In this document: positions 1 through 32,000 of the stretch, in pieces
Position numbering within the stretch: position 1 is the stretch's first letter
Layout: each line of letters starts with the position of its first letter
NCBI RefSeq assembly: GCF_000020225.1
Contig: NC_010655.1
Coordinates: 870,001-902,000, forward strand
Length of the DNA stretch: 32,000 nt
Source of the DNA: Akkermansia muciniphila ATCC BAA-835
GTDB lineage: Bacteria; Verrucomicrobiota; Verrucomicrobiia; Verrucomicrobiales; Akkermansiaceae
Reading direction: 5' to 3'
Translations under genes and position numbers: made by a program
The notes under the pieces: model-generated
Seen by the model: the letters and a program-made list of their open reading frames with translations, nothing else
What the model was told of the DNA's origin: nothing
Database searches by the model: none

Positions 1-1260
1 GACCTGGCGGATGACATCATCCGCGCTTCGGACGATGTCCAGGTAATTGGCAAAATCCTGAGCTGTCCAAGAAGAACCCAGCTTGGTCCGGTAGCCGGAG
101 GCCGCACCCAAAGCGGAAACGGAAGAACCGCCGTAGATGACTGTATTGCCCCTGGCGTTGCTGACCCTCATTTCCGCCGCGCTGGCGGAAGCCGAGACGG
201 CACGCCCCTCTGCCGCGGCATACGCCATGGAAACGGAACCCGTCCTTTTCTGCGAGCCGCCGATGGAGCCTGCACTGGCCGCGCCGGCATAGCAGTAATA
301 GTTGGCGCGGGTGCCTCCGTTCCGGATCTGGAATGCCATGTCAGCCCCCAGCTCCCGACCGGAAGGGGGCAAAATACAGCTGGCCATGGGATGCAGGTAT
401 TGCAGGGCTGCGGGCGTCCACAACCTGGAAGAGAAGTTATAAGCCACGATCTCCAGCATCCCGTACGGCACGCCTTCCATACCGCGGAAGGAACCGAAGC
501 TGGTGCGCCATACCATGCTGGTTTTCCGCGTCTGGGCAGTCACCCGTTTGCCTGCGGAAGAGAACTTTCCATAGGCGGAGGCGGAGGAAACCAGGCTGCG
601 CACGGCAGACGCGCCGGGGGAACCGCCCCGGTTGTCCATGCAGTCATCCGGGGAAAATGGATTGTCCGGATCAATCTCATCCTCATCTCCGCCGTTGTCG
701 CCATTCGGGCACGGATTGCTGGAACTGCTGTTGGGAGAACTGCTGCTTCCACTGCTGGAGCCTCCGCATGGATCATCATCGCCCTCGTCGTTGTTGTCCA
801 CTGGCTCCGTTTCCGTCTCCGGGGGCACATAGGAAGAAGAAGAACCCGTTTGCCGGTTGGTAATTTCCACCTTCAGGTCAAAGGTGAATTTGGCAATGTT
901 GTTATTGGCATTGGGAATGGAAATATTGCTATAGTCCACATGTGCCCGATGCATTCCGGGCTCAATGCTGAAAGAAGCCGTCTGCGGCTCGTAGCTGCCG
1001 CCTCCGTACTGTCCGCGCGGGCCGATGTCCAGCCGTTCTTCTCCATCCACGGTCAAGTTAGCCAGATCGTCGGCGCCCATGGTCACCTTGCATTCGGCCG
1101 TTTCATCAGGCCCCAGCTCCCTGACTTCAAAATCCCAGTCCCAGCTTCTTTCAAAAGCGTCCGTTGGCGCTTGTTCGTCGATCGCGGAGGGAGCTCCGCT
1201 ATTGGAATTGCTCATGCCCGTCAGGGAATTGACATAGTTATCAAAGGATTGTTCTTTCAT
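1..1260 (-). CDS. hypothetical protein, N-terminal 420 codons (3' end beyond left window edge)
   Basis: Hand translation of the reverse strand from ATG at 1258-1260 (MKEQSFDNYVNSLTGMSNSN...) stays open to position 1. An in-frame stop upstream at 1300-1302, with no alternative start between, fixes the start. It is absent from the ORF track because it has no stop in the window; the + ORFs 333-863 and 391-1284 are its antisense shadows. No family recognised and no signal peptide. Confidence 0.6.
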   Translation of the reverse strand, partial: MKEQSFDNYVNSLTGMSNSNSGAPSAIDEQAPTDAFERSWDWDFEVRELGPDETAECKVTMGADDLANLTVDGEERLDIGPRGQYGGGSYEPQTASFSIEPGMHRAHVDYSNISIPNANNNIAKFTFDLKVEITNRQTGSSSSYVPPETETEPVDNNDEGDDDPCGGSSSGSSSSPNSSSSNPCPNGDNGGDEDEIDPDNPFSPDDCMDNRGGSPGASAVRSLVSSASAYGKFSSAGKRVTAQTRKTSMVWRTSFGSFRGMEGVPYGMLEIVAYNFSSRLWTPAALQYLHPMASCILPPSGRELGADMAFQIRNGGTRANYYCYAGAASAGSIGGSQKRTGSVSMAYAAAEGRAVSASASAAEMRVSNARGNTVIYGGSSVSALGAASGYRTKLGSSWTAQDFANYLDIVRSADDVIRQV

Positions 1261-1713
1261 GGTTTGAATCGGATTAGCTATTGAAACGCAAACATTGCAT
1301 CATCCCAATCTTGGAAAAACTGCAATAATTTTTATCCGTTCCTTATCCATAACAACAAAACCTCCTGTTTCAACACGTCCAACACGGGATGCTCCTGGCC
1401 TTAGCCGTGTTCAATATATGGTGACATTTCTTCTCTGCGCACTTCCGAATGGAAAACTCTGGCCCATATGGAAAATTCCGGAAGTAGCATATCCAAATGG
1501 CCTTTAACTGCACGCCATGAAACACAGCAATTTTTCGTTTAACATGAATTCATGAAATCTTCAACAGAAAAAGCATGATCTCCCTGAATTGAAAAAGAAA
1601 TCCAAAATCCATAAAAACGGCTATCGCCTTCGGGCATGTTCAGCATCCCTGACATATCCGAACGGAAAGAAAGCAGGATAAACTACCCACATCCGAGCAT
1701 CCATTCCTGAATT

Positions 1714-2217
1714 TTACAAGGAAAGCTGCTCCTTCAAACGCTCCAGCAGATTGCCGCAACCGTCCTGCAGCAATTTTACCACATGCTCAAAGCCTTCCTG
1801 TCCCCCATAATAGGGATCCGGTACTTCTTCATCCGGAAAACGAGTCGTGAAAAAACACATGGGCACTATTTTGCCTGTCCATTGTCCCTTTTTATCCAAT
1901 CGTTTCAAATCCCGCAGATTTTCACGGTCCATTCCCACAATCAGGTCAAATTGTTCCAAATCCTCTTTCCGCACGGGGCGCGACTTAAGTCCCGGATCCT
2001 CATATCCGTATTTTTTCAGTGCCGTCAGCATCCGGCTATCCGGAGGGCAGCCCCGATGATAACCGATCATTCCGGCGGAATCGCTCTCAACCAAATGTTC
2101 CAAACCTTGTTCTGCGACCATTTTTTTGAAAATGATTTCAGCGGCAGGAGAGCGGCAGATGTTGCCCAGACAGACAAACAGGACTCGGTAAGGTTCGGGA
2201 GCATTCATGGACGTCAT
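1714..2217 (-). CDS. low-molecular-weight protein-tyrosine phosphatase
   Basis: The P-loop VLFVCLGNICRSPAAE (C-X5-R-S) and the C-terminal DPYYG Asp loop are LMW-PTP signatures. The track start at 2337 is a TTG that adds 40 non-conserved residues. ATG at 2215-2217 (MTSMNAPEPYRVLFVCLGN) gives the usual size of about 165 aa. The start remains uncertain (2217, 2208 or 2337). Confidence 0.85.
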   Translation of the reverse strand: MTSMNAPEPYRVLFVCLGNICRSPAAEIIFKKMVAEQGLEHLVESDSAGMIGYHRGCPPDSRMLTALKKYGYEDPGLKSRPVRKEDLEQFDLIVGMDRENLRDLKRLDKKGQWTGKIVPMCFFTTRFPDEEVPDPYYGGQEGFEHVVKLLQDGCGNLLERLKEQLSL

Positions 2218-2396
2218 TTCTTTTTCAGGATAGGCAGGCGGCAGCCCCATTTCAAGAGGGAAGAGTTTATGCATGGGAAACGGAAACACCCACGAATATT
2301 GCATGGGGCAGAGAAAGGAACTGTGCCGCTCATTCAAAAATAAGATTCTCCTGTGTTTCGGCTTGCGTTAGAGGATGTCCGGCTGTAGATTATCGC

Positions 2397-3848
2397 ATGG
2401 CAGATTTCCCTCTTGGATTAAGTTTTGATGACGTGCTCCTGCTGCCCCGCCTGAGCGCGATTCTTCCCGGCGATGCAGACATCAGTTCCCAGCTTGTTCC
2501 CGGCTTTGACATGAAAATCCCCGTGTTGTCCGCGGCCATGGATACCGTTTCCGAATCGGAACTGGCGATTGCCCTGGCGCGGGAAGGCGGCCTGGCCGTC
2601 ATCCACCGCAACAACCCCATTGACATCCAGGCGGCCATGGTTTCCCGCGTGAAGCGTTTTGAAAACGCGGTCATCCCGAACCCCGTCACGGTCAACAAGG
2701 ACATGACGCTGGAAGAAGTCCACCAGATCATGATGGATCAAGGTTACTCCGGCTTCCCCGTCGTGGATGCCAACCGCAAGCTGGAAGGCATCATCACCGG
2801 CCGCGACATGCGCGGCGTGGACGATTACCAAAATGTCCAGGTCAAGGACGTAATGACCCCCCTTTCCCGCCTAATTACGGCAGCTCCCATCACGACCATT
2901 GAGGAAGCGCGCCACATCCTTTACACCCACCGCATTGAAAAGCTTCCTTTGGTGGATGAACACGGCGTACTGGCCGGCCTTATCACGGAAACGGATATCC
3001 AGAAGCGCGCCATGTTTGCAGACGCTTCCAAGGATGAACACGGCCACCTGCGCTGCGGCGCCGCCGTGGGTGTCGGCCCCGATTATCTGGACCGAGCCAA
3101 AGCCCTGATTTCCGCCGGAGCGGACGCCCTGTTCATTGACGCCGCCACAGGACACACGACCCGCGTGATGGACGTGGTTTCCAACCTCCGCAAGCTGACG
3201 GACCGTCCCATCGTGGCCGGCAACGTGGTTACGGCGGAAGGGGCAGCCGATCTCATCAAGGCGGGCGTGCAGGCCATCAAGGTGGGCGTGGGCCCCGGCT
3301 CCATTTGCACTACCCGCGTCATATCCGGCGTGGGCATGCCCCAATTCACCGCCATTCAGGAGGTAGCCTCCGTGGCGCGTCCCGCGGGCGTCACCGTCAT
3401 TGCGGACGGCGGCATCCGCTATTCCGGAGACATTGTCAAAGCCCTGGCCGCAGGCGCCGACCTGGTAATGCTGGGCGGACTGCTGGCAGGTACGGAAGAA
3501 AGCCCCGGCAAGGTGGTTCATTACCAGGGCCGCCACTTCAAGCAGTATCGCGGCATGGGCTCCCTGGGCGCCATGCGCCGCGGCTCCGGCGACCGCTACG
3601 GTCAGAACAGCTCCGGCAAGCTCGTTGCGGAAGGCGTGGAAGCGCGCGTTCCGTATAAAGGCATGCTGGCGGACGTGGTATTCCAGCTCATGGGCGGCCT
3701 GCGCTCCGGCATGGGTTATCTGGGTGCGCACAATCTGGAGGAACTCCGGAACAAGGCCCGGTTCGTTCAAATCACCTCCGGCGGGCTGAAGGAAAGCCAT
3801 CCCCACGATATCACCATCACGGAAGAACCCGTCAATTATTCCTGTTAA
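2397..3848 (+). CDS. guaB: IMP dehydrogenase
   Basis: 483 aa. N-terminal [10 protein letters not shown], a tandem CBS insert, the catalytic loop [11 protein letters not shown], and GGIRYSGD / YRGMGS motifs. Full-length match to the IMPDH architecture. Confidence 0.97.
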
Positions 3849-3860
3849 CTCCTCCCTCAC

Positions 3861-5384
3861 ATGGACGACAAGCACCTCGTAGCCGTCATTGACTTCGGCT
3901 CCCAATACACCCAGCTCATCGTACGCCGCGTGCGCGAACTGGGCTACATGGCCAAGCTGTATGCGCTGGAAGACCTGGACCAGATTCACGAACCCGGCGC
4001 CGTCATCCTTTCCGGCGGCCCCAAAAGCACCACGGATGCGGACGCCCCGGACATTGACTTTGAATGGCTCCAAAGCCTGAATGTCCCCGTCCTGGGCGTG
4101 TGCTACGGCATGCAGCTGCTGAACATCAAGCACGGCGGCACCGTAAAAGCCAGCAACAAGCGGGAATACGGCCCCGCCGCCCTGCTGCCGGAAACCTGCG
4201 TGGGCCTGTACCGGGACATGTCCCCTTCCTCCCAGGTATGGATGAGCCATTCGGACACGGTGGACCATCTGGCGGAAGGCTGCCGCGTAATCGCCCGCAA
4301 TGCGGAAGGCGTCCCCGTCTCCCTCCAATGGGGAGAAACCACCTTCGGCATCCAATTTCATCCGGAAGTGACCCATTCCCATGAAGGGCGCACCATCCTG
4401 CGCAACTTCCTTTCCTGTGCGGCCAACCTTAAAAAGTTCGACATCGGAGACTTTAAAAGGGAACTCATCCGGGAAATCCGGGAACGCGTAGGCAACAGGC
4501 AGGTGGTCTGCGGCGTCTCCGGCGGCGTGGACAGCACCGTTCTGGCCGTTCTGTTGCATGAAGCGGGCGTGAACATGCGCGCCATCTTTGTGGATAACGG
4601 TCTGCTCCGCAAAAACGAGGCAGAGGAAGTGCGGGCCAATTTCGCCCGTATGAACGTGGAAATTGAAACGGTGGATGCCTCCGAACGCTTCCTGGCGGCT
4701 CTGGACGGAGAAAGCGATCCGGAAAAGAAACGCCGTATCATCGGAGGCCTGTTCATCGACGTTTTCTGGGATGCCGTGGGAGACGCGGAAATGCTCGCCC
4801 AGGGCACCCTGTACCCGGACGTGATCGAAAGCGCCTCCAACGCCAAATCCAAGGCCTCCGTCATCAAGACCCACCACAATCGCGTGGAACGCGTGCTGGA
4901 ACTCCAGGCGCAGGGGAAAGTACTGGAACCCCTGGCGGAACTGTTCAAGGACGAAGTTCGAGAACTGGGCGCCTCCATGGGCATCCCGCATGACATTCTG
5001 TGGCGCCACCCCTTCCCCGGCCCCGGCCTGGCCGTGCGCTGCCCCGGCGTAGTCACCAAAGAACGCCTGGACATCATCCGGGAATGCGATGCCATTTTCA
5101 TCGGCAATCTGAAAAAATACGGCTGGTACGACAAAGTCTGGCAGGCCTATGCCGGCCTCATCCCTGTAAAAACGGTGGGAGTGAAGGGGGACGAACGCTC
5201 CTATGAATGGGCTACCAACCTGCGCGCCATCGTGTCGGAAGACGCCATGACGGCGGACTGGGTGGAACTCCCCCCGGCCCTGCTGAGGGAAACCAGCAAC
5301 CGCATCCTCAATGAAGTAAAGGGCATCAACCGCGTCCTTTACGACATTTCCACCAAGCCCCCGGCTTCCATTGAGTGGGAGTAA
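3861..5384 (+). CDS. guaA: GMP synthase (glutamine-hydrolysing)
   Basis: 507 aa. GATase-1 domain (VLGVCYGMQ, HPE), PP-loop SGGVDSTV, and a C-terminal dimerisation domain ending PPASIEWE. Sits 12 nt after guaB. Confidence 0.97.
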   Translation: MDDKHLVAVIDFGSQYTQLIVRRVRELGYMAKLYALEDLDQIHEPGAVILSGGPKSTTDADAPDIDFEWLQSLNVPVLGVCYGMQLLNIKHGGTVKASNKREYGPAALLPETCVGLYRDMSPSSQVWMSHSDTVDHLAEGCRVIARNAEGVPVSLQWGETTFGIQFHPEVTHSHEGRTILRNFLSCAANLKKFDIGDFKRELIREIRERVGNRQVVCGVSGGVDSTVLAVLLHEAGVNMRAIFVDNGLLRKNEAEEVRANFARMNVEIETVDASERFLAALDGESDPEKKRRIIGGLFIDVFWDAVGDAEMLAQGTLYPDVIESASNAKSKASVIKTHHNRVERVLELQAQGKVLEPLAELFKDEVRELGASMGIPHDILWRHPFPGPGLAVRCPGVVTKERLDIIRECDAIFIGNLKKYGWYDKVWQAYAGLIPVKTVGVKGDERSYEWATNLRAIVSEDAMTADWVELPPALLRETSNRILNEVKGINRVLYDISTKPPASIEWE

Positions 5385-5391
5385 AGCTTCC

Positions 5392-5422
5392 GCACCCTGT
5401 TGACGGCCGTTCAGCAGGGTGC
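5392..5422 (+). terminator. hairpin downstream of guaA (possible terminator)
   Basis: GCACCCTG (5392-5399) pairs with CAGGGTGC (5415-5422), and the loop is partly self-pairing. It begins 8 nt after the guaA stop. No clear U-run follows. Confidence 0.35.
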
Positions 5423-5468
5423 CTCCGCTCCTCCTCTCCGGTAACAAAAATCAAGAAAGGAGAAAATA

Positions 5469-6071
5469 ATGACTGAACTGGAAAAATGCATGGCGGGCGA
5501 ATGGTACGACTGCCATGACAAGGTGTTTCTGGAATTCAAAAACAAGACGCACCGGCTCCTGATGAAATACAATTCCCTCCCTTACGACCATAAGGAGGAA
5601 AAGCGCCAGGTGCTCAAGGAAATGCTGGGCAGCGTCGGCACCAAGGTCTCCATCGGCCATTCCTTCATCTGCGATTACGGCCGCAACATCCATATCGGGA
5701 ACAACGTCACCGTCAATACGGGCTGCACGTTCGTGGACTGCAACAGGATCACCATCGGCAACAATGTGCTGATCGCCCCCAACGTACAGATTTACACCGC
5801 TACACACCCCATTGAGCTGAATGAACGCCTCACTCCCGTGGAAACGGATGAAGGAATCGAATACATCCGCCATACCTACGCTCTTCCCGTAACGATAGAA
5901 GACGGTTGCTGGATTGGCGGCGGCGTCATTATCCTGCCCGGCATTACCATCGGAAAAGGAAGCGTCATCGGAGCCGGCAGCGTGGTCACCAAAAATATTC
6001 CTCCCGACAGCCTGGCGGCGGGGAACCCCTGCAAGGTTATTCGTAAAATCAACGGAAGTCGGGAACAATGA
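5469..6071 (+). CDS. maa: maltose/galactoside O-acetyltransferase (hexapeptide-repeat, Maa/LacA type)
   Basis: 200 aa, collinear with E. coli Maa as recalled: MxxGEWY N-terminal domain, CDYGxNIxxGNN, IYTATHPI, and left-handed beta-helix repeats to GNPCKVIRKI. AAGGAG lies 8 nt upstream of the ATG. Confidence 0.85.
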   Translation: MTELEKCMAGEWYDCHDKVFLEFKNKTHRLLMKYNSLPYDHKEEKRQVLKEMLGSVGTKVSIGHSFICDYGRNIHIGNNVTVNTGCTFVDCNRITIGNNVLIAPNVQIYTATHPIELNERLTPVETDEGIEYIRHTYALPVTIEDGCWIGGGVIILPGITIGKGSVIGAGSVVTKNIPPDSLAAGNPCKVIRKINGSREQ

Positions 6072-6706
6072 TCAAGCTGATCGCTTTTGATCTGGACGGA
6101 ACCATTGGGGACACGGTCCCTATGTGCATCAGGGCATTTGAAAAAGCAGTTTCTCCCTATGCCGGACACACGCTGAGCGAACGGGAAATCACGCAGACTT
6201 TCGGCCTGAATGAAGTAGGAATGATCAAGAAAGTTGCTGGAGAAAAATGGCGGGAAGCTCTCCATGATTTCTACCCGGTTTATGAAGAAATGCATCAATC
6301 ATGCCCGTCTCCGTATGAAGGTATACGTGAATTGATAAAAACCTTGCAAAAGGCTGGCGTGCTTGTCGCCCTGATTACCGGGAAGGGAGACAAAAGCTGC
6401 CGCATCACGCTTGAGCAATTCGGCATGCGGAATTTGTTCTGTTCCATCAAGACCGGAACGGAAGACAAACCAAACAAGGCGGAAGCCATTGAAGAACTTC
6501 TGCATGACTTCCGCTTGAACAAAGATGAATTTTACTATATCGGGGATGCGGTTTCGGATGTGGCCGCCTGCAACAAAGCGGGGGTGACCTGCCTGTCCGC
6601 CGCCTGGGCAACGACCGCAGATGTCAACGGATTGAAAAAAGCCAACCCCTCAAAGGTTTTTCCCAGCATAAAGGAATTGACATTATTCCTGTCCATTGAG
6701 AAATAA
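6068..6706 (+). CDS. HAD-superfamily hydrolase (subfamily IA, phosphatase-like)
   Basis: 212 aa. Motif I is FDLDGTIGDT, motif II LITGK, motif IV YIGDAVSD. Its ATG overlaps the maa stop (ATGA at 6068-6071), which suggests translational coupling. Confidence 0.85.
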   Translation: MIKLIAFDLDGTIGDTVPMCIRAFEKAVSPYAGHTLSEREITQTFGLNEVGMIKKVAGEKWREALHDFYPVYEEMHQSCPSPYEGIRELIKTLQKAGVLVALITGKGDKSCRITLEQFGMRNLFCSIKTGTEDKPNKAEAIEELLHDFRLNKDEFYYIGDAVSDVAACNKAGVTCLSAAWATTADVNGLKKANPSKVFPSIKELTLFLSIEK

Positions 6707-6738
6707 TTAGGAGGTCTTTTCCGACTAATAAAAACATT

Positions 6739-7494
6739 ATGAAATTTCATAGGATAGTTGTTCTCATTGATGCTGATAATACCAATCTAGCTAATCTTGA
6801 AAAACTCATACAATACATATCCACTCGTGGACGTATTGTGGTCAAAAGAGCTTACGGTAATTGGAGTGAAAATTTAAAGGATAAGAAATCTGCACTACAA
6901 CAGTCTGGTTTTAAAACAGAGCATTATTTCAATTGTGTTCCCGGAAAAAATGCAACAGATATAGCATTAGCTATCGACGCCGTAGATTTATTACATAAAA
7001 ATTCTTACGACTCCTTTGTTATTGTTTCAAGTGATAGTGATTTTACACCTCTTTCTATCTACCTTAAAGAATCAGGAGTTTATGTAATAGGATTTGGAAA
7101 AAGCAATGCTTCTGAAGCTTTTAGAAACGGCTGTGATGAATTTAAAGATATAGAAAAAATTCCTACTAGTGAATCAAATTCTCAACATTTGAAGAATACC
7201 GCCCCGTCTGCAACAAAAAAAGATCCTTTAGAGATAATCCATAAACATCTTCAACAATGTGCGATAGATAATAAGAAAGACGATGGGTACACATCTGCAA
7301 GCGATGCTGGTAAATATCTTCGACAGCACATCCTTGGTTTTACTCCAAAAACCTATGGATACAAGAATCTTACTAATCTTTTAGAAGACTTTCGCAATCT
7401 CTATGCTATTGAAAAACATCCAATTCCCGGTAATAAAAACTCTGTTAATGTTAGCTATAAACTCTGTAACTCTACAAACAATTCAGAATCCTGA
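6739..7494 (+). CDS. NYN (LabA-like) domain protein with C-terminal OST-HTH/LOTUS-like domain
   Basis: 251 aa. VVLIDADN ... KNATDIALAIDA ... VIVSSDSDFTPL matches the NYN/LabA acidic-residue pattern. The C-terminal roughly 70 aa (GYTSASDAGKYLRQ...FTPKTYGYKNLTNLLEDF) resembles OST-HTH. The gene is strongly AT-rich relative to its flanks. Confidence 0.8.
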   Translation: MKFHRIVVLIDADNTNLANLEKLIQYISTRGRIVVKRAYGNWSENLKDKKSALQQSGFKTEHYFNCVPGKNATDIALAIDAVDLLHKNSYDSFVIVSSDSDFTPLSIYLKESGVYVIGFGKSNASEAFRNGCDEFKDIEKIPTSESNSQHLKNTAPSATKKDPLEIIHKHLQQCAIDNKKDDGYTSASDAGKYLRQHILGFTPKTYGYKNLTNLLEDFRNLYAIEKHPIPGNKNSVNVSYKLCNSTNNSES

Positions 7495-7518
7495 TTTAAT
7501 CCGTATCTGATTTCTTCC

Positions 7519-8505
7519 ATGGATACCGGCGCCGTCATCCTCACCTCCTTTCTCTCCACCATTCCCGTTTATCTTTTCTTTGCTACGGGTTTCTATCTGC
7601 GCCACAAGCAAGTCATCCAGGCAGACCACGACGCGCCCATCATGCGCATCGCGATGGATGTGGCCTATCCCTGCCTCGTCTTCCACAGTATCATGAAGTA
7701 CATGGTGCTCTCCGGAAATGAGACGCTCAGCAGCGTTTCCTTTTCCCTCCAGGCCATTTCAGCTGGGGCCCTGGAACTTCTGCTGGGCATCGCAGCTGCA
7801 TGGCTGGTCGCTAAACTGCTGCGCATGCGCATCGGCACGGGCCTGCGTACGTTCACCCTGACGGCGGGAGTGCAGAACTACGCTTTTTTCGTCATTCCCA
7901 TCATCCAGATGCTGTTTACCGCCGGCAACGACCCCACGCTGGGCATCCTTTTCGTCCACAATGTAGGGTGTGAACTGGTCGTCTGGAGCATCGGCGTTAT
8001 CATTATCGCAGGCGGTCCGGGCAACCTGAACATGGGCGTCTTTTTCCGCGGGCCCCTGCTGGCCGTCATCGTGGGCTTGGCGCTCGCCTGGTCCGGCCTG
8101 GGAACCTATGTGGCCCAACCGCCCCTGATGAAGACTTTTGAAATGATCGGCAACTGCGCCACGCCCCTGTGCCTGATCCTGTTCGGATGTTCCATGCGGG
8201 ATTTATGGCATAACATGAAGTGGGAACCCAAACCCATCATCTGCGGCCTGCTGACGCGGCTGGGGCTGGCCCCTGCACTGCTGCTCCTGATGGCTTATTT
8301 CCTTCCGGTGGATGATTATATCAAGCGCGTCATCATCATCCAGGCAGCCATTCCCTCCGCCGTCATTCCGGTCATTCTGGCCAAACGTTTCGGAGGCCAT
8401 CCGGACCTGGGCACTCAAATCCTGCTGACAACGACGGTGGCTTCCTTCCTCACACTGCCCTGCTGGTTGGCTCTTGGTTCCACCCTGGTCGTACCATTGT
8501 ATTAA
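7519..8505 (+). CDS. AEC (auxin efflux carrier) family membrane transporter
   Basis: 328 aa, with about 10 hydrophobic segments in two halves. The overall pattern is typical of the Mem_trans/AEC family. Confidence 0.78.
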   Translation: MDTGAVILTSFLSTIPVYLFFATGFYLRHKQVIQADHDAPIMRIAMDVAYPCLVFHSIMKYMVLSGNETLSSVSFSLQAISAGALELLLGIAAAWLVAKLLRMRIGTGLRTFTLTAGVQNYAFFVIPIIQMLFTAGNDPTLGILFVHNVGCELVVWSIGVIIIAGGPGNLNMGVFFRGPLLAVIVGLALAWSGLGTYVAQPPLMKTFEMIGNCATPLCLILFGCSMRDLWHNMKWEPKPIICGLLTRLGLAPALLLLMAYFLPVDDYIKRVIIIQAAIPSAVIPVILAKRFGGHPDLGTQILLTTTVASFLTLPCWLALGSTLVVPLY

Positions 8506-8758
8506 CGGGATAATGGCGACATCAATCCCCGGATGGTCCGCGACGGCCCGCTTGCCCAACATCTTCCGCTTTTCCGGAGGATTCCATTCCCGGTGTCCTG
8601 CCCTTTGATGGGAAATAAAACCAGTCTGCAAGGTTCGGCGGCGGAACAATTTCCCTGCTGAAATATCCGCATCCTTTCCGTCTCCATACTGCATTCCATG
8701 CTGAATGCTTCCCTACCTTTGGGTTGACTCCCCAGTCGGATATGTATTGAATGGATTC

Positions 8759-9238
8759 ATGAAATTTCCTGCTCCTCTCTGCGCCGCCCTGCTGCCGGTC
8801 CTGTTTTCCTGCGCGGAGCAGGTTTCCCGGATTGAACACGTTCGGGAGGTGCCCTTAAAAACCACGGTGGTTCCTGCGGAAGACGTAGGCATGCACCGCA
8901 CCCAGGCCACCTATCTGCTGCATGGCGCCGTCTCCCAGCAACAGCGCCTTCAGCGTCTGGGCCAATACTACTTCGTCACATGGAACGATGCCAATCCGGA
9001 ACAGGCGGCAACCCTGGTCATGATGTACCGCCAGGGAAAGACAGGTTCAACCGTCCTGACAAAATCCATTTTCTATCCGGCCGGGAGAAAAGGCGGCACG
9101 CAAAACTCCGTTTTCGAATTCATCGGGGATGAGGCCAGAGAAAAAGGGGAAATCCTCGCATGGAAGCTCGTCCTGAAGGACAACCGCGGCAAAACAATTT
9201 CCGAACGCCATTCTTATCTGTGGGGGGACGATCATTGA
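8759..9238 (+). CDS. hypothetical lipoprotein
   Basis: ORF 8705..9238. The internal ATG at 8759 gives MKFPAPLCAALLPVLFSC|AEQ, a signal peptide with a lipobox-like LFSC. No family recognised. Confidence 0.55.
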   Translation: MKFPAPLCAALLPVLFSCAEQVSRIEHVREVPLKTTVVPAEDVGMHRTQATYLLHGAVSQQQRLQRLGQYYFVTWNDANPEQAATLVMMYRQGKTGSTVLTKSIFYPAGRKGGTQNSVFEFIGDEAREKGEILAWKLVLKDNRGKTISERHSYLWGDDH

Positions 9239-9306
9239 CTCTTCGGCAAAAACACCGAAGAGCCATAAAATCAGCCGGATATGCAGGATGAAACCTGCAT
9301 ATCCGG
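9239..9306. terminator. two hairpins between convergent genes (lipoprotein gene / DAHP synthase gene)
   Basis: First hairpin: CTCTTCGG (9239-9246) pairs with CCGAAGAG (9255-9262). Second hairpin: a perfect 13-bp stem, CCGGATATGCAGG (9275-9287) with CCTGCATATCCGG (9294-9306), and a 6-nt loop. On the minus strand the second hairpin is followed by CTGATTTTAT. Confidence 0.5.
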
Positions 9307-9378
9307 CAGTCTCGCCGGCCAAGACATGGCCGCGCCAGCTTTCAACTCTGTTAATAATCCTCCGGAATATGGGCACGC

Positions 9379-10446
9379 TTACGCTTCCTGCCGTTTGGCA
9401 CGGCGTTTGCGGACAGCGGCGGCAAGGGTTTCCAGCACTTCCACTGTCGTCTCCCACCCAATGCACTGGTCCGTGATGCTCTTGCCGTACACCAGGTCGG
9501 AACTCAACGGCTGGGCCCCTTCCACAATGTTGCTTTCAATCATCACGGCAACAACCTGTTCGGACCCGCTGGATATCTGTTCCGCGATATTGGCGGCCAC
9601 AGCCGGCTGTTTGCGATAATCCTTGCAACTGTTTCCGTGGGAACAGTCTATCATGATGCGGTTGTTGATGCCGGCCTTCTGCAAGGCTTCTTCCGCTTCT
9701 TTTACATGATCTTCATCAAAGTTCGGCCCCAGGGAGGAACCGCGCAGGATCAGGTGGCAGGATTTATTGCCCGTAGTGGAAACAATGGCGGAAACTCCCT
9801 GCTTGGTCACGGAAAGGAAGCAGTGCGGACAGGAGGAGGAAACAATGGCGTCTACAGCGATTTGCAGGCTGCCGCTGGTGCCATTCTTGAATCCCACAGG
9901 CATGGAAAGCCCGGAAGCCAGTTCACGGTGTACCTGGCTTTCCGTGGTGCGCGCGCCGATGGCGCCCCACGTGATCAGGTCCGCAATGTACTGCGGCGTG
10001 ATGGTGTCCAGGAACTCGGTAGCTGCGGGCACTCCCATATCCCCCAGGCGCAGCAGCAGCCCGCGGGCCATATGGAGGCCGCGGTTGATGTCAAAGGTAT
10101 GGTTCATGAACGGGTCGTTGATGAGGCCCTTCCAGCCAACGGTGGTGCGGGGCTTTTCAAAATACACGCGCATGATGATCACCAGATCCTTTTCAAAGCG
10201 CGCCATTTGTTCCTTCAGGCGGGAGGCATAGTCCACGGCAGCCTGGGGATCATGGATGGAGCATGGCCCCACCACCACCAGCAGGCGGTCGTCGTGGCCG
10301 GAAATGATGTTCTCCGCATTCTTGCGGGTCGTAGCCACCATTTTGGCGATTTCGGTGGTTGCCGGATAATCCTTGATTAAAATGGCGGGGGAAATCAGGG
10401 GCTCAATGTCTTGAATGCGTATGTCGTCTGTTTTGAACCAGTTCAT
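9379..10446 (-). CDS. aroG: 3-deoxy-7-phosphoheptulonate (DAHP) synthase, class I
   Basis: 355 aa, collinear with E. coli AroG as recalled (DDRLLVVxGPCSIHDP, MRVYFEKPRTTVGWKGLINDP, WGAIGARTTESQVHRELASGLS, KSITDxCIGWE). The isoenzyme type (F, G or H) cannot be assigned. Confidence 0.95.
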   Translation of the reverse strand: MNWFKTDDIRIQDIEPLISPAILIKDYPATTEIAKMVATTRKNAENIISGHDDRLLVVVGPCSIHDPQAAVDYASRLKEQMARFEKDLVIIMRVYFEKPRTTVGWKGLINDPFMNHTFDINRGLHMARGLLLRLGDMGVPAATEFLDTITPQYIADLITWGAIGARTTESQVHRELASGLSMPVGFKNGTSGSLQIAVDAIVSSSCPHCFLSVTKQGVSAIVSTTGNKSCHLILRGSSLGPNFDEDHVKEAEEALQKAGINNRIMIDCSHGNSCKDYRKQPAVAANIAEQISSGSEQVVAVMIESNIVEGAQPLSSDLVYGKSITDQCIGWETTVEVLETLAAAVRKRRAKRQEA

Positions 10447-10604
10447 GTCTGGGGCTTATTGAGAGGTTTTTGAGAGAAGTTGAAAAGAAAAAAATACGGT
10501 TTGCGGGCTTTATGCCTGAATATACCGCGGGGCCTCACGGCCATAAGCCGGAAGCCCCGCAAAATGAAGCGGCCGCGCCTCCCGACAAGAGGCGCCGTCA
10601 TGCA

Positions 10605-11246
10605 TTACCAGGAAGTCACATTGTCTTCCGTCAATTCCGGATTGTTGATATGGCCGTCCGCCGTGCTGCCCTGCTTGTCCTTGCCGGTGCTGTAAACGGC
10701 CACGTTCTTGGTCACCATCCGGGAACCTACCTGAACACGGGGAGTACGGTCGTCAGGGTTGGCATTCAAAATGATGTAATAGGGAGATTCCCAAGGATCC
10801 ATCAGGCCCACACGGCCGCGGCTTTCAAAAAACAGGCCGGGAGCGCCTTCCACATCCGTAGTCGTCGTATTGAAATAAGCCGTTTTCTTGGGATTCAGCT
10901 TTCTGTCCTCATCCGCCCGGTCCATATAATTGGTCAGGATGCTCATGATGCGGCTATCGTCGTCCACGGCGGTTGTCACGTAATACTGTCCGTCCTTGTG
11001 GGCCTGCTTGGTCATTTCCCGGCTGCTCCAGGCCACGGGAACGCGGCCGTTGTCCAGCATGTAATTTTCCACAGCCGTCTGCAGGCCGTTGCAGTCGCTT
11101 CGCGCCGTGGTAACCTTGGATTTTTCCATCACGCCGTTCACCACCGTCATGGCGATGCCGGCCAGCGTCAGGATAATGGCAATCACCACAAGCAATTCAA
11201 TCAACGTGAATCCCTTGGACTTACGGTTCAAAAAAGGTGTCTTCAT
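10605..11246 (-). CDS. prepilin-type N-terminal cleavage/methylation domain protein (type II secretion / type IV pilin-like pseudopilin)
   Basis: KG|FTLIELLVVIAIILTLAGIA is the class III signal motif. The start was chosen at ATG 11244-11246 (MKTPFLNRKSKGFTLIE); the track start at 11267 adds 7 residues. Confidence 0.8.
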   Translation of the reverse strand: MKTPFLNRKSKGFTLIELLVVIAIILTLAGIAMTVVNGVMEKSKVTTARSDCNGLQTAVENYMLDNGRVPVAWSSREMTKQAHKDGQYYVTTAVDDDSRIMSILTNYMDRADEDRKLNPKKTAYFNTTTTDVEGAPGLFFESRGRVGLMDPWESPYYIILNANPDDRTPRVQVGSRMVTKNVAVYSTGKDKQGSTADGHINNPELTEDNVTSW

Positions 11247-11357
11247 ACTTTGCCAAGAGTAGCGCAATTACAGTTCAGGGCAAGCGGAAAACAACCGGCG
11301 CCCCCTATTTCAAAACCTGTTCCCGGAACGGCAGCAGACGAAATAACCCCGGTGCAC

Positions 11358-11392
11358 AAACACCCCGGCGCCTTCCGGCAGCCGGGGTGTTT
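11358..11392 (-). terminator. hairpin downstream of secG
   Basis: AAACACCCCGGC (11358-11369) pairs with GCCGGGGTGTTT (11381-11392). On the minus strand the stem runs directly into TTTGTG. It begins 16 nt after the secG stop. Confidence 0.5.
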
Positions 11393-11407
11393 AAAAAGAA
11401 TGCTCCT

Positions 11408-11887
11408 TTAATTGGAGGGGACAGGGGTTTCTGCGGAAGCAGGAACCGGAGCTTCGGGCACGGAGGGAGCCGGAGCCTGAGAAGAAGCGGCTTCCGCCTC
11501 AGCGGCGCGCCTGCGCAGCTCCTCCTGCTGGAGTTCTTCCGGCGTCTTGGCGGGAACGGAAGCTTCCTGCCTGGCGGCAGCCTTCATCATTTCCGGGCTC
11601 AACAGGCTTTCCGAACTCTTAACGTGCTGCCGGTTGATCAGCATGCCCAGCCCCAGGCAAAGAACCATGAACGCGGTTCCGAAGTACACCGTGGCTTTTT
11701 TCAGCACATCCGTCGTCCGGGCGCCAAAGGCCTGGTCCGTAATGGCTGCGCCAAAGGCGGCTCCCAGCCCTTCCTGCTTGGGCCTCTGCATAAGCACTAC
11801 GCCCAGAAGGAGAAGTGATACAATCACCAAAACGGCAAAAAGTAACTGAATGCTGATATTGAGTGAATCTGCTAAAAAAAGGTTCAT
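11408..11887 (-). CDS. secG: preprotein translocase subunit SecG with extended C-terminal tail
   Basis: 159 aa. Two TM segments flank the conserved LMQRPKQEGLGAAFGAA...FGAR loop, as in E. coli LQQGKGADMGASFGAG. The C-terminal roughly 75 aa are Ala/Pro/Glu-rich low complexity. Confidence 0.8.
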   Translation of the reverse strand: MNLFLADSLNISIQLLFAVLVIVSLLLLGVVLMQRPKQEGLGAAFGAAITDQAFGARTTDVLKKATVYFGTAFMVLCLGLGMLINRQHVKSSESLLSPEMMKAAARQEASVPAKTPEELQQEELRRRAAEAEAASSQAPAPSVPEAPVPASAETPVPSN

Positions 11888-11928
11888 GAGCGCGGGGAGT
11901 ATGTGTGAATTCGAACGGTTTGTAAAGT

Positions 11929-12267
11929 CTAGGAAATGATTTCGTTATGCTCGTTGCAGACGATTTTCTTGGGGATGATGGGCTTGTCCGACAAGGCAAA
12001 ACTCATAATGACCACCCGTTCGCCCGTCTTGATTAAATGGGCCGCACCGCCGTTCATGATGATGTTCCCCGTGCCGGCAGGCCCCTGGAGAGCATATGTT
12101 TCCAGACGGTTCCCGGACGTGACGGACGCCACGAGAACTTTTTCCCCGGGCCACAAATCCACGGCGGCCATCAAATCGGCAGGAATTTCAATACTGCCTT
12201 CATATTGAACATCGCCACGGGTAATCATGGCGCGATGAATTTTTGATTTTAACTGCTCAACCAACAT
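11929..12267 (-). CDS. panD: aspartate 1-decarboxylase
   Basis: 112 aa. KIHRAMITRGDVQYEGSIEI contains the G|S self-processing site. TYA...NGAAAH matches PanD. Confidence 0.95.
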   Translation of the reverse strand: MLVEQLKSKIHRAMITRGDVQYEGSIEIPADLMAAVDLWPGEKVLVASVTSGNRLETYALQGPAGTGNIIMNGGAAHLIKTGERVVIMSFALSDKPIIPKKIVCNEHNEIIS

Positions 12268-12340
12268 GACGTTCGAACAACAAACCCCCGATCGCCCCTC
12301 CGGTCAAGCCGTCATCCTCCATTTTACGGTTTTCTGTGTC

Positions 12341-13276
12341 TTACTCCCCCTCCTCCAGCGCTTCCGCGGCATGGGCGGCATCCCGGGCAAGCTGGCTTTT
12401 CAATTCTTCCAAAGAGGGGAATTTGATTTCCGGCCTTAGGAAACGGACCGGTTCCACTTCCATCTCCCGCCCGTAAATATCCCCCGGGTGGCCGAATAAA
12501 TGCGTTTCCAGCAAAAGTTCCCCCGTCTCACCTTCCACGGTGGGGCGCACCCCCAGATTGGCTACGCCTCCGTATTTTTTGCCGGCCACCCGGGCGCGCA
12601 CGGCGTAAACGCCATGGGGAGGCTGTAACCCGCAACCGGGTCTTATATTGGCCGTGGGGTAGTCCAGCAGGCGCCCCAGTTGGCGCCCGTGAATCACCGG
12701 GCCCTTCCAGCGGTAGGGACGGCCAAGCATGCCGGCAACCTGTAAAAAATCCGCCTCGCGCACGGCTTCGCGAATCCGGGTGCTGCTTATGCGCTCCCCG
12801 TCCTGCAGAATAGGAGGAACGGCCGTCACCCGGAACCCGTAGCGGCAGGACAGCAGGCGCAGGGTTTCTACATTTCCTGCCCTGCCGCGGCCAAAATGCC
12901 AGTCCTCTCCCACGGCAATCTGAGCCACCCGGCAGGAGGAACAAAGTTCCCCAATAAACTCTTCCGGGCTCATGGACGCCAGCCTGGAAGAAAATTCCAG
13001 CGACAGCACCGCCTTCACCCCCAGCTCTTCCATCAAGGCAAATTTTTCAGCATCTTCCCCCATGATGGCGGGCGGCACGCTTTCCGGCCTCACCCGGGCC
13101 AGCGGATGGGTGCGGAATGTCAGCACGGCGGGAATTCCTCCGTCAAGAACAGCCCCTTTCACCGCCGCGGCAATCACTCCGGCATGTCCCAGATGCACCC
13201 CGTCAAACATCCCCACGGCCCAGTGTACGGGGGCGGCAAGGCTTTTCAATTCCTTGAATTCCCGGTAAATGACCAT
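12341..13276 (-). CDS. ribF: bifunctional riboflavin kinase / FMN adenylyltransferase
   Basis: 311 aa. N-terminal GMFDGVHLGH (nucleotidyltransferase) and C-terminal GRQLGxPTAN...GVY...GVANLGxRPT...LExHLF (riboflavin kinase). Confidence 0.93.
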   Translation of the reverse strand: MVIYREFKELKSLAAPVHWAVGMFDGVHLGHAGVIAAAVKGAVLDGGIPAVLTFRTHPLARVRPESVPPAIMGEDAEKFALMEELGVKAVLSLEFSSRLASMSPEEFIGELCSSCRVAQIAVGEDWHFGRGRAGNVETLRLLSCRYGFRVTAVPPILQDGERISSTRIREAVREADFLQVAGMLGRPYRWKGPVIHGRQLGRLLDYPTANIRPGCGLQPPHGVYAVRARVAGKKYGGVANLGVRPTVEGETGELLLETHLFGHPGDIYGREMEVEPVRFLRPEIKFPSLEELKSQLARDAAHAAEALEEGE

Positions 13277-13279
13277 ATG

Positions 13280-14014
13280 CTACCCGGCAATCAGAATATC
13301 CGCCAGCTCCTTCAGGGAAAGCATGGCCCGGAACAGTTCCTCCCTGGGCGCGGTTTTCAGGGTGTCCACCGTAATGGCGCGGTCCAGCGTAAAAGAACCA
13401 GACCTGGTGCGCCGGAGGGCGCTCAAATGCGCTCCGCAGCCCAATGCCTTCCCAATATCATAAGCATAGGACCGCACATAAAAACCTTTGGAACATTGAA
13501 CGGTAAAATCCACTTCCGGAATGGCCACGCGTGAAATTCCGTGGCCAAACACTTCCACAGGCCGCGGCTCCCGCACAATTTCCTGACCTTTCCGGGCCAG
13601 TTTGTACAGCGGCACCCCGTCCTTTTTGATGGCGGAAACCATCGGAGGAATTTGTTCAAAAGCTCCGTCAAACCGGTCAAACGCTTCACGCACGGCCTGT
13701 TCCGTCACTCCGTCTACGGAATACTCCGCCACTATTTCTCCCATGGCATCTTGAGAGGAAGTCTCCACGCCCAGCATAAGGGTTCCGGCGTATTCCTTGT
13801 GTTCGCACATCAACTTGTCCTGAAGCTTGGTCGCCTTCCCTACCACCAGCATCAGCAATCCCGTAGCCATGGGATCCAGCGTGCCGCAATGGCCTATTTT
13901 CTTAATTCCCAGGGAACGGCGCGCAATTGCCACCACATCGTGGGAAGTCATGTCCCGCGCCTTGTCAATCAACAGGACGCCCGAAGGAACCTGGATGGAA
14001 TCTGAAACATTCAT
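13280..14014 (-). CDS. truB: tRNA pseudouridine(55) synthase
   Basis: 244 aa. GVLLIDKxxxMTSHD and the catalytic GHCGTLDPMATGLL motif are present. The stop lies 3 nt before the ribF start. Confidence 0.95.
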   Translation of the reverse strand: MNVSDSIQVPSGVLLIDKARDMTSHDVVAIARRSLGIKKIGHCGTLDPMATGLLMLVVGKATKLQDKLMCEHKEYAGTLMLGVETSSQDAMGEIVAEYSVDGVTEQAVREAFDRFDGAFEQIPPMVSAIKKDGVPLYKLARKGQEIVREPRPVEVFGHGISRVAIPEVDFTVQCSKGFYVRSYAYDIGKALGCGAHLSALRRTRSGSFTLDRAITVDTLKTAPREELFRAMLSLKELADILIAG

Positions 14015-15024
14015 GAAATTTTCTGTCGGATCACGCGTTCCACTTCTTCCCGCATGGCCTTCAGGATAGTAAGGCGCACTTCTTCAATAGGCCCCCGGAT
14101 ACGCACTCCGGCGGCCATGGAATGGCCGCCTCCGCCGAAACGGGAGGCCAGCTCCGCGACGGATATTTCAGGCGTCTTGGATCTCAGGGAAATACGGATG
14201 CGGGGATCTTCCTCCGTTTCTTCCAGATAAGCGGCCAGCCAGACTCCCTGCACGGAACGCAGAAGATCAATCAGGCCTTCCGTATCTTCCGGACGGCTTC
14301 CAATCCGGGCTTTTGCCTCATTCGTCAGGCAAAACGTGCAAATCCTGCCGTCCGGCGTCAGCTTCATTCCGTTCAGCGCCTCACGCATCAACTGCATTTT
14401 CACCCACGGCTTTTCCTGGTAAAGCTGGCGGTTGATGTCCTGGACGTCAACGCCCATCCGGATCAAATCCGCAGCCAGTTCCATGACGGCCGCCGTCGTC
14501 ATCTGATATTGGAAAGACCCCGTATCCGTGCTGACGGCCACGTAAAGGGCGTCTCGCATCACCGGAGTGACGGGAACGCCCAGATACTTGAAAAAGTAAT
14601 ATAAAACCGCCCCCGTGGCGCATTCGTCCGGCAAAACGCACTGAACGTCTCCAAACAGCTCGTTCGTCCGATGGTGGTCGATGTTCGCCCACACCTTCAC
14701 TCCCGCCAAAGCCTCCAGGCTGCGTTCTCCCAGCCTCTTGAGCGCGCCGTTATCCACGGAAATGGCTACTTCCACATCCACCGGCTCATCAGGCGTGGGA
14801 ATAATATTTTCCACACCCGGCATAAAGGCCAGATTGGAAGGCACCCCGTCCTCGTTCATCATCACCACCTTCTTTCCCATTTGCTTCAGGGCTTCCCCCA
14901 AAGCCAGCGTGGAGCCGATAGCGTCGCCGTCCGGGTGAACATGCGCAATTACCGCAAAACTGCCGTGGCTGCGGATCAGATCCGCCAAAGGCGCGAATTG
15001 GGGATAATGTTTCCAATCTTCCAT
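14011..15024 (-). CDS. nrnA: DHH/DHHA1 phosphoesterase (NrnA-like oligoribonuclease / pAp phosphatase)
   Basis: HVHPDGDAIGS, DNG, NIDHHRTN (DHH) and a C-terminal GGGHSMAAG (DHHA1). Its stop overlaps the truB start (ATGA at 14011-14014). The track start at 15066 is a TTG inside the upstream terminator hairpin, so ATG at 15022-15024 (MEDWKHY...) is preferred. Confidence 0.85.
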   Translation of the reverse strand: MEDWKHYPQFAPLADLIRSHGSFAVIAHVHPDGDAIGSTLALGEALKQMGKKVVMMNEDGVPSNLAFMPGVENIIPTPDEPVDVEVAISVDNGALKRLGERSLEALAGVKVWANIDHHRTNELFGDVQCVLPDECATGAVLYYFFKYLGVPVTPVMRDALYVAVSTDTGSFQYQMTTAAVMELAADLIRMGVDVQDINRQLYQEKPWVKMQLMREALNGMKLTPDGRICTFCLTNEAKARIGSRPEDTEGLIDLLRSVQGVWLAAYLEETEEDPRIRISLRSKTPEISVAELASRFGGGGHSMAAGVRIRGPIEEVRLTILKAMREEVERVIRQKIS

Positions 15025-15040
15025 ATGCACTGCCGTGTTT

Positions 15041-15082
15041 TTATAGAAAAAGCCGCACCTGGACAATCACCAAGTGCGGCTT
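15041..15082 (-). terminator. rho-independent terminator of the small lipoprotein gene
   Basis: Minus strand reads AAGCCGCAC-(15 nt loop)-GTGCGGCTT followed by TTTCTATAA. The stem is 9 bp (15050-15058 with 15074-15082) and a U-rich tail follows. Confidence 0.65.
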
Positions 15083-15111
15083 GAAAAGTCGTACTTAATC
15101 CCGGAAGAGGA

Positions 15112-15279
15112 TTACTTCTTGGACTTCATGACCACCGGAGCCACATCCACGGCGGGCTGGTTCAGGTCATTGAACTTGGGCAGGGGGGTCAGGGGCGGAG
15201 CACCCTGATCCTGGCAGCAGCAGGAAGCCATGATGCTCGCCGCAAAAGCGGCAAGAGCCATAACGGTAATCTTCTTCAT
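15112..15279 (-). CDS. small putative lipoprotein (55 aa)
   Basis: The internal ATG at 15277-15279 gives MKKITVMALAAFAASIMAS|CCCQDQG..., a signal peptide with a lipobox-like MASC followed by two more Cys. It has its own terminator. Coding status is inferred only from these features. Confidence 0.5.
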   Translation of the reverse strand: MKKITVMALAAFAASIMASCCCQDQGAPPLTPLPKFNDLNQPAVDVAPVVMKSKK

Positions 15280-15470
15280 ATGCGTGGTTAAATGATGGGT
15301 GATAAAGGATATGGAAATATCTTGGAGCATAAAAGCATACCATGCGGGCGCCCGTCAATCAAATTTGCGAAAATCTCCCAAGGAGACGCCTTTCCCAAAA
15401 TGGCAAGACGCATAAATCGCTCGCCCGGGGTTATCTGTAATTATAATCTCTGCCAAGCTGTATCCTTTTC

Positions 15471-16322
15471 ATGCCCTTTTCCGTCAAAATACTCCGGTTT
15501 TTCGGCATTCTCCTGCTGAGTCTCTGCGCGCTCGGCGTGGCCGGCATGACCTGGGCGTACCTGGTAGAACCCAATCTTCTGTTTGTCAGGAAAGTGGACT
15601 ACCGTGTCCCCCAGTGGAAAGGGAAGGGAACACCCGTTAAAGTCGTTATTGCCGGCGATTTGCACTTGATGCCCACTGCGTTTGATGAAGTGAGGGCCCT
15701 GCGCTATGTTCAGAGGATCATGCGGCTTCGGCCGGACCTGATTCTGCTGGTTGGAGACTATGCCCGGGGAAGCAGCGAAAACGCCAGCATGGATCCCGCT
15801 ACGGCCGCCCGGCTACTGAAAGGCCTGACGGCTCCCTGCGGGGTCTTCGCTATCCAGGGAAACCATGATTTCACCTTCGGCTGGAACAACTGGAGCAGGG
15901 AACTGAAACAGGCGGGAATCACCGTGCTGGAAGACCAGAGCTCTCTTGTCACGTTCAAGGGCGGAAGGCAGCTCCAGCTTTCCGGAATATTGGATACGAC
16001 ACGCAATGTCAGAAAACGGCTGCCCAAACGCCAGTCGCCGGACATCCCCCATTTCCTGCTTTCCCACCGTCCGGAAACGGACCATATACTTTCCCATAGA
16101 GACGTGGACATCGTCATCAGCGGGCACACCCACGGTGGCCAGGTTTGCCTTCCTTTCGGCCTCCTGCGGTTTGAAGCCAGCCCGGACCATGCCCTACCCT
16201 ACACCTATCCCTGGCATATCTCCGGCGGCAATACCTACCTGATCACCAAGGGACTGGGGACAAGCACACTCCCCCTCCGCTTCAACTGCCCGCCGGAAAT
16301 CTATCTGCTGGAACTGCATTGA
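15471..16322 (+). CDS. membrane-anchored metallophosphoesterase (YaeI-like)
   Basis: 283 aa. An N-terminal TM segment, then the calcineurin-like motifs IAGDLH, GDY, GNHD and GHTHGGQ. Confidence 0.88.
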   Translation: MPFSVKILRFFGILLLSLCALGVAGMTWAYLVEPNLLFVRKVDYRVPQWKGKGTPVKVVIAGDLHLMPTAFDEVRALRYVQRIMRLRPDLILLVGDYARGSSENASMDPATAARLLKGLTAPCGVFAIQGNHDFTFGWNNWSRELKQAGITVLEDQSSLVTFKGGRQLQLSGILDTTRNVRKRLPKRQSPDIPHFLLSHRPETDHILSHRDVDIVISGHTHGGQVCLPFGLLRFEASPDHALPYTYPWHISGGNTYLITKGLGTSTLPLRFNCPPEIYLLELH

Positions 16323-16435
16323 CCCATTCCTCCCGTTAAAAATGCAGTCCCTTCCTTCCCGGTTCCCTCCCCCTCCGCTCCACGCCGGCGGCAATCCATA
16401 AGGAAAACGGAAAAGAACGGCCGGGTTCCATAGTT

Positions 16436-17422
16436 TCAAAGGAGCCGGTTATCAAACCCTTCCTTCAGCCTTAAAATCTTTCTGGCCGTCATCCGGTAAA
16501 CAGGCCGGTAAAGGTGCTTTTTCAAGACGGCCGGGAGCGTTCTTCCGGGCAGCGGACCGCGCAGCAGCCCGGCTTCACGCATAACCCGTTCGTAACGTTC
16601 CCCTTCATAACGCCAATTATACCGCCAGGGCTTGTGCACCCCCTGGTAATGAAGAATGCCCGGTTCCAAAGCCGCTTCCACCGCCTGGCGCGGCGTGACG
16701 CCGCGCCAGAACTGTTCCCGGGGATCGTTTTTCAAAATGCGGCGCGTCAAACCGTCATGCCAGTTCCAGCGCGGGTGCAGCGGCACAGTCAGCTCGCACA
16801 GGGCTCCGTTCAAGGCATCCTGGTCCGGACATGTCAGCCTGTCCCGGTGAGTGACGGCATAATCCAGCACAGCCCTGACCAGATTCTTCTCCCGGAAGAC
16901 ATCCACATTCATCAGCAGCACGCCGGAATTGAAATATCCCGTGCAGGTCAGCGGCATCTCAAGACGTTCGTTAAAATGGGAACCGGGTCTGGAAAAATTC
17001 TCAAACACCACCCCTATTGCTTTTCCGTCCATATTCGTCCGGAACAGCTCCGTCAAATCCCGGCAAACCAGAACGTCAATGTCCAGATACAGAATATTGC
17101 CCCGCTCTTCCTTCAATAATTCCGGAATGAACACGCGTCCCCAGGCTGGCACCGGCCATTGTTCCGTATGGGGGAAGTCGTGCTTTTCCAAAATGCCGGA
17201 AACGTCTATGAACTCCAGACGGCAATCGAACGGAGCGGCCAGCCGCTCCACGCTCGCCCAGTTCTCTCCGTCAATGCCGTCGGAAAGAACGTAAATTTTG
17301 TAAAAAGTCTCCGGACCGGCAGTATTCAGCAAAGAAAAGACAGTAACGCTCAAAGGTAGAATGCCCCTGTTGTCACTGGCCAGGACGACGGCAAATTCAT
17401 TCTTTTTCATCGGATTATTCAT
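16436..17422 (-). CDS. glycosyltransferase family 8 (RfaI/RfaJ-like LPS hexosyltransferase)
   Basis: 328 aa. YLDIDVLV (DxD), YFNSGVLLMN, CPDQDALN and HYQGVHKPW are GT8 hallmarks. Confidence 0.88.
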   Translation of the reverse strand: MNNPMKKNEFAVVLASDNRGILPLSVTVFSLLNTAGPETFYKIYVLSDGIDGENWASVERLAAPFDCRLEFIDVSGILEKHDFPHTEQWPVPAWGRVFIPELLKEERGNILYLDIDVLVCRDLTELFRTNMDGKAIGVVFENFSRPGSHFNERLEMPLTCTGYFNSGVLLMNVDVFREKNLVRAVLDYAVTHRDRLTCPDQDALNGALCELTVPLHPRWNWHDGLTRRILKNDPREQFWRGVTPRQAVEAALEPGILHYQGVHKPWRYNWRYEGERYERVMREAGLLRGPLPGRTLPAVLKKHLYRPVYRMTARKILRLKEGFDNRLL

Positions 17423-17432
17423 TCGGGTGATG

Positions 17433-18458
17433 TCAGCGGCGCAGCAACCGGGCTCCCGCCTTGCGCATTTTCTTCCAGTAATAGGAAAAGTCCAAGCCGG
17501 ATTTTCCGCCCATCCAGGCTTTCAGTAATTTTCCTTCCCGGCGGGACAGGCAGGCATCATCCTCTGCGGGACGGTACAGATTTTCCTGACGGAGCATATC
17601 AGTCACCTTCCGGGTAACCTCCTTTTGGACGGCATGAGGGGCATATTTGCGGATGTTCCTCACGCCCATTACCAGCATTTTCAAAAATGCCGTCCTGTAT
17701 TCCTCAAGAATCCCGGCTTCTTTCCATTCCTTCAGCACCAGTTCCGCCACCGTCAGGTAATCCAGCGACTGGAGGGAACTGCCGGACGCAAAACCGCTGG
17801 TAATGGATCCGGCCCGCTTACGGTAAACGTAAGCCGCCCTGCTGACGACGCAAACCCTCCTGCACCATGGAAAAACGGCGTAATGGAAATACAGGTCTTC
17901 ACAGGCAACGCCCTCGGGGAACCGGATGCCATGCTTTTCCACAATGGAACGCCTGATCATCATGCCGCCCGCTCCATGATGTATTTTCCCAATGGTCTCC
18001 GGAGTGCAGGGAAGCCACCCTTTTTCCGGAGGGGCCATGTCCTCCGGCAGAAACCGGTCCTCCCGGTCCGGGGCGGACTCGTAATAATACCGGAACCCGC
18101 ATGCCAGCCTGTCGGCATCCAGCGCCTTCGCACGGCGGTACATCTCCTCCAGCAAATCCGTTTCCAGCCAGTCGTCGGAATCCACCAGAAACAGATATTC
18201 TCCCACAGCATGGCTCATCGCCAGATTCCGGGAGCGGGATAAGCCGCCGTTTTCCGGAGCCTGCACGACCTTCACCCGCGGGTCCCGCTCCGCGAATTCC
18301 CGCAGAATGGACAGGGAACCGTCCGTGGAAGCGTCATCCACGCAAACTATTTCCAGCTCACGGAGCGTCTGTGAGCAAATGCTTTCCAGGCACTGGGCCA
18401 GGTACGGCTCCACATTGTAAACCGGAACCAGCACGGAAATGTTTACGGGAGCCGTCAT
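17433..18458 (-). CDS. glycosyltransferase family 2
   Basis: 341 aa. ISVLVPVYNVEPYLAQCLESICSQT, VCVDDASTDGS and LVDSDD are present. Confidence 0.88.
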   Translation of the reverse strand: MTAPVNISVLVPVYNVEPYLAQCLESICSQTLRELEIVCVDDASTDGSLSILREFAERDPRVKVVQAPENGGLSRSRNLAMSHAVGEYLFLVDSDDWLETDLLEEMYRRAKALDADRLACGFRYYYESAPDREDRFLPEDMAPPEKGWLPCTPETIGKIHHGAGGMMIRRSIVEKHGIRFPEGVACEDLYFHYAVFPWCRRVCVVSRAAYVYRKRAGSITSGFASGSSLQSLDYLTVAELVLKEWKEAGILEEYRTAFLKMLVMGVRNIRKYAPHAVQKEVTRKVTDMLRQENLYRPAEDDACLSRREGKLLKAWMGGKSGLDFSYYWKKMRKAGARLLRR

Positions 18459-19429
18459 GAGCCATGCGGAGAATCTGCCGCCCTTATTTGTTCAAATCCT
18501 TCCTGCGGCGGCAGAAAGGGCTCCAGCGCGGACCATACCTGGTCCACTGTAATTTCCTCAATGGCGCCGGGGGAAACCAGGTTGGAAATGCACCGGGCAG
18601 TAATGGCGGAATTGCGCGTCCGGTGGCAGAAAATGGCGGTCACGGGCACCCCGGCATAGGCACACATATGTGTAGGCCCCGTATCATTGCCTACACAAGC
18701 CAGGGAACACAAAGCCATCTGGGGAATATCCATCAGGGAAGACTTGCCCAGAAAACTGACAGCCAGGGGAGAGCTGGCGGCAATGGCCTCCACTTCCGCA
18801 GCCTCCGCCCGGGTGCCGATGACAACGGAGGACACGCCCCGCGCCGCCAGGCGTTTCGCCAGGGCGCAGAAATTCTCCACGGGCCAGCGCTTGTAGGGAT
18901 GATTGGGGGAACAGCCCGGAATCATCATCACATAGCGTTCCGGAAGCTCGTCAAAATGCAGCCCCTCCCCGTGCATGAAAGAAAGATCCGTCAGGACGCG
19001 TTCCAAACGAAACGGCTCCCGTCCCACCTTCCCCCACCGGAAGGCTTTCTTTTTCAGCAATTTGCGCCGTTCTCCGGAATTGCAGGCCACCCAGTCCATG
19101 TCATGGTTCAGCAGGAAGCGCACGGCGGGATAATAGCGTTTCCTGGTGCGGGAAGATTCCTGAAGATCGTACACCACGTCAAAATTTCCTTTCACAATGG
19201 AACGGACGGCCCTCCAGGTGGCGCCCAGCTTCCAGTAAGGCAGGCGATTATCCACAATAAAATCGTCAAACACTCCGAGCTGCTCCGCCATGGGAACAAA
19301 CATTCCCATGGTCATCAGGGTGATATGCGCCTCCGGATGAAGTTCGCGGAGCCGCTTCATCGTCCCCATGGCGAGCACCACATCGCCAAGGGCTCCATGC
19401 TTGATGATCAGAATGCGCTGTGCGGGCAT
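18455..19429 (-). CDS. glycosyltransferase family 9 (ADP-heptose:LPS heptosyltransferase-like)
   Basis: 324 aa. RILIIKHGALGDVV at the N-terminus, PGCSPNHPYKRWP, and GNDTGPTHM. Its stop overlaps the GT2 start (ATGA at 18455-18458). Confidence 0.85.
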   Translation of the reverse strand: MPAQRILIIKHGALGDVVLAMGTMKRLRELHPEAHITLMTMGMFVPMAEQLGVFDDFIVDNRLPYWKLGATWRAVRSIVKGNFDVVYDLQESSRTRKRYYPAVRFLLNHDMDWVACNSGERRKLLKKKAFRWGKVGREPFRLERVLTDLSFMHGEGLHFDELPERYVMMIPGCSPNHPYKRWPVENFCALAKRLAARGVSSVVIGTRAEAAEVEAIAASSPLAVSFLGKSSLMDIPQMALCSLACVGNDTGPTHMCAYAGVPVTAIFCHRTRNSAITARCISNLVSPGAIEEITVDQVWSALEPFLPPQEGFEQIRAADSPHGS

Positions 19430-19450
19430 GGGAGAAAAAAGGAATGCGGG

Positions 19451-20437
19451 TTAAACGTAACTGTCTTCCCTGTCCAGATACTCCTGCACGTACCGGCGCA
19501 CGCCATCCTCCAGGGAAGTCATGGGCGCTGCATAACCGGCAACGCGCAGCCTGGAAAGGTCCGCCTGCGTATAATACTGATATTTCCCCCTGAGCTCTTC
19601 AGGCATCTCCCGGTAGGCAATCTTTTCCTGAAGGCCCAGCGCATGGAATGCCGCCTTCGCCAGATCGTGGAAAGAGCGTGCCTTCCCGGAACCTACGTTG
19701 AACAGGCCGCTCACCTCCGGATGCTCCAGCAGCCAAAGCACCACGTCCACGCAGTCGCCCACCCACACGAAATCCCGGAGCTGCCATCCGTCACGGTAGT
19801 CGGGATGGTAAGATTTGAACAGCTTCACCGTTTCATTGGCCTTCACTTGGGGGAATATATGGGCCACCACGCTTTTCTGCCCGCCCTTATGGTATTCATT
19901 AGGGCCGTACACGTTGAAAAATTTAAGCCCGGCGTATTGGGGGGGAACCGGACGCCCTTCTTTCACTTCCCGGGCCACCTTGCGGTCAAACAGGGCCTTG
20001 CTCCAGCCGTATGCGTTCAGGGGGCGCAGCGCATTGACGTGCTCCAGGGAGGCGTCATCGTCAAACCCCATGGAACCGTCCCCGTACGTGGCTGCGGAGG
20101 AGGCGTAAATAAACCGTTTGCCGTACAGGGAACAAAACTCCCACAAATGCCAGCTCAACGTGAAATTCGTCCGGATAATCAAATCGGCGTCCGTCTCCGT
20201 GGTGGCGGAAATGGCCCCCATGTGAATGACCGCCTCCACCTCATCCGCATGCGCCTTCATATAATCAAACATGCCTTCCGGAGAAACCACGGCGCACAGC
20301 TCTCTCTTGGCAATGTTCCTCCACTTGTCGGAAGAGCCCAGCTCGTCCACCACCACAAGATCCTTTTTACCGGCTTTTTCCAGAGCGGCGACAATGTTTG
20401 AGCCGATAAACCCGGCCCCACCCGTGACAATAATCAT
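19451..20437 (-). CDS. hldD: ADP-L-glycero-D-manno-heptose 6-epimerase
   Basis: MIIVTGGAGFIGSNIV..., ASSAATYG, FNVYGP.E.HKG and RDFVxVGD are collinear with E. coli HldD/RfaD as recalled. The start was taken at ATG 20435-20437; the track ORF adds 31 non-homologous residues. Confidence 0.9.
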   Translation of the reverse strand: MIIVTGGAGFIGSNIVAALEKAGKKDLVVVDELGSSDKWRNIAKRELCAVVSPEGMFDYMKAHADEVEAVIHMGAISATTETDADLIIRTNFTLSWHLWEFCSLYGKRFIYASSAATYGDGSMGFDDDASLEHVNALRPLNAYGWSKALFDRKVAREVKEGRPVPPQYAGLKFFNVYGPNEYHKGGQKSVVAHIFPQVKANETVKLFKSYHPDYRDGWQLRDFVWVGDCVDVVLWLLEHPEVSGLFNVGSGKARSFHDLAKAAFHALGLQEKIAYREMPEELRGKYQYYTQADLSRLRVAGYAAPMTSLEDGVRRYVQEYLDREDSYV

Positions 20438-20537
20438 AAGAAAAGAATCAATAAAAAAGTTGTACGGCCTTTTATACCACATCCACCCGTCCCTAGGCAA
20501 CTGCCATTTGAGGCGTTCCCCGGCTCCCAATTTTCAA

Positions 20538-20552
20538 CGAATTTACAATCCG
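20538..20552. repeat. palindrome copy S1: CGAATT-TAC-AATCCG
   Basis: Read directly. 11 of 12 arm positions match the CGGATT/AATCCG consensus. With its flanks it is a 16/17 inverted repeat of S2, including the core (TAC versus GTA). Confidence 0.9.
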
Positions 20553-20697
20553 GACACTCCAAACCCTGACCGTTCCATGCGGAAAACCATTGGGCCGCAA
20601 TCCCCGCGCAGCTTGCGGAGGGTGCGCCCCTCAAATCCTCTTTTCATACTGGCAACGTTAAAAAATTTCGGTAAGACCTGTCTTGCAAAAATTATCA

Positions 20698-20726
20698 TTG
20701 ACCACGGATTGTAAATCCGTTACACA
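20698..20726 (+). promoter_or_regulatory. putative sigma70-type promoter of the plus glycan arm, with palindrome S2 in the spacer
   Basis: TTGACC (20698-20703), a 17-nt spacer, then TACACA (20721-20726), 13 nt before the GT2 ATG. The CATTGAC ... TACAC pattern matches the two GT10 promoters. Motif inference only. Confidence 0.35.
20705..20719. repeat. palindrome copy S2: CGGATT-GTA-AATCCG (perfect arms)
   Basis: Read directly. It lies between the -35-like and -10-like boxes, 20 nt upstream of the GT2 start. Confidence 0.9.
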
Positions 20727-20739
20727 CATTCCCACCCCT

Positions 20740-21894
20740 ATGATCCCCGATGTTTCCATCATTGTTCCCTGCTACAATGTAGCCGCTTACGTGGACAGCT
20801 GCCTGGAGAGCCTGGTACGCCAGACTCTCCGGAACATAGAAATTATCTGCATCAATGACGGCTCCACGGATGAGACCTGGACACATCTGCTGCGCTGGAA
20901 AGAAAAGGACAGCAGAATCATCCTTCTGAACCAGCGGAACGCGGGCGTCTCCGCAGCAAGGAATGCAGGGCTGGATGCCGCCCGCGGCCTTTATGTCGGT
21001 TTTGCGGATCCGGACGACTACATGGATCCGGAAATGTATTCCCGCCTTTTTTCGGCGGCTCTGGAATATGACGCAGACATCGTGGAATGCGGCAACCATG
21101 TTTTTGAAGACTCGTCAGACCGGATTATCGAAGCCAAAAGAAGATCACCCTCCCGGCATTTTGAAGAGAACGCCTCTCCGGCCAGCTTCTTCCGGGATTC
21201 CATCTGGGGGAAAATGGATATCTGCGTGTGGAGCAAACTGTTCCGGAAAAGCATGCTGGACGCCCACCGCCTCCGCTTCAACGTACATCTGAAATCCGGC
21301 GCGGAGGATGAAACCTTCCGGCTGATGGCCGTTCCCCATGCCTCCCGTCTCCTGTTCATTCCCGACTGCCTGTATTACTACCGCCTTATGCGCAACGGCT
21401 CCCTCTCCCGCCGCTGCAACGTTCCCACCTACTCCAAATGCGTGCAGGAATTCCAGCGGCTGCTGTACATTGTGGACTACTGGCAGAAACAAGGATGGCA
21501 GAATGAAGGCCTGTTCGCTTACGGCGTCCGGAAAATCAGGCCTTTTTTTGTTTCCAAGCATCCCCTTTTCCATCAGATGACCGCTGTCCAGCAACGTTCC
21601 GCGCTGGACTGGTGGAGCCTGTTCTATCAGAAGGCGGAAGGAAAACGTTTCCTCTCCGCTCTATCGGGACGGGACAGGCAACTGGCGGACCTGTTGAACT
21701 CGGCGGAACCGGTCCCCAACGGCTGGGGGCGCATTCTGCTGGCAGCCTGCTCCCTGCTTCCCGGACAAAAAGGACGTTATTACTCCTGCAAAAAAATGCT
21801 TGCGGAACATTTTTCCCAAATCTGCCCCAATGAGTTTCAAAAAGAAAACGCTTCTCTGGAAGAGCCGTTTGACACATCGCCGCCTTCCCTGTAA
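20740..21894 (+). CDS. glycosyltransferase family 2 with C-terminal extension
   Basis: MIPDVSIIVPCYNVAAYVDSCLESLVRQT, ICINDGSTDET and FADPDD are present. The track start at 20683 is a TTG; ATG at 20740 gives the canonical GT2 N-terminus. Confidence 0.85.
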   Translation: MIPDVSIIVPCYNVAAYVDSCLESLVRQTLRNIEIICINDGSTDETWTHLLRWKEKDSRIILLNQRNAGVSAARNAGLDAARGLYVGFADPDDYMDPEMYSRLFSAALEYDADIVECGNHVFEDSSDRIIEAKRRSPSRHFEENASPASFFRDSIWGKMDICVWSKLFRKSMLDAHRLRFNVHLKSGAEDETFRLMAVPHASRLLFIPDCLYYYRLMRNGSLSRRCNVPTYSKCVQEFQRLLYIVDYWQKQGWQNEGLFAYGVRKIRPFFVSKHPLFHQMTAVQQRSALDWWSLFYQKAEGKRFLSALSGRDRQLADLLNSAEPVPNGWGRILLAACSLLPGQKGRYYSCKKMLAEHFSQICPNEFQKENASLEEPFDTSPPSL

Positions 21895-21921
21895 ATTGCC
21901 TTATCCTCCCATTCCGGATCA

Positions 21922-22728
21922 ATGAACCGTTTTCTCTCATTTGCAGACTCCCGCATGTCGGCCGCCCTGGAGCGGCTGGGCAGGCAGGCGGAAGCGCTGG
22001 ATTTTTTTGATGAGATCACGCTCTTCACGGAACACGACCTTTCCGCAGAATTCACCAGCCGCATGGGCCGCTACCTGACGCCGTCCTGCCGGGGATTCGG
22101 ATACTGGTCCTGGAAACCCTGGGCCATCCACCATGTCCTCCAAGAAATGGAAGAAGGAGACCGCCTCCTTTATCTGGATGCAGGCTGCCATATCAACGCC
22201 AACGGAACGGAGCGCTTCCGGGAATACGTAAATATGCTGGACCGCGACAGCCGCGGCATGCTGGTTTTCACCAACGGACAGCCGGAATACAAATGGACCA
22301 AAGGAGATATCTTCCGCCACTTCGGCATTTCCCAAGAAGACGGGCATATCACGCATACCCAGCAAATTGCGGGCGGCCATGTTTTCCTGAAAAAAAACCC
22401 GCTCACGGAAAGCCTGATCCGGGATTGGCTCCATGTCTTTTACGACCATCTGCATCTTGCGGACAACACTCCTTCCGCCTCCCCCAACCTGCCGGGTTTT
22501 GTGGAAAACCGGTATGACCAGAGCATCTTTTCCATCCTATGCAAACTGAGGGGCATCACCACCCTCGACGGATCGGAAACCTATGCGGAAAACTGGGAAC
22601 AGCTCTCCTTGTTTCCATTCCAGGACAGACGGGACATGGGAATCCCACGGGCCGGGAAAAAGGGATGGCTGGAAAAATGCAGGCAGCTCCTTCTTTCTTC
22701 CAAAAGAAACGGATTAGGAATCCGGTAA
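21922..22728 (+). CDS. uncharacterised protein embedded in the glycan locus (possible novel glycosyltransferase-like enzyme)
   Basis: 268 aa in the coding frame with host-like composition, 27 nt after the GT2 stop. Motifs GYWSWKPW, LLYLDAGC and ENRYDQSIFS are seen, but I cannot place them in a named family. Confidence 0.65.
   Translation: MNRFLSFADSRMSAALERLGRQAEALDFFDEITLFTEHDLSAEFTSRMGRYLTPSCRGFGYWSWKPWAIHHVLQEMEEGDRLLYLDAGCHINANGTERFREYVNMLDRDSRGMLVFTNGQPEYKWTKGDIFRHFGISQEDGHITHTQQIAGGHVFLKKNPLTESLIRDWLHVFYDHLHLADNTPSASPNLPGFVENRYDQSIFSILCKLRGITTLDGSETYAENWEQLSLFPFQDRRDMGIPRAGKKGWLEKCRQLLLSSKRNGLGIR
22710..22724. repeat. palindrome copy S3: CGGATT-AGG-AATCCG (perfect arms)
   Basis: Read directly. 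It overlaps the last codons of ORF 21922-22728 (stop at 22726-22728). It is a 14/15 inverted repeat of S4, including the core (AGG versus CCT). Confidence 0.9.
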
Positions 22729-23145
22729 AGCTTCCCCACTCGGAACAACCGGGCTGCACGACGTTTCCGGACGGGGCAATCTGACGCACCATGAACTGTT
22801 TTCCCGTCCTTTTCCACAGCTTCAGCCCGAAAATTCCTTTACCCTTCGGCTGCCGTTTCCGGAATGTAATGACGGTTATTTGGACAAGCTCTTTTCATTT
22901 GATCAGGAATGTTTTGCCTTCATGAAAGCAAACATCCCTCCATTCCAAAACTCCGCACCCGCACTATCCTCCGCCGACATTCTCCCACCCCTACTCACAG
23001 TTATGCCGTCACCGGAATCCGGCTTTCCCCCATTCATACCGGAATGAAAATAAAAAGGCCATCATGCTGGGAACAGCCTGCCGCAGTTCATGGAATACTG
23101 GCAGCCTAGATTTCCCCAAAACGTTTTTCTTTCAGATTTGTAGGC

Positions 23146-23175
23146 TTGACGGCGGATTCCTAATCCTCATACTTT
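23146..23175 (+). promoter_or_regulatory. putative promoter of the GT4 gene, with palindrome S4 in the spacer
   Basis: TTGACG (23146-23151), an 18-nt spacer, then TACTTT (23170-23175). This is the same layout as at S2. Motif inference only. Confidence 0.3.
23153..23167. repeat. palindrome copy S4: CGGATT-CCT-AATCCT
   Basis: Read directly. 11 of 12 arm positions match. It ends 13 nt upstream of the in-frame GTG at 23181. Confidence 0.9.
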
Positions 23176-23180
23176 CCTAT

Positions 23181-24455
23181 GTGGCTTCTCCTCAATGCCG
23201 AACAATATTTCAAGTCTCCCATAGCGTCTCGGCCAGCTCCGCCCCTTACCGGTTGAGCGACGCTCTGAACCGGCATATTCCCGGCCTAAAATCCACCCTG
23301 CTGCTCCGGAGGCGCAAAGAAATTGACGGCCTGGAAATCCACAGGACACCCGCCAGAAGGGCTACGGACGCCTTGCGCCGCCATCTGGCCCATGGATTTG
23401 ACATTCTGCTGCCGGAAAGAAGAAAAGACCTGCCTTTCTCCCTGAATGTGCTGGGCATGGGATTTGACACGGCCCAAATGGAAAAAGCCGATGTAGTGCA
23501 TCTGCACTGGATAGGCGGCAGAACCGTGGATTTCTCGCAGCTGTGCCATATCCGCCGTCCATTGGTCTATACCCTGCACGACATGTTTGCCTGCACCGCG
23601 GGATGCCACTGCACCATGGACTGCGGCCTGTTCCAGGACGAATGCCGCGGCAACTGCCCCCAGCTTGGCGCTCCCCGCCTCTTCCGCAACATTCCAGCGT
23701 GGCTGTTTTCCCGCAAACGCCGCGCCTTCGGCCGCATCCCGTCCCTTACCCTCGTAACTCCCTCCCTCTGGTTAAAAAGGGAAGTGGAAAGAAGCTGCAT
23801 GTTCCCTGGAAGAAAAATCGTACAGATTTACAATCCTGTGGACACGGACCTTTTCCGTCCGGCGGAAGACCGGAATGCCATCCGGGCCGGCCTGGGCATC
23901 CCGCCCGGAGCGTTCGTCATCGCCTGCGGCGCAACCGGCCTGTTCAATCCGGTCAAAGGCGGCCATTTCATCCCCCTGGTGCTGGAGGAACTATACCGGC
24001 GCGGGCACCGGAACCTTCATCTCCTGCTCTTCGGCAACCAGGAAAAAAGCGTGGACTACCCCTTCCCCAGCACAAACGCCGGATTCATTACGGACATGAA
24101 CAAGCTGGCCGGGCTTTACAGCGCGGCGGACATTTTCCTGAACCCCACGCTTCAGGATGTCCTTTCCAACGTAGCGCTGGAATCCATGGCCTGCAAAACC
24201 CCTTCCGTTACCTTCCGGACGGGAGGAGTTCCGGAAGCGGTTCTGGACGGAAGGACGGGGCTGGTCGCTCAGCAGGGGGACCTGAACCAAATGGTCGCCC
24301 ACTGCGAACGGCTCATCCAGGACGGAAAACTCCTGCAAACCCTGGCGGAGGAAGGCCGTCGGCACGCGGAACAAACATTCTCCTACCCCGTCATTGCCGC
24401 ACGGCACGCCGCCCTGTATGAGGAAACGTTCCGGGAATACCGTTACGAAGAGTGA
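23181..24455 (+). CDS. glycosyltransferase family 4 (GT-B, GT1 clan)
   Basis: IFQVSHS...APYRL at the N-terminus, VVHLHWIGG ... LVYTLHDMFACTAGCHCTMDC ... CPQLG, and a C-terminal E-x7-E-like region (NVALESMACKTPSV). The residues between the ATG at 23064 and 23181 look non-protein-like. The GTG at 23181 places the start 8 residues before the conserved IFQVSHS. The start is uncertain. Confidence 0.85.
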   Translation: MASPQCRTIFQVSHSVSASSAPYRLSDALNRHIPGLKSTLLLRRRKEIDGLEIHRTPARRATDALRRHLAHGFDILLPERRKDLPFSLNVLGMGFDTAQMEKADVVHLHWIGGRTVDFSQLCHIRRPLVYTLHDMFACTAGCHCTMDCGLFQDECRGNCPQLGAPRLFRNIPAWLFSRKRRAFGRIPSLTLVTPSLWLKREVERSCMFPGRKIVQIYNPVDTDLFRPAEDRNAIRAGLGIPPGAFVIACGATGLFNPVKGGHFIPLVLEELYRRGHRNLHLLLFGNQEKSVDYPFPSTNAGFITDMNKLAGLYSAADIFLNPTLQDVLSNVALESMACKTPSVTFRTGGVPEAVLDGRTGLVAQQGDLNQMVAHCERLIQDGKLLQTLAEEGRRHAEQTFSYPVIAARHAALYEETFREYRYEE

Positions 24456-24520
24456 AAACGGCCGGCGTTCAACCGCCGGACTGCCTGTTCCAGCACATCC
24501 GGGCGCATTTTCCTTTGTCA

Positions 24521-24548
24521 TTGACAAGAAAAAGACGCCTCATACACT
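24521..24548 (+). promoter_or_regulatory. putative promoter of the FutA-like GT10 gene
   Basis: TTGACA (24521-24526), a 16-nt spacer, then TACACT (24543-24548), 27 nt before the ATG. It is embedded in an 18-nt block that is 17/18 identical to the block at 27757-27774. The -35 box is part of the palindrome TTGTCA-T-TGACAA (24515-24527). Confidence 0.45.
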
Positions 24549-24575
24549 CTGCACCGTTTCAACCCTTCTCTCCCC

Positions 24576-25574
24576 ATGAAAACGCTTAAAATCTCCTTTT
24601 TACAGTCCACTCCGGATTTCGGCAGGGAAGGAATGCTTCAGCTTCTGAAAAGCCGGTATCATGTGGTGGAAGACGATTCCGATTTTGATTACCTGGTCGC
24701 CACCCCCTGGTTTTACGTCAACCGGGAGGCTTTTTACGATTTTCTGGAACGGGCCCCCGGCCATATCACCGTCATGTACGGCTGTCATGAAGCCATTGCA
24801 CCGGATTTCATGCTGTTTGACTATTACATCGGGCTCGATACGGTGCCCGGAAGCGACCGTACTGTCAAACTTCCCTACCTTCGCCACCATTTGGAAGAAG
24901 TGCACGGCGGTAAGGAAGGCCTGGATGCCCATGCTCTCCTGGCCTCCAAAACGGGTTTCTGCAACTTCATTTACGCCAACCGCAAATCCCATCCCAACAG
25001 GGATGCCATGTTCCACAAACTCTCCGCTTTCCGGTTCGTCAATTCTCTGGGGCCCCATCTTAACAACACCCCGGGCGACGGCCACCGGGCGGAAGACTGG
25101 TACGCATCCTCCATCAGAATGAAAAAGCCGTATAAATTCTCCATTGCCTTTGAAAATGCATGGTACCCCGGCTACACCAGTGAAAAAATCGTCACCAGCA
25201 TGCTTGCAGGCACCATTCCCATTTACTGGGGAAATCCGGACATCAGCCGGGAATTCAATTCCGCCTCATTCATCAACTGCCACGACTTCCCAACCCTGGA
25301 CGACGCCGCGGCCTATGTGAAAAAAGTGGACGAAGACGACAACCTGTGGTGTGAAATCATGTCGCGCCCCTGGAAAACCCCGGAACAGGAAGCCCGCTTT
25401 CTGGAAGAGACGGAAAGGGAAACGGCCAAGCTTTACAAAATATTCGACCAATCTCCGGAAGAAGCGCGCCGCAAAGGTGACGGAACATGGGTATCCTACT
25501 ACCAGCGCTTTTTAAAACGCGGCCACAGGATGCAGCTGGCATGGCGGCGGCTGAAAAACCGCCTGCGCCGCTAA
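24576..25574 (+). CDS. alpha-(1,3)-fucosyltransferase, glycosyltransferase family 10 (H. pylori FutA-like)
   Basis: 332 aa. LFDYYIGLD, YKFSIAFENAWYPGYTSEKIVTSMLAGTIPIYWGNPDISREFNSASFINCHDF aligns with H. pylori FutA YKFNLCFENSQGYGYVTEKILDAYFSHTIPIYWGSPSVAKDFNPKSFVNVHDF as recalled. It lacks the H. pylori heptad tail and any poly-C tract. Confidence 0.92.
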   Translation: MKTLKISFLQSTPDFGREGMLQLLKSRYHVVEDDSDFDYLVATPWFYVNREAFYDFLERAPGHITVMYGCHEAIAPDFMLFDYYIGLDTVPGSDRTVKLPYLRHHLEEVHGGKEGLDAHALLASKTGFCNFIYANRKSHPNRDAMFHKLSAFRFVNSLGPHLNNTPGDGHRAEDWYASSIRMKKPYKFSIAFENAWYPGYTSEKIVTSMLAGTIPIYWGNPDISREFNSASFINCHDFPTLDDAAAYVKKVDEDDNLWCEIMSRPWKTPEQEARFLEETERETAKLYKIFDQSPEEARRKGDGTWVSYYQRFLKRGHRMQLAWRRLKNRLRR

Positions 25575-25655
25575 CCAACGTTTCCGGGCAATTCAACCCC
25601 ATGCCGGATTTCCTCTGCCCGCCTTCCCCCGTCCCCATCCACTTCCTTCCGCTTC

Positions 25656-27728
25656 ATGAGCAAATTCTTTTCTGAAACCTTTTGTTCACCTTCTCCCCAC
25701 CAAGCCGGAGGCGCCATCCACGGAACCTATTTCCCGCACATTGACGGCCTGCGTACTTTTGCCGTGCTGGCCGTCGTCCTGTACCATTTGCAGGAAGGGA
25801 TCTGCCCTGGAGGCTATGCAGGCGTGGACATCTTCTTTGTCATCTCCGGATATCTGATTGGCGGAGGCCTCATCCGTAGCCTGAAGGAGGGAACGTTCTC
25901 CCTGACCTCCTTTTACCTCCGGAGAATCAGGCGCATCATGCCCGCCTACTTCTGCCTGATTGCGGCCGTGCTGGCTTTCGGCTGCGTCGTTCTGGACTGC
26001 GATGACCTGCGGACTCTGGGCCGGACGGTGAGATCCAGCGCCCTTTTCATCACCAACACGTACTTCAGCAGAACCACAGGGGATTACTTCAGCCCGGCGG
26101 CGGAAGAAAACCCTTTGCTGAACCTGTGGTCCCTGAGCGTGGAAGAACAATTTTACCTGATGATTCCGCTTACCCTGTGGCTGCTCTGGAAATTCAGGGA
26201 AAAAGCCGTCAAACCCGTTCTATGGGGGGCGCTGGGCCTCTCCTTCTTCGCCGCCGCCTTCCACATGGGGCATCTGGAACATAACAAGGCCTTCTATCTG
26301 CTTTACTGCCGCGCCTGGGAACTTCTGGCCGGCTGCCTTCTGGCTCTGGCTCCCGCCGCAGAACAGAACCGGGGAACCGGATGGCTGCGGACGGCGGGAT
26401 GGGCCGGAATCCTGCTCCCCTTTGCCTGTTATACCTCTTCCACTCCTTTTCCCGGATACACGGCCATCCCTTCCATCGCGGGGGCGGCCCTGCTTATCCG
26501 TTACGGAAACCATGGCTGGTCCGGGCGTATCCTCAGGCACCCGCTCAGCACGGGCATCGGCAAAATCTCCTACTCCCTCTATTTGTGGCATTGGCCAGTT
26601 ATCGTGTACTGGACATACGTCTGTTTCGATGAATGCTCTCCCTGGGATTATGCGGGCATGTTCCTTCTCTCCCTTCTTCTGGGTTTCCTTTCCTGGAAAT
26701 TCGTGGAAACCCCCTTCAGAACGACCGTCTCATGGCAAACTCCCGGAAAAGCGTTTCTGGCCACGGCAGCAGGGTGCCTCATGCTGGGATTTGCCGGTGA
26801 ATGGCTCAAATGGACGGACGGCGCGCGGGATTACTGGCATGTAGCGGCCAACAGCATGGAATTCCCTGAATACTGGAAAGGGCCGGCCTTCCCGCCCTCC
26901 TTCGGCATCACGCCTCCCAGCCGGGCGGTGGTGGAAAAGGGCAACGCCATTCAGCACCATCATCCGGAGCTGGGGGATGTGACGGATTACCCTTTTGTCC
27001 TGCTGGGAAAAAACGGGCAGGCCCCTTCCTTCCTGCTTATGGGGGACAGCCATGCCATGGCCAGTTCCCCCGGATTTGACGAGGCCGCGCGGCTTCTTCA
27101 GCGCTCGGGCCTGTTCTACCGCGCGCGCCTGTGTCCGCTGAGCGGCATCTCCGGCTCCGGAGACTCCTCTTCCCTGACGCTCCTGCGCCTGATGTACCCC
27201 CATTGGGAACACAATATGGAACTAATTCTGGACTGGCTGGAAAATACCCCCCAGGTAAAGACCGTATTCATCCACAACCGCTGGATTGAACTGGTGAACA
27301 ATCACCGGGATACGCGCCTGAAACAACTGGTTGCAGACGGCCTGCGCCACACCTGTGCGCGTCTTCGGAAAGCCGGCAAGCAAATCGTGCTGCTGGGTCC
27401 CGTTCCCGAATGGACTTTCGGCCCGCGCAAGCTCATGCGGCGCAATGCCCTGCTGAACGCCAACCGGACAGACCGCCTGCTGGGCGGGGACTTCAACACG
27501 CGGCAGCGTCCGGTATTCGCCCTGTTGGAGCACATGGAATCCACAGGCCTGTGCCGCTTCATTCCCCTCCACGGCACCTTCCATAAAAATGGGCGGTGGC
27601 TGGCGGAAGACAGCGGCCAATTAATGTACTGCGACGACAATCACCTTTCCCCCTACGGGTCCAGAAAAATGGTCGGCGACATCATCGACCAGCTTTTCCC
27701 GGGAATGGAAAGAACAGCAGCCAACTGA
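25656..27728 (+). CDS. acyltransferase family 3 (OafA-like) fused to a C-terminal SGNH domain; glycan O-acetyltransferase
   Basis: 690 aa. FPHIDGLRTFAVLAVVLYH and FFVISGYL, then about 10 TM segments. The C-terminal domain has LLMGDSHA and CDDNHLS (SGNH blocks I and V). Confidence 0.9.
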   Translation: MSKFFSETFCSPSPHQAGGAIHGTYFPHIDGLRTFAVLAVVLYHLQEGICPGGYAGVDIFFVISGYLIGGGLIRSLKEGTFSLTSFYLRRIRRIMPAYFCLIAAVLAFGCVVLDCDDLRTLGRTVRSSALFITNTYFSRTTGDYFSPAAEENPLLNLWSLSVEEQFYLMIPLTLWLLWKFREKAVKPVLWGALGLSFFAAAFHMGHLEHNKAFYLLYCRAWELLAGCLLALAPAAEQNRGTGWLRTAGWAGILLPFACYTSSTPFPGYTAIPSIAGAALLIRYGNHGWSGRILRHPLSTGIGKISYSLYLWHWPVIVYWTYVCFDECSPWDYAGMFLLSLLLGFLSWKFVETPFRTTVSWQTPGKAFLATAAGCLMLGFAGEWLKWTDGARDYWHVAANSMEFPEYWKGPAFPPSFGITPPSRAVVEKGNAIQHHHPELGDVTDYPFVLLGKNGQAPSFLLMGDSHAMASSPGFDEAARLLQRSGLFYRARLCPLSGISGSGDSSSLTLLRLMYPHWEHNMELILDWLENTPQVKTVFIHNRWIELVNNHRDTRLKQLVADGLRHTCARLRKAGKQIVLLGPVPEWTFGPRKLMRRNALLNANRTDRLLGGDFNTRQRPVFALLEHMESTGLCRFIPLHGTFHKNGRWLAEDSGQLMYCDDNHLSPYGSRKMVGDIIDQLFPGMERTAAN

Positions 27729-27766
27729 CGGAAGCTCCGCACGGAAAAACATCCAATCCTTTGACA

Positions 27767-27794
27767 TTGACAAGGCATGCAGGCCCCCTACACT
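27767..27794 (+). promoter_or_regulatory. putative promoter of the second GT10-like gene
   Basis: TTGACA (27767-27772), a 16-nt spacer, then TACACT (27789-27794). The spacing and -10 box are the same as at 24521-24548. It is preceded by a second TTGACA in tandem (27761-27766). The leader is about 90 nt. Confidence 0.45.
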
Positions 27795-27887
27795 GGCGCC
27801 AGGCAGTAAAGCCTTCGCGATGGTCCCGGATAAAAGCCCGGAATATGAAGGCCATACCGCGTCCCCCTATTCAACGCCTGTACTCCC

Positions 27888-28919
27888 ATGACGGATTCCT
27901 CCCGCCCCACACGCATCAAGGTCATCAGAAAATCCATGAAGGCCTCTCCGGATCAAACGGAATCCCTGTTGTGGGGCGACTGCCTGTTCTGCACGGACGC
28001 CGCCATGACGGATTACGACTGGGTTCTGGTATACGACGAATTTCCCAGAACTCCCGTGGGCACCATCAGGAATGAAACGGAACCCCTTCTCTGTCCTCCG
28101 GACCAGACTATCCTGATTACGGTGGAGCCCCCCTCCATCAAAATCTACAGCAGGGCATACACCAGCCAATTCGGCACCGTTCTCACCACCCACTCCATCC
28201 GGGACCTTCCGCACCCCGGGCACACCTTGGGCCGCGGATGTCTTGAATGGCTGTACATCAAGCCCATGCAGGAAATTCTGGACCAGAAGGAATTCCCGAA
28301 GACAAAAATGCTCTCCACCATCTGCTCCGCCAAGCAGCATACGCATACCATGCATAAAAAGCGCTATGATCTTACGCGTTACCTGGCGGACCGTCTGCCG
28401 GAACTGGACTGGTTCGGACACGGCATCCGGGAAATAGAAAATAAAACCGTCGCCATGGATGACTACAAATATCATCTATGCGTGGAAAACCATCTGGAAC
28501 CCCACCATTGGACGGAAAAACTGTCTGATGCCTTTGTTGCCATGACCCTTCCCTTTTACGCCGGGGATCCGTTGGCAACGGAATGCTTCCCGCAGGAAAG
28601 CTTCATCCCCATCCCGCTGGACAACCCGCAAAAAGCCCTTGAAATCATCCGCAAGGCCATGGAGGACGGAGAATATGAAAAACGGCTCCCCGCCATCCGT
28701 GAGGCAAGGCGCCTGGTGCTGGAAAAATACAACATGTTCGCTCAAACAGCGGCAGTCATTCACAACCACAGGGAAACGGGAACCATACGCCCCGGAGCCA
28801 TGCTGAAAGGACGCCACGTTCTGCGGAAAAATCCGCTCCATGCCCTTCGGGAATTGACGGACACGCTGGCCTATAAAATCAGGTCGCGCGGCAGGCGCGG
28901 AACCGGAACCGGAGCATAA
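27888..28919 (+). CDS. glycosyltransferase family 10-like protein (divergent fucosyltransferase)
   Basis: 343 aa. YKYHLCVENHLEPHHWTEKLSDAFVAMTLPFYAGDP fits the GT10 core motif (ENxxxxxY/WxTEK ... IP.YxG). The rest of the protein is divergent from the upstream FutA-like protein. Confidence 0.72.
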   Translation: MTDSSRPTRIKVIRKSMKASPDQTESLLWGDCLFCTDAAMTDYDWVLVYDEFPRTPVGTIRNETEPLLCPPDQTILITVEPPSIKIYSRAYTSQFGTVLTTHSIRDLPHPGHTLGRGCLEWLYIKPMQEILDQKEFPKTKMLSTICSAKQHTHTMHKKRYDLTRYLADRLPELDWFGHGIREIENKTVAMDDYKYHLCVENHLEPHHWTEKLSDAFVAMTLPFYAGDPLATECFPQESFIPIPLDNPQKALEIIRKAMEDGEYEKRLPAIREARRLVLEKYNMFAQTAAVIHNHRETGTIRPGAMLKGRHVLRKNPLHALRELTDTLAYKIRSRGRRGTGTGA

Positions 28920-28943
28920 CCTGAATTCCGGGCGCGCGGCAGC

Positions 28944-28955
28944 GGGGGGGGGGGG
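28944..28955. repeat. homopolymeric G12 tract
   Basis: Counted directly (agc + 12 g + cagg). It starts 25 nt after the GT10-like stop and is followed immediately by the small hairpin GGCAGG-ccttc-CCTGCC. Confidence 0.95.
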
Positions 28956-29230
28956 CAGGCCTTCCCTGCCAGTAAAGAAAATGGGCGTCCGATCTTCTGC
29001 CGATGGCCGCGCGGCTGGCGGAACGGAAAGCTTCCATGTGATGGAAAGATTCAAAAGGAACGCTTTCCCCGGTACCCAGCCTCCTGCCCATTAAAGCATG
29101 AACGGCTCCGTCAACCCTCTTCTCAGGGAATACATGGCCTGGAACCCTTTGAACGACAGGGAAACCGCAACCGTATCCGCCATTCCTCCGCCACACCGCA
29201 ACCAGGGCGGCAAATACCGTCCCGACAGCC

Positions 29231-29263
29231 CCGTCCGGTCTGAAATCGATTCAAACCGGACGG
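29231..29263. terminator. 9-bp stem hairpin in convergent intergenic region
   Basis: CCGTCCGGT (29231-29239) pairs with ACCGGACGG (29255-29263) around a 15-nt, partly self-pairing loop. It lies 30 nt beyond the EF-hand gene stop. No canonical U-run follows on either strand. Confidence 0.35.
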
Positions 29264-29293
29264 AAAACAGGCAATTAATAAAACGGAAAAACC

Positions 29294-29527
29294 TTAATCT
29301 ACTTTGCGGGAAGCGTGCCTCTTGGCCCGTTCCTCCTCCCGCTGCTTCTTCAGGTCTTCCTTCATCTTGGCCTTCTCTTCGGAATCCAGCTTGCCGTCCT
29401 TGTTAACATCATATTTTTCAAGGAGGGCGGCTTTCTTTTCCGCAGAAGTCATTCTCTTGGGAGCGTCTTCCTCCGCCATGGAAGGCATGGCGAAAGCAAC
29501 GGCCAGAACAATAAGCAAATACTTCAT
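29294..29527 (-). CDS. secreted small EF-hand calcium-binding protein
   Basis: 77 aa. Signal peptide MKYLLIVLAVAFAMPSMA|EE, then one canonical EF-hand loop DVNKDGKLDSEE, flanked by Lys/Glu-rich helices. Confidence 0.7.
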   Translation of the reverse strand: MKYLLIVLAVAFAMPSMAEEDAPKRMTSAEKKAALLEKYDVNKDGKLDSEEKAKMKEDLKKQREEERAKRHASRKVD

Positions 29528-29651
29528 GATTAAACGGGGTTCTTGAATAATCCTTTTCTACTCCCGCGCGTCCCGGTTGTCTCTCTTTTTTTAGCAATAC
29601 ATGCAAATTCCCCGGCCATGCCCCTTTTCCGCCGCGTAAACTCCCCCCCGG

Positions 29652-31517
29652 TTAAGCCTTCCCGAACGGGAAAAATAGCGGAATCACCACTACCATGACC
29701 AGCCCCATGATCACCTGCAGGGGAACGCCCACTTTCACGTAATCCATGAACGTATATTTCCCTGCCGGCATAACCAGGGCATTGGGCGGCGTGGAAAAGG
29801 GTGAAGCAAAACACATGCTGGTGCCTACGGAAACCGCCAGCAGCAGCGGATAGGGGCTGATGCCCATACTCGCCGCGGATTGCAGGGCGATAGGCGCCAG
29901 AAGCACCGCCGTAGCCGTATTGCTGATAAACATGGTCAGCAGGGACGCCGTGAAATAGACGCCCGCCATCAGGGCAAACGGCCCGAATCCCCCCAGTCCG
30001 ACCACCAGCCCGTGGGAAATGGCCTCTGAGGCTCCCGTCTTCTCCAGCGCTACGGACATCGGCAGCATGGCGGCAATCAGCACGATGCTCTCCCAGTTGA
30101 TCGTCCGGTACGCCTCCTCCACATTGCGCAGACAGCCGCACAACACCATCAGGACGGCGGCAATCAATACCGCCGCCACAGCAGGCACCCAGTTGAACAC
30201 CATGGCCGCAATCATCAGCAGCATAATGCCTGCGGCCAGGGGGGCCTTATGCGTCAGGGTCACCTTGGAGGCCTCCGCCAGGGGCTGGCCCACGACAACC
30301 CATTCAAAAGTTTTCTCGCTCAGGCGCGCAATATCCGTCCAGGTTCCCTGAATCAGCAGCGTATCTCCGTACTGGAGCTTCACATCCTTCAAATTATGGA
30401 AAATGTAATGGTTGTCCCGCTGGATGGCCAGAATATTGACCCCGTACTTGGCGCGCAGCCCCGAAGACTTCACGGGCATGTTGATAAGGTCCGAGTTCCG
30501 CATGAGCAGCATTTCCGCAATGCCTATCTCGTCAAACTTCAATTTGCTTTTCAACAGGGAATCCGTATCTTCCGACGTCTTCCGGTTAATCATCTCCGCC
30601 CCATATTCCCGGGCAAAACGGGCCACGTCCTCAAACTCCCCCATGACATAAATGACGTCGCCCCGGGCCACCCTCGTATCTGAACCCGCCATGGTCTGGC
30701 TGACCGTCTGCAGGAAGGAATGCCGGCCGGAATGCCTGCGGCGCACCTCCACAATATTCACGCGGTAAAGGTCCGGTATCTGAAGATCATGCAGAGGATG
30801 TTCCGTCAGAGGGGAATCCTCCAGCACCCGGAGGCGGTAAAGATTATTAATAATCTGGTACTCGTCTATCAACTGGCTGAGGGATTTCCCCTTGGCCTCG
30901 TGTTCCGCCCTGTCGTCATGGCGTCCCAGAAACCTCCTGCTGAGGGGGATCAGCACCAAGATGCCCGTCACGATGCAGACAAGGCCGATGGGGGTGAACG
31001 CAAAAAAGCCCAGCCCCTCCATTCCGGCCTCCTGAAGCTGGTTGTTGACGACAAGGTTGGGGGGCGTGCCGATCAGCGTCAGCATGCCGCCCATACTGCT
31101 GGCAAATGCCATGGGCATGAGCAGACGGCTCGTCTGGATGCCTCCGTCCGCAGCCAGGCTCACCAAAATAGGCAGCATCAGCGCTACCGTCCCCGTATTG
31201 CTGACAAATGCGCCTATGCCGGCTGTAACAAGCATGGTCAGCACCAGCAGGCGCAACTCGCTCCTGCCGGCCAGTTTCATGATTCTGCCGCCCATCATCT
31301 TGGCCAGGCCCGTCCGGAAAATGGCGCCTCCCACCACGAAAAGCCCCACCATCATCACCACAATGGAATTGGAAAAGCCGGAAAGCGCCTGTTCCGGGCT
31401 CAAAATCCCGAACATAATCAGGCAGAGCAGGGAACACAGCGCGACAAGATCAGAACGAATCCTCCCCTGGACAAATAAAACGGCGGATACTCCCAGAATG
31501 AGAAGCGTGGTCAACAT
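29652..31517 (-). CDS. SLC13/DASS-type permease with two central TrkA-C (RCK_C) domains
   Basis: 621 aa. Two multi-TM halves (...GTPPN... and ...STPPN... hairpin motifs) are separated by about 200 soluble residues. That soluble region has two TrkA-C-like repeats (RGDVIYVMGEFEDVARF; YGDTLLIQGTWTDIARL). Confidence 0.88.
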   Translation of the reverse strand: MLTTLLILGVSAVLFVQGRIRSDLVALCSLLCLIMFGILSPEQALSGFSNSIVVMMVGLFVVGGAIFRTGLAKMMGGRIMKLAGRSELRLLVLTMLVTAGIGAFVSNTGTVALMLPILVSLAADGGIQTSRLLMPMAFASSMGGMLTLIGTPPNLVVNNQLQEAGMEGLGFFAFTPIGLVCIVTGILVLIPLSRRFLGRHDDRAEHEAKGKSLSQLIDEYQIINNLYRLRVLEDSPLTEHPLHDLQIPDLYRVNIVEVRRRHSGRHSFLQTVSQTMAGSDTRVARGDVIYVMGEFEDVARFAREYGAEMINRKTSEDTDSLLKSKLKFDEIGIAEMLLMRNSDLINMPVKSSGLRAKYGVNILAIQRDNHYIFHNLKDVKLQYGDTLLIQGTWTDIARLSEKTFEWVVVGQPLAEASKVTLTHKAPLAAGIMLLMIAAMVFNWVPAVAAVLIAAVLMVLCGCLRNVEEAYRTINWESIVLIAAMLPMSVALEKTGASEAISHGLVVGLGGFGPFALMAGVYFTASLLTMFISNTATAVLLAPIALQSAASMGISPYPLLLAVSVGTSMCFASPFSTPPNALVMPAGKYTFMDYVKVGVPLQVIMGLVMVVVIPLFFPFGKA

Positions 31518-31711
31518 AGCAATAAACGGCAGGAGTGAAAAAACGGCAAGGGAGGATATCTAACATGACCTGCACGTCTTGTCGATAGGCTGAACAAGTC
31601 ATTCACAAAACCGTCTCTCCGCCGGCATCCGGCAGAAAAAACACTTTATGCATCCTGCTCGGAGAACCCCGCTTCCTCTTTCCTTCTCCGGTATCATGGG
31701 GATGAGGAAAC

Positions 31712-31742
31712 AATAAAAAACGCGCTCTCTGAAAGAACGCGC
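31712..31742 (-). terminator. rho-independent terminator downstream of tRNA-Tyr
   Basis: Minus strand reads CGCGTTCT-(short loop)-AGAGCGCG, an 8-9 bp stem with one G.U pair, followed by TTTTTTATT. It lies 15 nt after the tRNA 3' end. Confidence 0.65.
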
Positions 31743-31756
31743 CATAAAATGAAAAG

Positions 31757-31842
31757 TGGTGGGTAGAGAAGGATTCGAACCTTCGAAAGCAAATGCTAAC
31801 AGATTTACAGTCTGCCCCCTTTGACCGCTCGGGAATCTACCC
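31757..31842 (-). tRNA. tRNA-Tyr (anticodon GTA), class II with long variable arm, CCA encoded
   Basis: The reverse complement reads GGGTAGATTCCCGAGCGGTCAAAGGGGGCAGACTGTAAATCTGTTAGCATTTGCTTTCGAAGGTTCGAATCCTTCTCTACCCACCA. It has a 7-bp acceptor stem, anticodon loop CTGTAAA, T-arm GAAGGTTCGAATCCTTC, and close similarity to E. coli tRNA-Tyr as recalled. Confidence 0.93.
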
Positions 31843-31862
31843 ACTTGAAGTGATGTGCGGCG

Positions 31863-31891
31863 AATGTATAGGGATTCCCGTGCCTTAGCAA
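31863..31891 (-). promoter_or_regulatory. putative tRNA-Tyr promoter
   Basis: Minus strand reads TTGCTA, a 17-nt spacer, then TACATT. An A/T-rich block (TTTTTATAAAAAAAA) lies just upstream. The -10 box ends about 20 nt before the mature 5' end. Motif inference only. Confidence 0.35.
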
Positions 31892-32000
31892 GTTTTTTTT
31901 ATAAAAAGTAGGTCCTCCCAGAAGCAGAAACCCCATATGCAACAGCCATGCCGCCGGAAGGAAAGCTGATGCAGGAACACAAGACCGGAAAAGGCAATTT

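Follow-up and report, generated by a model that had tools for sequence, protein, structure and literature searches.

A 152-bp DNA segment in the genome of Akkermansia muciniphila ATCC BAA-835, bracketed by two inverted 15-bp sites that we call S1 and S2, flips, and both of its orientations were found in public assemblies. The segment lies in a window of 32,000 nucleotides (GCF_000020225.1 NC_010655.1:870001-902000), which is the whole stretch of DNA analysed here and to which all coordinates refer. A second invertible segment of 428 bp, bracketed by sites S3 and S4, lies in the same cluster of genes. We consider it very probable (about 0.88) that the two segments are a neighbouring pair of DNA-inversion switches (invertons), of a kind already published for Akkermansia and placed in a glycosyltransferase locus.

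Two inverted pairs of sites in a glycosyltransferase locus

S1 (20538-20552, CGAATTTACAATCCG; CGAATT-TAC-AATCCG) and S2 (20705-20719, CGGATTGTAAATCCG; CGGATT-GTA-AATCCG) were recovered with exactly the coordinates and sequences given in a first-pass annotation of this DNA, which had described them as a lox-like palindrome pair. They lie within the left and right inverted repeats of inverton 1 (20536..20552 and 20705..20721). As that annotation had also stated, the two sites form a 17-nt inverted repeat with their flanks, in which 16 of the 17 positions (94%) are complementary and which leaves 152 nt between its arms. Its report that the same arms recur at 22710 and 23153 was borne out by a search of the 32-kb window, where CGGATTNNNAATCCG with at most one mismatch gave four matches (at 20538, 20705, 22710 and 23153); the mean in dinucleotide-preserving shuffles of the window (n=100) was 0.16 matches, and none of the 100 shuffles contained four. 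The two further matches were found to be an inverted pair in their own right. S3 (22710-22724, CGGATT-AGG-AATCCG) and S4 (23153-23167, CGGATT-CCT-AATCCT), the left and right repeats of inverton 2, make up a perfect 14-nt inverted repeat (22711-22724 / 23153-23166) that encloses 428 nt, and their cores, AGG and CCT, are reverse complements. An additional site with two mismatches, at 17411, has no partner and was taken as a chance occurrence.

The general form of the site is CGGATT-NNN-AATCCG, a 15-bp sequence of odd symmetry, centred on the middle base of the 3-nt core. Six base pairs are conserved in each arm, and the flanks past the 15-mer vary both between lineages and between the sites S1 to S5, the last of which lies inside a gene and is described below. 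The left repeat with S1 is kept in 53 related loci. Four loci from distant species (L002, L120, L121 and L135) contain S2 without S1, and S2 therefore cannot serve there as an inverton-1 switch.

Both invertons sit in a glycosyltransferase locus of the LPS/LOS type with two divergent arms. The minus-strand arm has an LPS-core-like order that begins with hldD (19451..20437), encoding an ADP-glyceromanno-heptose 6-epimerase (TIGR02197, 404.7 bits against a cut-off of 274.6, together with Pfam), and continues with a GT9 heptosyltransferase-like gene, a GT2 gene and a GT8 gene. The plus-strand arm begins with a GT2 glycosyltransferase gene (20740..21894; PF00535, E 1.2e-33), the first gene downstream of inverton 1 and the one meant by GT2 from here on, which is followed by an open reading frame of 268 aa with no family match (ORF268, 21922..22728), a GT4 glycosyltransferase gene (23181..24455), a GT10 fucosyltransferase-like gene (24576-25574), an AT3-SGNH acyltransferase gene (25656-27728) and a second GT10-like gene (27888-28919). 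The likely GTG start of GT4 (23181) was assigned from the Pfam domain alignment and the N-terminal sequence, and S4 lies 13 nt before it. The last six codons of ORF268 and its stop codon overlap S3, and a flip of inverton 2 adds 28 residues to this reading frame. A search of the window for phase variation through homopolymers or tandem repeats gave nothing notable.

Flipped segments, hybrid sites and matching cores

A search with the GT2 protein gave orthologous loci in four Akkermansia species (L001-L004; 82-95% protein identity) and in about 57 gut-metagenome Akkermansia contigs, many of which are 97-99% identical to the window. Contigs from the human gut reach 99% identity, and these matches identify the host as Akkermansia and not Bacteroides. 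Segments of the window were compared by blastn with about 60 orthologous loci, and the orientation of each segment was scored by the repeat that its TTGAC end abuts. The invertible segment of inverton 1 (i1, 20553..20704), which has its TTGACC end towards GT2 in the window, was observed to be exactly inverted with unchanged flanks in two assemblies, L083 (Ga0137310_100233) and L084 (OUUV01000003.1), where the inverted match extends over the entire interior at 99% identity. The same segment is also turned towards hldD in L099 and L114. Altogether, i1 points towards GT2 in 49 and towards hldD in 4 of the 53 pairs scored. The invertible segment of inverton 2 (i2, 22725..23152) was found inverted in L089, L090 and L102; its orientation was scored in 49 pairs, with 45 towards GT4 and 4 away from it.

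Other Akkermansia species carry unrelated segments of about 153 nt in place of the 428-nt i2. These interiors are of three different types (one in L001, one in L110 and L004, and one in L120), and the homology of the window to L001 and L004 stops exactly at S3. L004 and L110 contain a homologous 153-nt counterpart of i2 in opposite orientations, the L004 copy being the inverted one: the end that both share (...ccgtttgt[ag]ttgactt) adjoins S3 in L004 and S4 in L110.

The flipped copies are spread over lineages that are 84-99% identical to the window, which points to several independent events. Repeats of 14-17 nt are shorter than the k-mer lengths used by assemblers, and mis-joining at the repeats is therefore unlikely. 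The comparison with related assemblies, which had been proposed with the initial description as a check on it, thus yielded flipped copies of i1 (L083 and L084), of i2 (L089, L090 and L102) and of the i2 counterpart (L004). The proposal of site-specific inversion at the paired sites is supported by these assemblies and, in addition, by the hybrid sites and the covariation of the cores that are described below. Contig L132 shows a possible inversion of 25426-25804 at its end, a place with no inverted repeats.

In L099 (about 97% identical to the window) and L114 (99%), which represent different strains, 3.1 kb of DNA are inverted between S2 and a fifth site, S5. This site lies inside the GT4 gene (23823-23837, CAGATTTACAATCCT; CAGATT-TAC-AATCCT) in the codons for QIYNP and forms a junction in both assemblies. 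It departs from the motif at two positions, and its core is TAC as in S1. Read along these assemblies, the first block is the reverse complement of window positions 27802..23822 (27001..23822 in L099, whose contig ends sooner), the second corresponds to 20699..23845, the third to 20541..20721 and the fourth to the reverse complement of 20552..18651. This arrangement is explained by an inversion of 3.1 kb between S2 and S5 together with a flip between S1 and S2. S1 and S5, both with the core TAC, are inverted relative to S2 with its core GTA, and the products of both combinations were observed.

Three hybrid sites were found, namely AGGATT.GTA.AATCCG, CAGATT.TAC.AATCCG and CGGATT.GTA.AATTCG. 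In all of them the outer three bases of each arm remain with their own flanks, which places the strand exchange within ATT-NNN-AAT, that is, within site positions 4-12. The S2-S5 inversion leaves GT4 with 219 native residues followed by 53 foreign ones, compared with 424 residues in the intact protein. S5 is present only in the lineage in which the asparagine codon is AAT, and the AAC of other lineages breaks the arm. We read S5 as a cryptic site and not as a designed one.

The cores of partner sites were found to be reverse-complementary in 101 of 102 pairs, and six different core pairs take part in this covariation. The S1/S2 cores are TAC/GTA, or TAT/ATA in L109. Four versions were observed for S3/S4, namely AGG/CCT, GGG/CCC (L085 and L089), TGG/CCA (L004, L097, L098 and L131) and TGA/TCA (L110). 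The sole pair that is not complementary, AGG/CCA, occurs in L130, an assembly with a protein identity of 61% despite a DNA identity of 97%, a discrepancy that suggests sequencing errors as the source of the mismatch. Site-specific recombinases need matching centres in the overlap region, as is established for spacer variants of lox and FRT. By the same rule, recombination between two Akkermansia sites would require asymmetric 3-nt cores that are reverse-complementary.

Junctions over longer distances were also observed at such sites. In L089 a hybrid site (CGGATT.CCC.AATTCG) connects the flipped i2 with a gene for a PEP-CTERM protein, a gene that is absent from the window. The native locus of this gene in L157, a complete genome (CP024742.1), has an inverton of its own with the cores TGG/CCA and a third, degenerate site; L157 and L158 have DNA in common only from 7 nt left of the left repeat of this inverton onward. 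L137 has an S3 whose core is GGG, and the DNA beyond this site is foreign to the window.

Predicted promoters and a proposed recombinase

At the right end of i1 and inside the segment, a -35-like hexamer TTGACC (20698..20703, plus strand) is preceded by an A/T-rich stretch, and a -10-like hexamer TACACA (20721..20726, plus strand) lies outside inverton 1, 13 nt before the ATG of GT2. S2 occupies the 17-nt gap between the two hexamers and ends 20 nt before this ATG, a placement that we could confirm from the first-pass annotation. The corresponding region of inverton 2 contains TTGACG-16-CATACT (23146..23173, plus strand), with the -35 hexamer inside i2, S4 as the spacer and the -10 hexamer outside, and this was the only promoter-like match that a consensus scan gave in 22600-23300. 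The same scan called TTGACT-16-CATAAT across S4 in L120 and, in the flipped i1 of L083, TTGACC-18-GAAAAT across S1 in the direction of hldD. The second hexamer of the latter corresponds to a -10-like GAAAAT on the minus strand of the window (20530..20535), outside S1.

A strict sigma-70 promoter and terminator scan of 20200-21000 gave no match, and TTGACC-17-TACACA was missed by it because the second hexamer has no T at position 6; TTGACG-16-CATACT across S4 does pass the strict criteria. As a -10 hexamer TACACA would be weak (3/6), and four of five species share TTACA[CT] behind S2. In every lineage, even in those with unrelated interiors, TTGAC is separated by 1-2 nt from one of the two repeats in each pair, and a conserved T-rich or A/T-rich stretch precedes it in both segments. 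The hldD gene has a promoter-like sequence of its own (TTGCCT-18-TATAAA, read by eye) in an invariant block, and it need therefore not depend on i1. In the PEP-CTERM inverton of L157 the register of TTGAC differs and a clear -10 hexamer outside the repeat is lacking, so that the layout seen here may not be general.

We give roughly even odds to a split promoter, in which the recombination site would be the spacer, the -35 hexamer would be carried on invertible DNA and the -10 hexamer would be fixed. The initial description had proposed that a flip would uncouple the -35 box from the -10 box. Flipping itself and the position of the boxes inside and outside the segment hold, whereas promoter function is suggested by conservation and by the consensus scans.

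The mechanism that we propose starts from a recombinase encoded outside the window, which would recognise the 15-bp CGGATT-NNN-AATCCG sites and exchange strands inside their central ATT-NNN-AAT. Recombination between S1 and S2 would flip 152 bp, recombination between S3 and S4 would flip 428 bp, and recombination between S2 and S5 would flip 3.1 kb and split the GT4 gene. Each of the two small segments would carry at one end an outward TTGAC as a -35 element together with its A/T-rich or T-rich upstream stretch, the recombination site would provide a spacer of 16-17 nt, and the -10-like hexamer would stand in the flanking DNA that does not move, immediately ahead of the gene. Both promoters would be assembled in the orientation present in the window, from which we infer that GT2-ORF268 and GT4-GT10-acyltransferase are on. 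A flip would remove the -35 element and turn the genes off, and in the case of i1 it would re-form a promoter, TTGACC-18-GAAAAT, towards hldD.

Pfam gave no recombinase domain, resolvase/invertase domains included, in the window's 30 main ORFs, in agreement with the earlier statement that the window has no recombinase gene, and the search of the 21-kb locus L157 likewise gave no recombinase. From the sites we favour a recombinase of the tyrosine class whose overlap is odd in length, for example the 7-bp TTNNNAA. Odd overlaps are used by some tyrosine recombinases, whereas the serine invertases of the Hin type make a central 2-bp stagger; a dyad axis through the middle base of the 3-nt core fits an odd overlap and not the Hin-type stagger, and the three variable nucleotides within the invariant TT...AA represent a possible 7-bp overlap. 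The odd symmetry and the lack of a recombinase domain in the ORFs searched also differ from serine invertase systems, which have an even-symmetric site of about 26 bp and an adjacent or internal recombinase gene. On the other side, the binding arms of about 11-13 bp that are typical of tyrosine-recombinase core sites were not found at S1-S5.

The term lox-like can accordingly be kept for the geometry, with its inverted arms and asymmetric centre, but not for the arms, where conservation ends at 6 bp. As in loxP and FRT, inverted arms surround an asymmetric centre that sets the orientation, the centres of partners match, and inverted sites lead to inversion. The arms of loxP are 13 bp long, whereas the Akkermansia sites have 6 conserved bp per arm (4 if the overlap is TTNNNAA) and a variable centre of 3 nt.

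Explanations in which DNA is not switched by a recombinase were weighed against these observations. The initial description had offered a looping repressor as an alternative. Extended to both pairs, this reading would make the sites operators of a dimeric repressor or activator, with S2 and S4 occluding the promoter spacer, S1 and S3 acting as auxiliary sites for loops, and no recombination. A near-perfect palindrome in each promoter spacer would suit such operators, as would the retention of S2 without S1 in the four distant loci. Operators, however, predict neither exact inversions nor hybrid sites, nor six core pairs that are reverse-complementary between partners, and the motif has been published as an inverton repeat (PMC13343947). 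As the sole explanation, the looping repressor is contradicted by the flipped assemblies and the covarying spacers, and we regard operators without recombination as extremely unlikely. Pairing in RNA would account for the compensatory core changes just as well if S1/S2 and S3/S4 formed long-range stems, or if the sites formed 6-bp hairpins, with a role in processing, termination or translation; read on the minus strand, S3 scores as a hairpin with a T-run behind it and resembles a terminator. Yet RNA pairing yields no inverted DNA and no hybrid sites, and with S1 positioned ahead of the predicted promoter, S1 and S2 would not share a transcript. An Rfam scan of the whole window gave only a tRNA (31760-31842) and no match at the sites, and we attach next to no weight to an RNA function.

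The inversions themselves could be read as rare accidents of homologous or illegitimate recombination that became fixed in some strains, with no programmed switch behind them. The evidence for flipping consists of differences between assemblies (4/53 for i1 and 4/49 for i2), and the S2-S5 event destroys a gene, both of which accidents would explain. Against them stand repeats of 14-17 nt, far too short for recombination of the RecA type, the recurrence of the flips in unrelated lineages and the covariation of the cores. Moreover, the same motif is found at about 30 A. muciniphila invertons with mixed read orientations (PMC11892184), and the inverton of the cps1 locus was shown by experiment to be phase-variable, switching in culture, in mice and in humans (PMC13343947). 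Accidental rearrangement is thus very unlikely in our view. The abrupt end of between-species homology at S3 and S4, with interiors of 428 nt on the one hand and about 153 nt on the other, would also be expected of MITE-like miniature transposable elements with the palindromes as their terminal inverted repeats. But no empty sites, target-site duplications or extra copies of the interiors were observed in the loci compared, the repeats persist with different interiors, and the segments invert in place; the probability of such elements appears negligible.

Relation to published invertons and meaning for Akkermansia

As DNA-inversion switches, both segments belong to a published class and may already stand in genome-wide catalogues. 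CGGATT..AATCCG has been given as the repeat motif of Akkermansia invertons (Jiang 2019, as cited in PMC13343947 and PMC11892184), and the window contains four such sites in two inverted pairs, with both orientations of i1 and i2 present among the assemblies. The motif was found again as inverton group 138, with 32 invertons in A. muciniphila ATCC BAA-835 that are enriched near genes for PEP-CTERM proteins (PMC11892184, Microbiome 2025). One example of this group, 2092093-2092109-2092267-2092283, has 17-nt repeats around 157 nt (PMC11892184). In another study the Verrucomicrobia, of which only Akkermansia was sampled, had the most intergenic invertons per genome (PMC10028968). The published invertons and those described here therefore share the genus, the repeat motif and a similar geometry (17-nt repeats, with 157 and 152 nt between them), and both lie near genes for surface structures and occur in both orientations in sequence data. 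The present locus is a glycosyltransferase cluster linked to hldD and a heptosyltransferase gene, whereas the published cps1 locus comprises amuc_2077-2098 with wza and wzx. That the two are the same locus was ruled out, as the window is without wza, wzc and wzx.

The texts of PMC13343947, PMC11892184 and PMC10028968 do not name the recombinase or discuss the hldD-linked locus, and they contain no mention of core covariation, of S5 or of a layout with the -35 element inside and the -10 element outside the segment. Possibly new are the strict covariation of the cores, the cryptic intragenic partner with the 3.1-kb inversion that splits a gene, what looks like a split promoter, and the junctions between loci. 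The kind of element is already published, and the value of the present analysis lies in the detail and in a testable mechanism, not in a new class.

Inversion systems of other bacteria share some of these features. The invertible promoters of the capsular polysaccharides of Bacteroides fragilis were reportedly described by Krinos in 2001, and the role of Mpi in this promoter inversion is said to have been described by Coyne in 2003; the whole promoter lies inside the invertible segment in that species, and Mpi is a serine recombinase. Both organisms have several invertible promoter segments upstream of surface-glycan operons, which allows combinatorial surface variation, and in both the recombinase probably acts in trans from elsewhere. 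They differ in phylum and in the sequence of the repeats, and the Akkermansia site is an odd-symmetric 15-mer that seemingly forms the promoter spacer. The fimS element of Escherichia coli, with FimB and FimE, and the hin/hix system of Salmonella likewise use a short invertible promoter segment to turn a surface structure on or off. Their promoters, however, lie wholly inside the segment and their recombinase genes are adjacent or internal, and hix is an even-symmetric site with a 2-bp crossover. Shufflons such as that of R64 (Rci/sfx) resemble the present locus in having more than two sites in both orientations with nested or alternative inversions, and here S1, S2 and S5 provide at least three such sites, one of them intragenic. 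Shufflons exchange C-terminal gene segments and have an adjacent recombinase gene, whereas in the Akkermansia locus mainly promoters would be affected and the S2-S5 event truncates GT4 instead of exchanging coding segments.

In the assemblies compared, the sites also mark breakpoints of large rearrangements between strains, which fit recombination between different loci with matching cores. A tentative extension, to which we assign somewhat less than an even chance, is that the 15-bp site serves both as the spacer of a split promoter and, through its 3-nt core, as an address code by which one trans-acting recombinase would operate many switches. With the site as such a spacer, inversion would dismantle the promoter and not just reverse its direction, and i1 would toggle a single -35 element between two divergent operons. 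If the cores act as an address code, coinciding cores would lead to cross-talk, as between S2 and S5 in GT4 or at the junctions with the PEP-CTERM inverton, and inversions small and large across the Akkermansia genome would form a network programmed by the cores. Handles for a search for the Akkermansia invertase and for the construction of phase-locked strains come from the odd symmetry of the 15-mer, the covariation of its core and the crossover within ATT-NNN-AAT.

Akkermansia muciniphila is a probiotic under development whose surface glycans shape host signalling. Two independent switches together with a gene-splitting inversion would let one strain show several LPS/LOS or glycan forms, and glycan variation at an hldD-linked locus that contains fucosyltransferase genes bears on strain phenotyping, on immune read-outs and on the consistency of products.

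Junctions at copies of the inverton repeat motif

Several junctions in related Akkermansia sequences fall at or next to copies of the inverton repeat motif CGGATT-NNN-AATCCG. In the related contig L089, a hybrid site with the sequence CGGATT.CCC.AATTCG (5909-5923 and onward) joins the flipped i2, the invertible 428-bp segment upstream of the GT4 gene, to a gene for a PEP-CTERM protein that is not present in the window. At its native locus (L157, CP024742.1), the PEP-CTERM gene has an inverton of its own at 10021-10223, bounded by CGAATT.TGG.AATCCG and CGGATT.CCA.AATCCG, together with a third, degenerate site (GGAATT.CCA.AATTCG). The hybrid site taken together with this inverton and its third site suggests that invertons at distant loci recombine with each other.

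The PEP-CTERM inverton also coincides with a breakpoint between two A. muciniphila assemblies, L157 (about 10014) and L158 (about 5758), whose common DNA starts 7 nt to the left of the left repeat. The gene contexts upstream of the inverton are wholly different in the two assemblies, which places the breakpoint of a large rearrangement at the inverton site. Contig L137, which has low coverage and an adapter-like end, shows a further junction located at a site; here S3, the left-hand site of i2, carries a GGG core (1159-1173 onward) and is followed by DNA not belonging to the window, namely a partial GT-like ORF and a gene for a CysJ-like flavoprotein.

Flipping of i2 and ORF268

The S3 site (22710-22724) overlaps the 3' end of ORF268, a 268-aa ORF at 21922-22728 without a family match. 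The flip of i2 found in L090, L102 and L089 swaps the stop codon context of this ORF, and its protein gains 28 residues (...GLGIRRQAYKSERKTFWGN...), making the i2 inverton partly intragenic. On the minus strand, the 6-bp hairpin of S3 runs into TTTCTTTTGG, which gives S3 a terminator-like score; antisense transcription into ORF268 could be stopped there when i2 is flipped.

Promoters and sites outside the paired repeats

A block upstream of hldD (about 20455-20500, minus strand) is invariant in five Akkermansia species and contains TTGCCT-18-TATAAA with TG in front, likely a constitutive hldD promoter that does not depend on i1, the 152-bp segment between hldD and GT2. On the GT2 side, the S2 palindrome (20705-20719) is retained before the gene in more distant Akkermansia species (L002 5966; L120, L121 and L135 3965; L004 5965) with GTA, TTA and TCA as its cores, and the adjacent -35-like TTGAC box is retained in L002, L120, L121 and L135 and lost in L004. 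None of these five has a recognisable S1 partner, and the GT2 promoter therefore appears locked in these species.

A motif match with two mismatches (CGGATTATTCATTCG, 17411-17425) lies at the GT8 start codon and is conserved among close strains; the sequences compared contained no AAT-core partner for it.

Other variation across the window

The sole Rfam match in the window is a tRNA gene (31760-31842, minus strand). The contig end of L132 (4015-4395) corresponds to 25426-25804 on the opposite strand with 94% identity. The window shows no inverted repeats at these coordinates, and the L132 end may represent an assembly chimera or another rearrangement. Internal deletions occur in some metagenome strains in the GT4 gene (L127, 23756-24404; L134, 23725-23780) and the GT9 gene (L094, 18821-18892), and a deletion in L118, also a metagenome strain, spans the GT2/GT9 junction (18170-18329). 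These deletions are additional strain-level variation in the glycan locus.

What the first reader, a model, noticed from the sequence alone, without database searches (positions are those of the whole stretch)
22710..23175. Second palindrome pair with its own matched core brackets a 428-bp non-coding gap inside the glycosyltransferase operon
S3 (22710-22724, CGGATT-AGG-AATCCG) overlaps the last codons of the unknown ORF. S4 (23153-23167, CGGATT-CCT-AATCCT) lies 13 nt before the GT4 GTG start. S3 equals the reverse complement of S4 at 14 of 15 positions, including the core (AGG versus CCT). This pair therefore has a core different from the S1/S2 pair but again matched in inverted orientation. 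The chance of a core match is about 1/64 per pair. As at S2, S4 sits between a -35-like TTGACG (inside the bracketed segment) and a -10-like TACTTT (outside it). The enclosed 22725-23152 has no convincing ORF in any frame, which is unusual in an otherwise tightly packed operon. Pair-specific cores are what one expects if each pair recombines only with its partner. Simple operator duplication does not predict them. If real, the GT4, FutA-like, O-acetyltransferase and GT10-like genes could be switched independently of the upstream GT2 and unknown ORF.
Basis: partly seen in the sequence, partly recalled or inferred. Interest (0 to 1): 0.74.

Follow-up and report, generated by a model that had tools for sequence, protein, structure and literature searches.

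The report
Invertible promoter switch for Akkermansia glycan genes
The two short palindromes bracket a 456-bp DNA segment in the gut bacterium Akkermansia muciniphila that public assemblies show in both orientations; it belongs to a known class of Akkermansia switches and probably turns a block of surface-sugar genes (fucosyl- and acetyl-transferases) on and off.

Summary
S3 (22710-22724) and S4 (23153-23167) match the published Akkermansia inverton repeat motif CGGATT..AATCCG. Public assemblies carry window 22711-23166 flipped exactly at the two sites. One contig is 100% identical to the window over 11.4 kb apart from the flip. The protein predicted for the flipped state is indexed in 388 collection blocks against 3596 for the native state, about 10%.

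The switch is conserved at this position in at least four Akkermansia lineages. The 3-nt cores differ between them (AGG/CCT, TGA/TCA, TGG/CCA) but always match within a pair.

Across 45 non-redundant Akkermansia invertons, an A/T-rich block plus TTGAC lies just inside one repeat. The repeat fills the promoter spacer, and a TAnnnT-type -10 lies outside it. Here the native orientation joins TTGACG to CATACT/TACTTT just upstream of the GT4 GTG start, which I read as ON. Inversion removes the -35, which I read as OFF. The ON/OFF reading is inferred, not measured.

No recombinase gene lies in the window. Tyrosine recombinase genes abut same-motif invertons in four related genomes.

This is a new, uncharacterised member of a known kind. 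The same locus also has an S2xS5 inversion that splits the GT4 gene.

The parts
22710..22724 (.). S3, left inverted repeat / recombination site (CGGATT-AGG-AATCCG). It overlaps the last six codons of the upstream ORF.
   Evidence: Sequence. Inversion breakpoint 22711-22724 in L008, L129-L132 and L140-L145.
23153..23167 (.). S4, right inverted repeat / recombination site (CGGATT-CCT-AATCCT). It forms the spacer of the promoter.
   Evidence: Sequence. Inversion breakpoint 23153-23166 in the same loci.
22725..23152 (.). Interior of the invertible segment, 428 bp. It is non-coding by all tests and unusually long for the family, whose median site-to-site distance is about 170.
   Evidence: No Pfam or Rfam hits. 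No RNA structure signal. Family size distribution. Orthologous segments are 168-169 bp site-to-site in two other species.
23115..23151 (+). Conserved promoter-upstream block: an A/T-rich UP-like stretch plus the -35 TTGACG (23146-23151). It lies inside the segment and travels with it.
   Evidence: It is the only long invariant run in the interior between A. muciniphila and an 88%-identity relative, and the rest of the interior aligns poorly. The family consensus is t.aaAtTTT....TTGAC..CGGATT. The validated cps1 inverton has the same layout.
23168..23175 (+). -10-like element outside the segment (CATACT 23168-73 or TACTTT 23170-75). It stays with the GT4 gene.
   Evidence: Promoter scan found TTGACG-16-CATACT. 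The sequence is conserved as CATACT(T/C)TCCTATGTG in three other species. Family-wide, TA is enriched at the matching position.
23181..24455 (+). GT4-family glycosyltransferase, the first gene of the switched module. It starts at GTG 5-7 nt after the -10, so the mRNA would be leaderless or nearly so.
   Evidence: Pfam. The 424-aa GTG-start form is the ATCC BAA-835 annotation ACD04595.1/WP_012419810.1. The start position is equivalent in L135.
24576..28919 (+). Co-directional downstream genes presumed to be co-switched: GT10 fucosyltransferase (24576-25574), AT3+SGNH O-acyltransferase (25656-27728) and a GT10-like gene (27888-28919).
   Evidence: Pfam. Co-orientation with short gaps. Co-transcription is inferred.
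21922..22728 (+). Upstream ORF of unknown function, 268 aa. Inversion extends it by 29 aa to 297 aa.
   Evidence: In-silico inversion. The exact 297-aa product is on 215 public contigs and in 388 collection blocks.
23046..23079 (-). Weak terminator-like hairpin plus T-run on the minus strand. After inversion it would face read-through from the upstream genes.
   Evidence: Terminator scan. The fold is -16.3 kcal/mol for the 71-nt context and is not better than shuffles. Low confidence.
23823..23837 (.). S5, a third site with the S1/S2 core (CAGATT-TAC-AATCCT) inside GT4 (codons QIYNP). It is the partner of S2 in a 3.1-kb inversion that also carries the S3/S4 switch.
   Evidence: L006 has window 20699-23841 inverted. 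Its products are on many contigs.
20538..20719 (.). S1 (20538-20552) and S2 (20705-20719), the neighbouring inverton upstream of GT2. S2 has the same TTGAC-NN-site-TACACA layout.

Best explanation
S3 and S4 are the two recombination sites of a site-specific DNA inversion switch (an inverton) of the Akkermansia CGGATT-N3-AATCCG class.

A trans-acting recombinase encoded outside the window binds the 6-bp palindromic arms. It is most likely a tyrosine recombinase. It exchanges strands in or around the asymmetric 3-nt core, and this flips 22711-23166.

The segment carries the upstream half of a sigma-70-type promoter: an A/T-rich block plus the -35 TTGACG, butted against S4. S4 itself is the promoter spacer. 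The -10 (CATACT/TACTTT) and the GTG start of GT4 stay fixed outside the segment.

In the orientation of the window, which is the majority state, the promoter is complete. The GT4 - GT10 fucosyltransferase - O-acyltransferase - GT10-like module is then transcribed (ON).

After inversion the -35 points into the 3' end of the upstream ORF, where no -10 follows. GT4 is left with a -10 but no -35, and a weak terminator-like hairpin now faces upstream read-through (OFF).

The likely output is phase-variable decoration of a surface glycan, probably the lipooligosaccharide, with fucose and acetyl groups.

Shown here: the sites, the inversion, its exact breakpoints, its frequency in assemblies and its conservation. 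Inferred: promoter function, the ON/OFF assignment, co-transcription, the recombinase type and the glycan phenotype.
For: Inversion is real:
- L008 has window 22711-23166 inverted between collinear flanks.
- L129-L132 have the same breakpoints.
- L140 has 0 mismatches to the window over 4640 + 456 + 6303 bp apart from the flip. L145 has 1 mismatch.
- The repeat is only 14 bp, shorter than assembler k-mers, so misassembly is unlikely (inference).

Frequency:
- The flipped-state 297-aa product is in 388 blocks against 3596 for the native product.
- For the identical GT4 allele, 55 contigs are flipped and 950 are native.

Family membership:
- The motif CGGATT..AATCCG is the published Akkermansia repeat motif, and the cps1 inverton that carries it was shown experimentally to flip.
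- A cps1 qPCR primer shows the same TTGAC-NN-CGGATT layout.

Family architecture:
- 47 of 52 TTGAC-bearing sites have a partner with the reverse-complement core. In 46 of those 47 the TTGAC lies inside the segment.
- TA sits at +2/+3 outside the site in 35 of 90 flanks against a 2.9% background, p = 4e-30. This position is exactly 17 nt from TTGACn.
- Flanks with a -10-like element abut an outward-facing ORF in 33 of 37 cases, against 25 of 45 for other flanks, p = 0.0013.

This locus:
- TTGACG-16-CATACT is one of only two sigma-70-like matches in 3.6 kb.
- The 37 bp next to S4 is the only conserved part of the interior between species.
- L133 and L134 are orthologous switches caught in opposite orientations with different, matched cores.

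Recombinase:
- PF00589 tyrosine recombinase genes start 15-24 nt outside a repeat of same-motif invertons in L013, L078, L114 and L122.

Phenotype link:
- MucT lipooligosaccharide contains fucose, acetylated fucose and heterogeneous glycoforms (PMC11436972).
Against: - No transcription data were available, so the promoter, the transcription start and the ON/OFF assignment rest on consensus, spacing and conservation.
- The -10 is offset by one base from the family's modal position: 16- or 18-nt spacer instead of 17.
- Read-through from the upstream S2-associated promoter could keep GT4 expressed in either orientation. The proposed OFF-state terminator is weak and not better than shuffled sequence.
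- No read-level data show both orientations within one clonal culture for this locus.
- No recombinase gene is in the window.
- No A. muciniphila-sized cluster appeared among the top 120 homologues of the candidate recombinases.
- The extra ~275 bp of interior relative to other species is unexplained.
Confidence: 0.75

Rival explanations
1. The two orientations are an old, fixed structural polymorphism between strains. It arose by rare recombination at a short inverted repeat and is not an actively switching phase-variation element.
For: I had no read-level data. Every orientation call comes from consensus assemblies, one state per contig. The first inverted contigs fetched (L008, L129-L132) are 96-98.5% identical to the window, so they are different strains.
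Against: L140 is 100% identical to the window over 11.4 kb yet inverted, and L145 differs by 1 base. The identical GT4 allele occurs in both states, 55 against 950 contigs. Sister species are caught in opposite states. Repeats of the same motif flip in culture and in mice (PMC13343947, PMC11892184). The cores co-vary and the arms stay intact over species-level divergence, which implies selection on the sites.
Confidence: 0.07
2. The inversion is real, but its main effect is on coding sequence rather than on a promoter. It swaps the C-terminus of the upstream ORF (268 or 297 aa) and the N-terminus of GT4 (463 or 456 aa).
For: Both alternative products are predicted and are called by gene finders on hundreds of contigs. 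Partially intragenic invertons are a described category (PMC10028968).
Against: The GT4 fold begins at ...IFQVSHS just after GTG 23181. The type-strain annotation and a distant orthologue with an ATG at the equivalent place both start there, so the N-terminal extensions look like gene-caller artefacts. The 29-aa tail has no family match and is not conserved between species: P0010 has a different tail. The only conserved interior block is the TTGAC-proximal 37 bp, not a reading frame.
Confidence: 0.08
3. The palindromes are operators for a dimeric transcription factor that sits in the promoter spacer, and the inversions are incidental.
For: Perfect 6-3-6 palindromes between a -35 and a -10 are typical repressor sites. 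S3 and S4 would both bind the same protein.
Against: S3 sits at the 3' end of a gene with no promoter. Breakpoints of all 11 inverted loci examined (L008, L129-L132, L140-L145) fall inside the 14-bp sites. Cores are matched in inverted orientation in 47 of 47 pairs, which an operator model does not predict. The bound recombinase may still also act as a repressor, so the two ideas are not exclusive.
Confidence: 0.03

Closest known systems
Akkermansia muciniphila cps1 inverton and the genome-wide Akkermansia inverton class (repeat motif CGGATT..AATCCG of Jiang et al. 2019; 'group 138' of PMC11892184; PMC13343947)
   Same: The repeat motif is the same. The A/T-rich-TTGAC-NN-CGGATT layout is the same. 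No recombinase is encoded next to it. Both control surface-glycan genes, and both orientations are seen in natural samples.
   Different: This one lies at a different locus: a GT9/GT2/GT8/GT4/GT10 cluster resembling lipooligosaccharide-core genes at about 0.89 Mb, not cps1 at 2.53 Mb. It sits inside a co-directional gene row and overlaps a stop codon. Its interior is 428 bp, against about 150 bp for the family. It is nested inside a second, larger inversion (S2xS5). I found no description of it in the searchable literature. The published inverton tables could not be read.
Bacteroides fragilis invertible polysaccharide promoters (Mpi serine recombinase; Krinos 2001, Coyne 2003, as cited)
   Same: Many short invertible promoter segments are scattered over the genome. 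They are flipped by a recombinase encoded elsewhere and give ON/OFF control of surface-polysaccharide loci in a gut commensal.
   Different: The repeat sequence and promoter type differ. In Bacteroides the whole promoter lies inside the segment (my own knowledge). Here the -35 is inside, the repeat is the spacer and the -10 is outside (inferred). The candidate recombinase here is a tyrosine type, not a serine type.
E. coli fimS switch (FimB/FimE tyrosine recombinases)
   Same: A short segment bounded by short inverted repeats carries promoter function and gives ON/OFF control of a surface structure. Tyrosine recombinases do the flipping.
   Different: fimS has 9-bp repeats, adjacent recombinase genes and a complete internal promoter (my own knowledge). 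Here the recombinase is not adjacent and the promoter appears to be split by the repeat.
Helicobacter pylori Lewis-antigen phase variation (futA/futB GT10 fucosyltransferases)
   Same: The functional outcome would be the same: stochastic ON/OFF of GT10 fucosyltransferases that decorate LPS with host-like fucosylated epitopes.
   Different: H. pylori uses slipped-strand mispairing in homopolymeric tracts inside the genes (my own knowledge), not DNA inversion of a promoter.
Shufflons and multiple-inversion systems (R64 Rci; Mycoplasma vsa/hsd)
   Same: Several related sites within a few kb allow alternative inversions. Here S1xS2 is presumed, S2xS5 is observed and S3xS4 is observed. One of them cuts a coding sequence.
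   Different: Partner choice here appears to be limited by core identity (GTA/TAC against AGG/CCT). No S3/S4 cross-recombination with S1/S2/S5 was seen. No array of alternative coding cassettes is present.

Membership tests
Akkermansia CGGATT-N3-AATCCG invertons | A pair of sites matching the published repeat motif, in inverted orientation | tested here: met
   S3 matches 15 of 15 and S4 matches 14 of 15 positions, with cores AGG and CCT. The motif is as quoted in PMC13343947.
Akkermansia CGGATT-N3-AATCCG invertons | Both orientations exist in sequence data, with breakpoints at the repeats | tested here: met
   L008, L129-L132 and L140-L145 are inverted at 22711-22724 / 23153-23166. L001-L005 and L007 are native at S3/S4, and L006 carries the S2xS5 inversion. 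The block ratio is 388 flipped to 3596 native.
Akkermansia CGGATT-N3-AATCCG invertons | Promoter motif (A/T-rich block + TTGAC) inside the segment next to one repeat | tested here: met
   TTGACG lies at 23146-23151, 1 nt from S4. The layout is the same in 46 of 47 paired family members. The block is conserved across species.
Akkermansia CGGATT-N3-AATCCG invertons | Reversible switching within a clonal population | not testable with these tools
   No read data were available. The nearest proxy is L140, which is 100% identical to the window apart from the flip.
Akkermansia CGGATT-N3-AATCCG invertons | Orientation changes expression of the adjacent genes | not testable with these tools
   This is inferred only from the -35/-10 geometry.
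Tyrosine-recombinase inversion switches (fimS-like) | Inversion is catalysed by a tyrosine recombinase | tested here: inconclusive
   None is in the window. PF00589 genes abut same-motif invertons in L013, L078, L114 and L122. No clear A. muciniphila orthologue was found. A dyad axis on the middle base of an odd-length core fits a 7-bp overlap better than the 2-bp stagger of serine recombinases (inference).
Hin/Gin-type serine invertase systems | The invertase gene lies within or next to the segment, with ~26-bp sites and a 2-bp crossover core | tested here: not met
   There is no resolvase-like ORF in the segment or the window. The sites are 15-bp palindromes with a 3-nt core.
Shufflon / multiple-inversion system | Any site can recombine with several others, giving many permutations | tested here: inconclusive
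   S2 recombines with S5, with which it shares a core. No S3/S4 exchange with sites of a different core was seen in about 25 loci of this region, but no targeted search was made.

The most novel reading that the evidence does not exclude
In Akkermansia the recombination site itself may serve as the 17-nt spacer of a sigma-70-type promoter. The UP-like element and the -35 would ride on the invertible segment. The -10 and a near-leaderless start codon would stay with the gene, so inversion would dismantle the promoter rather than turn it round.

The odd-length 3-nt core can never be its own reverse complement, so it always gives the site a direction. It seems free to drift as long as both partners change together (AGG/CCT, TGA/TCA, TGG/CCA at this one locus). 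This would give dozens of switches private partner specificity under one trans-acting tyrosine recombinase.

At this locus such switches are nested (S3xS4 inside S2xS5). Together they could generate several lipooligosaccharide glycoforms that differ in fucosylation and acetylation, in a bacterium being developed as a therapeutic.
Probability: 0.4. Interest if true: 0.7.

Novelty: new member of a known kind. Interest (0 to 1): 0.5.

Why it matters
A. muciniphila is a leading next-generation probiotic candidate. Its lipooligosaccharide is immunologically active, fucosylated, acetylated and heterogeneous (PMC11436972). The only Akkermansia inverton I found characterised in detail is the cps1 capsule switch (PMC13343947).

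If S3/S4 toggles the GT4, fucosyltransferase and O-acyltransferase module, clonal cultures and production batches would be mixtures of surface glycoforms. The mix could shift in the host. That would be relevant to host lectin and TLR recognition, to phage susceptibility and to strain-to-strain inconsistency.

The family-level observations would be useful design rules for finding and phase-locking these switches. They are the repeat acting as promoter spacer, the co-varying cores, and recombinase genes abutting invertons in relatives.

Tried and rejected
- Structured RNA or riboswitch in the gap: rejected. Rfam gave nothing at gathering score and only a chance-level hit (E = 0.9) at the permissive threshold. 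Fold z-scores were +0.5 and +0.9.
- Decayed gene or hidden ORF in the gap: no Pfam match for five interior ORFs or frames. The 107-codon open frame is read through in a few frameshifted strains (P0004, P0007). Homologues outside Akkermansia are about 260-300 aa, so it is not an ancestral C-terminus. The open frame sits in a C-rich, G-poor stretch with GC skew down to -0.61, where stop codons are rare.
- Recombinase gene in the window: none found.
- A. muciniphila orthologue of the candidate tyrosine recombinase: not recognisable among the top 120 hits of two searches.
- Whether this inverton is already listed in published catalogues: could not be checked. Jiang et al. 2019 is not held. The CSV tables of PMC11892184 and the supplements of PMC10028968 are not held.
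- Inverted junction of the neighbouring S1xS2 segment: not found in any of the 139 loci held at the time.
- OFF-state intrinsic terminator: a hairpin plus T-run exists, but it is weak and not better than shuffled sequence. I kept it only as a low-confidence feature.
- Misassembly as the source of the inversions: rejected. The repeat is 14 bp, and the flip recurs with identical breakpoints in contigs from ENA, Logan, NCBI and JGI.
Full report
**Identity of the window.**
A locus from GCA_045257715.1 (CP174100.1, 2.66 Mb) is 100% identical to window 17922-26728. The upstream ORF and the GT4 protein are ACD04594.1 and ACD04595.1 of Akkermansia muciniphila ATCC BAA-835.

The neighbourhood is a glycan-synthesis cluster. 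On the minus strand lie GT8, GT2, a GT9 heptosyltransferase-like gene and an epimerase. On the plus strand lie GT2 (20683/20740-21894), an unknown 268-aa ORF (21922-22728), GT4 (23181-24455), a GT10 fucosyltransferase (24576-25574), an AT3+SGNH O-acyltransferase (25656-27728) and a second GT10-like gene (27888-28919). It is not the cps1 capsule locus, which is amuc_2077-2098 at 2.53 Mb.

**Observation.**
S3 (22710-22724, CGGATTAGGAATCCG) and S4 (23153-23167, CGGATTCCTAATCCT) are as described. Exact CGGATTNNNAATCC occurs at three sites in the window against 0.10 strand-matches expected, and no shuffle reached the observed count.

The other members are S1 (20538-20552) and S2 (20705-20719).

**The segment really inverts.**
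A scan of JGI metagenome contigs for the junction predicted for the flipped state found ULRO01080418.1 (L008). In it, window 22711-23166 is inverted between collinear flanks.

I then built the flipped sequence in silico and looked up its predicted products by exact sequence:
- The 297-aa form of the upstream ORF is on 215 public contigs. A second allele is on 124.
- The 456-aa gene-caller form of GT4 is on 55 contigs for the window allele and on 77 for a second allele.
- The native 268-aa and 463-aa forms are on at least 1000 and on 950 contigs.

The 297-aa form is indexed in 388 blocks of the collection, against 3596 for the native form, which is 9.7%. For the identical GT4 allele the flipped fraction is 5.5%.

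Ten further inverted contigs all have the same breakpoints. L140 is 100% identical to the window over 4640 + 456 + 6303 bp apart from the flip, and L145 differs by one base. So the type-strain sequence itself exists in both orientations. A 14-bp repeat is too short to mislead assemblers (inference).

**It belongs to a known class.**
The motif CGGATT..AATCCG is quoted as the Akkermansia inverton repeat motif of Jiang et al. 2019. It was used to find the cps1 inverton, which was shown experimentally to flip in culture, in mice and in humans (PMC13343947). An independent study grouped 32 A. muciniphila BAA-835 invertons with this motif, found a promoter-like motif in them, and linked no invertase to them (PMC11892184). 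I could not read the published coordinate tables. Whether this particular pair is already listed is therefore unknown. I found no description of it in the searchable text.

**Family architecture.**
Of these, 47 were from Akkermansia or Akkermansiaceae.

- In those loci plus the window, 47 of 52 TTGAC-bearing sites have a partner with the reverse-complement core. In 46 of the 47 the TTGAC lies inside the bracketed segment. The median site-to-site distance is about 170, and S3/S4 at 443 is among the longest.
- There are more than 20 different cores, and the two cores are matched in every pair. One genome reuses CAA in at least 11 invertons, so cores are not always private to a pair.
- The consensus, read from inside to outside, is t.aaAtTTT....TTGAC..CGGATTnnnAATCCG.
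- Immediately outside the site, TA occupies +2/+3 in 35 of 90 flanks against a 2.9% background (p = 4e-30). That is exactly where a -10 sits at 17-nt spacing from TTGACn.
- Flanks with this -10-like element abut an outward-facing ORF in 33 of 37 cases, against 25 of 45 for other flanks (p = 0.0013).
- The same inverton is seen in opposite orientations in two species, L065 and L066.
- A cps1 qPCR primer (TAAGGGATTACTATTGACACCG) shows the same layout.

I read this as a promoter split by the recombination site. The UP-like element and the -35 are mobile, the repeat is the spacer, and the -10 is fixed. This is an inference from sequence statistics, not from transcription data.

**This locus.**
TTGACG (23146-23151) followed by S4 and then CATACT/TACTTT (23168-23175) is one of only two sigma-70-like matches in 3.6 kb. 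GTG 23181 follows 5-7 nt later.

The type-strain annotation starts GT4 there. A distant orthologue has an ATG at the equivalent position. The transcript would therefore be leaderless or nearly so (inference).

After inversion the -35 faces TTTCTTTTGG at the end of the upstream ORF, where there is no -10. GT4 then has CTTTAC where the -35 should be.

A weak hairpin plus T-run (minus strand, 23079-23046) would then face upstream read-through. It is not better than shuffled sequence.

The interior has no Pfam or Rfam match and no structure signal.

**Comparative evidence.**
Orthologous loci keep the gene order. The percentages below are the identity of the upstream ORF to the query.

| Locus | Identity | S3 / S4 cores | Site-to-site distance | State |
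|---|---|---|---|---|
| L139 | 88% | AGG / CCT | 443 | TTGAC next to S4 |
| L133 | 85% | TGA / TCA | 169 | TTGAC next to S4 |
| L134 | 83% | TGG / CCA | 168 | TTGAC next to S3 (flipped) |
| L135 | 74% | decayed sites | - | no intact pair |
| L137 | 67% | no sites | - | lacks GT4 |

The arms and the outer flanks (CATACTTTCCTATGTG) are conserved, while the cores change in concert.

Between A. muciniphila and L139 the interior aligns poorly, except for an invariant block at 23115-23151, which is the UP-like stretch plus TTGACG. This is the footprint expected of a promoter half carried by the segment.

**Recombinase.**
None is encoded in the window. In four related genomes (L013, L078, L114, L122) a PF00589 tyrosine recombinase gene starts 15-24 nt outside a repeat of a same-motif inverton. 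The four proteins are 41-60% identical to one another.

No cluster with A. muciniphila-like membership appeared among the top hits. The A. muciniphila enzyme remains unidentified.

**Likely output.**
MucT lipooligosaccharide carries fucose, a specifically acetylated fucose and two glycoforms with marked heterogeneity (PMC11436972). The switched module encodes two GT10-type enzymes and an O-acyltransferase. A link between the two is plausible but untested.

**Verdict.**
The inversion interpretation is supported by direct sequence evidence. The regulatory mechanism is inferred with moderate confidence. The element is a new, uncharacterised member of a known class.

Noticed in passing
window 20699-23841 (S2 20705-20719 x S5 23823-23837); L006: A second, larger inversion of 3.1 kb flips GT2, the unknown ORF, the whole S3/S4 switch and the 5' part of GT4. 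It splits GT4 at QIYNP|VD. Its products are common in public assemblies. The 205-aa C-terminal piece, P0182 (WP_349097541.1), is on 99 contigs. The 311-aa and 307-aa N-terminal pieces are on 6 and 121 contigs. This is an intragenic inverton nested around the finding.
   Followed up: partly
window 20538-20719 (S1/S2): The neighbouring 167-bp inverton lies between the divergent epimerase and GT2 genes. It has the same layout: TTGACC, then the site, then TACACA, then the GT2 ATG at 20740. Its S1-side flank reads TTGAAAAT, a possible alternative -10 towards the epimerase. No inverted example was found among the 139 loci held at the time.
   Followed up: partly
L013 5503-6735; L078 6143-7272; L114 1406-2658; L122 360-1469: Tyrosine recombinase genes (PF00589, 41-60% identical to one another) start 15-24 nt outside a repeat of CGGATT-N3-AATCCG invertons in four Akkermansiaceae or Verrucomicrobiales genomes. 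They are candidate invertases, possibly phase-variable themselves.
   Followed up: partly
L043, L046, L056, L076, L082, L087, L113, L128 (Akkermansiaceae bacterium U.3_4): At least 11 near-identical 180-bp invertons in one genome all use the same core, CAA/TTG. Both of their flanks carry -10-like boxes (cTATGCT / cCATGCA). Cores are therefore not always pair-specific, and exchange between different invertons would be possible there.
   Followed up: no
L065 5578-5760 versus L066 3809-3991: The same inverton (core TGC) is present in opposite orientations in the representative genomes of two Akkermansia species.
   Followed up: no
P0016, P0017, P0034, P0004, P0007, P0058, P0067, P0039 (variants of window ORF 21922-22728): Public assemblies hold many damaged forms of the unknown ORF. 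Some are frameshifts. Some are 1-nt frameshifts at S3 that read through the gap to give 374 aa. Some are in-frame fusions of its N-terminal part to GT4, which implies deletions of 1-2 kb. One is an internal duplication (P0001).
   Followed up: no
L016, L022, L037, L042, L048, L053, L070, L077, L079, L080, L106, L107, L111 (Prevotella/Segatella); L018, L019, L085, L086: An unrelated repeated element has the form ggttaggacatttt-TTGAC-nn-CGGATT-(g/t/a)ca-AATCCG-nn-ggaacgcctaacgg. It recurs in Prevotella/Segatella and a few other gut MAGs and matched my search pattern. Its nature is unknown.
   Followed up: no
window 22900-23060: This part of the invertible interior is strongly C-rich and G-poor on the plus strand, with GC skew down to -0.61. 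The composition resembles a Rho-utilisation site for untranslated read-through RNA in the native orientation. This is speculative.
   Followed up: no
cluster 1: The 297-aa flipped-state protein is filed in a 90%-identity cluster whose other members are CstA carbon-starvation proteins of about 490 aa. This is presumably a clustering artefact through a chimeric representative.
   Followed up: no
window 31760-31842 (-): A tRNA gene is the only Rfam match at gathering score in the window.
   Followed up: no
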